A DNA stretch of 36,080 bases from a virus. Lineage: Duplodnaviria > Caudoviricetes. The DNA is taken from positions 1 to 36,080 of the IMG/VR virus record IMGVR_UViG_3300025251_000035; one strand, written 5' to 3'. This document shows positions 1 to 36,080 of the stretch, one piece after another. Below the pieces are notes generated by a model. It saw only the letters and a list, made by a program, of their open reading frames with translations. It was not told where the DNA came from and did no database searches. The translations under genes and the position numbers were made by a program. Position 1 is the stretch's first letter, and each line of letters starts with the position of its first letter.

Positions 1-694
1 CGGGCGCACCTGTCCCAGTGTATTGTGCTGCTAATTCTCTGGCGGTGTAATCCTGACCTAACTCACGGGCTGCATAGCCGGGATCAAATTGCCCAGCCTC
101 ATAACCGCTAACAGAAGGAGCCGCTTTAAATTGAGATTGCCTAAGTCGAGCTTCATAGCCCGGATCAAATTGCCCAGCCTCATAACCGCTAACAGAAGGA
201 TCTGCCTGAAATTGAGATCCCCTGAGTTGAGCTTCATAACCGGGATCAAATGGTCCGGCCTGATAACCCATACCACGCTGACCAGCCCGATAGCCCTGCC
301 CTAACTGACCTGCCCGATAGCCGGGGTCCATATATGCCGCCCTATAGCCAGACCTGACTTGTTGCGGCTGGAATCCACGGGCAACATCCATTCCGGATAT
401 TTGCGGCCCATATCCGATTTGTGATGCAATATCTGAAGCCATCCCTATTTCAGAAGGTGCTCCGGAAGCCGCCATTTGAGAGACCATCGCTTGACTAGCC
501 AACTCCGATGGATCGAAGTCCGCGATTCTCTGCCCGGGATACGCTTCGTAAGGTCGTAGCGTTTCATATGCAGCCCTACCCATCATCTCCTGATAATAAG
601 GTTTAGCAAATGCAGGAAGATTACTGGTTTCTGTATATACTTTTTGAACCGGAGGTTGTTGTTGTCCGCCGCCGCCACCGCCGCCTTTACTCAT
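1..694 (-). CDS. Partial (3'-truncated) putative internal virion/DNA ejection protein with 9-aa repeats
   Basis: Not in ORF track; translated by hand: ATG at 694 overlapping the upstream stop, MSKGGGGGGQQQPPVQKVYTETSNLPAFAKPYYQEMMGRA..., open to the window edge. Gly-rich N-terminus and position after a GNAT-like gene fit podovirus ejection proteins. Confidence 0.75.
   Translation of the reverse strand, partial: MSKGGGGGGGQQQPPVQKVYTETSNLPAFAKPYYQEMMGRAAYETLRPYEAYPGQRIADFDPSELASQAMVSQMAASGAPSEIGMASDIASQIGYGPQISGMDVARGFQPQQVRSGYRAAYMDPGYRAGQLGQGYRAGQRGMGYQAGPFDPGYEAQLRGSQFQADPSVSGYEAGQFDPGYEARLRQSQFKAAPSVSGYEAGQFDPGYAARELGQDYTARELAAQYTGTGAP
20..350 (-). repeat. 27-bp coding repeats (GYxAGQFDP-like 9-mers) with an 81-bp higher-order duplication
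   Basis: GGATCAAATTGCCCAGCCTCATAACCGCTAACAGAAGGA occurs at about 81-119 and 162-200; peptide units GYRAGQLGQ, GYQAGPFDP, GYEAGQFDP. Confidence 0.85.
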
Positions 695-1205
695 GATTAT
701 CTAACCTCTTTTCATAGACTGTATAAGTGCGATTAAACCCATCCTGCTCCAGCCATTTCCAAAATCCATGCCTGCCCGTCACTTCAATACCAGCACAGCT
801 ATTATCAGCAGCCCAACCATTAAACCGATCAAGCATATCCCAGACCCAATCATTAAATTTCGAGCCTCCTAAAAACTGCACCGCCAACATTTGCTGGCAT
901 GGGTAACGCACTATCTCAGTTGTTCCTACACCGTCAATCTGATTGTCTTTATCAAAAGCCAGCCACAAATGTTGCTGCCCATTCGCAATGGCCGCATACA
1001 AATACTCCAAATTCCAACGCCCATTAGACCTGTCAATAGCCGGAGCCAAATGATCCCGCACATCAAACCACAGCGAACTAATATAGTTCGGCGGCACCAA
1101 AGCAATCGTGTGAGTAATATCACGAGACTCATTCTGCGACCTGACTAAAGGCTCCTTGGCAGTCTCACTTAGATCGACTAACGCTAGTTGTGCTAATTCA
1201 GTCAT
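687..1205 (-). CDS. GNAT-fold acetyltransferase-like virion assembly protein
   Basis: HLWLAF..GVGTTEIVRYP..LAVQFLGG..WAADNSCAGIEVTGRHGFWKWL pattern; located between ejection-type genes, like T7 gp13/P22 gp14. Confidence 0.6.
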   Translation of the reverse strand: MTELAQLALVDLSETAKEPLVRSQNESRDITHTIALVPPNYISSLWFDVRDHLAPAIDRSNGRWNLEYLYAAIANGQQHLWLAFDKDNQIDGVGTTEIVRYPCQQMLAVQFLGGSKFNDWVWDMLDRFNGWAADNSCAGIEVTGRHGFWKWLEQDGFNRTYTVYEKRLDNHE

Positions 1206-3631
1206 ATTGGCAGAACCCTATTACTAATCCGTCTTGGCTGCATAATACCGCCTGTCTTAGCCATTCTCACATTGTTCATCATGGAATCGAGTTTGTCTGC
1301 CCCTGCATCGCTACTACCATCCCCAAGGCCGCTCACCACATCAGCCGGGACAATAAACTCACCGGGTGAAACCGCCACAGGCTGCTGGTTACCAATCATG
1401 CCTTGAATTTGGTCATCCATCCCTCCGCCCGGACCTTCAAGCATGCCTTGAGTCTGAGCATTTGGAACAGCCATCTGTAATGCTTGTTCACGCAGCATTT
1501 GAAAGGCTTCTTCGCCAAATTCATCAATAAAGCGAGCAATAACAATTTCAGCCTGCTCTGGAGGTAACTCACCCAACACAGCCATCATAGTTTGTTCAAT
1601 CAATTGATTAGCAGCCTCATTTTCTATCGGAGCTTCAGACTCAATAGGAACTTCCGGTGGCAACATATCAGCATCAGTCGGTATATCGGTTATACCTCCT
1701 TCTTGAAAATATCCAAACATCGATGGATCAATAGGCTCAAATTCCTCTTCATACATTGATATTGCCTTCTTCTTAGCTTTCTTCTTAGATTTCTTCTTAG
1801 CTTTCTTCTTAGATTTCTTCTTAGATTTCTTTTTAGTTATACGCTGCCCTAACACCGATACTGATGGTACTACTGCTGGTGGTAGTGCTGGTGGTAGTGC
1901 TGCTGATGGTGGTGCTATCGGAGCTACCACTGTCGATGGTGCCGCTGCAATCGAAGGCATTGATCCAATTAATTCAGAATCAGCACCATAACGAGCAATC
2001 AAATCTTCCAAATTATCAAGACCCGATATTGCTGGCGGGGCTACTGGTGGTGCTACTGGTGGTGCTACTGGCGGAGCTACTGGTGGTGCTACTGGTGGTG
2101 CTACTAGTGGTGGTACTGGTGGTGGTACTGGTGGTGGTACTACTGCTGGAGCTGGTACTCCTGAAGTATCACCATAATAGGGATCAATTGGCTCAAATCC
2201 GCCCATAAAATCTAGTGCTCCTCCTGCTGGTGCTACTGGCGGTCCTCCTACTGGTGCTCCTCCTACTGGTGCTCCTCCTGCTGGTGCTATTGCTGGAGCG
2301 CCTGCAACATAATTAGCAGCAGAATCAATAGCATCCGATGCTGCTTGATTGTTAATTATGTCCGGATAATCTTCTGAAATGAGTGTCTCTGCCTGAGCTT
2401 GTGCAGATGGAGATCCCGTCAAATATCTATCTAATCCGCCGGAAGAACCACCTTTGCTGCTGCCATAACTACCACCATAATTCACACCACGTCCAAGGCC
2501 ATAATAAGGATCAATAGGCTCAAATTGAGCATCACCTTCACCAAGTCCTAAGAATTCAGATCCATAGCCCAAATTACCTCCTTGTCCTGGGCGCGTAGAA
2601 TAATCCGGCAGAATTCCCGGCAGCCTTGGACCTCCGCCTTCGATGGGATCAGGAGCAACACCAACCCTGCTAGGCTTGAAGTATGTGATTTCAGGCCCGA
2701 ATCCGGGACGCCCTGCCGCAGCTAGTTCTTCTGGGGTAATAACTCTGGGACCACGCAACCTAGCTTGTCTTTTTGCTGCCGTACCACCAGCCTGCATACG
2801 CACCGGATTACCAACTAACGCATTAAATCCATTGCGACGTCTGGCATAATTCTCTGGATTGATTGAAACAATACCACCACGATTAGCATATTGTGGATAA
2901 TCAATATAACTTTGCTCAAACCCTTCCTGCATCTGCCTTTCCGCTCTCCTGTCTTCTTCCTCGTCCCCGGTTGCTCTTTGCTGTGCCAATCTCTCCATCG
3001 ATTCATTGAACTCGGCTTGAGCAAGTCCTGCAGACCCTATCTGCATTGGTAATAAAGTCCCAGCCTTTAAAGCCTCTGTTCCCATTGCTCTAAAGCCTTC
3101 AGTCGTAAAAGGAGCAGCAAGCCTTTGCCCGAAAGTAGATGGAGCAGTAGCAGCAGCTTTAGCAGCAGCATCCCCAACAACAGAACTCGCTCTCAAAGTG
3201 TCAGGTAACTTACTGTATAATTCTTGTGATACAACACTTTTACCAACTTCTCCGGCACCTTTAGCAGTACCAGCACCAGCACCGAAAATCTTACCAAGCC
3301 CTGCTCCCAAAATACCGGACGTCAAGCCTTTCTTAAAAGATCCTGTTGTCGCCCAAGTGGCAAGACCTGATCCAATCGCACCAGCAGCCCATGCAGGCAA
3401 TGAACTAAGAGCAGCGGTGCCCAACATGCTTCCCAATATCGGAGCCAAGAAGGGTAGAAACGCCTCCTGCTGGCCTGTGACTGGATTAATGGTTAATTGT
3501 CCAGTTGGAGATAACGCTGCAATACCCTGAAGCTCTGCTGGATTCATATGAACCAGCATGGAATCTCCATACCGTCCGTGTTGAGCTAAATTCTCAGCCA
3601 CTCCCTGTAAGGGTGCATAATTATTCATCAT
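1202..3631 (-). CDS. Putative internal virion/ejection protein, low complexity
   Basis: 809 aa; N-terminal GRYGDSMLVHMNPAE..TINPVTG motif followed by a hydrophobic Gly/Ala stretch; C-terminal GPGGGMDDQI..VSPGEFIVPADVV motif seen in phage virion proteins. Confidence 0.7.
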   Translation of the reverse strand: MMNNYAPLQGVAENLAQHGRYGDSMLVHMNPAELQGIAALSPTGQLTINPVTGQQEAFLPFLAPILGSMLGTAALSSLPAWAAGAIGSGLATWATTGSFKKGLTSGILGAGLGKIFGAGAGTAKGAGEVGKSVVSQELYSKLPDTLRASSVVGDAAAKAAATAPSTFGQRLAAPFTTEGFRAMGTEALKAGTLLPMQIGSAGLAQAEFNESMERLAQQRATGDEEEDRRAERQMQEGFEQSYIDYPQYANRGGIVSINPENYARRRNGFNALVGNPVRMQAGGTAAKRQARLRGPRVITPEELAAAGRPGFGPEITYFKPSRVGVAPDPIEGGGPRLPGILPDYSTRPGQGGNLGYGSEFLGLGEGDAQFEPIDPYYGLGRGVNYGGSYGSSKGGSSGGLDRYLTGSPSAQAQAETLISEDYPDIINNQAASDAIDSAANYVAGAPAIAPAGGAPVGGAPVGGPPVAPAGGALDFMGGFEPIDPYYGDTSGVPAPAVVPPPVPPPVPPLVAPPVAPPVAPPVAPPVAPPVAPPAISGLDNLEDLIARYGADSELIGSMPSIAAAPSTVVAPIAPPSAALPPALPPAVVPSVSVLGQRITKKKSKKKSKKKAKKKSKKKAKKKAISMYEEEFEPIDPSMFGYFQEGGITDIPTDADMLPPEVPIESEAPIENEAANQLIEQTMMAVLGELPPEQAEIVIARFIDEFGEEAFQMLREQALQMAVPNAQTQGMLEGPGGGMDDQIQGMIGNQQPVAVSPGEFIVPADVVSGLGDGSSDAGADKLDSMMNNVRMAKTGGIMQPRRISNRVLPI
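1763..1834 (-). repeat. 12-bp tandem repeat encoding (KKKS/A)x6
   Basis: TTTCTTCTTAG(A/C) units on the + strand. Confidence 0.9.
2033..2145 (-). repeat. Tandem 12-bp and 9-bp repeats encoding VAPP/VPPP
   Basis: GGTGCTACTGGT units on the + strand. Confidence 0.9.
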
Positions 3632-3637
3632 AAAATC

Positions 3638-3967
3638 CTATTTTGTTTCTACCCCAAATAAAGTAAAACTCATATTTGCAGAACTGGCATATGTCTTCAT
3701 AACATCTGCCTGACCTAAACACATGCCAATAACCGCTGTGAAAGTCGTATTCGCTGCAACAGACTTGCCATAGTAAAGAAACTGCTTATCATCATCGCCG
3801 GCACCAGCAACATTGATACGCAGTCTAAACGTGATGGCGCTTCCGGTTCTGTTACAAGCCAGAAACGAACTAACCGTCGTCTGCGTAAGGTCAGGAACCG
3901 TGTACAGGGTCTCTTGTGTCGTTGCTGCTGCATCAAGCTGCCCCAGTACCTTAATAATATCACTCAC
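3638..3967 (-). CDS. Hypothetical small beta-rich virion protein
   Basis: 109 aa, GTG start overlapping the upstream stop, within the structural operon. Confidence 0.65.
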   Translation of the reverse strand: MSDIIKVLGQLDAAATTQETLYTVPDLTQTTVSSFLACNRTGSAITFRLRINVAGAGDDDKQFLYYGKSVAANTTFTAVIGMCLGQADVMKTYASSANMSFTLFGVETK

Positions 3968-4161
3968 GAAGCCCCCATCAACAAGAACTGAAATCGTCGC
4001 ATTGCCAAAGAGCCATCCTTATCAGCCTGAGTCTTAGCTAACAACACATCGTTCTCAATGCTCTGTAATGCAAATTCAACCGTTCTACGCATGGTTTGTT
4101 CATTTTCTTGATCATACTCATCGCTAGGAGAAGGTAATGGATTTGTTCGTAATGAAGCCAT
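3964..4161 (-). CDS. Hypothetical tail-associated protein
   Basis: 65 aa, translationally coupled on both sides. Confidence 0.65.
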   Translation of the reverse strand: MASLRTNPLPSPSDEYDQENEQTMRRTVEFALQSIENDVLLAKTQADKDGSLAMRRFQFLLMGAS

Positions 4162-6014
4162 CAGCGTCTTCCATCCTGTCTCATTTCAAACCTCAAATCA
4201 CCCAAACGCCAGCCAAATCCCAAACCGCTACTCTCTATCCTGACAACCGACTCTCTCGCTCTGGTGCGTAAGAAATTCTGCTCGGTACTGCTTGTAACTG
4301 TCGCTGTCGCCAGCGTCGAAAGGCTCTCCAGCGGGAATCTCTTGCCCTTAATAGTGACATCCACAGACACACTTCCAGTATCACCACTGAACCTGAAATC
4401 CGGAATCATCCGACTCAGGAACATAAATCTTCCACCCTCATCCAGTTCCACATCGCCCGATTCGATATAGGCTGTCATCGCAGAGCCGTCATCGTCGTAA
4501 CCGGTCTCGTGCCTGTATATATAATTATTATCATCAGAAGTGATAACCGTACTGGCAAGGGGATAATTCCGTGTCCCGGCCTCAATCCACATTCCTCTCA
4601 CCAAAGTACCCACCGACCATACATTCTCCGCATAATTGAAAGTTACATAGTTGGTGATATCGGTATTTCCTTCGCCGACGGGGTAATACCAAGTGACTTC
4701 AGAAAAATCCACATTGGTCGCTGCATAAACCTTGTATCCCTGACTCAAATTAATATTGGAAAATACATGGTCCTTGACTGAACAAGACACCGGCTGCACT
4801 GCACCGTTGTACACAAAGAACCCACCTCTATCCATGAAATACACAGAACCACGGGCATTAGCTGCTGCGTTCGGAGAGATCATCGAGATATTATGGCTCA
4901 ATAAATTAAATTGAAAAATAAATGGTGATCCTATAAATCGCATTGAATGGACACTGGTATCCGTCCAAATCAGGATTTCCTGTCTGGTCTGCAACGCACC
5001 GATAATCTTTGAGCCTTCATTAATTCGTACACCGCCAGCGGTATTGATCGCCGTTGGTGTCCAGTCTGCTGCTGATTGCTGATCTGACCAGCGAACCAAC
5101 AATGGATCGATAACGCTTGAGCCAATATCATTTACACCGAAGCAAATAACATGCTGATCCACATCAGAAATCATAATTTGCAATGCCACGGTAGGCGTAG
5201 CGGAAGCGCCACCAATCGTACTGATATCGACGGCTCTTGTGCCAGTACCGCTGCTGGTATCCCAATAATAAACGCCACCGCCACGAACATTGGCAATTAA
5301 ATCTTCTCCAAAATTATCCTGACTCCAAAGACGCAATTGATTACCACTGGCAACACTGCTGGAACTGCCAAATGTCCCTTCATTCCACGCATTAGCACCC
5401 CAGCCTGTACCATCCACATAAACATTCAGACCGGTTTTAATCTGATATGCGCCAACGACAGACGATCCGCCATTGCCTGAATCACTTGAATTTGCAGTAA
5501 TTTCATCGCCTGAAGTATCTTTGGCTGTGAAGGTAAAGGTACTGGTACTTGGAACTGTGGCGATCTGGTATTCCTGATTCAATGCATCTGCTATAACCAA
5601 GCCGCCCAGAGTTGCTGCGCCGGAAAATGTGACGAAATCATTAACTCTTGCTCCATGTGCTGAATCCGTTGCAGTGATGGTGGATGAGCCATTGGTTGCT
5701 GCAAATGTGACATCTCCTGCCGAAGTTGTTGAACGGATAGGAGTTACATCATAAAAACTCGTTCCTTCCGCAACATACAGTTTCAAATGCGTACCAATAC
5801 CCAAAAACTTTGTAGATTCCAAATCAGCCCAGTCATGTATCGACCGGGACACACCAAGAAAAGCACTGGCAGAAAACTTCTCCCAGCCGCCTATCTTTTC
5901 AGGGCGTCCCTTTCTGAAACGAACTTTATCCGAGTCAAACCAACCAGAGCCTGCACTGTATTCAGTACCTTCTTTGTTAACTCCCGGCTGAAATTGTAAT
6001 TTACGCAGCGGCAT
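4161..6014 (-). CDS. Tail nozzle / head-closure protein (P22 gp10-like beta-propeller)
   Basis: 617 aa; DSDKVRFRKGRPEKIGGW, VRWSDQ, YFMDRGGFFVYNG and WRLGDLRFEMRQDGRR motifs; position upstream of ejection-type genes. Confidence 0.7.
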   Translation of the reverse strand: MPLRKLQFQPGVNKEGTEYSAGSGWFDSDKVRFRKGRPEKIGGWEKFSASAFLGVSRSIHDWADLESTKFLGIGTHLKLYVAEGTSFYDVTPIRSTTSAGDVTFAATNGSSTITATDSAHGARVNDFVTFSGAATLGGLVIADALNQEYQIATVPSTSTFTFTAKDTSGDEITANSSDSGNGGSSVVGAYQIKTGLNVYVDGTGWGANAWNEGTFGSSSSVASGNQLRLWSQDNFGEDLIANVRGGGVYYWDTSSGTGTRAVDISTIGGASATPTVALQIMISDVDQHVICFGVNDIGSSVIDPLLVRWSDQQSAADWTPTAINTAGGVRINEGSKIIGALQTRQEILIWTDTSVHSMRFIGSPFIFQFNLLSHNISMISPNAAANARGSVYFMDRGGFFVYNGAVQPVSCSVKDHVFSNINLSQGYKVYAATNVDFSEVTWYYPVGEGNTDITNYVTFNYAENVWSVGTLVRGMWIEAGTRNYPLASTVITSDDNNYIYRHETGYDDDGSAMTAYIESGDVELDEGGRFMFLSRMIPDFRFSGDTGSVSVDVTIKGKRFPLESLSTLATATVTSSTEQNFLRTRARESVVRIESSGLGFGWRLGDLRFEMRQDGRR

Positions 6015-6016
6015 CG

Positions 6017-6874
6017 TTAACGCACCCTCCCTCTGGGAATTCCAACTATCCCGCCGTTAGCTCTCAATTCAATGGCTTGACCATAATTTCCCAGAGAGTA
6101 ATTACCAAATTGATTCTCATAACTAGGTCTAACCTGATTAAAATATCCACGCCCACTGCTTACGCCTGCTCCCCAATTACTTCGCTGTGCTGGAGTCCAC
6201 CTTGACCAAAGAGATTGAGATTTAGGTCCAGGATCGCCCGCATAGCCGGGTATCTGAAAAGTCTGATTTTGCGGGATTGCGGTTTGTCCGGTTTGAGCAA
6301 TCTGATCGGCCTGCCCAGTTTGTACGGTTTGATCAGCTTGACCTTCAGCTTGAACTTCAGCTTGTTGCTGCTGCTGCGGTGGAGTCGATCCGTGCAAATA
6401 AGCTCGATCAGATATCCGACTATCTAGCGGATTTCTCATCGGAGGTCTGAAAGGAGGCAGGTAACTCATGTCAGGAAGAGCACCGTAGCCACTAAATCGC
6501 TGCGGTGAATACTGCATCTGCCCATAACCACTGGGAATCCAAGGCTGTCTGTAGGATGAGCCAGGCATAAAAATAGGATTGGTTGCAGGTGACCACGGGG
6601 ATTGACCACCCTTGCCCGGACTTCTCATGGGAGGTCTGAAAGGAGGCGGCCCCCACACAGGCGGATCTCTAAAATAGGGTGGCCTTATCGGTCCGGGAGA
6701 TCTGAAAGAAGGCGGTCTCTGATGGTAAAACGATTGAGATTGACCACCAAACGGTGTTTGCTGACCTGCCGTGCCACCACCCTTGTTAGGTCCACCCTGG
6801 AACTGTTGAGGCTGTCCAAATCCGCCTCCTCCAACCCCTCCTTGAAATGCTTGATTCGGACGAGCCATACCCAT
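6017..6874 (-). CDS. Low-complexity G/Q/P/Y-rich hypothetical protein
   Basis: 285 aa with AGGAG SD upstream; PPFRPPMR twice; ends RANGGIVGIPRGRVR. Confidence 0.7.
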   Translation of the reverse strand: MGMARPNQAFQGGVGGGGFGQPQQFQGGPNKGGGTAGQQTPFGGQSQSFYHQRPPSFRSPGPIRPPYFRDPPVWGPPPFRPPMRSPGKGGQSPWSPATNPIFMPGSSYRQPWIPSGYGQMQYSPQRFSGYGALPDMSYLPPFRPPMRNPLDSRISDRAYLHGSTPPQQQQQAEVQAEGQADQTVQTGQADQIAQTGQTAIPQNQTFQIPGYAGDPGPKSQSLWSRWTPAQRSNWGAGVSSGRGYFNQVRPSYENQFGNYSLGNYGQAIELRANGGIVGIPRGRVR

Positions 6875-6896
6875 ATCTATCTCCTATTATAAAAAA

Positions 6897-7337
6897 CTAA
6901 TTCAGATACTCACCTGTCCGAATTATTTCTGCCAATTCTTTAGACCTGTTACCAACCTGACTGGCCCACCGACTATCAAGAAATTGCTTACCAGCCTCTT
7001 CCCAGTCACCTGATTCCATCGCCTCCAATGCCTTTCTGAACCCTCTCAACCTTGTCTGTCCAAGATTAAAGCTGATATCAACCATCGCATCGGAGCGTGC
7101 TTGATTCAGTCCTGCAAACCACGCATATTCACCATCCAGTTCTTGCATCACTCGATCAATATCGTTCTGTAACAAATAATCAACCTCGTCATCCGACAAC
7201 CCCAATCCTCTTGCACGACCGTTATCACCGGCATCGATATTCCTGCCCACGCCGATAGTCGTGAAGTTCTGACTGCATAAATAAGCGTGACTTTCCACGC
7301 CTTCATGGCGACGCAACATTTCGGTTAATTTACTCAT
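6897..7337 (-). CDS. Endolysin, T4-lysozyme-like (GH24)
   Basis: RHEG..YLC....TIGVGRN catalytic region; FNLG and DSRWASQVGNR motifs. Confidence 0.9.
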   Translation of the reverse strand: MSKLTEMLRRHEGVESHAYLCSQNFTTIGVGRNIDAGDNGRARGLGLSDDEVDYLLQNDIDRVMQELDGEYAWFAGLNQARSDAMVDISFNLGQTRLRGFRKALEAMESGDWEEAGKQFLDSRWASQVGNRSKELAEIIRTGEYLN

Positions 7338-7723
7338 TCTTCTATATGTTGTTCTTTATCCTCTTTTTGCCGTTCTTTATCAACATCCCGGTAATATTCA
7401 ATTATCGATAAAACTTGTCTGATATACCGTTGAATCTGTGCCATGTTATTACTAATATTCTCGTATCCTTTAGTGGTTAGAGAATACCACGCATTAACTG
7501 GAGCTTCGCCAGCCTTCAAATCCTCCAAATACTCTTCCATCGTGTCCGGTGTCAAAATCTTCCATTCGACCGGCATACTCTTGATTCTGGGTGGAAGCGG
7601 CGGGTGATACATCGGAGCCGGTTTCTCGATGGTTACCACTTCCACTGGCCTCACCTCCGGCGGACGAAACGCCGTTGTGCAACCACTGCAAATTAATAGC
7701 AGAACCAGAACCAAGACTTTCAT
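7334..7723 (-). CDS. Putative o-spanin (lipoprotein)
   Basis: Signal peptide with lipobox-like ICSGC, Pro-rich segment, adjacent to i-spanin-like gene and endolysin. Confidence 0.65.
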   Translation of the reverse strand: MKVLVLVLLLICSGCTTAFRPPEVRPVEVVTIEKPAPMYHPPLPPRIKSMPVEWKILTPDTMEEYLEDLKAGEAPVNAWYSLTTKGYENISNNMAQIQRYIRQVLSIIEYYRDVDKERQKEDKEQHIEE

Positions 7724-7725
7724 GT

Positions 7726-8148
7726 TTAACCTTCTGTTTTCTCATCAAACTGACCCGGATTCGTTAAATCTTCAAGTTCTTTAAAAACAGTTGCCGTACC
7801 ACGATTAACAAGTTTTTCTACTAATCCTGGCTTACGCAACGACAACATATCAAGATCATGCCGTGCAAATTTCTCGCGTAATTCATCGATCTTTTCAGTT
7901 GCCTCATTATTAGAAACAGTCAACAATTCAATACGTGCATCGGATGTCTTTTTATTTTCAATCGCTTTCTCAATTTGCTTATTCTGAGTATCAATTGCAT
8001 TCTCAAGACGTAACTGATTATCCATTGATGTCTGCAACTGCATTGCTATAGCCATTTTCTCCGCTTCTGACTTGTCATAGTAGAGTTTAAAAGCTCCCGA
8101 CAACATCACTAAAGCAATTCCTAGCACAATAGATAATTTAAACCCCAT
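7726..8148 (-). CDS. Putative i-spanin
   Basis: Single N-terminal TM helix followed by coiled coil; lysis cassette context. Confidence 0.65.
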   Translation of the reverse strand: MGFKLSIVLGIALVMLSGAFKLYYDKSEAEKMAIAMQLQTSMDNQLRLENAIDTQNKQIEKAIENKKTSDARIELLTVSNNEATEKIDELREKFARHDLDMLSLRKPGLVEKLVNRGTATVFKELEDLTNPGQFDEKTEG

Positions 8149-8160
8149 TAACTCATTTCC

Positions 8161-8382
8161 CTATGTATTCTTATCGCCATCAATTACCCATGCCTCATCT
8201 TCTGGGGTATCGGGATCATCGCCAAGATAACGCCCCTTGCTATCCCTGGCTCTGTAACGATCACTCTCCTTATTTTCAACATCCACTACCTTCAATGGAG
8301 GCTGTTCTGTTGTTTTCTTTTCTTTCTCAGTCGTACCAAAAAATTTACTCAGGCTGAGTCTAAGTTTTTCAAAAAAATCCAT
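8161..8382 (-). CDS. Hypothetical protein
   Basis: 73 aa; RARDSKGRYLGDDPDTPEDEAW motif. Confidence 0.65.
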   Translation of the reverse strand: MDFFEKLRLSLSKFFGTTEKEKKTTEQPPLKVVDVENKESDRYRARDSKGRYLGDDPDTPEDEAWVIDGDKNT

Positions 8383-8385
8383 GAC

Positions 8386-8559
8386 TTAATTACTCTTTTG
8401 CTTGGCCTTACCAATGTTCAAAGCCAAAACATCAACCAGCTTATACAATTTCCCAATCCATACATCGTCTTTAGGTGTTGGAGTTACAGCAGCAATAAAG
8501 CTAGCGCAACATACAATCCCTGTAACAACTGATACTAATGTAATTATGAAATCAAACAT
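8386..8559 (-). CDS. Putative holin (57 aa; below the ORF track cutoff)
   Basis: Hand-translated MFDFIITLVSVVTGIVCCASFIAAVTPTPKDDVWIGKLYKLVDVLALNIGKAKQKSN; GAGGTG SD; TM segment and basic C-terminus; heads the lysis cassette. Confidence 0.65.
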   Translation of the reverse strand: MFDFIITLVSVVTGIVCCASFIAAVTPTPKDDVWIGKLYKLVDVLALNIGKAKQKSN

Positions 8560-8569
8560 TGTTCACCTC

Positions 8570-9280
8570 TTAATTAACAACTTTTTTGTCGATATCTTGA
8601 ACATTCCAAACATTTAGATTAGCCGCCACAGTGCGACGCTCACCATCTCCTTCAAATGGATATACAGAATGCTGAAGCCATGACGGAAACATAAGAAACT
8701 TTCCAACTTCAGGCTTAATCACAAAGCTCTGAGGAGGCCGTAATCTCTCAACATCAATTACAGAATTAATTCCATAATTAAATGCCAAGCAACCATCGGC
8801 ATTTCCACTAGCGTTATACAGAGAATACTCCGGGCTTCCTGCTGTAGGCTGATCTAATATCTGCTGAGGCACTTTCGTCCATGCAGTACATGAAACGCCC
8901 ATCAGTGTTTTAGTGCCATGATCATGGATGGGATTATAATCACGTTCATAAGAATGTACTGACCATAATTCATCGATCTCGATTTGACGCTCACCACTCA
9001 GTGGATTATCAGTAATTTGACTAAAATGCTTCACATAATCCGCTGCTAAAACTCCGGTCATTTCACAAAAAGCAGCCAGTCTTGAATCCTTATGATCCAT
9101 CGTCAACTGCTGCCCATGACCAATTTGACCCACCAATGTACCAGCGTGGGAAACACGATCATCCTTCTCCATTAACTCATCTAAATACGCATTGAGTCCT
9201 TGCACCATATCTTCTGGCATCCATGTTTCTAAAAGAAACACCGATGGAACCGTGTGCATTTTGTATTCCTGTTTTATCAC
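8570..9280 (-). CDS. Putative 2OG-Fe(II) oxygenase (TIGR02466-like)
   Basis: HDH (HxH) motif, FPSWLQHSVYP, terminal RRTVAANL; start may be the second Met. Confidence 0.8.
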   Translation of the reverse strand: MIKQEYKMHTVPSVFLLETWMPEDMVQGLNAYLDELMEKDDRVSHAGTLVGQIGHGQQLTMDHKDSRLAAFCEMTGVLAADYVKHFSQITDNPLSGERQIEIDELWSVHSYERDYNPIHDHGTKTLMGVSCTAWTKVPQQILDQPTAGSPEYSLYNASGNADGCLAFNYGINSVIDVERLRPPQSFVIKPEVGKFLMFPSWLQHSVYPFEGDGERRTVAANLNVWNVQDIDKKVVN

Positions 9281-9594
9281 GAAGGCACTGCAAAAGCTTT
9301 ATCAGGAACTGGCTGCACTACAGGACTGGTAATCACTGAAGCTACTTGGCTCGCAAATATAACGTCCCAATGTGAAACAGGACAGAGAGCGACTAAATTT
9401 GCATTACTAAATGTACCTTTGGCAGCTTTGCTAAAATCTCCATCATCTGCAACTGCTATATGAGTAAAAATACTTGTGTAGTAAGTAGAATCACCTTCGC
9501 TATCATTCTCATACTTCATTTCAATTTCCCATTTCTCCACTCTGTTAGATTTAACATAAGGAATCGTTTTTACTAACGCTTTTGTGACAGCCAT
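9277..9594 (-). CDS. Hypothetical protein (possibly tail-fibre associated)
   Basis: 105 aa, directly after the tail fibre gene. Confidence 0.6.
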   Translation of the reverse strand: MAVTKALVKTIPYVKSNRVEKWEIEMKYENDSEGDSTYYTSIFTHIAVADDGDFSKAAKGTFSNANLVALCPVSHWDVIFASQVASVITSPVVQPVPDKAFAVPS

Positions 9595-12468
9595 CTACTT
9601 ATCCTCATTTCCACATTTGTTATGCGATTTACTTTCTAATTCTTTAACTTTTTCTGAAAGTTCTTGGATTGCTTTCACTAAGATAGGTACAAACTTACTA
9701 TACTGTAAACCGTACTGTTTGCCGTCTTCTGTAAGATGCGTAGTAAGATTTGTTTTATCAGAAATGACATATCCTGCCTCTTTCTCTAAAGCCTCAACCG
9801 CTTGAGCTTTAAAGCCCACGTCTAACCAATCTTCTTTATGAGTGCCGTCGTGCGTGATTGCATCTAAATCATCGCCCTTTTCAGCGTACTTAGAACGCTT
9901 ATCCCACTTATATGTAACAGGCTCAAGAGCTTTTACAAAGTCTAAACCGAGATTTAAGGCTGTAAAATCTGTCTTGTCTCGTTCATCAGAAGCGACTGTC
10001 CAGTCAACCTGGATATGAGCATTGGCGATATTTTCATCACCAAGACAAATTTGATTGTCTCCTGTAGTAACAGCACCACCTGGAGAGTTTGCAATTCCTG
10101 CATCTCTTCCCAAACAAAGATTATTATCGCCTGAACTAATCACATTACCAGCAGAAATCCCTACACCCGTATTAAATATTCCAGCGACAACACCATTAAG
10201 TGCGCCCTGACCGACAGCCGTGTTTGAGCCTCCGGTGGCATTTTGCAGTGCATCAGCACCGATAGCAGTAGAAGAATTAGCATCAACCATCGCAACTAGC
10301 GCACCAGAACCTACAGCCGTATTACTTGCTCCATCTACATTTACTCCTAGTGCATTGTCACCAAAAGCAGTGTTGTTGCTCGCTGTCGTATTAGCATCGA
10401 GAGCATTTGCGCCCACAGCTACGTTATTCGTTCCAGTTGTATTGGCAGCAAGCGCACTTACTCCTACCGCTACATTATTGGCTGCTGTCGTATTCGCGGT
10501 CAGGGCTGCATAACCAACAGCAGTATTGCCGCCACCAGTACAAGCCTCTAAAGAAGATTGTCCGACAGCGGTGTTACTATTTACATCTACAGACACAACA
10601 AGAGCATTATAGCCAACAGCAACATTCCCTGTTCCGGTCGTGTTTGCACCGAGAGCTGCATAACCTACAGCAACATTATTGCTAGCGGTGCTATTGACGT
10701 CTAAAGCTAGGTAGCCAACAGCCGTATTGCTATCACCAGTATTTGCTGCTAATGCGCCTTTACCAAGAGCCGTATTATTTGATCCCGTACTAACAGTGCT
10801 AAGAGTATCAACGCCCATTGCGACGTTGTAATTACCTGTGGTAATTGATGTTCCTGCAGAACTTCCAATAACAGTATTTTGTGCGCCCGTAGAATTTGCC
10901 AACAAAGCAGCAGAGCCAACCGCCGTGTTATAACTTGCTGTTGTCGTTGCCCCACCAGCATTGTCACCTATAAAAGTGTTATCAGCTCCAGTGGTGACTG
11001 CATCTCCTGCCGCGTTTCCAACCAACGTATTATCAGTCCCTGTGCTGACCGCAACTCCGGATTGATAACCGACTGCTGTATTATTGTTGCCCGTAGCAAC
11101 TTTTAATGCTTCAAATCCAACTGCTGTTCCTGTCGTTCCGGTGGACATAGTAAGTAAAGCACTTGCTCCAACGGCAGTATGACCTGACGCAGTAGTTACT
11201 GCCCCGCCCGAATTAAGCCCAACGAAAGTGTTATTCGATCCGGTTGTTACTGCATCGCCAGAAGTGGCTCCAAGCAAAGTATTTCCAGCACCCGTGCTGA
11301 CAGCCAAACCTGCACGATAACCAACTCCACTATTATTATTTCCAGTTGCAGCTTTAAGTGCTTCAAATCCAACTGCTGTCCCATTCGTTCCTGTGGTAAT
11401 AGTTTGTAAAGCAGCAGAACCTACTGCTGTATGACTTGATGCAGTGGTTATTGCCCCGCCAGCGTTATCTCCGATTAAAGTATTGCTGGCACCAGTCGTT
11501 ACAGCATCTCCGGCTTCGTTTCCTATTATCGTATTCTCTGTCCCTGTGCTAACGGCCACACCTGACTGATAACCGAGTGCTGTGTTGTTATTGCCTGTCG
11601 CTACCTTAAGTGATTCAAATCCAACCGCTGTTCCTGACGTACCGGTACTTATAGTAAGCAGGGCACTCGACCCAACTGCGGTATGTCCTGAAGCCGTAGA
11701 AACCGCTCCTCCAGCATTGTCTCCGACAAAGGTATTATCAGCACCAGTCGTGACTGCATCGCCTGCTGCATAACCGATAGCTGTGTTATCTGTTCCGGTC
11801 GAATTGGCTTTAAGAGTATCAGTTCCGACTGCCGTATTATCAGCAGCGGTCGTCGCTACAAGTAAAGCCGCAGAGCCTATCGCAACACTATTGCTGCCAG
11901 TTGTTAATGCACCTGCTGCATTGTCTCCGACAGCCGTGTTGTCTGATCCAGAAGTGACTGCATCAAGCGATGCCTCACCTATGGCTACATTATCTGTTCC
12001 AGTGGTTATGGCTGTTCCTAAGTTACCAGAACCAAGTCCTACATTGCCTGTCCCACCAGTTAAATCTAATACATCAGTAACTGCTGCACCTGCACCTGCA
12101 CCATCAGCAACAATCATCTTAATGCCACCATTAGGAATGACGACATTTGCACCTGTGCCTTGAGATATAGATACAGCATACCCTGCTGAATTTTGGATGA
12201 TCCAAGTCTTGTTAACTGTGTTTGGAGCAAGCGTTACGGTATTAAGGGCAGTAGTGCTTCCCGTTAGAGTCATTACCATCGCTCTGGCAGCATCTGATGC
12301 ACCATCAGCCATCGTAATCGTATGTGTGGTTCCCGTGATGCCTTCTGAACCACTACCAAAGGCTTCGCCTATCAATTCTAAGTTGGTATTGGTGCTAGTG
12401 CCCCAGGTTCCTGACTCATCGCCAGTTGCGATTTCTTTCAGTCTTAAATCATTTACATATGTCGCCAT
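9595..12468 (-). CDS. Tail fibre with beta-roll repeats and C-terminal intramolecular chaperone (peptidase S74-like)
   Basis: Many ~14-aa NTAVG/NVAVG repeats; SDERDKTDF..GLDFVKALEPVTYKW..GFKAQ..LVKAIQEL chaperone motif. Confidence 0.88.
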   Translation of the reverse strand: MATYVNDLRLKEIATGDESGTWGTSTNTNLELIGEAFGSGSEGITGTTHTITMADGASDAARAMVMTLTGSTTALNTVTLAPNTVNKTWIIQNSAGYAVSISQGTGANVVIPNGGIKMIVADGAGAGAAVTDVLDLTGGTGNVGLGSGNLGTAITTGTDNVAIGEASLDAVTSGSDNTAVGDNAAGALTTGSNSVAIGSAALLVATTAADNTAVGTDTLKANSTGTDNTAIGYAAGDAVTTGADNTFVGDNAGGAVSTASGHTAVGSSALLTISTGTSGTAVGFESLKVATGNNNTALGYQSGVAVSTGTENTIIGNEAGDAVTTGASNTLIGDNAGGAITTASSHTAVGSAALQTITTGTNGTAVGFEALKAATGNNNSGVGYRAGLAVSTGAGNTLLGATSGDAVTTGSNNTFVGLNSGGAVTTASGHTAVGASALLTMSTGTTGTAVGFEALKVATGNNNTAVGYQSGVAVSTGTDNTLVGNAAGDAVTTGADNTFIGDNAGGATTTASYNTAVGSAALLANSTGAQNTVIGSSAGTSITTGNYNVAMGVDTLSTVSTGSNNTALGKGALAANTGDSNTAVGYLALDVNSTASNNVAVGYAALGANTTGTGNVAVGYNALVVSVDVNSNTAVGQSSLEACTGGGNTAVGYAALTANTTAANNVAVGVSALAANTTGTNNVAVGANALDANTTASNNTAFGDNALGVNVDGASNTAVGSGALVAMVDANSSTAIGADALQNATGGSNTAVGQGALNGVVAGIFNTGVGISAGNVISSGDNNLCLGRDAGIANSPGGAVTTGDNQICLGDENIANAHIQVDWTVASDERDKTDFTALNLGLDFVKALEPVTYKWDKRSKYAEKGDDLDAITHDGTHKEDWLDVGFKAQAVEALEKEAGYVISDKTNLTTHLTEDGKQYGLQYSKFVPILVKAIQELSEKVKELESKSHNKCGNEDK

Positions 12469-12469
12469 T

Positions 12470-13234
12470 TTAAGCTACCTTTTTCCATTCAGGAGTCTGG
12501 TCACTATCTACCGAACTCCAACTTGGTGTTTGTGTTGTTGATACCGATGACCAAGAAGGGTCTTGAGTGGTTGAAACAGCAGACCAACTTGGTGTCTGGC
12601 TGCTGCTGACAGCACTCCAATTCGGGGTCTGATCCGTATCCACAAGTCCCCATACCAAAACTTGCGTGATTGCACCGGTTCCTGCCAGACCTTCGAGCGT
12701 AACACCTGAAGCACCTGTAACCGTAACCGACCCAACCTGTCCTGTAGCCACTCCCAGATCAGTGAGACTAATAATATTGTTGGTAACCAGCGAGAGGCTA
12801 CCCAGCGCCGAAGTCCCTGCCACGCCTGTCGGATAGACATTCGCATCACCGGTAACCGTTTCATCGCCCAACCCAACCGTAGATGCCGTACCGCTGACGC
12901 CAGTAATGGCATAGCCCGCTGCCAGTAACGTGCCAACAGCAGCGGTACCAGCAAGGCCAGTGACCGCAACATTGGCTGCAGCAGCGATACTGACTGAGCC
13001 AACCGCGCCCGTACCTGCCAACCCCGTAACCGCAACATTGGCAACACCCGTGGCAACCACCGTACCGACAGCGCCGGTACCTGCAAGGCCCGTGACAGCG
13101 ACATTCGCCGCAGAACTGACACTAACCGAGCCAAGCGCCGACGTACCGGCAAGACCGGTAAGATCGACAGAAATAGGCTCACCCCATGTGCCCGATCCCC
13201 ATGTGCTACGACCCCAACCATTGATGTTTGCCAC
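12470..13234 (-). CDS. Repeat-containing virion/fibre protein
   Basis: 19-aa repeats ANVAVTGLAGTGAVGxVxx; GWGRSTWGSGTWG N-terminus; 11-aa QTPSWSxVSxx C-terminal repeats. Confidence 0.7.
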   Translation of the reverse strand: MANINGWGRSTWGSGTWGEPISVDLTGLAGTSALGSVSVSSAANVAVTGLAGTGAVGTVVATGVANVAVTGLAGTGAVGSVSIAAAANVAVTGLAGTAAVGTLLAAGYAITGVSGTASTVGLGDETVTGDANVYPTGVAGTSALGSLSLVTNNIISLTDLGVATGQVGSVTVTGASGVTLEGLAGTGAITQVLVWGLVDTDQTPNWSAVSSSQTPSWSAVSTTQDPSWSSVSTTQTPSWSSVDSDQTPEWKKVA

Positions 13235-13244
13235 ATTGCTCTCA

Positions 13245-13676
13245 CTACGCTATGCGAATAACCGCATTACTGGCGTCCGCTGTTGGAAACGTAATCGTGA
13301 AACTTCCAGCAGTAGATGTCTTATCACCGCCAAAATCGAACACCGCCACCGCCGGATCACCGGATGCTGAGTCGTTAAAAATCATGCAGCCTCGCGCCGT
13401 GATCGTGCAAGTACCGAAAGTTAAATCAGCGAAATCCGTGAACGCAGTGGTTCCAGATGTTGACGGATCAATCCGCGTCAATGAATTTCCTTTCGCTGTA
13501 TAATTTGTTCCACTTGCTTCTTGATTCGTAGAATATGCAGTTGTAGCAGCCGACATAGTGGCTGAACTGGTATATAACGCCAGCCGAAAGGTATTACCTC
13601 CCGAAAGCAAAAAATTGTGTTTTGCCTCCATCAGTTCTTTCTTGAAGCTGGTACACATTGCTTGGGTGATTGCCAT
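13245..13676 (-). CDS. Hypothetical virion structural protein
   Basis: 143 aa, Ser/Thr/Ala rich, GGAG SD, upstream of fibre genes. Confidence 0.7.
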   Translation of the reverse strand: MAITQAMCTSFKKELMEAKHNFLLSGGNTFRLALYTSSATMSAATTAYSTNQEASGTNYTAKGNSLTRIDPSTSGTTAFTDFADLTFGTCTITARGCMIFNDSASGDPAVAVFDFGGDKTSTAGSFTITFPTADASNAVIRIA

Positions 13677-13970
13677 TTAAAGTCTCCTAATAATTTCGGC
13701 CATATCACTGTGACCTTTTTGTTCCAAAATATTGCCTACCGTACAGATATGGCTTGCAATCGCTTTGTGCATGTAATCAGCCAATACCGCTTCTACCTGT
13801 TGCTTAAACACATGCGCCTGCTGTTTAATAGGTTCGGGAGCCGTGTTACTGATACCCACAATTCTATTGGCCGCCATCTGTGCCCATTCTTCCGGAGTGT
13901 GCCCCCGATAATGGGTCGTTTCAACGCCCAAATTACCTACCGATGTATCCAATTCTACTTGCAGCATCAA
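13677..13970 (-). CDS. Hypothetical protein
   Basis: 97 aa, coupled within the operon. Confidence 0.65.
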   Translation of the reverse strand: MMLQVELDTSVGNLGVETTHYRGHTPEEWAQMAANRIVGISNTAPEPIKQQAHVFKQQVEAVLADYMHKAIASHICTVGNILEQKGHSDMAEIIRRL

Positions 13971-14707
13971 TAACTCGCTGGCTCAACAGCCTGTAATCCA
14001 GACCCTTTAACAAGCCGTATATTATCCTGGCGACCAGAATATCCTTTCACCGGCTCATCCATCTCAACTTCCGAATACTTAGTTAATTTCAAATCTCCGT
14101 CCTCATCCAAATACACCACCGGTGGATTCTCCAACCGATGATATCCATATAGTTTCTGATTTTCTGGAATATTGGTATCTAGTAGTGAAGACCGTGGTGC
14201 AATAGACACCTCCATTCCAGCAGTAATACAGCGAGACAACCAGAATTCACAACAGGCACGACCTAATTCGCCAAAATAAACATTGGTTGTATAACTGAAA
14301 TCCGCACCGAACAAACTGAGTTTCTTCACTTTCATCCACAAAGCATAAGCAATCGCATAAGAAATGGTATTGTTGAAATAACCACACCCCAGTTCCTGCA
14401 CAATCTTCTCTAGCGGATATAGTTCTATTGACGGCACCCGTTTATCATATTCACACGAATACACCGGACAGGTCAGTTTAGGTAAGGTCTTACGCATCAC
14501 TTCTGTCTGTGCTCCGGCATGTTTAGTCTCGAAAAACCGTGAAGCGGGGTCCATCATAAATACGCGGTCGGCATCAACCACCGCACACATTGAATTCACC
14601 GCCCATACTTCGTCATATTCCACACTGTGCGTTAGCGACAAGTGGTAATCCAACTGGCTTTGTCCCAGTCCAAGCAATGCTACATGATTAAGTTTCTTAG
14701 TCATCAC
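13967..14707 (-). CDS. Putative glycosyltransferase-like (DUF115/sialyltransferase-type fold) protein
   Basis: VALLGLGQS, VWAVN and NTISYAIAYALWMKVKKLSLFGADF patterns. Confidence 0.5.
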   Translation of the reverse strand: MMTKKLNHVALLGLGQSQLDYHLSLTHSVEYDEVWAVNSMCAVVDADRVFMMDPASRFFETKHAGAQTEVMRKTLPKLTCPVYSCEYDKRVPSIELYPLEKIVQELGCGYFNNTISYAIAYALWMKVKKLSLFGADFSYTTNVYFGELGRACCEFWLSRCITAGMEVSIAPRSSLLDTNIPENQKLYGYHRLENPPVVYLDEDGDLKLTKYSEVEMDEPVKGYSGRQDNIRLVKGSGLQAVEPASY

Positions 14708-15345
14708 GCCCTCATCGCCCTGACAGAGCCACCTCGGTAACTATCCGTAGTGTTATATCCTTCACCTAAAATCTTCAATTGTTGTACCGCTTCCTGATAC
14801 CGTCCTTCATACATCTGCATCAAATCGGCTTCACCTTTCAAAAAACTATAGGATTCAACCAAAGATGCGTACAGCAATGCCAACTCAGCATTGTCACCGA
14901 GCCAACTGGTACCGCTGCTGGCTGCCGTAATAGACTCCGGCTTGTAAAAATAATGCAATTCAACGGCGTAACCGCTACCCGGAGTCGGGCCGAGAATAAA
15001 TGAGTCGTCATCAAACAAACCGTAATATTTCGGAACACCAGTTGTAGATGACACTGGATAAGCAGCCCGAATAAAGTTCACGTCTTTAAAAATTAGATAT
15101 TCATAACCGCTATTGTCCAGTGCCAGTGAATAGGGCGCTAGAAAATCACTCGGCGTTGCCAGATACGCATTACTCGAAGTCATCGTACCAGTCGTATTCT
15201 TACGAAAATCAGGTAATTGCACCGTTTTCAGAATACGATTCTCTGCTTGAGAGATAATTGTGCCCAAATCGTTAACAAACGTAGTCTCGGTTGTTTCCAA
15301 ATAGTCTTGGAGAGCAGATTTCAGCGTTGTATATGTCCAAGCCAT
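14704..15345 (-). CDS. Putative head-tail adaptor protein
   Basis: YTTLKSALQDYL..ISQAENRI..GVPKYY..LGPTP..WL..LLYASLVE pattern. Confidence 0.65.
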   Translation of the reverse strand: MAWTYTTLKSALQDYLETTETTFVNDLGTIISQAENRILKTVQLPDFRKNTTGTMTSSNAYLATPSDFLAPYSLALDNSGYEYLIFKDVNFIRAAYPVSSTTGVPKYYGLFDDDSFILGPTPGSGYAVELHYFYKPESITAASSGTSWLGDNAELALLYASLVESYSFLKGEADLMQMYEGRYQEAVQQLKILGEGYNTTDSYRGGSVRAMRA

Positions 15346-15686
15346 CAGCCTGTACTCACCTTTAGTTTGCCAACCTGACCGTGCATCGTCAGCCCTACCG
15401 TGCGACTACCCAAGGCGCTGTTACCACCACCAATCGGGTCCCAAGCATAGACCCGACGACTTTCAGCCAAAGTAGAATCCGGTCTGGCATTGCGTAATGC
15501 TTCGGGATCATTGGTATTAAAACGACCCAACTGAAGCTGTGGCTGATCTTTATCCACCACGTCTCTGCCTACACGCATTCCAGTTGGCCTTCCGCCTTCA
15601 TATTGTTCAACCATGTCTCTCAGCTTATAGCGAAAGCCGGTGCGGTCACAGTAGCCAAAAGCATATTTACCGTTCGCATAACTCAT
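15345..15686 (-). CDS. Hypothetical phage protein
   Basis: 113 aa; CDRTGFRY and DQPQLQ motifs; coupled within the operon. Confidence 0.65.
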   Translation of the reverse strand: MSYANGKYAFGYCDRTGFRYKLRDMVEQYEGGRPTGMRVGRDVVDKDQPQLQLGRFNTNDPEALRNARPDSTLAESRRVYAWDPIGGGNSALGSRTVGLTMHGQVGKLKVSTG

Positions 15687-16378
15687 GGGAATCGATAGCC
15701 TCCCGGCGTTACCCGAAATGACGCTTTCTCTCTGTCGGCATCAGCCGCCAGATTCCATTGCTCTTCATATTCAGACTTCAGCATGGGTGCTCTTTCTGAG
15801 ACTTCAGGCCGCTTGAGACTGATCTGATACGCCAGCCCTGATACCAAGCACGGCAGATACCGAGATGGCACATCCATGTTATTTGACCCTGGTGATCCGG
15901 AATCTTCGACACGCTGCATATAATAATAGCCCAGCGTATAGGTTTCAGCACTGTCCGGCACAGGCCACAGATTCACCGCAATCGCAGATGGATCTTTCTC
16001 AAGCCAATACTGCAACGGCTTCGCCTCATTCAACTTATTGGATAAATGCGAATACTGACTAATCGAAACCCGCGTCAGCACTTGATCAAACTGTTTGCTG
16101 CTATCGCCTGAATCGGTACGAATATAGGCTTCGATAATATCGACGATATCGCTGGATAGTGCATAACGGGCTGTACCTGCGGTGATTGACGTCGTGCCTT
16201 CCTGTATGGTCCACAGATTCAAGCCACGGTTCTGCCATTCCAGCATCAATAAATCGATACTTCTTCTGGCGGTACGAAAATCATAACCAGTGCGTAATTC
16301 CAGTCCCGCCCGCTCGAATGACTCTTCAATCATATCTGCCAGATCGAGAGTAAAAGCGTAAGTGCCGCTGGTTGCCAT
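15683..16378 (-). CDS. Putative head-tail adaptor/tail tubular protein
   Basis: IEESFERAG..ARRSIDLL..WQNRGLNLWT..LWPVPD pattern. Confidence 0.65.
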   Translation of the reverse strand: MATSGTYAFTLDLADMIEESFERAGLELRTGYDFRTARRSIDLLMLEWQNRGLNLWTIQEGTTSITAGTARYALSSDIVDIIEAYIRTDSGDSSKQFDQVLTRVSISQYSHLSNKLNEAKPLQYWLEKDPSAIAVNLWPVPDSAETYTLGYYYMQRVEDSGSPGSNNMDVPSRYLPCLVSGLAYQISLKRPEVSERAPMLKSEYEEQWNLAADADREKASFRVTPGGYRFP

Positions 16379-16680
16379 TAACGCTTCCTAGATGGTTTTT
16401 TCTTAGCTTTAGCTTTTTTAGCTGCCTTTTTAACAGCCGGTTTTTTCTTCACTGCTGCCTTGACTTCTGGCTTAGCTGCTGCCTTGACTGCTGGCTTTGC
16501 TTTAGGAGCTTTTGGCTGCATTTCAGCCAATCGCGCCTGGGCTTCCTTCTTGCTCATCCCATCGAATACAACGATATCGTATTCACCATCTGCGTTCTTT
16601 TTGCCTATCTGATAAACAGGCTCTCCTATCCTATCAGGATGAAGAGATGTCCCATTCTGAAAAATCTCAAGACTACTCAT
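16378..16680 (-). CDS. Hypothetical protein with histone-H1-like Lys/Ala/Pro tail
   Basis: KAKPAVKAAAKPEVKAAVKKKPAVKKAAKK; GGAGG SD. Confidence 0.7.
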   Translation of the reverse strand: MSSLEIFQNGTSLHPDRIGEPVYQIGKKNADGEYDIVVFDGMSKKEAQARLAEMQPKAPKAKPAVKAAAKPEVKAAVKKKPAVKKAAKKAKAKKKPSRKR

Positions 16681-16689
16681 TATTGCCTC

Positions 16690-17097
16690 CTAAGAATAAT
16701 GCTTCACCATTTTCAAAACAACGGTATAAGCATCTCCTGAACTATGTCCAACTGTCGTGAGCATGATATCGCCCGTTACACCCGTGCCAGCGTTGTTGTT
16801 TAAACCACTAAATTCACTCATGTCCAACGTGTCCGCATAATCTGCCGGTAAATGCAGTGCCAACACATCAGCATCAGCATCCCAAAGCAGTTTTACACTC
16901 ATGCCCAAGGTCGAAAACCATACCGACTGAATAGCCACGGTGCTACAAGCACTACCCGTAACAGGGTCAGAACCCAGCGCCGAGACATCCACTTTTTTGA
17001 CCGCAGATTCTCCGGTGCCATCACTGACATTGGTAAAACTCATCACCACATGACGGGCACCATCTTGAATTGTTTGGCTTGTTACAGCATCAGCCAT
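16690..17097 (-). CDS. Hypothetical virion structural protein
   Basis: Start moved to ATG 17097 (MADAVT) after an AGGAG SD. Confidence 0.7.
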   Translation of the reverse strand: MADAVTSQTIQDGARHVVMSFTNVSDGTGESAVKKVDVSALGSDPVTGSACSTVAIQSVWFSTLGMSVKLLWDADADVLALHLPADYADTLDMSEFSGLNNNAGTGVTGDIMLTTVGHSSGDAYTVVLKMVKHYS

Positions 17098-17119
17098 TTC
17101 ATTTCTCCTGTATGAATAA

Positions 17120-17145
17120 TTGGGTGAGGCCGAAGCCCCACCCAA
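17120..17145 (-). terminator. Stable hairpin with UUCG loop (terminator or processing signal)
   Basis: Minus strand TTGGGTGGGGC-TTCG-GCCTCACCCAA followed by TTATT (weak U tract). Confidence 0.6.
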
Positions 17146-17158
17146 AATCAATCAACTA

Positions 17159-17743
17159 TTAGCTATCAACAAATGGTGTGGCTAATGTTCCATCACCCAT
17201 CAGGAATGCCTCAACCCACCAAGTGGTAGTGTTAACGCCAGTAAGTAATATCCATCCACCTGTTAACCAGCCTTGCTCCACCTCACCTAGATCAATAATG
17301 TCGTTAGAGGATGCCGGATGAAAATTATCTGTTTCGCCAATCTCGCCTGTATCAAACAGGAACGCCGTACCTAGAAACCCATCGGTTCCATCAGTCGTCG
17401 CTGTTTTGATCTGTCCCGCCCCAGTAAAGGTTGTTTCAACGAGAAATTTGTAAACGATTCCCGCTGCCGGAGTAGGCAACGTAACCACGATACCACCCGC
17501 TCTGTTAAAACCAAAAACGGTTCCAGTATCGGCTGATGTCAGAGTTTTTGTTGCTGCTGTGATTGACTCATAGTCAGAGAGGATGTTCGCCGCTCCGGTT
17601 AGCTTCAACGTACCCGAACCAGATACATTTCCGCTTGAGTCGATGTCGAAATTGTTTGTGACCGTGCCGGTTCCAGCAGCTTTACTGATTTGCTCAAAGC
17701 CGCCTTCAGACCTAACTGGGCCGTTAAAAGTTGTGTTAGCCAT
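17159..17743 (-). CDS. Putative minor capsid/decoration protein
   Basis: Immediately downstream of the capsid gene; MANTTFNGPVRS start; VVTLPTPAAG motif. Confidence 0.55.
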   Translation of the reverse strand: MANTTFNGPVRSEGGFEQISKAAGTGTVTNNFDIDSSGNVSGSGTLKLTGAANILSDYESITAATKTLTSADTGTVFGFNRAGGIVVTLPTPAAGIVYKFLVETTFTGAGQIKTATTDGTDGFLGTAFLFDTGEIGETDNFHPASSNDIIDLGEVEQGWLTGGWILLTGVNTTTWWVEAFLMGDGTLATPFVDS

Positions 17744-17861
17744 GTCTTTCTCCTGTCTTGGCTAGTGTCTGCCGCATTATTGCGACAGTCAGGAAAAAGA
17801 GAGCGATAACTTACAAGTTATATCATATCAAGCAAGTACCGCTCCCCATATTCCGAGCTAA

Positions 17862-18797
17862 TTACGCACCCGGCGATCCGTACATTCCCAATGGATCACT
17901 CACCCCGAATGAGTACCTTTCTCTGGCTTTGTATCTCACATTGCCAGTATCGAAGTCACCGTCCATTGAAGTTTCCAACGCGGTACGCTCGAAGTGGCGC
18001 ATACCATTTGGTACATCAGTAACGATGAACCAGGCATCCGAATCAGTCAGGTAATGATTGACCGAATAACCTTCAGGTACTGCTCCAAGACTACGCACAG
18101 CATTGATGTCATTATCAGCCGTAGCAACTCTTTGATCTGACTCAAGCAGTCGCGTAGCTGTAAACATCAAGGCCGGTGGCACCAACAACCGTTTCGGACG
18201 AGCCGCGATCAGAAGTCCACGCTCATCGGTCACGGCAGCGATTGTTACGATTGCTGCCTCCAATGAGGTTTCGTTGAGATCTGCCGCCGTTGACGGACGG
18301 TTATCGTTCGTGCCTCCGCTGACGAGCGGATGCCCGCCACCGCCGGTTACACCGTCACCGGACGCAGTGAAGAAATTAACTCCATCACCTGTCTGATAAC
18401 TATTAGTGAAACCGTTGTTAAGCGGATTGACAGCCTTAACCTGCTTCGTGTACGACATTGCACGAGCGAGTGCCTTGGTATAGCGAGCAGATAGCGAGTC
18501 ATAAAGATTATCTTCCATCGCCTCCTCTGTAATCGCGAATCCCATTGCAATCGTTTCGTGGTTGTATCGTGCCGTAAAGGCTTCCTGCGCTGAATCATAT
18601 GAGATACCAGCACCTTCATCCTTCACCGGAGCAGCGTCAAACCCACTCAACTTCACTTCTTCTTCAAAAGAACGCTCAGATGAGTCCGTGTCATAAATGA
18701 CAGTGTGCTCATCAGAGTACTTCTCATACTCCAGGCCAAAAAGGGCGTTAAGCCCCGGCAGGAGTTCTTTGAGCATCTGTGCTCTTGAAATAGCCAT
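17862..18797 (-). CDS. Major capsid protein (HK97 fold, Mu gpT-like)
   Basis: 311 aa; GFAITEEAMEDNLY, PKRLLVPPAL, NHYLTDSDAWF and DFDTGNVRYKARERYSFG motifs. Confidence 0.88.
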   Translation of the reverse strand: MAISRAQMLKELLPGLNALFGLEYEKYSDEHTVIYDTDSSERSFEEEVKLSGFDAAPVKDEGAGISYDSAQEAFTARYNHETIAMGFAITEEAMEDNLYDSLSARYTKALARAMSYTKQVKAVNPLNNGFTNSYQTGDGVNFFTASGDGVTGGGGHPLVSGGTNDNRPSTAADLNETSLEAAIVTIAAVTDERGLLIAARPKRLLVPPALMFTATRLLESDQRVATADNDINAVRSLGAVPEGYSVNHYLTDSDAWFIVTDVPNGMRHFERTALETSMDGDFDTGNVRYKARERYSFGVSDPLGMYGSPGA

Positions 18798-18809
18798 GCT
18801 AAGTTCTCC

Positions 18810-19388
18810 TTATATGCCTGTAGTATTGGTTAACTGATGCCCCGCATTAAAGCGGAAAATGCCATCAGTGTAGGTGTCACCAACCGTACTTTTCGGGCCG
18901 TCAACAAAATCGACGAGCCGAATCGGGAAGGTGTTGGTGGTTGCAACTGTCGAAGCATCACAAGCGTTCTTGCTCCTGCCAATGGTCGTTGATCCCGCCG
19001 TCTGAATGACGGAGAAATTAGCGCCCAAGCCAGTCTGAGCAATAGTAGCATCGCCCTGCATTTTGAACAGGACATCCGGGTCAATCAGCACATAACCTGC
19101 TGCGTCTGAAGCTGCCATTGAGGCAGGCCAAGTCTGATTAAACGTCAGTTGAGATGTACTCGAATCAGTATATTTACAACCTAGAAATATTCCTATAGAA
19201 GTTAGTGCAGAGGTTCCGGTATCCAATTCAATCGTACCGGCTGTAACCAGCTTCACAAAATCTCCATAGAAAATAGCGGTGCCATACGCACTGGCAATCT
19301 TGATATGAACAACTTTTCCTGTAAAGGAGCCGCTGCTTGAACAAGTACCAACAGGTTCCGCACCATTTGGTGTCGCACTTGTAGCCAT
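18810..19388 (-). CDS. Putative capsid cement/decoration protein
   Basis: AIFYGDFVKL..GIFLGCKY..DPDVLFKMQ; directly upstream of the capsid gene. Confidence 0.6.
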   Translation of the reverse strand: MATSATPNGAEPVGTCSSSGSFTGKVVHIKIASAYGTAIFYGDFVKLVTAGTIELDTGTSALTSIGIFLGCKYTDSSTSQLTFNQTWPASMAASDAAGYVLIDPDVLFKMQGDATIAQTGLGANFSVIQTAGSTTIGRSKNACDASTVATTNTFPIRLVDFVDGPKSTVGDTYTDGIFRFNAGHQLTNTTGI

Positions 19389-19428
19389 TTTGATTTCTCC
19401 TAATTGCTACTGTTAATATTAAAAGGCG

Positions 19429-19878
19429 TTAGCCTTTCCCAAAGGTGGTGCGCGTACTTTTCTCCGGTCTCAACAAAGGCATACGCGGGTCGTTCTCTCT
19501 CATGTAGTTACTGTCCACAGATTCCATTTGTCTTCGTGCCACCTCATTAAAATGTTTTGTGCGTGCCTTCATTTTCTCTTCGGGCGCTTTGCACAAAAGT
19601 AACCCGCCCTGCTCAATATTCCCTTCAAACTGGGAATTGATATCAGAGGTAATTTTCAGTTCCGGATGATCTTCCCTTTTTACGGGGACCCATCCTTCCC
19701 TGAATTTCCTAGATACGTTGGTATCATCAGTTTGGCCCAGCGTACTGGTTCTAATCCATCTGAATCTCCAACCATTCTGCGGATCTGGAGTCGGTAACAC
19801 AGAAGATGGAATCCAAGAGTCATCCTCTCGGACAAAATCTTCACGAGTATCGTGAGACCTATCGGTGCGCTCATCCAT
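19429..19878 (-). CDS. Hypothetical head-module protein
   Basis: Start moved to ATG 19878 (AGGAG SD); FRWIR..REGWVPV..GGLLLCK. Confidence 0.7.
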   Translation of the reverse strand: MDERTDRSHDTREDFVREDDSWIPSSVLPTPDPQNGWRFRWIRTSTLGQTDDTNVSRKFREGWVPVKREDHPELKITSDINSQFEGNIEQGGLLLCKAPEEKMKARTKHFNEVARRQMESVDSNYMRENDPRMPLLRPEKSTRTTFGKG

Positions 19879-20980
19879 TTGCCATCTCCTTTGCAAGTTG
19901 TTTGGCATACTGATTATTCGTTAACCCCAGTCTCTTAGCGAGGGAGACTTGAGTGGACGTCAACCGCACTTTGCGTGGCCTTGCACCGTTATTCCTTGCG
20001 GACGGTGCAACAACCGACGTTGCCGAAGCTCTCCTGGTCGTCGCGGTCGCGGATTGTCCAGTTCCACCTTGATCCGACCAAGAGTAATTGGGAAATTGTT
20101 TCCGCATTCCCGTGTTAATGTAATCATAATACTCATCCGATTTCAGATCCATATGAAGGTCGCCCTTTGCCGTTTCATGTAAGGCATAAGCAACCGCACT
20201 CATCAACTTTTCTTTAGGATCACCAAACCATTTATTTTCCTCAGCCCACACTTTTTGCTTCTCATCAAGCTGCGGAGGCTTCTGGGCAGCAGCCTGCTGC
20301 TGAAGCTGTTGCTGATATGCAGCTTGTTGCTGTTGCTGATATGCAATTTGTTGCTGTTGCTGATAAGCCGCCTGCTGTTGCGCAAGCTGATTAGGGTCAG
20401 GTAAATTTCTTTCGTATTGCTCGGCTTCATTAAGCTCCGACTGCGCTCTGATCATATTCTCCTGCGCATCAACCACGTTATCAGTGTTGCCTTCTTCATA
20501 AGCCTTTCGATAACTTGATTTAGCTTTATCAACTGCCAGTTTAGCCCGTTCTTTTACTTGCGTAATTAACGCACCTTCACCGCGCTGAATAAGAGCTTCC
20601 ATCTCCTGATTTCTGCCAACCTGCTGTTGAGCGAAATTAACCGCTTCATCACGCAACCGTTGAGCTTCTTCCTTCTGACGACGCTCCTCATGCTGTGCAA
20701 AGCGCAGCTTATCAATACGCTTTTGAACTTTCTTGCTGTAACCATCCAGTTCCTTATCATCAGTATCCCCATAATCATCGCTATCAACAGACTTACTAGT
20801 CCTGGGGAAAGGACGATCTTCAAGAGGACGATCATCCACAATCTCAATATCAAACTCGGACTTATTTTCGGTTTGATCTTCAGACCGCTTACCTATCTTC
20901 GTACGCACCCCAAAGAATTTTTCTTCTGCTGAATGCGTACCTTGTGCGCCGCTCTCAACGACATTTTCTGATTCGCTCAT
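19871..20980 (-). CDS. Putative capsid scaffolding protein
   Basis: Acidic N-terminus, long coiled coil, NKWFG, C-terminal LTSTQVSLAKRLGL..YAK; lies between portal and capsid genes. Confidence 0.7.
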   Translation of the reverse strand: MSESENVVESGAQGTHSAEEKFFGVRTKIGKRSEDQTENKSEFDIEIVDDRPLEDRPFPRTSKSVDSDDYGDTDDKELDGYSKKVQKRIDKLRFAQHEERRQKEEAQRLRDEAVNFAQQQVGRNQEMEALIQRGEGALITQVKERAKLAVDKAKSSYRKAYEEGNTDNVVDAQENMIRAQSELNEAEQYERNLPDPNQLAQQQAAYQQQQQIAYQQQQQAAYQQQLQQQAAAQKPPQLDEKQKVWAEENKWFGDPKEKLMSAVAYALHETAKGDLHMDLKSDEYYDYINTGMRKQFPNYSWSDQGGTGQSATATTRRASATSVVAPSARNNGARPRKVRLTSTQVSLAKRLGLTNNQYAKQLAKEMANG

Positions 20981-21375
20981 ACCTTTACGATACCTCGCGG
21001 GTCTTCAACTACAGCTTCCACACTGTCATCATTAATCAACCGAAATTCCTTGCCATGAACCATAAACCGCGTACCTGAATACGCACGCATCACGATCCAA
21101 TCGCCCTTTTCACAAAACGGACCTGACGGGAAACGCTCGGCGTTTTTATAAGCATCCGGCCCCATAGCAATAACAAAGCCCACAATAGATCCCACCTCTT
21201 CGGTATGAATCGTTTGTTTCGCTTTAATAATACCGCCATCGGTTTTCTCATCTGGTTCGGGTAAGGCAATCAGTATCTTGTAACCTTTCGGCTTCGGCAT
21301 CTGACTGGCTTTACGAGCACTTGCTTCATCAATATCTATCGGCTCGGTTTTTACTGTTGCTAATGAACTAGCCAT
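20977..21375 (-). CDS. groES: Co-chaperonin GroES-like protein
   Basis: PKGYKILI..EKTDGGII..GFVIAMGPDAY..GDWIVMRAYSGT..EFRLINDDSVEAVV; start uncertain (21375 or 21423). Confidence 0.88.
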   Translation of the reverse strand: MASSLATVKTEPIDIDEASARKASQMPKPKGYKILIALPEPDEKTDGGIIKAKQTIHTEEVGSIVGFVIAMGPDAYKNAERFPSGPFCEKGDWIVMRAYSGTRFMVHGKEFRLINDDSVEAVVEDPRGIVKV

Positions 21376-21438
21376 TAATAAAAAGACCTTGCACTGGAAA
21401 ACGGCGTCCAGAGTCGCCTGCACCGCTTATGCGGAGAA

Positions 21439-21660
21439 TCATGTCCGCTCCAACCTTTCTTCGAGGTCAAGCAATTCCCGTTCCGCGAGGGCCAGTCCTT
21501 CAACCACTCCGCAACAACGGGCATATTCACTGTAATCCTTGCAAGCACCTGTACTCAGATGATCGCTACTTTCATTCATCATGCGCCGTAATTGCATCCG
21601 TAAATAGGCCAGCGTGTTATCCGGCGCTGGATCAAGACGTTTAACAGCAGCATCATTCAT
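21439..21660 (-). CDS. Hypothetical small helical protein
   Basis: 73 aa overlapping the portal stop. Confidence 0.65.
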   Translation of the reverse strand: MNDAAVKRLDPAPDNTLAYLRMQLRRMMNESSDHLSTGACKDYSEYARCCGVVEGLALAERELLDLEERLERT

Positions 21661-24118
21661 TCATTAAGTCCTTGGCAATATTCACGCCTACTTTCGCGCC
21701 CTCAATTTCCGACTTGGCAGCAATCTTTCTACTTTCCAGTTCTTCCTTGGAATTCTCTGCCGCAATCTTCACACCCAGTTTTGCACGATCGGTACGTTCC
21801 TGTAAATCCAGTCTGGCACGTTCCAACTCATCCTTACTTGCCGCTTTTTGGATATCAAGGTTAATTTTTGCCATTTCAGCTTGCGCCTTAGCCTGCGCTT
21901 CTTGTTGTTTAATTTCAAGTTCTTGGCGTTGCATTTGTAAAATCGGATCTTCCGCTTGTTCTTGCTGTTTTTGCATTTCAGCTTCTTTTTGGTCCTTACC
22001 AAGCAGTTGCTCAGCCGCTGGAGCCACTAATTGCGACAACCGGTACTCAATATCATCAGGCAATGGTTCTTCTGGTGATGGTAATGGCACACCGAGTTCT
22101 TTTTCAATCTCACGGCGGTACTGGAAGGCCACATGCTCGGAAATATGCGCTGACATCGCCGCCTCAGTCGCTTGAGCAGTCGGACTTTGACCGATCAACT
22201 CCAAAATCTTGGGATCTTGCACCAAAGAGATGTGCGCCTGGATATGAGCTTCATGATCTTGATAAATAAAGGCTTTTACCGGCTCACCATTGATAATATG
22301 CATGTTTTCGGTGATAGGATCACTCGGATTAATGACATCTTCATCAGGAATGATGTCTTCGGTGTCCCGAATACCCAAAACTTCCAGCATTTGCCGGTGT
22401 AACAGCGGTAAATCGTACATTTGCGGTGCCTGAGCAGCCAATTGTAACGCCGCCTGATATTGCATAATGCGTTGCGCCAGTGTTCCGGCGTTCGGATCGC
22501 TCACCGGAATGATATCAACGCGATCATCGAAGTCTTCGGTGGTCAATTCATCACCGATCAACTCATACGGGTACTCGGTGGGACCAAAATCACGAACAAT
22601 GCCCGATAAAATGCGCAATTCCTTACGCATTGAGGCGTGTAAGCGGGCCTGCACCGCGCTCATCACCTTCATTGATCGTTCTAAAATGGCTAAAGTAGTG
22701 CCAACGGGTGCTTCGGAATTCATATCCGCGACTTTTACATCCGCAGCCGATGCAAACCGGCGTCCTTCCTCAACAATATCGCCCATCAACTGATATAAAA
22801 CAGCAGATGGCTCTTTGTAGGGCAGAAAACTGATGTTGTCGCGGATTACACCGCCCGGTACGTCCACATCACGGAACTCTCCGGGCATGATCGGGGTGTC
22901 ATCACCCTTGATTCGCAGTCCACGCGCCTTCAAACCGCCCGGCAAGTTGGATAAGGTGCCCGCATCAACCAGTTGTCGCAATAATGAGGTAGCAGATTTT
23001 GCCAATCCACCGATCATGTGGATCAAACCGAAGCCATAAAAGCCTAATCCGGGCATATACTGGTAATGCACGAAATGCTCACGCTTCATTTTCAGTTCAT
23101 CGTCTTCGTACCAGTTACGGCGAATTGCTAAAATGGTGCGTGAGGACTTATCGATGCTGACAACATAGGGCAAACCAATCTCAGTCGGCTCACCATCCTG
23201 AGTATCTTCAAATCCCGGCAGATCCAGATCAGCCTGAATTTCTAAAATGGTATGACGCGAATCCATGTCATAGTTAGCCGAATCACCGGTTAACTGGTTG
23301 TATTTACGTTCAATCTCTCCGGTATCGGGGCTGGGTGCGGGTAAATCCACATCCAGATAAAATCCGGAAACCTGTAATTTACGCACCTCGTTTTTGGTGC
23401 GCTTCATCACATGGGTGGCACGTTCACAGGTGGTCAGATCAGCAGCACCATAGCTGACCACGAAATCTTCAGCGGGAACGAACATCGAGCACGGACGCCC
23501 CATGTTCGGGTCGAAATAAACCTTGCGGAATGCCGATCCTGCCAACGGCAGCGAGAACAGCATCTTCTCTGTCTCCGAACGGTATTCGGTCATCCGCTCT
23601 GTCAGCAGATAATTCAGATAATCCTTAACCCTGCCCGCCTGTTTCTGTTTTTCTTCGGTCATTGCTCCGACCACGGCGGTCTTGACCGGTCCTGCTGCGG
23701 GGAACAATTCCTGAATCGCCTGTGCCTGAAAACGAACTACAGATTCAGTCAATAACGGGTGAAATACCCCGCAAGCGCCATCCCAGGGGGTGGTGCGGTC
23801 AGCATGTTTGAGGCCGAGCAGATCCAGGCCATTGATATATGTTTCTTCCCAGTCGCTCCGGCTATCGCGGTCTGAATGGTATGCGGAAATCAATTCAGAA
23901 GAAATCTCTCGCAAGTCGGCTTCATCGATGTATTCGGCCAGATTGGAATCATGCTCTGTACCACCCTCATCCATCGCATTGGGATCAAAATCAATGACCA
24001 CGCCGCCATCAGGGGTTTCCATCGATACCGATTCTGGATTGACAATCTCAATTTCCAGATCAGCTTCTGGCTCTTGTTGCAAAAAGGGGTCTTGCCCCAT
24101 AGGGCGTTCTATTGGCAT
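21653..24118 (-). CDS. Portal protein
   Basis: 821 aa downstream of TerL; HPLL..FQAQAIQELFPAAGPVKT, GSAFRKVYFD, RQLVDAGTLSNLP; C-terminal coiled coil (P22-like barrel). Confidence 0.88.
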   Translation of the reverse strand: MPIERPMGQDPFLQQEPEADLEIEIVNPESVSMETPDGGVVIDFDPNAMDEGGTEHDSNLAEYIDEADLREISSELISAYHSDRDSRSDWEETYINGLDLLGLKHADRTTPWDGACGVFHPLLTESVVRFQAQAIQELFPAAGPVKTAVVGAMTEEKQKQAGRVKDYLNYLLTERMTEYRSETEKMLFSLPLAGSAFRKVYFDPNMGRPCSMFVPAEDFVVSYGAADLTTCERATHVMKRTKNEVRKLQVSGFYLDVDLPAPSPDTGEIERKYNQLTGDSANYDMDSRHTILEIQADLDLPGFEDTQDGEPTEIGLPYVVSIDKSSRTILAIRRNWYEDDELKMKREHFVHYQYMPGLGFYGFGLIHMIGGLAKSATSLLRQLVDAGTLSNLPGGLKARGLRIKGDDTPIMPGEFRDVDVPGGVIRDNISFLPYKEPSAVLYQLMGDIVEEGRRFASAADVKVADMNSEAPVGTTLAILERSMKVMSAVQARLHASMRKELRILSGIVRDFGPTEYPYELIGDELTTEDFDDRVDIIPVSDPNAGTLAQRIMQYQAALQLAAQAPQMYDLPLLHRQMLEVLGIRDTEDIIPDEDVINPSDPITENMHIINGEPVKAFIYQDHEAHIQAHISLVQDPKILELIGQSPTAQATEAAMSAHISEHVAFQYRREIEKELGVPLPSPEEPLPDDIEYRLSQLVAPAAEQLLGKDQKEAEMQKQQEQAEDPILQMQRQELEIKQQEAQAKAQAEMAKINLDIQKAASKDELERARLDLQERTDRAKLGVKIAAENSKEELESRKIAAKSEIEGAKVGVNIAKDLMNE

Positions 24119-24346
24119 TTATCCGTTCTTTCGAAATTTCTGTGAACGAGCTGCTCCACTACCTCTGGCGAGCGTGACATCATGACCGTTTTCAACTCCG
24201 ACAGAAACAGTTTTCGGCTCAACAATACCACCATGAGCCATCTTCTTCACCTTACCACCCTTAGCCATCTTCACCTTGCCGCCCTTGCGATATATTCTCT
24301 TTGCTTTGCCGGGCTTTTTCTTAGTGCTGTCGTAGTAACTGGGCAT
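24119..24346 (-). CDS. Small basic protein with three xxxGGxV repeats
   Basis: YRKGGKV-KMAKGGKV-KKMAHGGIV; AGGAG SD. Confidence 0.7.
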   Translation of the reverse strand: MPSYYDSTKKKPGKAKRIYRKGGKVKMAKGGKVKKMAHGGIVEPKTVSVGVENGHDVTLARGSGAARSQKFRKNG

Positions 24347-24355
24347 TATGTTCTC

Positions 24356-25867
24356 CTAGTAATAATTGGCAGTACGCTTGTACATCGGCTCATCTTCTTC
24401 ATCAGTTTTTAATCGCAAAAAACCGCCTTGGCGGAATCGCAACAATGCCTGTGTACTACTGTCCACCAAATCATCATGCTCTCCAGCCGGAAAAGATGCA
24501 AATTCCTCAATCACTTCATCAGCCCAGCGTTTTTCCGGATGCCATACAATACCCGATGCAAACAGGTCTGCCACCGCATTAACACGGGCAATTTTATCGT
24601 TACCCCGTGACGGCGTGTACTCGCCCACCGGAATACCCATTGCCCGCAATTCAAAGATCAGCGGAGTGCCGGCTGCTTTAGCTTCAACCACACATGCATC
24701 CGGTTGCCAAGTTTGATAAAACTCAAACGCCATCTTCTTTAATTCAGGAAACTCAAGCCGTTCCTTATAAGCATCCAGTAAAATAATATTAGGTTGATTC
24801 TTGCCATTATCATCGGGGCGGTAAAATACCCCCCATGTAGTACAGGCAGAATAATCAGCCCGCTGTGTTTTCAAAAACGCGGTATCCCATGACTGAATCA
24901 AAAATTCACATTTAGGAGGATCTTCACGTTCCCACAGGCGCCACCAGTTACGTTTAACCAATGCACCTTCTTCAGAAGTGGGATTCTGCTGATACTGAGC
25001 TGACCATTTGGCTACCGGTAGTTCATTACGCAAGGATTCTAATTCAACCAACGGCCAGAATTGCGGCCAAAGCGCATTACCAGACGGCATAATGGCAGGA
25101 AATTCAATGACTTCCCATTCATCAGATCCATCACGCTGAACCGAAGACCTGATAATCTGACCGGTCAGATCGCGTTTGTGCCAGCGGGTCATAACTACCA
25201 CGATGGCGCCCCCGGGTTGTAATCGCTGTCGAGGGCCGGAGGTGTACCATTCATAAACCTTGTCAAATACTGACGGGTCAATGCTCTGACCTTCCTGCTC
25301 AGAATGGGGGTCGTCAATAATAAGCAGATCAGCGCCTTTACCGGTAACAGCCCCACCTACCCCGATAGCGAAATACTCACCACCCTGGTTGGTACTCCAA
25401 CGCCCCGCAGCCTTGGAGTCAGCCCTCAACGCAACTTGTGGAAAAATAGTTTTGAAATCTTCATCGGCTACCAGATTACGTACCTTTCGACCGAATCCAA
25501 CTGCCAATTCAGCAGTATGTGCCGTCTGAATGATTTTTTTATCCGGGTATTTACCAAGAAACCAAGCAGGAAGTAAATAAGAAGCAAACTCAGATTTAGT
25601 ATGCCGGGGTGGCATATTGATAATCAGACGTTTCAGCTTACCCGAAGCTACTCTCTCAAAAGCCTTCGCCACAATTGAATGATGGCGCCCCTCAATAAAA
25701 GCAGGCCAGATTTTACGTACAAATCCTAAATAATTGTTACGAGCAGTTTCAATCTGCTCAAGTGAATCGAATTCTTCCAGTAATTTAAGAACCCGCTGCT
25801 GCTCAGAAGCCGGCAATGACGGAATATTTTGTAAGGTGGCTATATCAATATGATCTTCAATAGCCAT
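24356..25867 (-). CDS. terL: Terminase large subunit
   Basis: Walker A PPRHTKS, Walker B LIIDDP, TRWH, nuclease QSWDTA and HDDLVD. Confidence 0.95.
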   Translation of the reverse strand: MAIEDHIDIATLQNIPSLPASEQQRVLKLLEEFDSLEQIETARNNYLGFVRKIWPAFIEGRHHSIVAKAFERVASGKLKRLIINMPPRHTKSEFASYLLPAWFLGKYPDKKIIQTAHTAELAVGFGRKVRNLVADEDFKTIFPQVALRADSKAAGRWSTNQGGEYFAIGVGGAVTGKGADLLIIDDPHSEQEGQSIDPSVFDKVYEWYTSGPRQRLQPGGAIVVVMTRWHKRDLTGQIIRSSVQRDGSDEWEVIEFPAIMPSGNALWPQFWPLVELESLRNELPVAKWSAQYQQNPTSEEGALVKRNWWRLWEREDPPKCEFLIQSWDTAFLKTQRADYSACTTWGVFYRPDDNGKNQPNIILLDAYKERLEFPELKKMAFEFYQTWQPDACVVEAKAAGTPLIFELRAMGIPVGEYTPSRGNDKIARVNAVADLFASGIVWHPEKRWADEVIEEFASFPAGEHDDLVDSSTQALLRFRQGGFLRLKTDEEDEPMYKRTANYY

Positions 25868-25888
25868 AAAATAACTAATTCCTTTTAT

Positions 25889-25994
25889 CTAGGATTATCC
25901 TAGCTAGGAACATCCTAACTAGAATATTCCTTATAAAAAAACAGGATATTCCTAGTATCCTAGGATTATCCTAGTAGGAACCATCTAGGATTAT
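25889..25994. repeat. Array of about six 15-bp palindromes CTAGGA-N3-TCCTAG
   Basis: Perfect copies at 25889-25903 and 25960-25974; degenerate copies at 25904, 25919, 25941 and 25974. Confidence 0.85.
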
Positions 25995-25998
25995 ATTT

Positions 25999-26028
25999 AA
26001 TCTAAAGTATTTTAACTGGGAAAGTCAA
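25999..26028 (-). promoter_or_regulatory. Putative sigma70 promoter upstream of terL
   Basis: TTGACT-18 nt-TAGATT on the minus strand. Confidence 0.45.
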
Positions 26029-26249
26029 GTATTTGCAGAAAATTTTCTGGCCGGTGGGACTCCTACCCCTATTTCCTGTGAATTAACTGCCTGCATGGCA
26101 CATGCTACATGGTGTGGTAGTGAAAAACATAGGATTATATGAGGAAAAGTCTAATTATAGGAAGGCCGGTTCGTTCTGCCCCACAGGGGGGGCCGGGGTG
26201 CACCAGTGTACTAGCACGCTACCACAGGAATATGGTAGTCGTCCCGGGA

Positions 26250-26780
26250 TTAGTTGAGCCTCGGGTTTGTGGGTCCAGCCAAGGTGGTCAGCGCCTCATC
26301 GTCCGAACCGGGACCAGACTCTGACCGGCCAGCTCCGAGCAGGTCCTCCAACCGCCGGCGCAGCTCACTGGCAACCTCATCAGTTGACCGCTCAATGGTG
26401 ACCTCGAGCTGTTGGTCCTTGAACAATCCACATGCCTTGCCGAGGAGTTCGGCACTGCGGATCTTCGCCATGTCGCTTGGCACTGCCGTATCGAGGAAAG
26501 TACGTAGTGTGTTTAAAACACGTTGCTTGTCTGCGAGTAGCGATGTTGCCTCAGTCCTATCCTTATGGCGTCGAAGCGTTTCTATCCTTTGGGTGATCGC
26601 AGGGTCTTGTGCCAACAAGCTACTTTCCGTGTTGATCGCTGCCGGACTCATCCGCTCTGCATTGTATGCCTCTCGATAAGCATCACTTAGATTCATTCCT
26701 TCGCCGTCATCGCCTCCGACTGCAACGAAACGTGCGAAGTTCCTCTGCTTGGCGGTCAGTCCCGACTTCGGTTTGCCCAT
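26250..26780 (-). CDS. terS: Putative terminase small subunit
   Basis: LTAKQRNFA..SDAYREAYNA HTH-like N-terminus and KIRSAELLGKACGLF; start probably ATG 26780. Confidence 0.72.
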   Translation of the reverse strand: MGKPKSGLTAKQRNFARFVAVGGDDGEGMNLSDAYREAYNAERMSPAAINTESSLLAQDPAITQRIETLRRHKDRTEATSLLADKQRVLNTLRTFLDTAVPSDMAKIRSAELLGKACGLFKDQQLEVTIERSTDEVASELRRRLEDLLGAGRSESGPGSDDEALTTLAGPTNPRLN

Positions 26781-27076
26781 ATCAGTTGTCCCATGAATAC
26801 TTGATTGCAGCCGCCAGTCTAGTGATTGCCGCAACGAAAGTCAGCCGCATGACTCATATGCTATGTTGCTGCGTAGCATGCGCTGTGTTGATGCCATTTC
26901 TAGGGATACCCTACGGTAGGGGCACCTTCTAAGAATGCGTTAGACGTCAACTCAGGAGGTCGATTTTCAGGGATGCTGGCATCAATTTGTACTCGGAGCC
27001 ACTAAGTGATTGATTGGTAAGTACTTGGATATCTCCCACCTTCACGCTTCATGCGCTGGATATTCTGCGGTAACAA

Positions 27077-27105
27077 TTGATTAGTCATGCGTCATGCTGT
27101 AAAAT
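27077..27105 (+). promoter_or_regulatory. Putative sigma70 promoter of the plus-strand operon
   Basis: TTGATT-17 nt-TAAAAT. Confidence 0.6.
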
Positions 27106-27276
27106 TCAGGTTCCACCAGAGGGGGAGCACCCAACAATCGGCAGCATCACTATCAAGACCAAACGAAGGTTTACTTTTTGTCCTTTATTACCACTACAAA
27201 AAGCGTACCCATAGATCCAGTTAAGACCTAGCTGGTTAGGCGTCAGACGAGACATAGCAAAGAGGCACCCACATCT

Positions 27277-27350
27277 CCGTGGGTCTGTGAATGAACACAC
27301 TGACGAGAGTCCGCCTATCATTAGGGAGGACTCAAGAAACTTAACAACGG
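27277..27350 (+). ncRNA. Variant type III hammerhead ribozyme (HH1)
   Basis: GGGT-C^-TGTG/CACA (stem I)-CTGACGA-GAGTCC/GGACTC (stem II)-AA insertion-GAA-ACTT; stem III extended by CCGT/ACGG; predicted cut after 27285. Confidence 0.55.
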
Positions 27351-27361
27351 AGGATTAAACA

Positions 27362-27640
27362 ATGTTTGGACTTGAAGGGGAAATCTTCGGGCTGCTGGAT
27401 AACGGCGTGCTCGCGATCTGTGCGCTACTCGGCATCGATCTCGATCAACGACTTGGCCGCAGCGGAGTGCATGGCGCGCTCTTCGGAGGACTCATTGGCA
27501 ACACTTTGAGCGATGGCATCGGGGCCGTTGCTGATCCGGCATTACGGGATCACGTCCTCGGTATCACTGCCGGTTGCTTGGAAGTATTCGTTGCCGTCTG
27601 GATTGGCGTCCGGATTTGGCAGGCATTCAAAACCGCATAA
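27362..27640 (+). CDS. Small membrane protein, TMEM65/VIT1-like
   Basis: FGLLDNG..GNTLSDGIG helices, about three hydrophobic segments; GGAGG SD. Confidence 0.6.
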   Translation: MFGLEGEIFGLLDNGVLAICALLGIDLDQRLGRSGVHGALFGGLIGNTLSDGIGAVADPALRDHVLGITAGCLEVFVAVWIGVRIWQAFKTA

Positions 27641-27670
27641 TTTATAAACACAACTGATAAGGAGCATGAG

Positions 27671-27937
27671 ATGAGCAAGGTCAATTTTAAAGTGAAAGAA
27701 ATAGGTGAGCTGGTTTTATTCACGCCTCAGAATGAGGACGCTACGAACTGGTGGCTGAACAACGTGCCCGAGGAATTTTACATTAAGGACAGCTTTTCCA
27801 ACAACCTCCTCTCACGCCGACACTATGGCGGTTTCCACACATTCGGCAAATCGTTCGTCGCGCCAATCAAGCACGCACGCAAGATTTGGAGCGACATCTG
27901 CACTGCCAATGGCAGCCATGGCTGGAGTGTTGCATAG
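27671..27937 (+). CDS. Hypothetical protein
   Basis: 88 aa; AAGGAG SD. Confidence 0.7.
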   Translation: MSKVNFKVKEIGELVLFTPQNEDATNWWLNNVPEEFYIKDSFSNNLLSRRHYGGFHTFGKSFVAPIKHARKIWSDICTANGSHGWSVA

Positions 27938-27938
27938 A

Positions 27939-27996
27939 TTCCAACCGATGAGACCAGACGGTAACTGGTCGAAACGCCCTTCGGGGCGTCTTGGAA
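27939..27996 (+). ncRNA. Type I hammerhead ribozyme (HH2; U4C core variant)
   Basis: TTCCAA-CCGATGA-GACCAG/CTGGTC-GAA-ACGCCC(TTCG)GGGCGT-C^-TTGGAA; all three stems perfect; predicted cut after 27990. Confidence 0.88.
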
Positions 27997-28017
27997 AACC
28001 AACAAGAGGAACATGAT

Positions 28018-29052
28018 ATGAAACTACCGAAAATTAATTTAGTGCAAAGCGTAGAGTTCTTGCACGCATGGGTCCTTGCCGGCAATAGCAAGCCGGTGAT
28101 CCTGTGGGGTCCACCGGGAGTCGGCAAGTCAGCGGTCATCAAGGCGCTGGCCGAAGAACTTGAGTACGGCTTCATCGACATTCGATTGTCGCAACTGGAC
28201 CCGGTCGATTTGCGTGGTGTCCCGTCAATAGATGGAGATATCACCAAGTGGAATGTCCCGTCGTGGCTGCCACGCACAGAGACACACGGAAAGAAGGGCA
28301 TTCTGTTCTTCGATGAGCTGTTTCTGGCATCGCGCTCTGTTCAGGCAGCAGCATACCAGTTGCTGCATGATCGCGAACTGGGAGACTACCGTCTGCCGGA
28401 AGGATGGATCATTCTGGTAGCTACCAACAGGCCGGAAGACAAGGCCGGTATCATTGGCGGCACTTTCGACAGTGCGCTGGTCAATCGCTTTGCTACGCAT
28501 TTCGAGATCGTACCTGATGTCGATGCATGGGCAGAGTGGGCCTTAGGTGCTGGAGACGTATTGCCCGAACTGGTTGCCTTCATCCGGTTTCGCCCGGAGC
28601 TACTGCATCAGTTCGCCGAAGGCGGCATTCCGAAAGGCACCGTTGCCTATTCGACGCCGCGATCTCTCGTTGCGGCTTCGGATATTTTGAAGCTGGAACT
28701 TGATGCCAGCCTCGAACAGGCAGCTATCGAAGGTGCACTTGGTGATTCAGTTGCAGCCGAGCTGGCTGGATTCCTGAACATCGTGCGCACCCTGCCCGAC
28801 GTCAATGGAATTCTCAGGGACCCACAGGGCGCTGATCTCCCGACGGAAACATCCACGCTGTACGCTCTTGCGTCGTTACTCGGCAAGCGTGCGGACCGGG
28901 AGAACTTTCAGGCCGCACTTGATTACCTGTCGCGGACCAGCGAAGAGTTCGCAATCCTTGCAGTCGCGATCGCAACGGCACGAGATCCGGACCTGAAGGC
29001 AACCAAGGCGTACATAAATTTCAAAATCAAGAATAAGGACATCAGTATTTGA
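28018..29052 (+). CDS. MoxR-like AAA+ ATPase
   Basis: Walker A GPPGVGKS, DLRGVP, Walker B FFDEL, sensor ATNR, ALVNRF, TPRS; start moved to ATG 28018 after a GAGGA SD. Confidence 0.92.
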   Translation: MKLPKINLVQSVEFLHAWVLAGNSKPVILWGPPGVGKSAVIKALAEELEYGFIDIRLSQLDPVDLRGVPSIDGDITKWNVPSWLPRTETHGKKGILFFDELFLASRSVQAAAYQLLHDRELGDYRLPEGWIILVATNRPEDKAGIIGGTFDSALVNRFATHFEIVPDVDAWAEWALGAGDVLPELVAFIRFRPELLHQFAEGGIPKGTVAYSTPRSLVAASDILKLELDASLEQAAIEGALGDSVAAELAGFLNIVRTLPDVNGILRDPQGADLPTETSTLYALASLLGKRADRENFQAALDYLSRTSEEFAILAVAIATARDPDLKATKAYINFKIKNKDISI

Positions 29053-29055
29053 TTA

Positions 29056-29112
29056 TCCAACTGAAGAGACTGTTTGCACCAGTCGAAACACCGCGCAATG
29101 CGGTGTCTTGGA
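29056..29112 (+). ncRNA. Type I hammerhead ribozyme (HH3; canonical core)
   Basis: TCCAA-CTGAAGA-GACTG/CAGTC-GAA-ACACCGC/GCGGTGT-C^-TTGGA; predicted cut after 29107. Confidence 0.93.
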
Positions 29113-29140
29113 AGCAACTATAACCAAGAGGAAACATGAG

Positions 29141-30028
29141 ATGAACACAACAACTACGATTCAGGAACAGGCGCTGCTCGTGCGCGTCGTAATCCGTAAA
29201 TGGTCGAATGCCAAGACCGATAGCGGATTGACGCAAGCCGTTGAAGCGGACAACAACATCGTCGGCAGCGGTTTGCTGCGCGTCCGCAAAACATTGCTGG
29301 TCGCACCGACCGTCAAGGCGCTCGGCAAACTCTCGGGCCAGATCCGTAACAACATCGTCGGAAAATTGACGGTCCCTTGGAACGAGGATGGAACGCGATT
29401 GCTGCCGGTCGAACTGATCGATCGTTTTGAGAAAGAGCTATCAGATGCCAAGGTTTACTGGGATGAACTCAAGTCAGAACTCGGCGATGATTATGATCTG
29501 GAAATTGAGAAGGCAAAGATTAGTCTTAACGGCGCCTTCAATGAAGCCGATTATCCTGCAAAGCAGGACATTCTCGATCGCTACTCACTGACAGCGCACT
29601 ACTCGCCGCTGCCGACCGGTGGTGATTTGCGGATTTCATTGCCGCAGGCCAAGCTGGACAAACTCCGCTCAGAGGTAGAGGCGAACGTCAAGGGCGCCCT
29701 TGAAAAGGGCACCAAGCAAGTGCACGAACGGGTTGCCCATGCCTTGGGACATCTTGTCGAGAAGCTGGATAAATTCGGCATAGACAAGAATGGCAAGGTC
29801 ATCGGCGCTTTTCGCGATTCAACTGTTCAGAACCTGAACGAACTGGCAGAAGTTCTGCCGTTGTTGAATATCACCGGCGATTCTACGCTGACCAAAATCA
29901 GCAATGACTTGCTATCCCAATTGCGTAATCTTGATCCGAAGAAACTTCGCGACGATACCAGTCATCGAAGGGACGTTGCCGGCAAGGCACGCAAAATCGC
30001 AAAATCACTTTCTGGCTTTTATAGCTGA
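29141..30028 (+). CDS. Helical protein, DUF3150-like
   Basis: TVPW..GTRLLP..F..DYP pattern; lies between AAA and VWA genes; ATG 29141 with GAGGA SD. Confidence 0.6.
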   Translation: MNTTTTIQEQALLVRVVIRKWSNAKTDSGLTQAVEADNNIVGSGLLRVRKTLLVAPTVKALGKLSGQIRNNIVGKLTVPWNEDGTRLLPVELIDRFEKELSDAKVYWDELKSELGDDYDLEIEKAKISLNGAFNEADYPAKQDILDRYSLTAHYSPLPTGGDLRISLPQAKLDKLRSEVEANVKGALEKGTKQVHERVAHALGHLVEKLDKFGIDKNGKVIGAFRDSTVQNLNELAEVLPLLNITGDSTLTKISNDLLSQLRNLDPKKLRDDTSHRRDVAGKARKIAKSLSGFYS

Positions 30029-30038
30029 GGTAATGACA

Positions 30039-31322
30039 ATGACTTCTAATCACAGTAAAAAAAGACAGGCGCTGGACGCCTTGAAAAAAGCACGAGCACA
30101 TCTGGTCGTCAGGCATCCGTTTTTCGGGTGTCTGGCGCTCGGACTGGAGCTGGTCGAATCAGATGACACTGCCACGTTAGCGACTGACGGCAGTTCTATT
30201 TTCTATAATGTCGATTTCACTTTGTCCCTGACGCTGAAGGAACTGGCGTCGGTCATTGCGCACGAAGTGTTGCATGTAACATTCAAGCACCATTTGCGCA
30301 GAGGGACTCGTGATCCTCAACAATGGAATGTAGCAGCGGATTACGCCATCAATGGGATTCTGATCAAAAGTAAATTGTTCAATCTGCCGGACGGTGGATT
30401 GTTTGACCCTAAGTATCAGGACTGGGGTACAGAAAAGATTTACGCTGATCTCCCGAAACCTGAAGAAGATAATCAGAACGATCCCGGCAGCCAAAGCGGG
30501 GAAGCTGATTACGGAGCCGGCGGTCCCGGTCAGTCTGCTGATGATGCAGCAGAAAATGGCGGTGATGCCGATGGTCCGGGTGATGCATCCGAAGACAGCA
30601 AGCCGGCGCCTGTTGGTGAGATATGGGACGCCAAATCCGATGAAGGCAACGAACTTTCTCCGGCAGAAATTGCCTCTGCTGAACGTCATATTGACTCGCA
30701 AATACATATTGCAGCACAGGCTGAGAAGTCCATAGGCACCGGATCAAATGCCGTTGCCGACGGGATTTTAAAAGGATTATCAGAAGTGAGCGTGCCTTGG
30801 GTCGATGTCTTGAAAGACTATTTGCTGGCAACACATGAGGAAGACTATTCTTTGAACCAGCCAAATCGACGGTTCATTCACCAAGGACTTTATCTTCCCG
30901 CTCCTGTGCATATTCCCGCAGGGAGCTTGGTGCATGCGATTGACATTAGCGGCAGTTTGAGCCGCAAAGAACTGGAAATCATAGCCGCCAACATCAATGA
31001 CATCAACGACGTGCTGCAACCTGCACAAACGCATGTCATTTATTGCGACACCACAATTGTCAACGTCGATACTTTTGATGCCGGCGAAGACATAACGCTG
31101 ACTTACTATCACGGGGGCGGCACCGAATTCGCGCCGCCATTCAACTGGTGCCTCGCAAATGATGTACGTCCTGATGCCCTCATCTATTTCACGGATGGGT
31201 GCGGGACTGTCGGCGGTTCCAAGCGTCTTGACGAGGAGCCAGATTATCCGGTCGTCTGGGCAACAAGTTACAAGGCACCACGTTTTGCCGGGAACGAATT
31301 CGGCGGAGTCATCAAAATTTAA
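30039..31322 (+). CDS. HExxH metallopeptidase-like plus VWA-like domain protein (DUF2201-like)
   Basis: HPFFG, TLATDG, HEVLH, WNVAADYAIN; MIDAS DISGS, GGGTEF, YFTDG; start ATG 30039 or 30033. Confidence 0.88.
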   Translation: MTSNHSKKRQALDALKKARAHLVVRHPFFGCLALGLELVESDDTATLATDGSSIFYNVDFTLSLTLKELASVIAHEVLHVTFKHHLRRGTRDPQQWNVAADYAINGILIKSKLFNLPDGGLFDPKYQDWGTEKIYADLPKPEEDNQNDPGSQSGEADYGAGGPGQSADDAAENGGDADGPGDASEDSKPAPVGEIWDAKSDEGNELSPAEIASAERHIDSQIHIAAQAEKSIGTGSNAVADGILKGLSEVSVPWVDVLKDYLLATHEEDYSLNQPNRRFIHQGLYLPAPVHIPAGSLVHAIDISGSLSRKELEIIAANINDINDVLQPAQTHVIYCDTTIVNVDTFDAGEDITLTYYHGGGTEFAPPFNWCLANDVRPDALIYFTDGCGTVGGSKRLDEEPDYPVVWATSYKAPRFAGNEFGGVIKI

Positions 31323-31336
31323 TTGGAGGATTTAAT

Positions 31337-31558
31337 ATGAATATATTGATTCAAATCACTTCGACATATCAATTTAAAAACAACTGGACAAAAGATGTTG
31401 AAGTTCATGACTTTTATAATCTGGTCGATGAGATCACTGATGATCAATACATCGATGCTGGCGGTGAAAATATCACGCCGGAATCTTTGTGCGAAACGCT
31501 GACCAGTCAGGCTTGGCACAGTGCAGGAACTAATTATCTTGAAGCTAAAGTCGTGTAA
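31337..31558 (+). CDS. Hypothetical acidic protein
   Basis: 73 aa; GGAGG SD. Confidence 0.7.
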   Translation: MNILIQITSTYQFKNNWTKDVEVHDFYNLVDEITDDQYIDAGGENITPESLCETLTSQAWHSAGTNYLEAKVV

Positions 31559-31573
31559 TAGAGTCTGATCATC

Positions 31574-31601
31574 TGCAGCCTTCTCAAGAGGGCTGCATTT
31601 T
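31574..31601 (+). terminator. Putative intrinsic terminator
   Basis: TGCAGCCTTC-TCAA-GAGGGCTGCA-TTTT. Confidence 0.65.
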
Positions 31602-31628
31602 GACTAGATTTAATTTTAGGAGAAAAGA

Positions 31629-32024
31629 ATGAAAGCAATTAAAAAAAATCAGAATGTTTATCTGCGAGAGTGGTCCCAGAACGAAACGCTGAAGCGGTTT
31701 TACGTCAAGCGTGCGATTGATGATATCGAGATTGGCTACATCCAATTGTCCTATGGGCAAGTAGGATATGGTACTGGATATTATCCGGAACACCGTGCAG
31801 CCAAGGGAGATTTTGGGACCCTTGAATTGACCGGCACGGAGCTTGTCGGTGATGAAGAAATCTTGCAGAAAGTGATCGACACGGCGCTGCAGATTAACGA
31901 TGTAGAAATCGGCAATGCGCTGGGTCTGGTTAGCCGCAATGCGAACGTCATTTTTTGGGAGAAGGGCGCTGCCCGTAAAGTCAGACAACAAGCGCAAAAA
32001 AATATCACAGTTAACTTATTATAA
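31629..32024 (+). CDS. Hypothetical protein
   Basis: 131 aa; AGGAG SD. Confidence 0.7.
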   Translation: MKAIKKNQNVYLREWSQNETLKRFYVKRAIDDIEIGYIQLSYGQVGYGTGYYPEHRAAKGDFGTLELTGTELVGDEEILQKVIDTALQINDVEIGNALGLVSRNANVIFWEKGAARKVRQQAQKNITVNLL

Positions 32025-32040
32025 ACGGAGGAATAAACTG

Positions 32041-32304
32041 ATGAAAATCACTCTAAAAAGTTATGAAGTCATTGATTCCATACTGGAGAAAATCAAAGAA
32101 AAATATGGGATGAATATCGATAGGCAGGCAGTGGCCGAATCATCGGTTGAGTGCCAAGAGAGAGAGTACGCCTATAAAAAATATAAAAACGGACGGTTAA
32201 AAAAGGATGAGAATGGGTGCAAGATTATTGACTATGAAAAATCGAAATGGATAACAAAAACGGTCGATTTCTACGATGCCGAACTTCATTTATATTTTGA
32301 CTAA
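32041..32304 (+). CDS. Hypothetical protein
   Basis: Start moved to ATG 32041 after GGAGG. Confidence 0.65.
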   Translation: MKITLKSYEVIDSILEKIKEKYGMNIDRQAVAESSVECQEREYAYKKYKNGRLKKDENGCKIIDYEKSKWITKTVDFYDAELHLYFD

Positions 32305-32320
32305 AAGCGAGGAGAAAAAC

Positions 32321-32704
32321 ATGAAAAAGGGCAAAAAATTGTTATTCATTGTGCGTGATAATGCGAATAATAAAATTAAATTCATTTACAGGGAAGGAAT
32401 CAAAATGGGGGGAAATTGGGAAAAAACCTTTGACCCACTTTATGAGTTTAAAAAGATTATTAACCAAATTTATCGCACTGAACCTGAAAATAGCCTTCAC
32501 GGTTTGTTAGTCAAGGGAAGTGATGGAACACCTGATGTTTGGGAATCTGACTTTTCTTTAGCGGGACTGGTAGGAATTTACAATGACGGGGGAATCTTTG
32601 AGTGGGAAGAACTTGAAGATTTTGAGTCAGGAGAAACCTACAGGCTGTCTAAATTAACTTCAGTTCCTATCGCCTTGGGGTTATCCCTACCTGTAAATAC
32701 TTGA
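32321..32704 (+). CDS. Hypothetical protein
   Basis: Start moved to ATG 32321 after GAGGAG. Confidence 0.65.
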   Translation: MKKGKKLLFIVRDNANNKIKFIYREGIKMGGNWEKTFDPLYEFKKIINQIYRTEPENSLHGLLVKGSDGTPDVWESDFSLAGLVGIYNDGGIFEWEELEDFESGETYRLSKLTSVPIALGLSLPVNT

Positions 32705-32832
32705 GGACAAATAAAAAAATTGATCAGCGTTCCTTAAATGGCCGGTGGCAGGGTCACTCAAAAAATGTTGTGCCGTGCAGGCGCTGGTCAGTTTCATTCA
32801 TGCCTGCAAACAACATTATCTGCCACTCCACG

Positions 32833-32883
32833 ACAGAAGAATTTCTTGGATCATGGGTCCACTAACAGAAGAATTTCTTGGAT
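32833..32883. repeat. 19-bp direct repeat ACAGAAGAATTTCTTGGAT x2
   Basis: Copies at 32833-32851 and 32865-32883; internal palindrome AAGAA-T-TTCTT. Confidence 0.85.
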
Positions 32884-33274
32884 ACGGGTCTGCCCCACCC
32901 GTCTGTTGCAACGGGGCATCGTTTCAGTCATACTCATTTCTTCCCCAATAATTCCAGTCGTCCAGACACCGGGGAATCGCATCAAACATTTCCTGCTCAA
33001 TAATTAATATCTAAGTAACCGTGGGCATTGCGGGCTGTTTTTGTATAGCAACAAAAGTCCGCGACATCCGCGACAACCGCTACACATACTCTTTCCCTAC
33101 ATTCGTGTATTCATGCGGACTGCGGGGGTGTTTTGTATAGCCAACTGGGACCCAGGGGTTTCCCAGGCCCTCCATTTTTTTAACTTCTCTAATCGTGACC
33201 TACTATCATAAAGGTGTGGATAGGCAAAGGCGGCTTATGCGTCCGGCTATAAAGGTCGCAGCAAAAAATAAATA

Positions 33275-34990
33275 CTACAAATCCAAATCATATTTCTTTT
33301 CACTGTAATGTCCTGTTGCCAAGTCATATTTCAGCATGACCATCCCAACTGAACCGACAAACTTAAATCGACACTTCCAGACGTGGAGTTCCACCACATC
33401 GTCACGTCTGTGCAGGCTACATCCGATATCGGCAAGAGCAAAAAAAGATGCGCTGCCAGAAATGTTCATACCCTTCGGGACGCCCGTCTCTCCATTCGGT
33501 CCTATCGTAGGCATCTTAGCGGGGTGGGCGACCAGCCAAATGTGTAAATTGTGGCTTCTAGCACAGCTTATCAGGCGAGTGAGGAGTTTTGTAATTCCCA
33601 GATGCTCAGAATCGGCCCCCGGCTGCGAAATGTAATTGTACGGATCAATAATCAAACCGCGTAGTCCTCCGTTTTCAGACCGTCCATCGCCAAATCTCAT
33701 AATCGCTGATTTGGTTCTGTCCAAAATGCTGTCGATCGAACTGGTCTCGCCGTCCCTGTTCTCAAGAAACACAAAATGCTCATCTATCCATTCCAGAGCC
33801 TCTTCGCTCTCCAGCTTGGACATGCGTGGTGCAACGCCGACATCATCGCTTGTATCAAAGAATTTTTTCGACATATACAACTCTGAAAGTTTAGCAATAT
33901 GAATCGCAGGACTGTTCTCAAAACTAGCGATTCCGAATTTCCAGTTTTCTCGCATGGCTAAAGAAACCATCACGCTGTCAAGGTATCCAGATTTTCCTGA
34001 TCCCGGTAGACCCGTTAAAATAGACAGTTGTCCGGGGACAATGGTCATCAATTTATCGACTGCAGAAATTCCAGTGGATTTGCCCTGCAACATGCCGTCA
34101 GTGTAGAGCTTCTTTACTTCTTCGTGATAACTGGCTGCTGTATAAATCCCATGCAAGGGAACAGGTTCAGCGTCATCGATGATTTTTTTTAATTCTGCTG
34201 GGCCAAGGCTGACCAGCACATCGTTTGCATCTTTGCAGCCCTTCGGAAACCGAACCCTTGAACATTTTGCTCGGCCTATCCGACGGGCAAGTTCTTCGGC
34301 CAGTGCCTCACCAGCCTCGTCTTGATCAACAGCCAGTATGATTTGTTCGGCTGCAGATATCTGTTTTTTTGCTGCCCAGATGAACGAGTATTTTTTTTCA
34401 TCTGGATTAATTTTGCGACTTGAAACTTTCTGCGGGGCACCATTGGGACAAGAAATGCAATTCTCAATACCTGCCGAGTGGGCTGAAAGTGTATCTACTT
34501 CGCCCTCAAAAATAACCAGTTTCTTGGCGTCCTTTTTGATGGATTCAATGCCCCAAAATGTACGTGCTGCCCCGTCCTGAGTAAAATTTTTGCCCTGAAC
34601 AGAACGCCATTTAATGGCCTCGTTTTCGCCATAGACAAATCCTATTGCGTCCAGATTACCCTCGCCTGTAAAATATTTGTTGCCTGAAACAAGATTGAAT
34701 CCGAACACTGATACAGGATCGATACCACGTTTCAATAAATATTGATCAACTAATGATTGATCGGATTCTTTTGGGATGCTGATGGCACGGACATTGGAGG
34801 TTGCTGATATAGGTCTACGAAGATAATTACCAGCGAGAGAACAGTGCCAGCAGTTATATAATACGCTGTCACCACTAATGGTGACGCTCAGTGTTTTGGT
34901 GTGTTTTTTCTTTCGTTGTTTGCTGCAGGATGGACATGGATAACGCTTAGATTCGTGAAGTCCTTCAAAAAAATAATCGAATTCTGACAT
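33275..34990 (-). CDS. DNA primase-helicase (T7 gp4/Twinkle-like)
   Basis: Zn finger CPSC..CWHC, TOPRIM EGEVD and DQDEAG, KDAND, SF4 helicase GLPGSGKS, IIDPYN, VAHP. Confidence 0.93.
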   Translation of the reverse strand: MSEFDYFFEGLHESKRYPCPSCSKQRKKKHTKTLSVTISGDSVLYNCWHCSLAGNYLRRPISATSNVRAISIPKESDQSLVDQYLLKRGIDPVSVFGFNLVSGNKYFTGEGNLDAIGFVYGENEAIKWRSVQGKNFTQDGAARTFWGIESIKKDAKKLVIFEGEVDTLSAHSAGIENCISCPNGAPQKVSSRKINPDEKKYSFIWAAKKQISAAEQIILAVDQDEAGEALAEELARRIGRAKCSRVRFPKGCKDANDVLVSLGPAELKKIIDDAEPVPLHGIYTAASYHEEVKKLYTDGMLQGKSTGISAVDKLMTIVPGQLSILTGLPGSGKSGYLDSVMVSLAMRENWKFGIASFENSPAIHIAKLSELYMSKKFFDTSDDVGVAPRMSKLESEEALEWIDEHFVFLENRDGETSSIDSILDRTKSAIMRFGDGRSENGGLRGLIIDPYNYISQPGADSEHLGITKLLTRLISCARSHNLHIWLVAHPAKMPTIGPNGETGVPKGMNISGSASFFALADIGCSLHRRDDVVELHVWKCRFKFVGSVGMVMLKYDLATGHYSEKKYDLDL

Positions 34991-35030
34991 TGGATTGACC
35001 CCTCAATATTTACATGCTGGAATTTTTTGT

Positions 35031-35098
35031 TCTTCCTAGGAAGATCCTAGTTTGTATATATATATACCTAGGAACTTCCTAGGACAGGAATGTCCTAG
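35031..35098. repeat. Cluster of CTAGGA-N3-TCCTAG palindromes flanking a TA dinucleotide tract
   Basis: Copies at 35036-35050 and 35068-35082; GTATATATATATAC at 35054-35067; CTAGGACA-GGAA-TGTCCTAG at 35079-35098. Confidence 0.85.
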
Positions 35099-35478
35099 TG
35101 ATCCTCCTCTGTGAACCGGCGCTCGATGCAAATTTCTGTTCTCGGGTTTCGCCGGTCGATGAAATGATGTATGTGCTTTTCCCTGACAAGTCGGTCGTTG
35201 CGGTACACACCGCATTTTTCCAACAGGTCTAAAATCAGGCTCTCGTCTAAATCCGGACGCTGGGTCCGGTAATAAATGTTCAGGGTAACCTTGAGTTCGT
35301 TGCCTTCCATCGGAGAGGATGGCACCGGGCACTGTTTCTGGAAATCTTTCTCGTATTGCAGGGCTTTTTTAGATTTGATGAAGCGTGGCTTCTTGCTTAT
35401 CCCGTGCCAAACGAGCCGCCGGCTATTTGCCTTTGAACAAGGCTCCGAGTAGATGACACACTCAAAATCATTCATCAA
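35095..35478 (-). CDS. rusA: RusA-like Holliday junction resolvase
   Basis: EPCSKANSR..RPDLDE..ILDLL..GVYRNDRLV..NPRTEI. Confidence 0.75.
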   Translation of the reverse strand: MMNDFECVIYSEPCSKANSRRLVWHGISKKPRFIKSKKALQYEKDFQKQCPVPSSPMEGNELKVTLNIYYRTQRPDLDESLILDLLEKCGVYRNDRLVREKHIHHFIDRRNPRTEICIERRFTEEDH

Positions 35479-35496
35479 TTATCTGCTTTTTTTGTG

Positions 35497-35525
35497 TTGA
35501 TGCGTCATATCAAACACTATATACT
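35497..35525 (+). promoter_or_regulatory. Putative sigma70 promoter in the divergent region
   Basis: TTGATG-17 nt-TATACT; a possible overlapping minus-strand promoter TTGCCA-18 nt-TATAGT also occurs. Confidence 0.55.
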
Positions 35526-35623
35526 CTAATAGTTACACTTGGCAATACAACAAACGTATTATTTAGTTTTGGGGGTCAAAATTGATTTGCGTCAAAGCAT
35601 TTTTTAGGGAGATTTTTACTACC

Positions 35624-35926
35624 ATGAACGACAAAAAAACAGTGTTGATCGAAACTAACGTGCCGATTCCAGCCGGCAAGCAGAACGAGAAAGAACCGCT
35701 GCCAAATCTGCCTCTAAAGCAGATGCAACCGGGGCAATCCTTTCTGCTTGAAACAAAAGATGACGACCATACTCGACGCAAACTGTCGGCAGTTCGTAGC
35801 TCGATCAGGCGCTTCATCCAAACGGATAATCCGGCAAACAAATTCAGGGTATTTCGGTGGACAGAAGGAAGAGATCGATATGGGGTCCGTGTATTTTGCG
35901 TGAGCGACGATGAAATTAACGAATAA
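35624..35926 (+). CDS. Small basic protein, probable DNA-binding
   Basis: IETNVPIP..PLKQMQPGQSFLL..GVRVFCV; ATG 35624 after AGGGAG. Confidence 0.6.
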   Translation: MNDKKTVLIETNVPIPAGKQNEKEPLPNLPLKQMQPGQSFLLETKDDDHTRRKLSAVRSSIRRFIQTDNPANKFRVFRWTEGRDRYGVRVFCVSDDEINE

Positions 35927-36080
35927 ATTCTCATTGCCTGACTTTGTGGTTTCTGCGCTCACTCGGGACGATTACGATGCCGGATATTCTTCTTCACGAA
36001 GCATAACTCAACTGATCGATGCACCACAAGTTCAAATTTTAAAAAAGGAATTCGCTGATGAAATGAAACAGGACGTCAGC
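35910..36080 (+). CDS. Partial ORF, probable PD-(D/E)XK (Cas4-like) exonuclease N-terminus
   Basis: Hand-translated MKLTNKFSLPDFVVSALTRDDYDAGYSSSRSITQLIDAPQVQILKKEFADEMKQDVS; catalytic motifs lie outside the window. Confidence 0.5.
   Translation, partial: MKLTNKFSLPDFVVSALTRDDYDAGYSSSRSITQLIDAPQVQILKKEFADEMKQDVS

Follow-up and report, generated by a model that had tools for sequence, protein, structure and literature searches.

The window, by which we mean the whole stretch of 36,080 nucleotides that was analysed, is a linear virus record, 61% complete, and its sequence is present in marine metagenome runs. On the minus strand, terminase, portal, capsid and tail genes extend up to position 26780, and primase/helicase and RusA genes run in from the right end. 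Between the structural arm and the primase/helicase side lies a plus-strand operon, divergent from the terminase and reaching from 27362 to about 32700, which encodes two small proteins, a MoxR-like AAA protein, a DUF3150-like protein, a DUF2201 metallopeptidase/VWA protein and small ORFs (Table 1). From its position and content it is likely to be an early operon; a promoter scan was uninformative, with 9 sites found against 7.9 expected.

Table 1. Features of the operon and its surroundings in the window
Feature	Position	Strand	Remarks
Terminase small subunit	26250..26780	-	phrog_51, E 6e-12; the divergent late/structural arm starts with this gene
HH1, type III hammerhead, AA-insertion variant	27275..27352	+	predicted cut after C27285
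92-aa hydrophobic Gly-rich protein	27362..27640	+	start 76 nt past the HH1 cut
88-aa protein	27671..27937	+	variable among strains; 60% identity in L003
HH2, type I hammerhead, U4C	27939..28001	+	core CCGAUGA at 27945-51; predicted cut after C27990
MoxR-like AAA ATPase	28018..29052	+	AAA_5; phrog_1297; N4 gp24-like; start 27 nt past the HH2 cut
HH3, canonical type I hammerhead	29056..29117	+	core CUGAAGA at 29061-67; predicted cut after C29107
DUF3150-like protein	29141..30028	+	start 33 nt past the HH3 cut
DUF2201 protein	30039..31322	+	Pfam DUF2201_N E 7e-44, DUF2201 E 5e-17
Long interrupted hairpin, terminator-like or RNase III-like	31561..31612	+	z = -3.4; terminator-like match

Family searches gave no matches for the 92-aa protein, which from its sequence is likely a membrane protein, and found no family for the 88-aa protein. 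The label DUF3150-like, given in the original prediction, is backed by a tblastn match of 27% identity with a phage MinM2 protein that is annotated as DUF3150, and has no support from Pfam, where the search gave no match. The DUF2201 protein, the start of which was picked by Shine-Dalgarno spacing, combines a metallopeptidase-like N-terminus with a VWA-like domain. A literature search on the AAA/DUF3150-like/DUF2201 gene module found nothing. It is also noted that the starts at 27666-27673, 28013-28020 and 29136-29143 all read ATG-NNN-TG(A), i.e., a two-codon minigene with its stop overlapping the true ATG. Elsewhere in the window, the intergenic stretches 35019-35100 and 25880-26000 hold a long inverted repeat together with clustered CTAG/TCCTAG words, which are possible origin or packaging signals, and a Mu-gpT-DE RNA (RF03012; 64.9 bits, above gathering) lies on the minus strand at 17741-17794, directly behind the major capsid gene. 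A Mu-like phage, which this match brought to mind, finds no support in the families of the terminase and portal.

Scanned with a descriptor on both strands, the whole window contains exactly three hammerhead motifs, all on the plus strand and intergenic, as the original prediction had placed them and with the same three cuts. One motif in all arose from 100 Markov shuffles, both strands of each being scanned, and the both-strand scan and the shuffles together rule out chance or a strand artefact. For HH2 (27939-27996) and HH3 (29056-29112) the three-way junction is both the MFE and the centroid structure (z = -2.6 each). They begin 1 nt past the stop at 27937 and 3 nt past the stop at 29052, respectively, in agreement with the predicted distance of within 4 nt. 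In the comparison with the Rfam hammerhead models that had been proposed, HH2 matches Hammerhead_1 (RF00163) over 27939-27996 with 31.5 bits (E 4e-4; the gathering score of 34 is not reached), HH3 is absent from the matches to that model, both match RAGATH-1-hammerhead (RF03152) weakly (28.5 and 28.8 bits vs a gathering score of 56.3), and HH1 has no Rfam match at E<=1. The GUC cleavage triplet and the A15.1-U16.1 pair are present in all three motifs. The canonical core C3 U4 G5 A6 N7 G8 A9 is found in HH1 (CUGACGA) and HH3, whereas HH2 carries C at position 4 (U4C, 27946); G12 A13 A14 follow C11.1 directly in HH2 and HH3, whereas in HH1 two A lie between. These two departures, together with the pairing of HH1 stem III with a ribosome-binding site described below, had been overlooked. 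The three-helix anatomy is backed by covariation in relatives. As read from structure and alignment, the three motifs are hammerhead ribozymes, predicted to cleave themselves, that lie at gene junctions of a single phage operon.

In HH1, stem I (27286-89/27296-99) is closed by the loop AAUGAA, the core occupies 27300-06, stem II (27307-12/27328-33) is followed by the extra AA (27334-35) and then by GAAA (27336-39), the extra AA sitting between C11.1 of stem II and G12. An extended stem III, in which CUCCGU (27275-80) pairs with ACGGAG (27347-52), covers the Shine-Dalgarno sequence of the first gene; for the short form, 27277-27352, the MFE is not the hammerhead fold. A type II reading via the hairpin 27266-27284 was rejected because there is no GAAA ahead of the hairpin. 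A kiss between loop I and loop II, AUGA (27291-94) with UCAU (27318-21), is present in the window and lost in the closely related locus L003, for which reason it was left aside; no conserved base-paired tertiary contact was found in HH1.

With a pattern of the 3' half, ten structured type III members were found among 119 loci; in all of them stem I has 4 bp and the loop reads AAUYAA, two traits that the pattern did not require. The reciprocal pattern of the 5' half matched 101 times, in 100 viral loci; stem I is perfect in 98, and UCAA precedes GAAAC in all 98 of these, two of which are copies of the window phage. In prokaryote genomes the same 5'-half pattern gave 97 matches, three with stem I and none with UCAA, i.e., the AA variant, and among 50,697 cultured phage records no blastn match covered 80% of HH1. 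In the alignment of 45 distinct members, 99.8% of 585 cells are paired and 90 cells are changed on both sides; none of 500 shuffles paired as highly, in a test inflated by the kinship of the members, and slid controls gave 18-50%. The U-A and G-C pairs (A15.1-U16.1 and cleavage-triplet test) are present in 45/45 rows. Model R1 matches HH1 at 69.8 bits, by construction. Among the 100 variant loci (79 of them at least 2 kb long), an AAA homolog occurs in 59, a DUF3150-like gene in 49 and a terminase gene in 42, and since these genes recur in its loci the AA variant marks this operon type. The HH1 subfamily is thus, judged from the alignment, a covarying, virus-restricted hammerhead variant outside Rfam, and HH1 is probably active despite the insertion. 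Related type III motifs with the same GAAUUAAC loop I are seen in L224 (two further motifs), L327, L333 and L340; here a 2-nt bulge inside stem II takes the place of the AA at the stem II base, with the spacing to GAAA unchanged. This equal spacing suggests a register shift as the origin of the AA variant.

Both type I motifs have a pseudoknot between loop II and the 3' tail, which in HH3 has 4 bp (UUGC, 29074-77, with GCAA, 29114-17) and in HH2 has 3 bp (GGU, 27960-62, with ACC, 27998-28000) as against 4 bp in relatives. In L003, where the AAA protein is 99% identical, HH2 shows the compensatory core change from C3-G8 to U3-A8, a covariation known from natural hammerheads (PMC3088659), and its stem II is rewritten in sequence yet fully paired. 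When viral sequences were scanned with a type I pattern, over 24 of 64 parts of the collection, there were at least 119 matches, of which 93 are distinct among the matches listed. In 58 of these 93 listed matches stems II and III have at least 4 bp; the remaining 35 were set aside and left out of the family counts. Among the 58 listed members the core is CUGANGA in 53, CCGAUGA in four and UUGAUAA in one, and at least four Watson-Crick pairs between loop II and tail are present in 36, compared with a mean of 13.4 and a maximum of 23 in 2000 shuffles; among these listed matches the pseudoknot covaries, with letters differing between members. An ORF stop lies no more than 8 nt from stem I in 33/56 type I members among the matches listed. 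The view that structure is under selection is strengthened by compensatory changes in stem, core and pseudoknot alike. Contigs of four other runs have U at 27946, and those of three have U at 27959. HH2 of the window strain is probably attenuated, given U4C and the 3-bp pseudoknot; U4C is a natural variant which 'considerably decreases activity in vitro' (PMC3088659). It is expected that cleavage at HH3 should be fast and that cleavage at HH2 would probably be slower, giving partial processing.

The survey of homologous AAA loci that had been suggested shows intergenic ribozymes recurring at the same junctions. The variant loci, found by the HH1 pattern alone, contain 22 distinct AAA genes that are 27-34% identical to that of the window; by a loose test a core motif lies directly upstream of 22/22 and directly downstream of 21/22, and by a strict test upstream of 18 and downstream of 9; these junctions were also inspected by eye. 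By comparison, among AAA genes of <40% identity that were found by protein alone, the core is upstream in 6/144 and downstream in 2/138, and among AAA loci of at least 40% identity, which include a copy of the window phage, it is upstream in 9/34 and downstream in 3/29, the strict core counts being lower bounds since U-U stem bases escape the strict pattern. In a FastTree tree of 99 chosen AAA rows, the 22 flanked genes form one clade apart from the clade of the window's own gene, and because all fall in one clade they represent a single lineage. A second lineage is the window's clade, to which L005 and L006-L010 also belong. The ribozyme before the AAA gene is of type I in L006-L010, type III in L005 and type II in L156, and that after it is of type I in L005 and L092, type III in L107 and Twister-P5 in L015. 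Thus, as far as class can be assigned from motif and fold, the ribozyme class is interchangeable at the AAA junctions, in phages down to about 30% AAA identity. Four kinds of ribozyme occupy the same two junctions of one AAA gene in distant phages, and therefore the selected trait would be a cut there, with predictable product ends. We also observe, in L097:134-1849, a run of four type II hammerheads, each separating small genes that precede an AAA/VWA pair, and, in L107:2750-2940 and L386, type III motifs behind AAA whose stem II is branched and has multiple hairpins.

Beside the AAA gene of L115 (AAA 81% identical) and L086 (70%) there are no hammerheads and other structured elements stand there; the ribozymes are thus, from gene order and motif content, dispensable in close kin. 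In L086 a structured element occurs four times at gene junctions (1419, 1829, 2800, 3918), including both sides of AAA, and occupies sites where relatives have ribozymes. It consists of a hexamer, a hairpin and then a 5-bp hairpin with a 6-nt loop able to pair with the hexamer. It has no Rfam match, and a search of the collected loci for its topology gave 42 matches, the convincing ones being three L086 copies only; a similar element lies ahead of AAA in L115 (1150-1205). The L086 element is a candidate for an unknown ribozyme or a processing site. In the window, the hairpin 31561-31612 lies at a later operon junction, bounded by a stop codon and the Shine-Dalgarno sequence that follows, and contains no hammerhead. 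In its homolog (L115:803-850) the inner stem differs in sequence yet pairs, and the U-tract is present in the window only. As a widespread RNase III element it was rejected: 110 loci gave 83 distinct matches, and apart from the copies of the phage itself all of these were unconvincing.

The explanation that we consider probable is that the ribozymes would cut the transcript, without protein, into a leader and gene blocks having their own ribosome-binding sites and protected ends. We infer the cleavage, the product ends and the purpose from the anatomy, the covariation and the conserved positions. The products would be the leader, a 705-nt two-gene mRNA (27286-27990), a 1117-nt mRNA of AAA only (27991-29107) and an mRNA for the DUF3150-like and DUF2201 proteins (29108 on). 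Downstream of each cut the RNA would carry a 5'-OH at its first nucleotide, have a start codon 27-76 nt further on and keep its own Shine-Dalgarno sequence; upstream of each type I cut it would terminate with stems II and III and a 2',3'-cyclic phosphate. Such ends would resist 5'-monophosphate-dependent decay and 3' decay, an idea of end protection that is drawn from the biochemistry of RNase E and RNase J. The likely purpose would be that the genes are uncoupled, with stability and translation set individually. Counting for this explanation, only three motifs occur in 36 kb, all sense and intergenic, and triple prophage hammerheads cut in vitro and in E. coli (PMC3088659). Counting against it, two of the three cores are off consensus, 4/18 consensus hammerheads were inactive, and a two-nucleotide insertion elsewhere in the core impaired a saltern hammerhead (PMC3088659). 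The dispensability of the ribozymes in close kin and the single clade of the 22 flanked AAA genes, which makes these genes non-independent, also weigh on that side. The protein-independent dicing put forward in the original prediction thus agrees with the anatomy, the covariation and the conserved cut positions, with the model and the layout being already in print (PMC3088659). The fate of 5'-OH products, stabilisation or destruction, depends on the host.

Compatible with this dicing, HH1 may in addition be a cleavage-gated translation switch, which we regard as a tentative reading. In the uncut RNA the 5' strand of stem III would pair with the Shine-Dalgarno sequence of the first gene, and after the cut this strand would depart and the ribosome-binding site would open. 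An anti-Shine-Dalgarno word (CTCC, CCTC or TTCC) lies within 14 nt before GUC in 40/59 distinct HH1-family members, compared with 9.7% of background 14-mers, and GGAG follows GAAAC within about 20 nt in 45/45 aligned members. With the active fold enforced, GGAG pairs with the 5' strand (P>0.5) in 42/59 members vs 17/59 shuffled leaders, and in the HH1 copy L354 the pairing is 0.99 vs 0.53. By contrast, with free folding the effect is modest, the mean unpaired probability being 0.47 before and 0.63 after the cut and 0.56 for shuffled leaders. Moreover, the word is absent in 19/59 members, 14 of which are one subgroup that forms stem III without the Shine-Dalgarno sequence, the members are kin rather than independent, and the pairing may merely brace a 3-bp stem III. 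The fuller proposal, that HH1 is an undescribed virus-restricted subclass which is active with two A between C11.1 and the general base G12 and which is also a natural switch timing early translation, is a speculative one that we would put at rather low probability. If HH1 is such a switch, RNA catalysis would time the onset of early phage translation.

It is improbable that the cuts instead serve to destroy, with 5'-OH products being degraded by a host nuclease, as in glmS, and with the ribozymes acting as timers for switching off early genes. The glmS RNA is degraded once it has been cleaved (PMC6765202), and the position and content of the operon would point to early, short-lived expression. 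However, the cuts fall after stops and 21-41 nt before starts (45/58 type I members with a called start, among the matches listed), whole genes keep their own Shine-Dalgarno sequences, and no cut lies inside any gene. It is quite unlikely that the motifs mark the junctions in a modular array of gene cassettes, as repeats kept for recombination or spread, with HH1 and HH2 among those that no longer cut. The genes between the motifs do vary among relatives, contigs of other runs carry HH2-like sequence with different flanks as loose ends, and HH2 of the window has U4C and a weakened pseudoknot where contigs of four runs have U at 27946; yet selection acts on structure and core rather than on sequence identity, unrelated ribozyme classes occupy the same junction, and U4C occurs in 4/58 otherwise intact type I members among the matches listed. 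Finally, we give hardly any credence to paired ribozymes that cut and re-ligate into circular or spliced mRNAs such as a circular AAA message, for although the two type I motifs on either side of AAA share a near-identical stem I, which would permit end exchange, Perreault et al. sought such products and detected none (PMC3088659), and the flanking motifs in relatives often differ in type. Destruction, inert cassette junctions and circularisation are less likely than dicing.

Compared with known families, HH1 shares the open stem III, CUGANGA, GAAA and the GUC site with the type III hammerhead (RF00008), and differs from it by the invariant AA between C11.1 and G12, the fixed 4-bp stem I and the AAUBAA loop. 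HH2 and HH3 share the type I topology with Hammerhead_1 (RF00163) and RAGATH-1 (RF03152); they have a full stem II of 5-6 bp and the loop II/tail pseudoknot, whereas the RAGATH-1 model has a 1-bp stem II and an upstream hairpin. RNase III cuts T7 early mRNA between the genes of a polycistron; unlike that processing, the cuts predicted here would need no protein and would leave 5'-OH and cyclic phosphate ends.

The nearest precedent is that of Perreault et al. in 2011, who described clustered prophage hammerheads flanking genes or short gene blocks, such as the triple around ardA of Agrobacterium tumefaciens, found that three tandem sets cleave in vitro and one triple set in E. coli, and proposed processing into operon- or gene-length mRNAs (PMC3088659). 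Like those clusters, the locus here has multiple sense-strand hammerheads, not all of one type, at gene junctions within a transcript, and it has the stem I/II pseudoknot; it differs in being that of a marine phage with a MoxR AAA/DUF3150-like/DUF2201 module and in the AA insertion of HH1 (PMC3088659). The core variants given in the available text are U3-A8, A6C, A6a, U13a, U15.1-A16.1, 2a/2b and U4C, with no insertion between 11.1 and 12 among them, and in the main text 'ribosome' and 'translation' have 0 occurrences and Shine-Dalgarno pairing is not discussed (PMC3088659). In the text of its 11 supplements, with Dataset S1 gapped and partly covered, there is no CAAGAAAC or AATTAAC string. 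HHphage of the haloviruses HF1/HF2 is, like HH1, a core-insertion variant that heads an early polycistron near the first start codon, with a mapped 5' end no more than 3 nt from the cut; its insertion is near C3/stem I and its host virus is archaeal, whereas that of HH1 is between stem II and G12 (PMC3088659). The AA variant is not described in the available text of PMC6765202, PMC10085705 and PMC13725137, where the role of phage-linked ribozymes is called unresolved. A literature search, in which subscription papers including the original twister and RAGATH papers were thinly covered, brought up no AA variant and no natural Shine-Dalgarno pairing. The layout of a multi-hammerhead operon and the idea of dicing have been published since 2011, whereas the AA variant of HH1 and the reading of its Shine-Dalgarno pairing did not turn up in the literature searched. 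Engineered hammerhead switches hide the Shine-Dalgarno sequence, and cleavage frees the ribosome-binding site. The HH1 subfamily, which is invisible to Rfam, would widen the hammerhead core that is tolerated and would offer a concrete mechanism of that kind, a hidden ribosome-binding site released by cleavage.

Follow-up and report, generated by a model that had tools for sequence, protein, structure and literature searches.

Hammerhead ribozymes on either side of a phage AAA ATPase gene as candidate self-cutting gene punctuation

In the phage DNA analyzed here (36,080 nt, referred to throughout as the window), a gene for a MoxR-like AAA ATPase lies between two type I hammerhead ribozyme motifs, HH2 and HH3. 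We consider it probable, at roughly 70%, that these ribozymes act singly as punctuation, splitting a long transcript into linear, gene-sized mRNAs. An initial annotation of this DNA had proposed that the ATPase mRNA is cut out by both ribozymes and circularizes through their matching stem I arms. The features needed for the argument are as follows.

Whole window: source record, tailed-phage window, estimated completeness 61%
27280..27343, plus strand: type III-like hammerhead, predicted cut after 27285, with two extra A residues between stem II and GAAA
27362..27640, plus strand: 92-aa ORF, no Pfam, PHROG or NCBIfam match
27671..27937, plus strand: 88-aa ORF, no Pfam or PHROG match
27939..28001, plus strand: HH2, type I hammerhead (structural scan, sub-threshold Rfam match)
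27991..29107, plus strand: doubly cut RNA of 1117 nt, predicted from the HH2 and HH3 cut sites
28005..28010, plus strand: Shine-Dalgarno-like AGAGGA ahead of the ATPase start ATG at 28018 (from the sequence)
28018..29052, plus strand: MoxR-like AAA ATPase, 344 aa (Pfam AAA/AAA_5; phrog_1297, E value 6.6e-77; annotated phage matches)
29056..29117, plus strand: HH3, type I hammerhead (structural scan, sub-threshold Rfam match)
29141..30028, plus strand: 295-aa ORF 3' of HH3, no Pfam, PHROG or NCBIfam match
30033..31322, plus strand: DUF2201 putative metallopeptidase with VWA-like domain (Pfam)
31574..31607, plus strand: terminator-like 10-bp hairpin with a T tail (terminator scan)

The minus strand of the window carries terminase, portal, capsid, adaptor, tail and lysis genes (Pfam, PHROG). 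The plus-strand arm begins divergently from the small terminase gene and contains the two small ORFs, the ATPase gene, the 295-aa ORF and the DUF2201/VWA gene; we infer that it is an early unit. Of the 15 related loci in which a hammerhead and a large terminase match were both present, 13 had the terminase upstream and on the opposite strand. The ATPase is related to the N4 gp24-type phage ATPases, and the DUF2201 gene is the usual neighbor of ATPases of this type and co-occurs with them in relatives. The 295-aa ORF gave a lead to DUF3150-like viral clusters, in which that family is found on only 12-17% of members. The hairpin at 31574..31607 is a possible end of the plus-strand unit, with the terminator scan as a whole at chance level (8 matches, 6.0 expected); neither the promoter nor the terminator scan of the window gave more matches than chance. 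Elsewhere in the window, a GroES-like co-chaperonin gene (20977-21423, minus strand; Pfam, PHROG) adjoins the portal gene, a tRNA-Leu gene occupies 35675-35750 (minus strand), and a Mu-gpT-DE RNA (17741-17794, minus strand) scoring 64.9 bits, above the Rfam cut-off, lies directly 3' of the major capsid gene. A match of the window to itself revealed an inverted repeat of about 34 bp at 25878-25981, in the gap between the large and small terminase genes, and a long near-palindrome at 35019-35098, between the RusA-like and primase-helicase genes, had a weak chance match to a miRNA model.

Both strands of the window were searched for hammerheads with a structural scan, which found three co-oriented motifs within 1.9 kb, all in intergenic gaps, and no compact hammerhead on the minus strand. 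In 20 dinucleotide shuffles of the window there was no type I match with stems of at least 5/5/6 bp. HH2 is formed by stem I (27939-27944/27991-27996), stem II (27952-27970, loop ACGGUAA) and stem III (27974-27989) of 6 bp each, around the core CCGAUGA at 27945-27951, with a predicted cut after 27990. HH3 has stems of 5/5/8 bp (stem I 29056-29060/29108-29112; stem II with loop UUUGCAC; stem III 29088-29106), the canonical core CUGAAGA at 29061-29067 and a predicted cut after 29107. Each has GUC as its cleavage triplet, in keeping with the NUH rule, and each shows the core, the three helices with an open stem I and the loop II tertiary contact of a type I hammerhead. The Rfam model RF00163 (Hammerhead_1) matched HH2 and HH3 at 31.5 and 23.6 bits, below its cut-off of 34. 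This model covers the subfamily poorly, giving no hammerhead match in 11 loci that contain one; the same Rfam scan found no other ribozyme in those 11 relatives, while also missing their known hammerheads. The third motif, at 27280..27343, is probably the HH1 of the initial annotation, and its self-cleavage is uncertain. It is kept, with changes and a shorter loop II, in L003, the closest relative of the locus (about 93% DNA identity), whose contig stops short of the HH3 site. Several related arrays also start with a type III hammerhead (L640, L594, L601, L014 and L127).

Relatives of HH2 and HH3 were collected from viral contigs with patterns of differing strictness. A pattern with the stem I arm fixed retrieved 131 stretches, from about 180 estimated in all, and a pattern with the first four stem I positions free retrieved 132, of which 131 loci were analyzed and 106 held a valid type I motif by structure. 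Two looser stem-I-free patterns (about 8,600 and 35,000 estimated stretches) contributed 240 loci that were excluded from hammerhead statistics. The family comprises at least 171 distinct motifs, found singly or in arrays of up to eight on tailed-phage contigs. Arrays of five to eight type I hammerheads within 3-5 kb were seen in L628 (4657-8773, plus strand), L616 (3303-7377, plus strand), L586, L623 and L640; the small genes of the L628 array are separated by two alternating arm types, CUAGA and GUGAG, and each type has a pseudoknot of its own.

The tertiary contact is a pseudoknot in which loop II pairs with the bases immediately past stem I. In HH2 it has 3 bp (GGU 27960-27962 with ACC 27998-28000) and in HH3 4 bp (UUGC 29074-29077 with GCAA 29114-29117), offset by one base to match the shorter stem II of HH3. 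Among motifs that had been found by stem I alone, with neither pseudoknot partner in the pattern, 57 of 64 could form four Watson-Crick pairs, compared with a mean of 25.7 and a maximum of 37 in shuffles, and the contact covaries, with G-C to A-U swaps among family motifs. When the pseudoknot of a type II ribozyme was shortened, disrupted or shifted, its rate fell by 20-fold to more than 100-fold, according to the available part of Perreault 2011 (PMC3088659).

Much of what the initial annotation had said about the excised RNA was borne out. A product of two hammerhead cuts begins with a 5'-OH and ends in a 2',3'-cyclic phosphate. The coordinates and length of the predicted 1117-nt piece agree with the description given earlier: it starts with UUGGAA, ends with the 5' arm, core, stems II and III and GUC of HH3, and holds the Shine-Dalgarno sequence, the whole ATPase ORF and its stop codon (TGA, 29050-29052). 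HH2 and HH3 do have a common 5-bp stem I (UCCAA/UUGGA) and otherwise unlike stems, with similarities of 0.42 for stem II and 0.45 for stem III. That an ATPase-only RNA is excised is a well-supported prediction, because two intact, co-oriented ribozymes flank the gene at its borders; HH2 is probably slow, on account of the core variant described below, and the 1117-nt piece may therefore make up no more than a part of the ATPase message. The first 12 nt of this piece can form a hairpin, UUGG-AAAA-CCAA, which is real here and may be incidental, the family mean for such hairpins having been reached by 225 of 1000 shuffles.

The positions of the ribozymes point to cutting between genes. HH2 and HH3, each with its own pseudoknot, follow the stop codon of one gene and precede the ribosome-binding site of the next, the stop of the 88-aa ORF being 1 nt ahead of stem I of HH2. 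Of 162 family motifs, 84 have an ORF stop ending between -1 and 10 nt ahead of stem I; for random positions the count was 149 of 4170. A Shine-Dalgarno sequence with an ATG lies within 15-70 nt 3' of the cut in 131 of 167 motifs, the distances to these starts being 22-67 nt. The cargo is varied: 137 downstream proteins formed 101 clusters, the largest of which (12 members) is the ATPase family of the window. Each cut would provide a short 5'-OH leader for the gene that follows, 27 nt long in the case of the ATPase. The gene before the cut would end in two hairpins and a cyclic phosphate, and the new ends would determine mRNA stability and amount for each gene separately. Effects on stability would come about through RNase E, to which 5'-OH ends are resistant, and through 3' exonucleases. 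Cutting may also be timed by translation because stem I begins 1-3 nt past the stop codon, a spacing at which a terminating ribosome would cover it. Any circle formed from the ATPase piece would be a by-product.

Relatives of the ATPase indicate which border matters. ATPase matches defined 243 loci, 208 of them distinct and 173 with both flanks available, the window included. The scanner placed a hammerhead only upstream in 11 of the 173 loci, only downstream in none and on both sides in two (one being the window), leaving 160 with none; several of the upstream-only loci had themselves been fetched by hammerhead patterns. One locus, L592, was reclassed by eye to both sides on the strength of a downstream type III hammerhead with a weak stem II, giving 10 upstream-only and two bracketed loci among 172 relatives. 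The bracketed relatives would be unable to rebuild a hybrid ribozyme because they mix types, L004/L646 having type III followed by type I and L592 the reverse. Eight of the 10 upstream-only loci have a plain GC hairpin just past the stop codon of the ATPase; six of the upstream-only loci are close kin and not independent. GC-rich hairpins in the HH3 slot were recorded in L209, L214, L365, L256, L223, L635, L594 and L102, with a UUCG loop in seven. By these sequence comparisons the upstream cut is the conserved element for the ATPase, while the downstream slot holds another ribozyme type, a plain hairpin or nothing. The cut is nonetheless dispensable, since 160 of 172 ATPase relatives have no border hammerhead and L127, with an ATPase 81% identical, lacks an intact one immediately ahead of the gene. 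What precedes that ATPase gene (L127, about 1158-1195, plus strand) is a long hairpin and then CUGAUG, with no GAAA, possibly a decayed hammerhead.

It is unlikely, in our estimate, that HH2 has largely decayed. HH3 would then be the only efficient cutter, leaving the ATPase attached to the small genes upstream and making the 1117-nt piece a minor product. HH2 carries a C at the conserved U4 position of the core, a variant with considerably lower activity in vitro, yet enough activity in vivo for viroid infectivity (available part of PMC3088659), and its pseudoknot has three pairs instead of four. The minimum-energy folds of HH2 and HH3 alone lack stem I, in a model that omits pseudoknots and tertiary contacts. 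Against decay, all three HH2 helices are perfect, the U4C core recurs in four other family members with intact stems, and L003 has a ribozyme with the canonical U4 at the same site. That ribozyme differs from HH2, with a U3-A8 core and another stem II, and is compensated; the differences between the window (27945-27970) and L003 (3925-3951) cluster in the core and stem II, while stem III and the flank are identical. The comparison suggests that core and stem II at the HH2 site were swapped or rapidly compensated, as in module exchange inside the ribozyme, and cutting at this site seems to be under selection because L003 has a different, compensated ribozyme there.

Matching arms are common in the family and do not by themselves speak for circularization. 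In the stem-I-free set, UUGGA was the modal arm (52 of 122 distinct motifs), and the probability that two random members have the same arm was 0.21. The set contained 48 adjacent ribozyme pairs, 42 of type I with type I and six of mixed types I and III. Arms were identical in 21 of the 42 type I pairs (50%, against 21% at random), and 16 of the 42 could pair stem I over at most 3 bp. Neighbors were alike in the other stems as well, in the first five bases of stem III in 33% (background 8%) and of stem II in 17% (background 4%), so that sharing is more enriched for stem III, which has no part in ring closure, than for stem I. Ancestry accounts for the matching arms because of this enrichment: likeness of neighbors in all stems, read from the sequences, is what duplication or conversion inside one genome would produce. 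The proposal that the arms match for the sake of circularization thus finds no support, and shared ancestry, which the initial annotation had itself offered as an alternative, fits better. Incompatible arms in paired ribozymes of relatives, which it had named as evidence against its proposal, are seen in both bracketed ATPase relatives and in 22 of the 48 adjacent array pairs.

The same likeness of neighbors in all three stems beyond the family background could indicate that the motifs persist mainly as cassette borders, each a ribozyme with a Shine-Dalgarno sequence, that help genes to be gained, lost and shuffled through DNA recombination, RNA cutting being secondary. The great diversity of cargo and the clustered differences between the window and L003 agree with such a role. 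However, compensatory changes have preserved the catalytic cores and pseudoknots, for which a pure DNA repeat would have no need, and HH2 and HH3 have only short identity with each other. We rate a main role as cassette borders as unlikely.

Closure of the 1117-nt piece into a functional circular mRNA, either by self-ligation of a hybrid HH3/HH2 ribozyme or by a host RtcB for which the 5-bp stem would serve as splint, has several points in its favor. The ends of the piece are chemically suitable. In folds of the naked RNA at 37 C the hybrid stem I had pair probabilities of 0.17-0.28 (0.11-0.14 at 15 C), and imposing this stem cost only 0.9 kcal/mol. For 21 related pieces with identical arms, up to 950 nt long, the median hybrid probability was 0.44, with 10 pieces at 0.5 or above. 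RtcB, which is common in prokaryotes and present in 10 of 14 control genomes, would manage without the pseudoknot, and in vitro it closed about 30-80% of type I retrozyme monomers into circles (available part of PMC7229834).

The hybrid was said to rebuild a full hammerhead, and this holds for the core and helices but not for the tertiary contact, since the loop of HH3 and the flank of HH2 form none of the four native pseudoknot pairs in register. It is the only zero-register case among 51 adjacent type I pairs, with 3-bp off-register pairings still possible. Shifted or disrupted contacts slow such ribozymes by the factors given above, tertiary contacts are reported to raise ligation about 2000-fold, and self-ligation reached no more than 1-3% even for retrozyme monomers with a perfect match (available part of PMC7229834). 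The local 5' hairpin outcompetes the hybrid stem (about 0.63-0.64 against 0.28 at 37 C), and a ring, once closed, would still have an intact core with which it could cut itself again. No relative has a ligation-compatible bracket around the ATPase, and no RtcB gene was found in the window or in five array-bearing records at least 93% complete; the part of PMC11592204 available to us does not mention RtcB. Circles were sought in such clusters by Perreault 2011 and, in the available part of that paper, none was detected (PMC3088659). A functional circular mRNA from the ATPase locus is possible but decidedly unlikely.

For the group as a whole, phages might make natural circular mRNAs from single-gene RNAs that are released by neighboring type I hammerheads with matching arms; their ends would re-pair and be sealed by host RtcB or slow self-ligation, and differing arms within an array would select the genes that become circles. 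We find this improbable, and the ATPase piece would be a weak example of it. Counting against separate cutters, however, half of the 42 adjacent type I pairs have identical stem I arms, and in 18 of the 42 (stem-I-free set) the hybrid would also retain the pseudoknot. Pieces from L264, L312 and L628 keep both, with predicted hybrid probabilities of 0.76-0.94, and on these models would be better test cases for circles than the ATPase piece. Should circles exist, a DNA phage would be making circular mRNAs naturally by means of ribozymes, a case of which there was none, by title or abstract, in the literature searched.

The family offers a usable test set for the purpose of phage hammerhead arrays: its distinct motifs include natural pairs able and unable to form a hybrid and a weakened variant beside a canonical one, and some relatives have a plain hairpin where the downstream ribozyme would be.

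Among known systems, metazoan retrozymes resemble this locus in having tandem type I hammerheads that release a unit with 5'-OH and cyclic-phosphate ends, closable by tRNA ligase (available part of PMC7229834). They are tandem repeats of one 170-400-nt unit, and closure restores the native ribozyme (same source), whereas the unit in the window is a coding RNA of 1117 nt, present once and flanked by ribozymes that differ from each other, and its circle is hypothetical. Retrozymes and viroid-like RNAs have the same ribozyme as direct repeats, but here stems II and III differ and the hybrid loses the pseudoknot; theirs is a small, non-coding unit that is multicopy or has ribozymes in both polarities, and here it is coding and single copy, with compact hammerheads on the plus strand only. 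The 5'-UTR ribozymes of fungal and plant RNA viruses are likewise type I hammerheads placed before a coding region, where they make a new 5' end and not a circle; they serve eukaryotic cap-independent translation, unlike the genes of this DNA phage, which are led by Shine-Dalgarno sequences (available part of PMC13725137).

The closest likeness is to the prophage clusters of Perreault 2011, and the layout of phage genes bracketed by hammerheads has been known since then. In the available part of that paper (PMC3088659), hammerheads flank single genes or gene blocks, and such clusters cleave in vitro and in E. coli, with three clusters shown; processing into gene-length mRNAs was proposed, spliced or circular products were raised with none detected, and the benefit of cutting was still unproven. 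The window belongs with these clusters by its intergenic, co-oriented motifs, its terminase, portal and capsid genes and its non-constant flanked genes, and it has in common with them the varying cargo, the pseudoknot contact and core variants including U4C. It differs from the clusters in that part of the paper in its cargo, a MoxR-like ATPase beside a DUF2201 gene, and in its type I subfamily with a fixed register between loop II and the 3' flank and sub-threshold Rfam scores, a subfamily that the supplements of the paper may already list.
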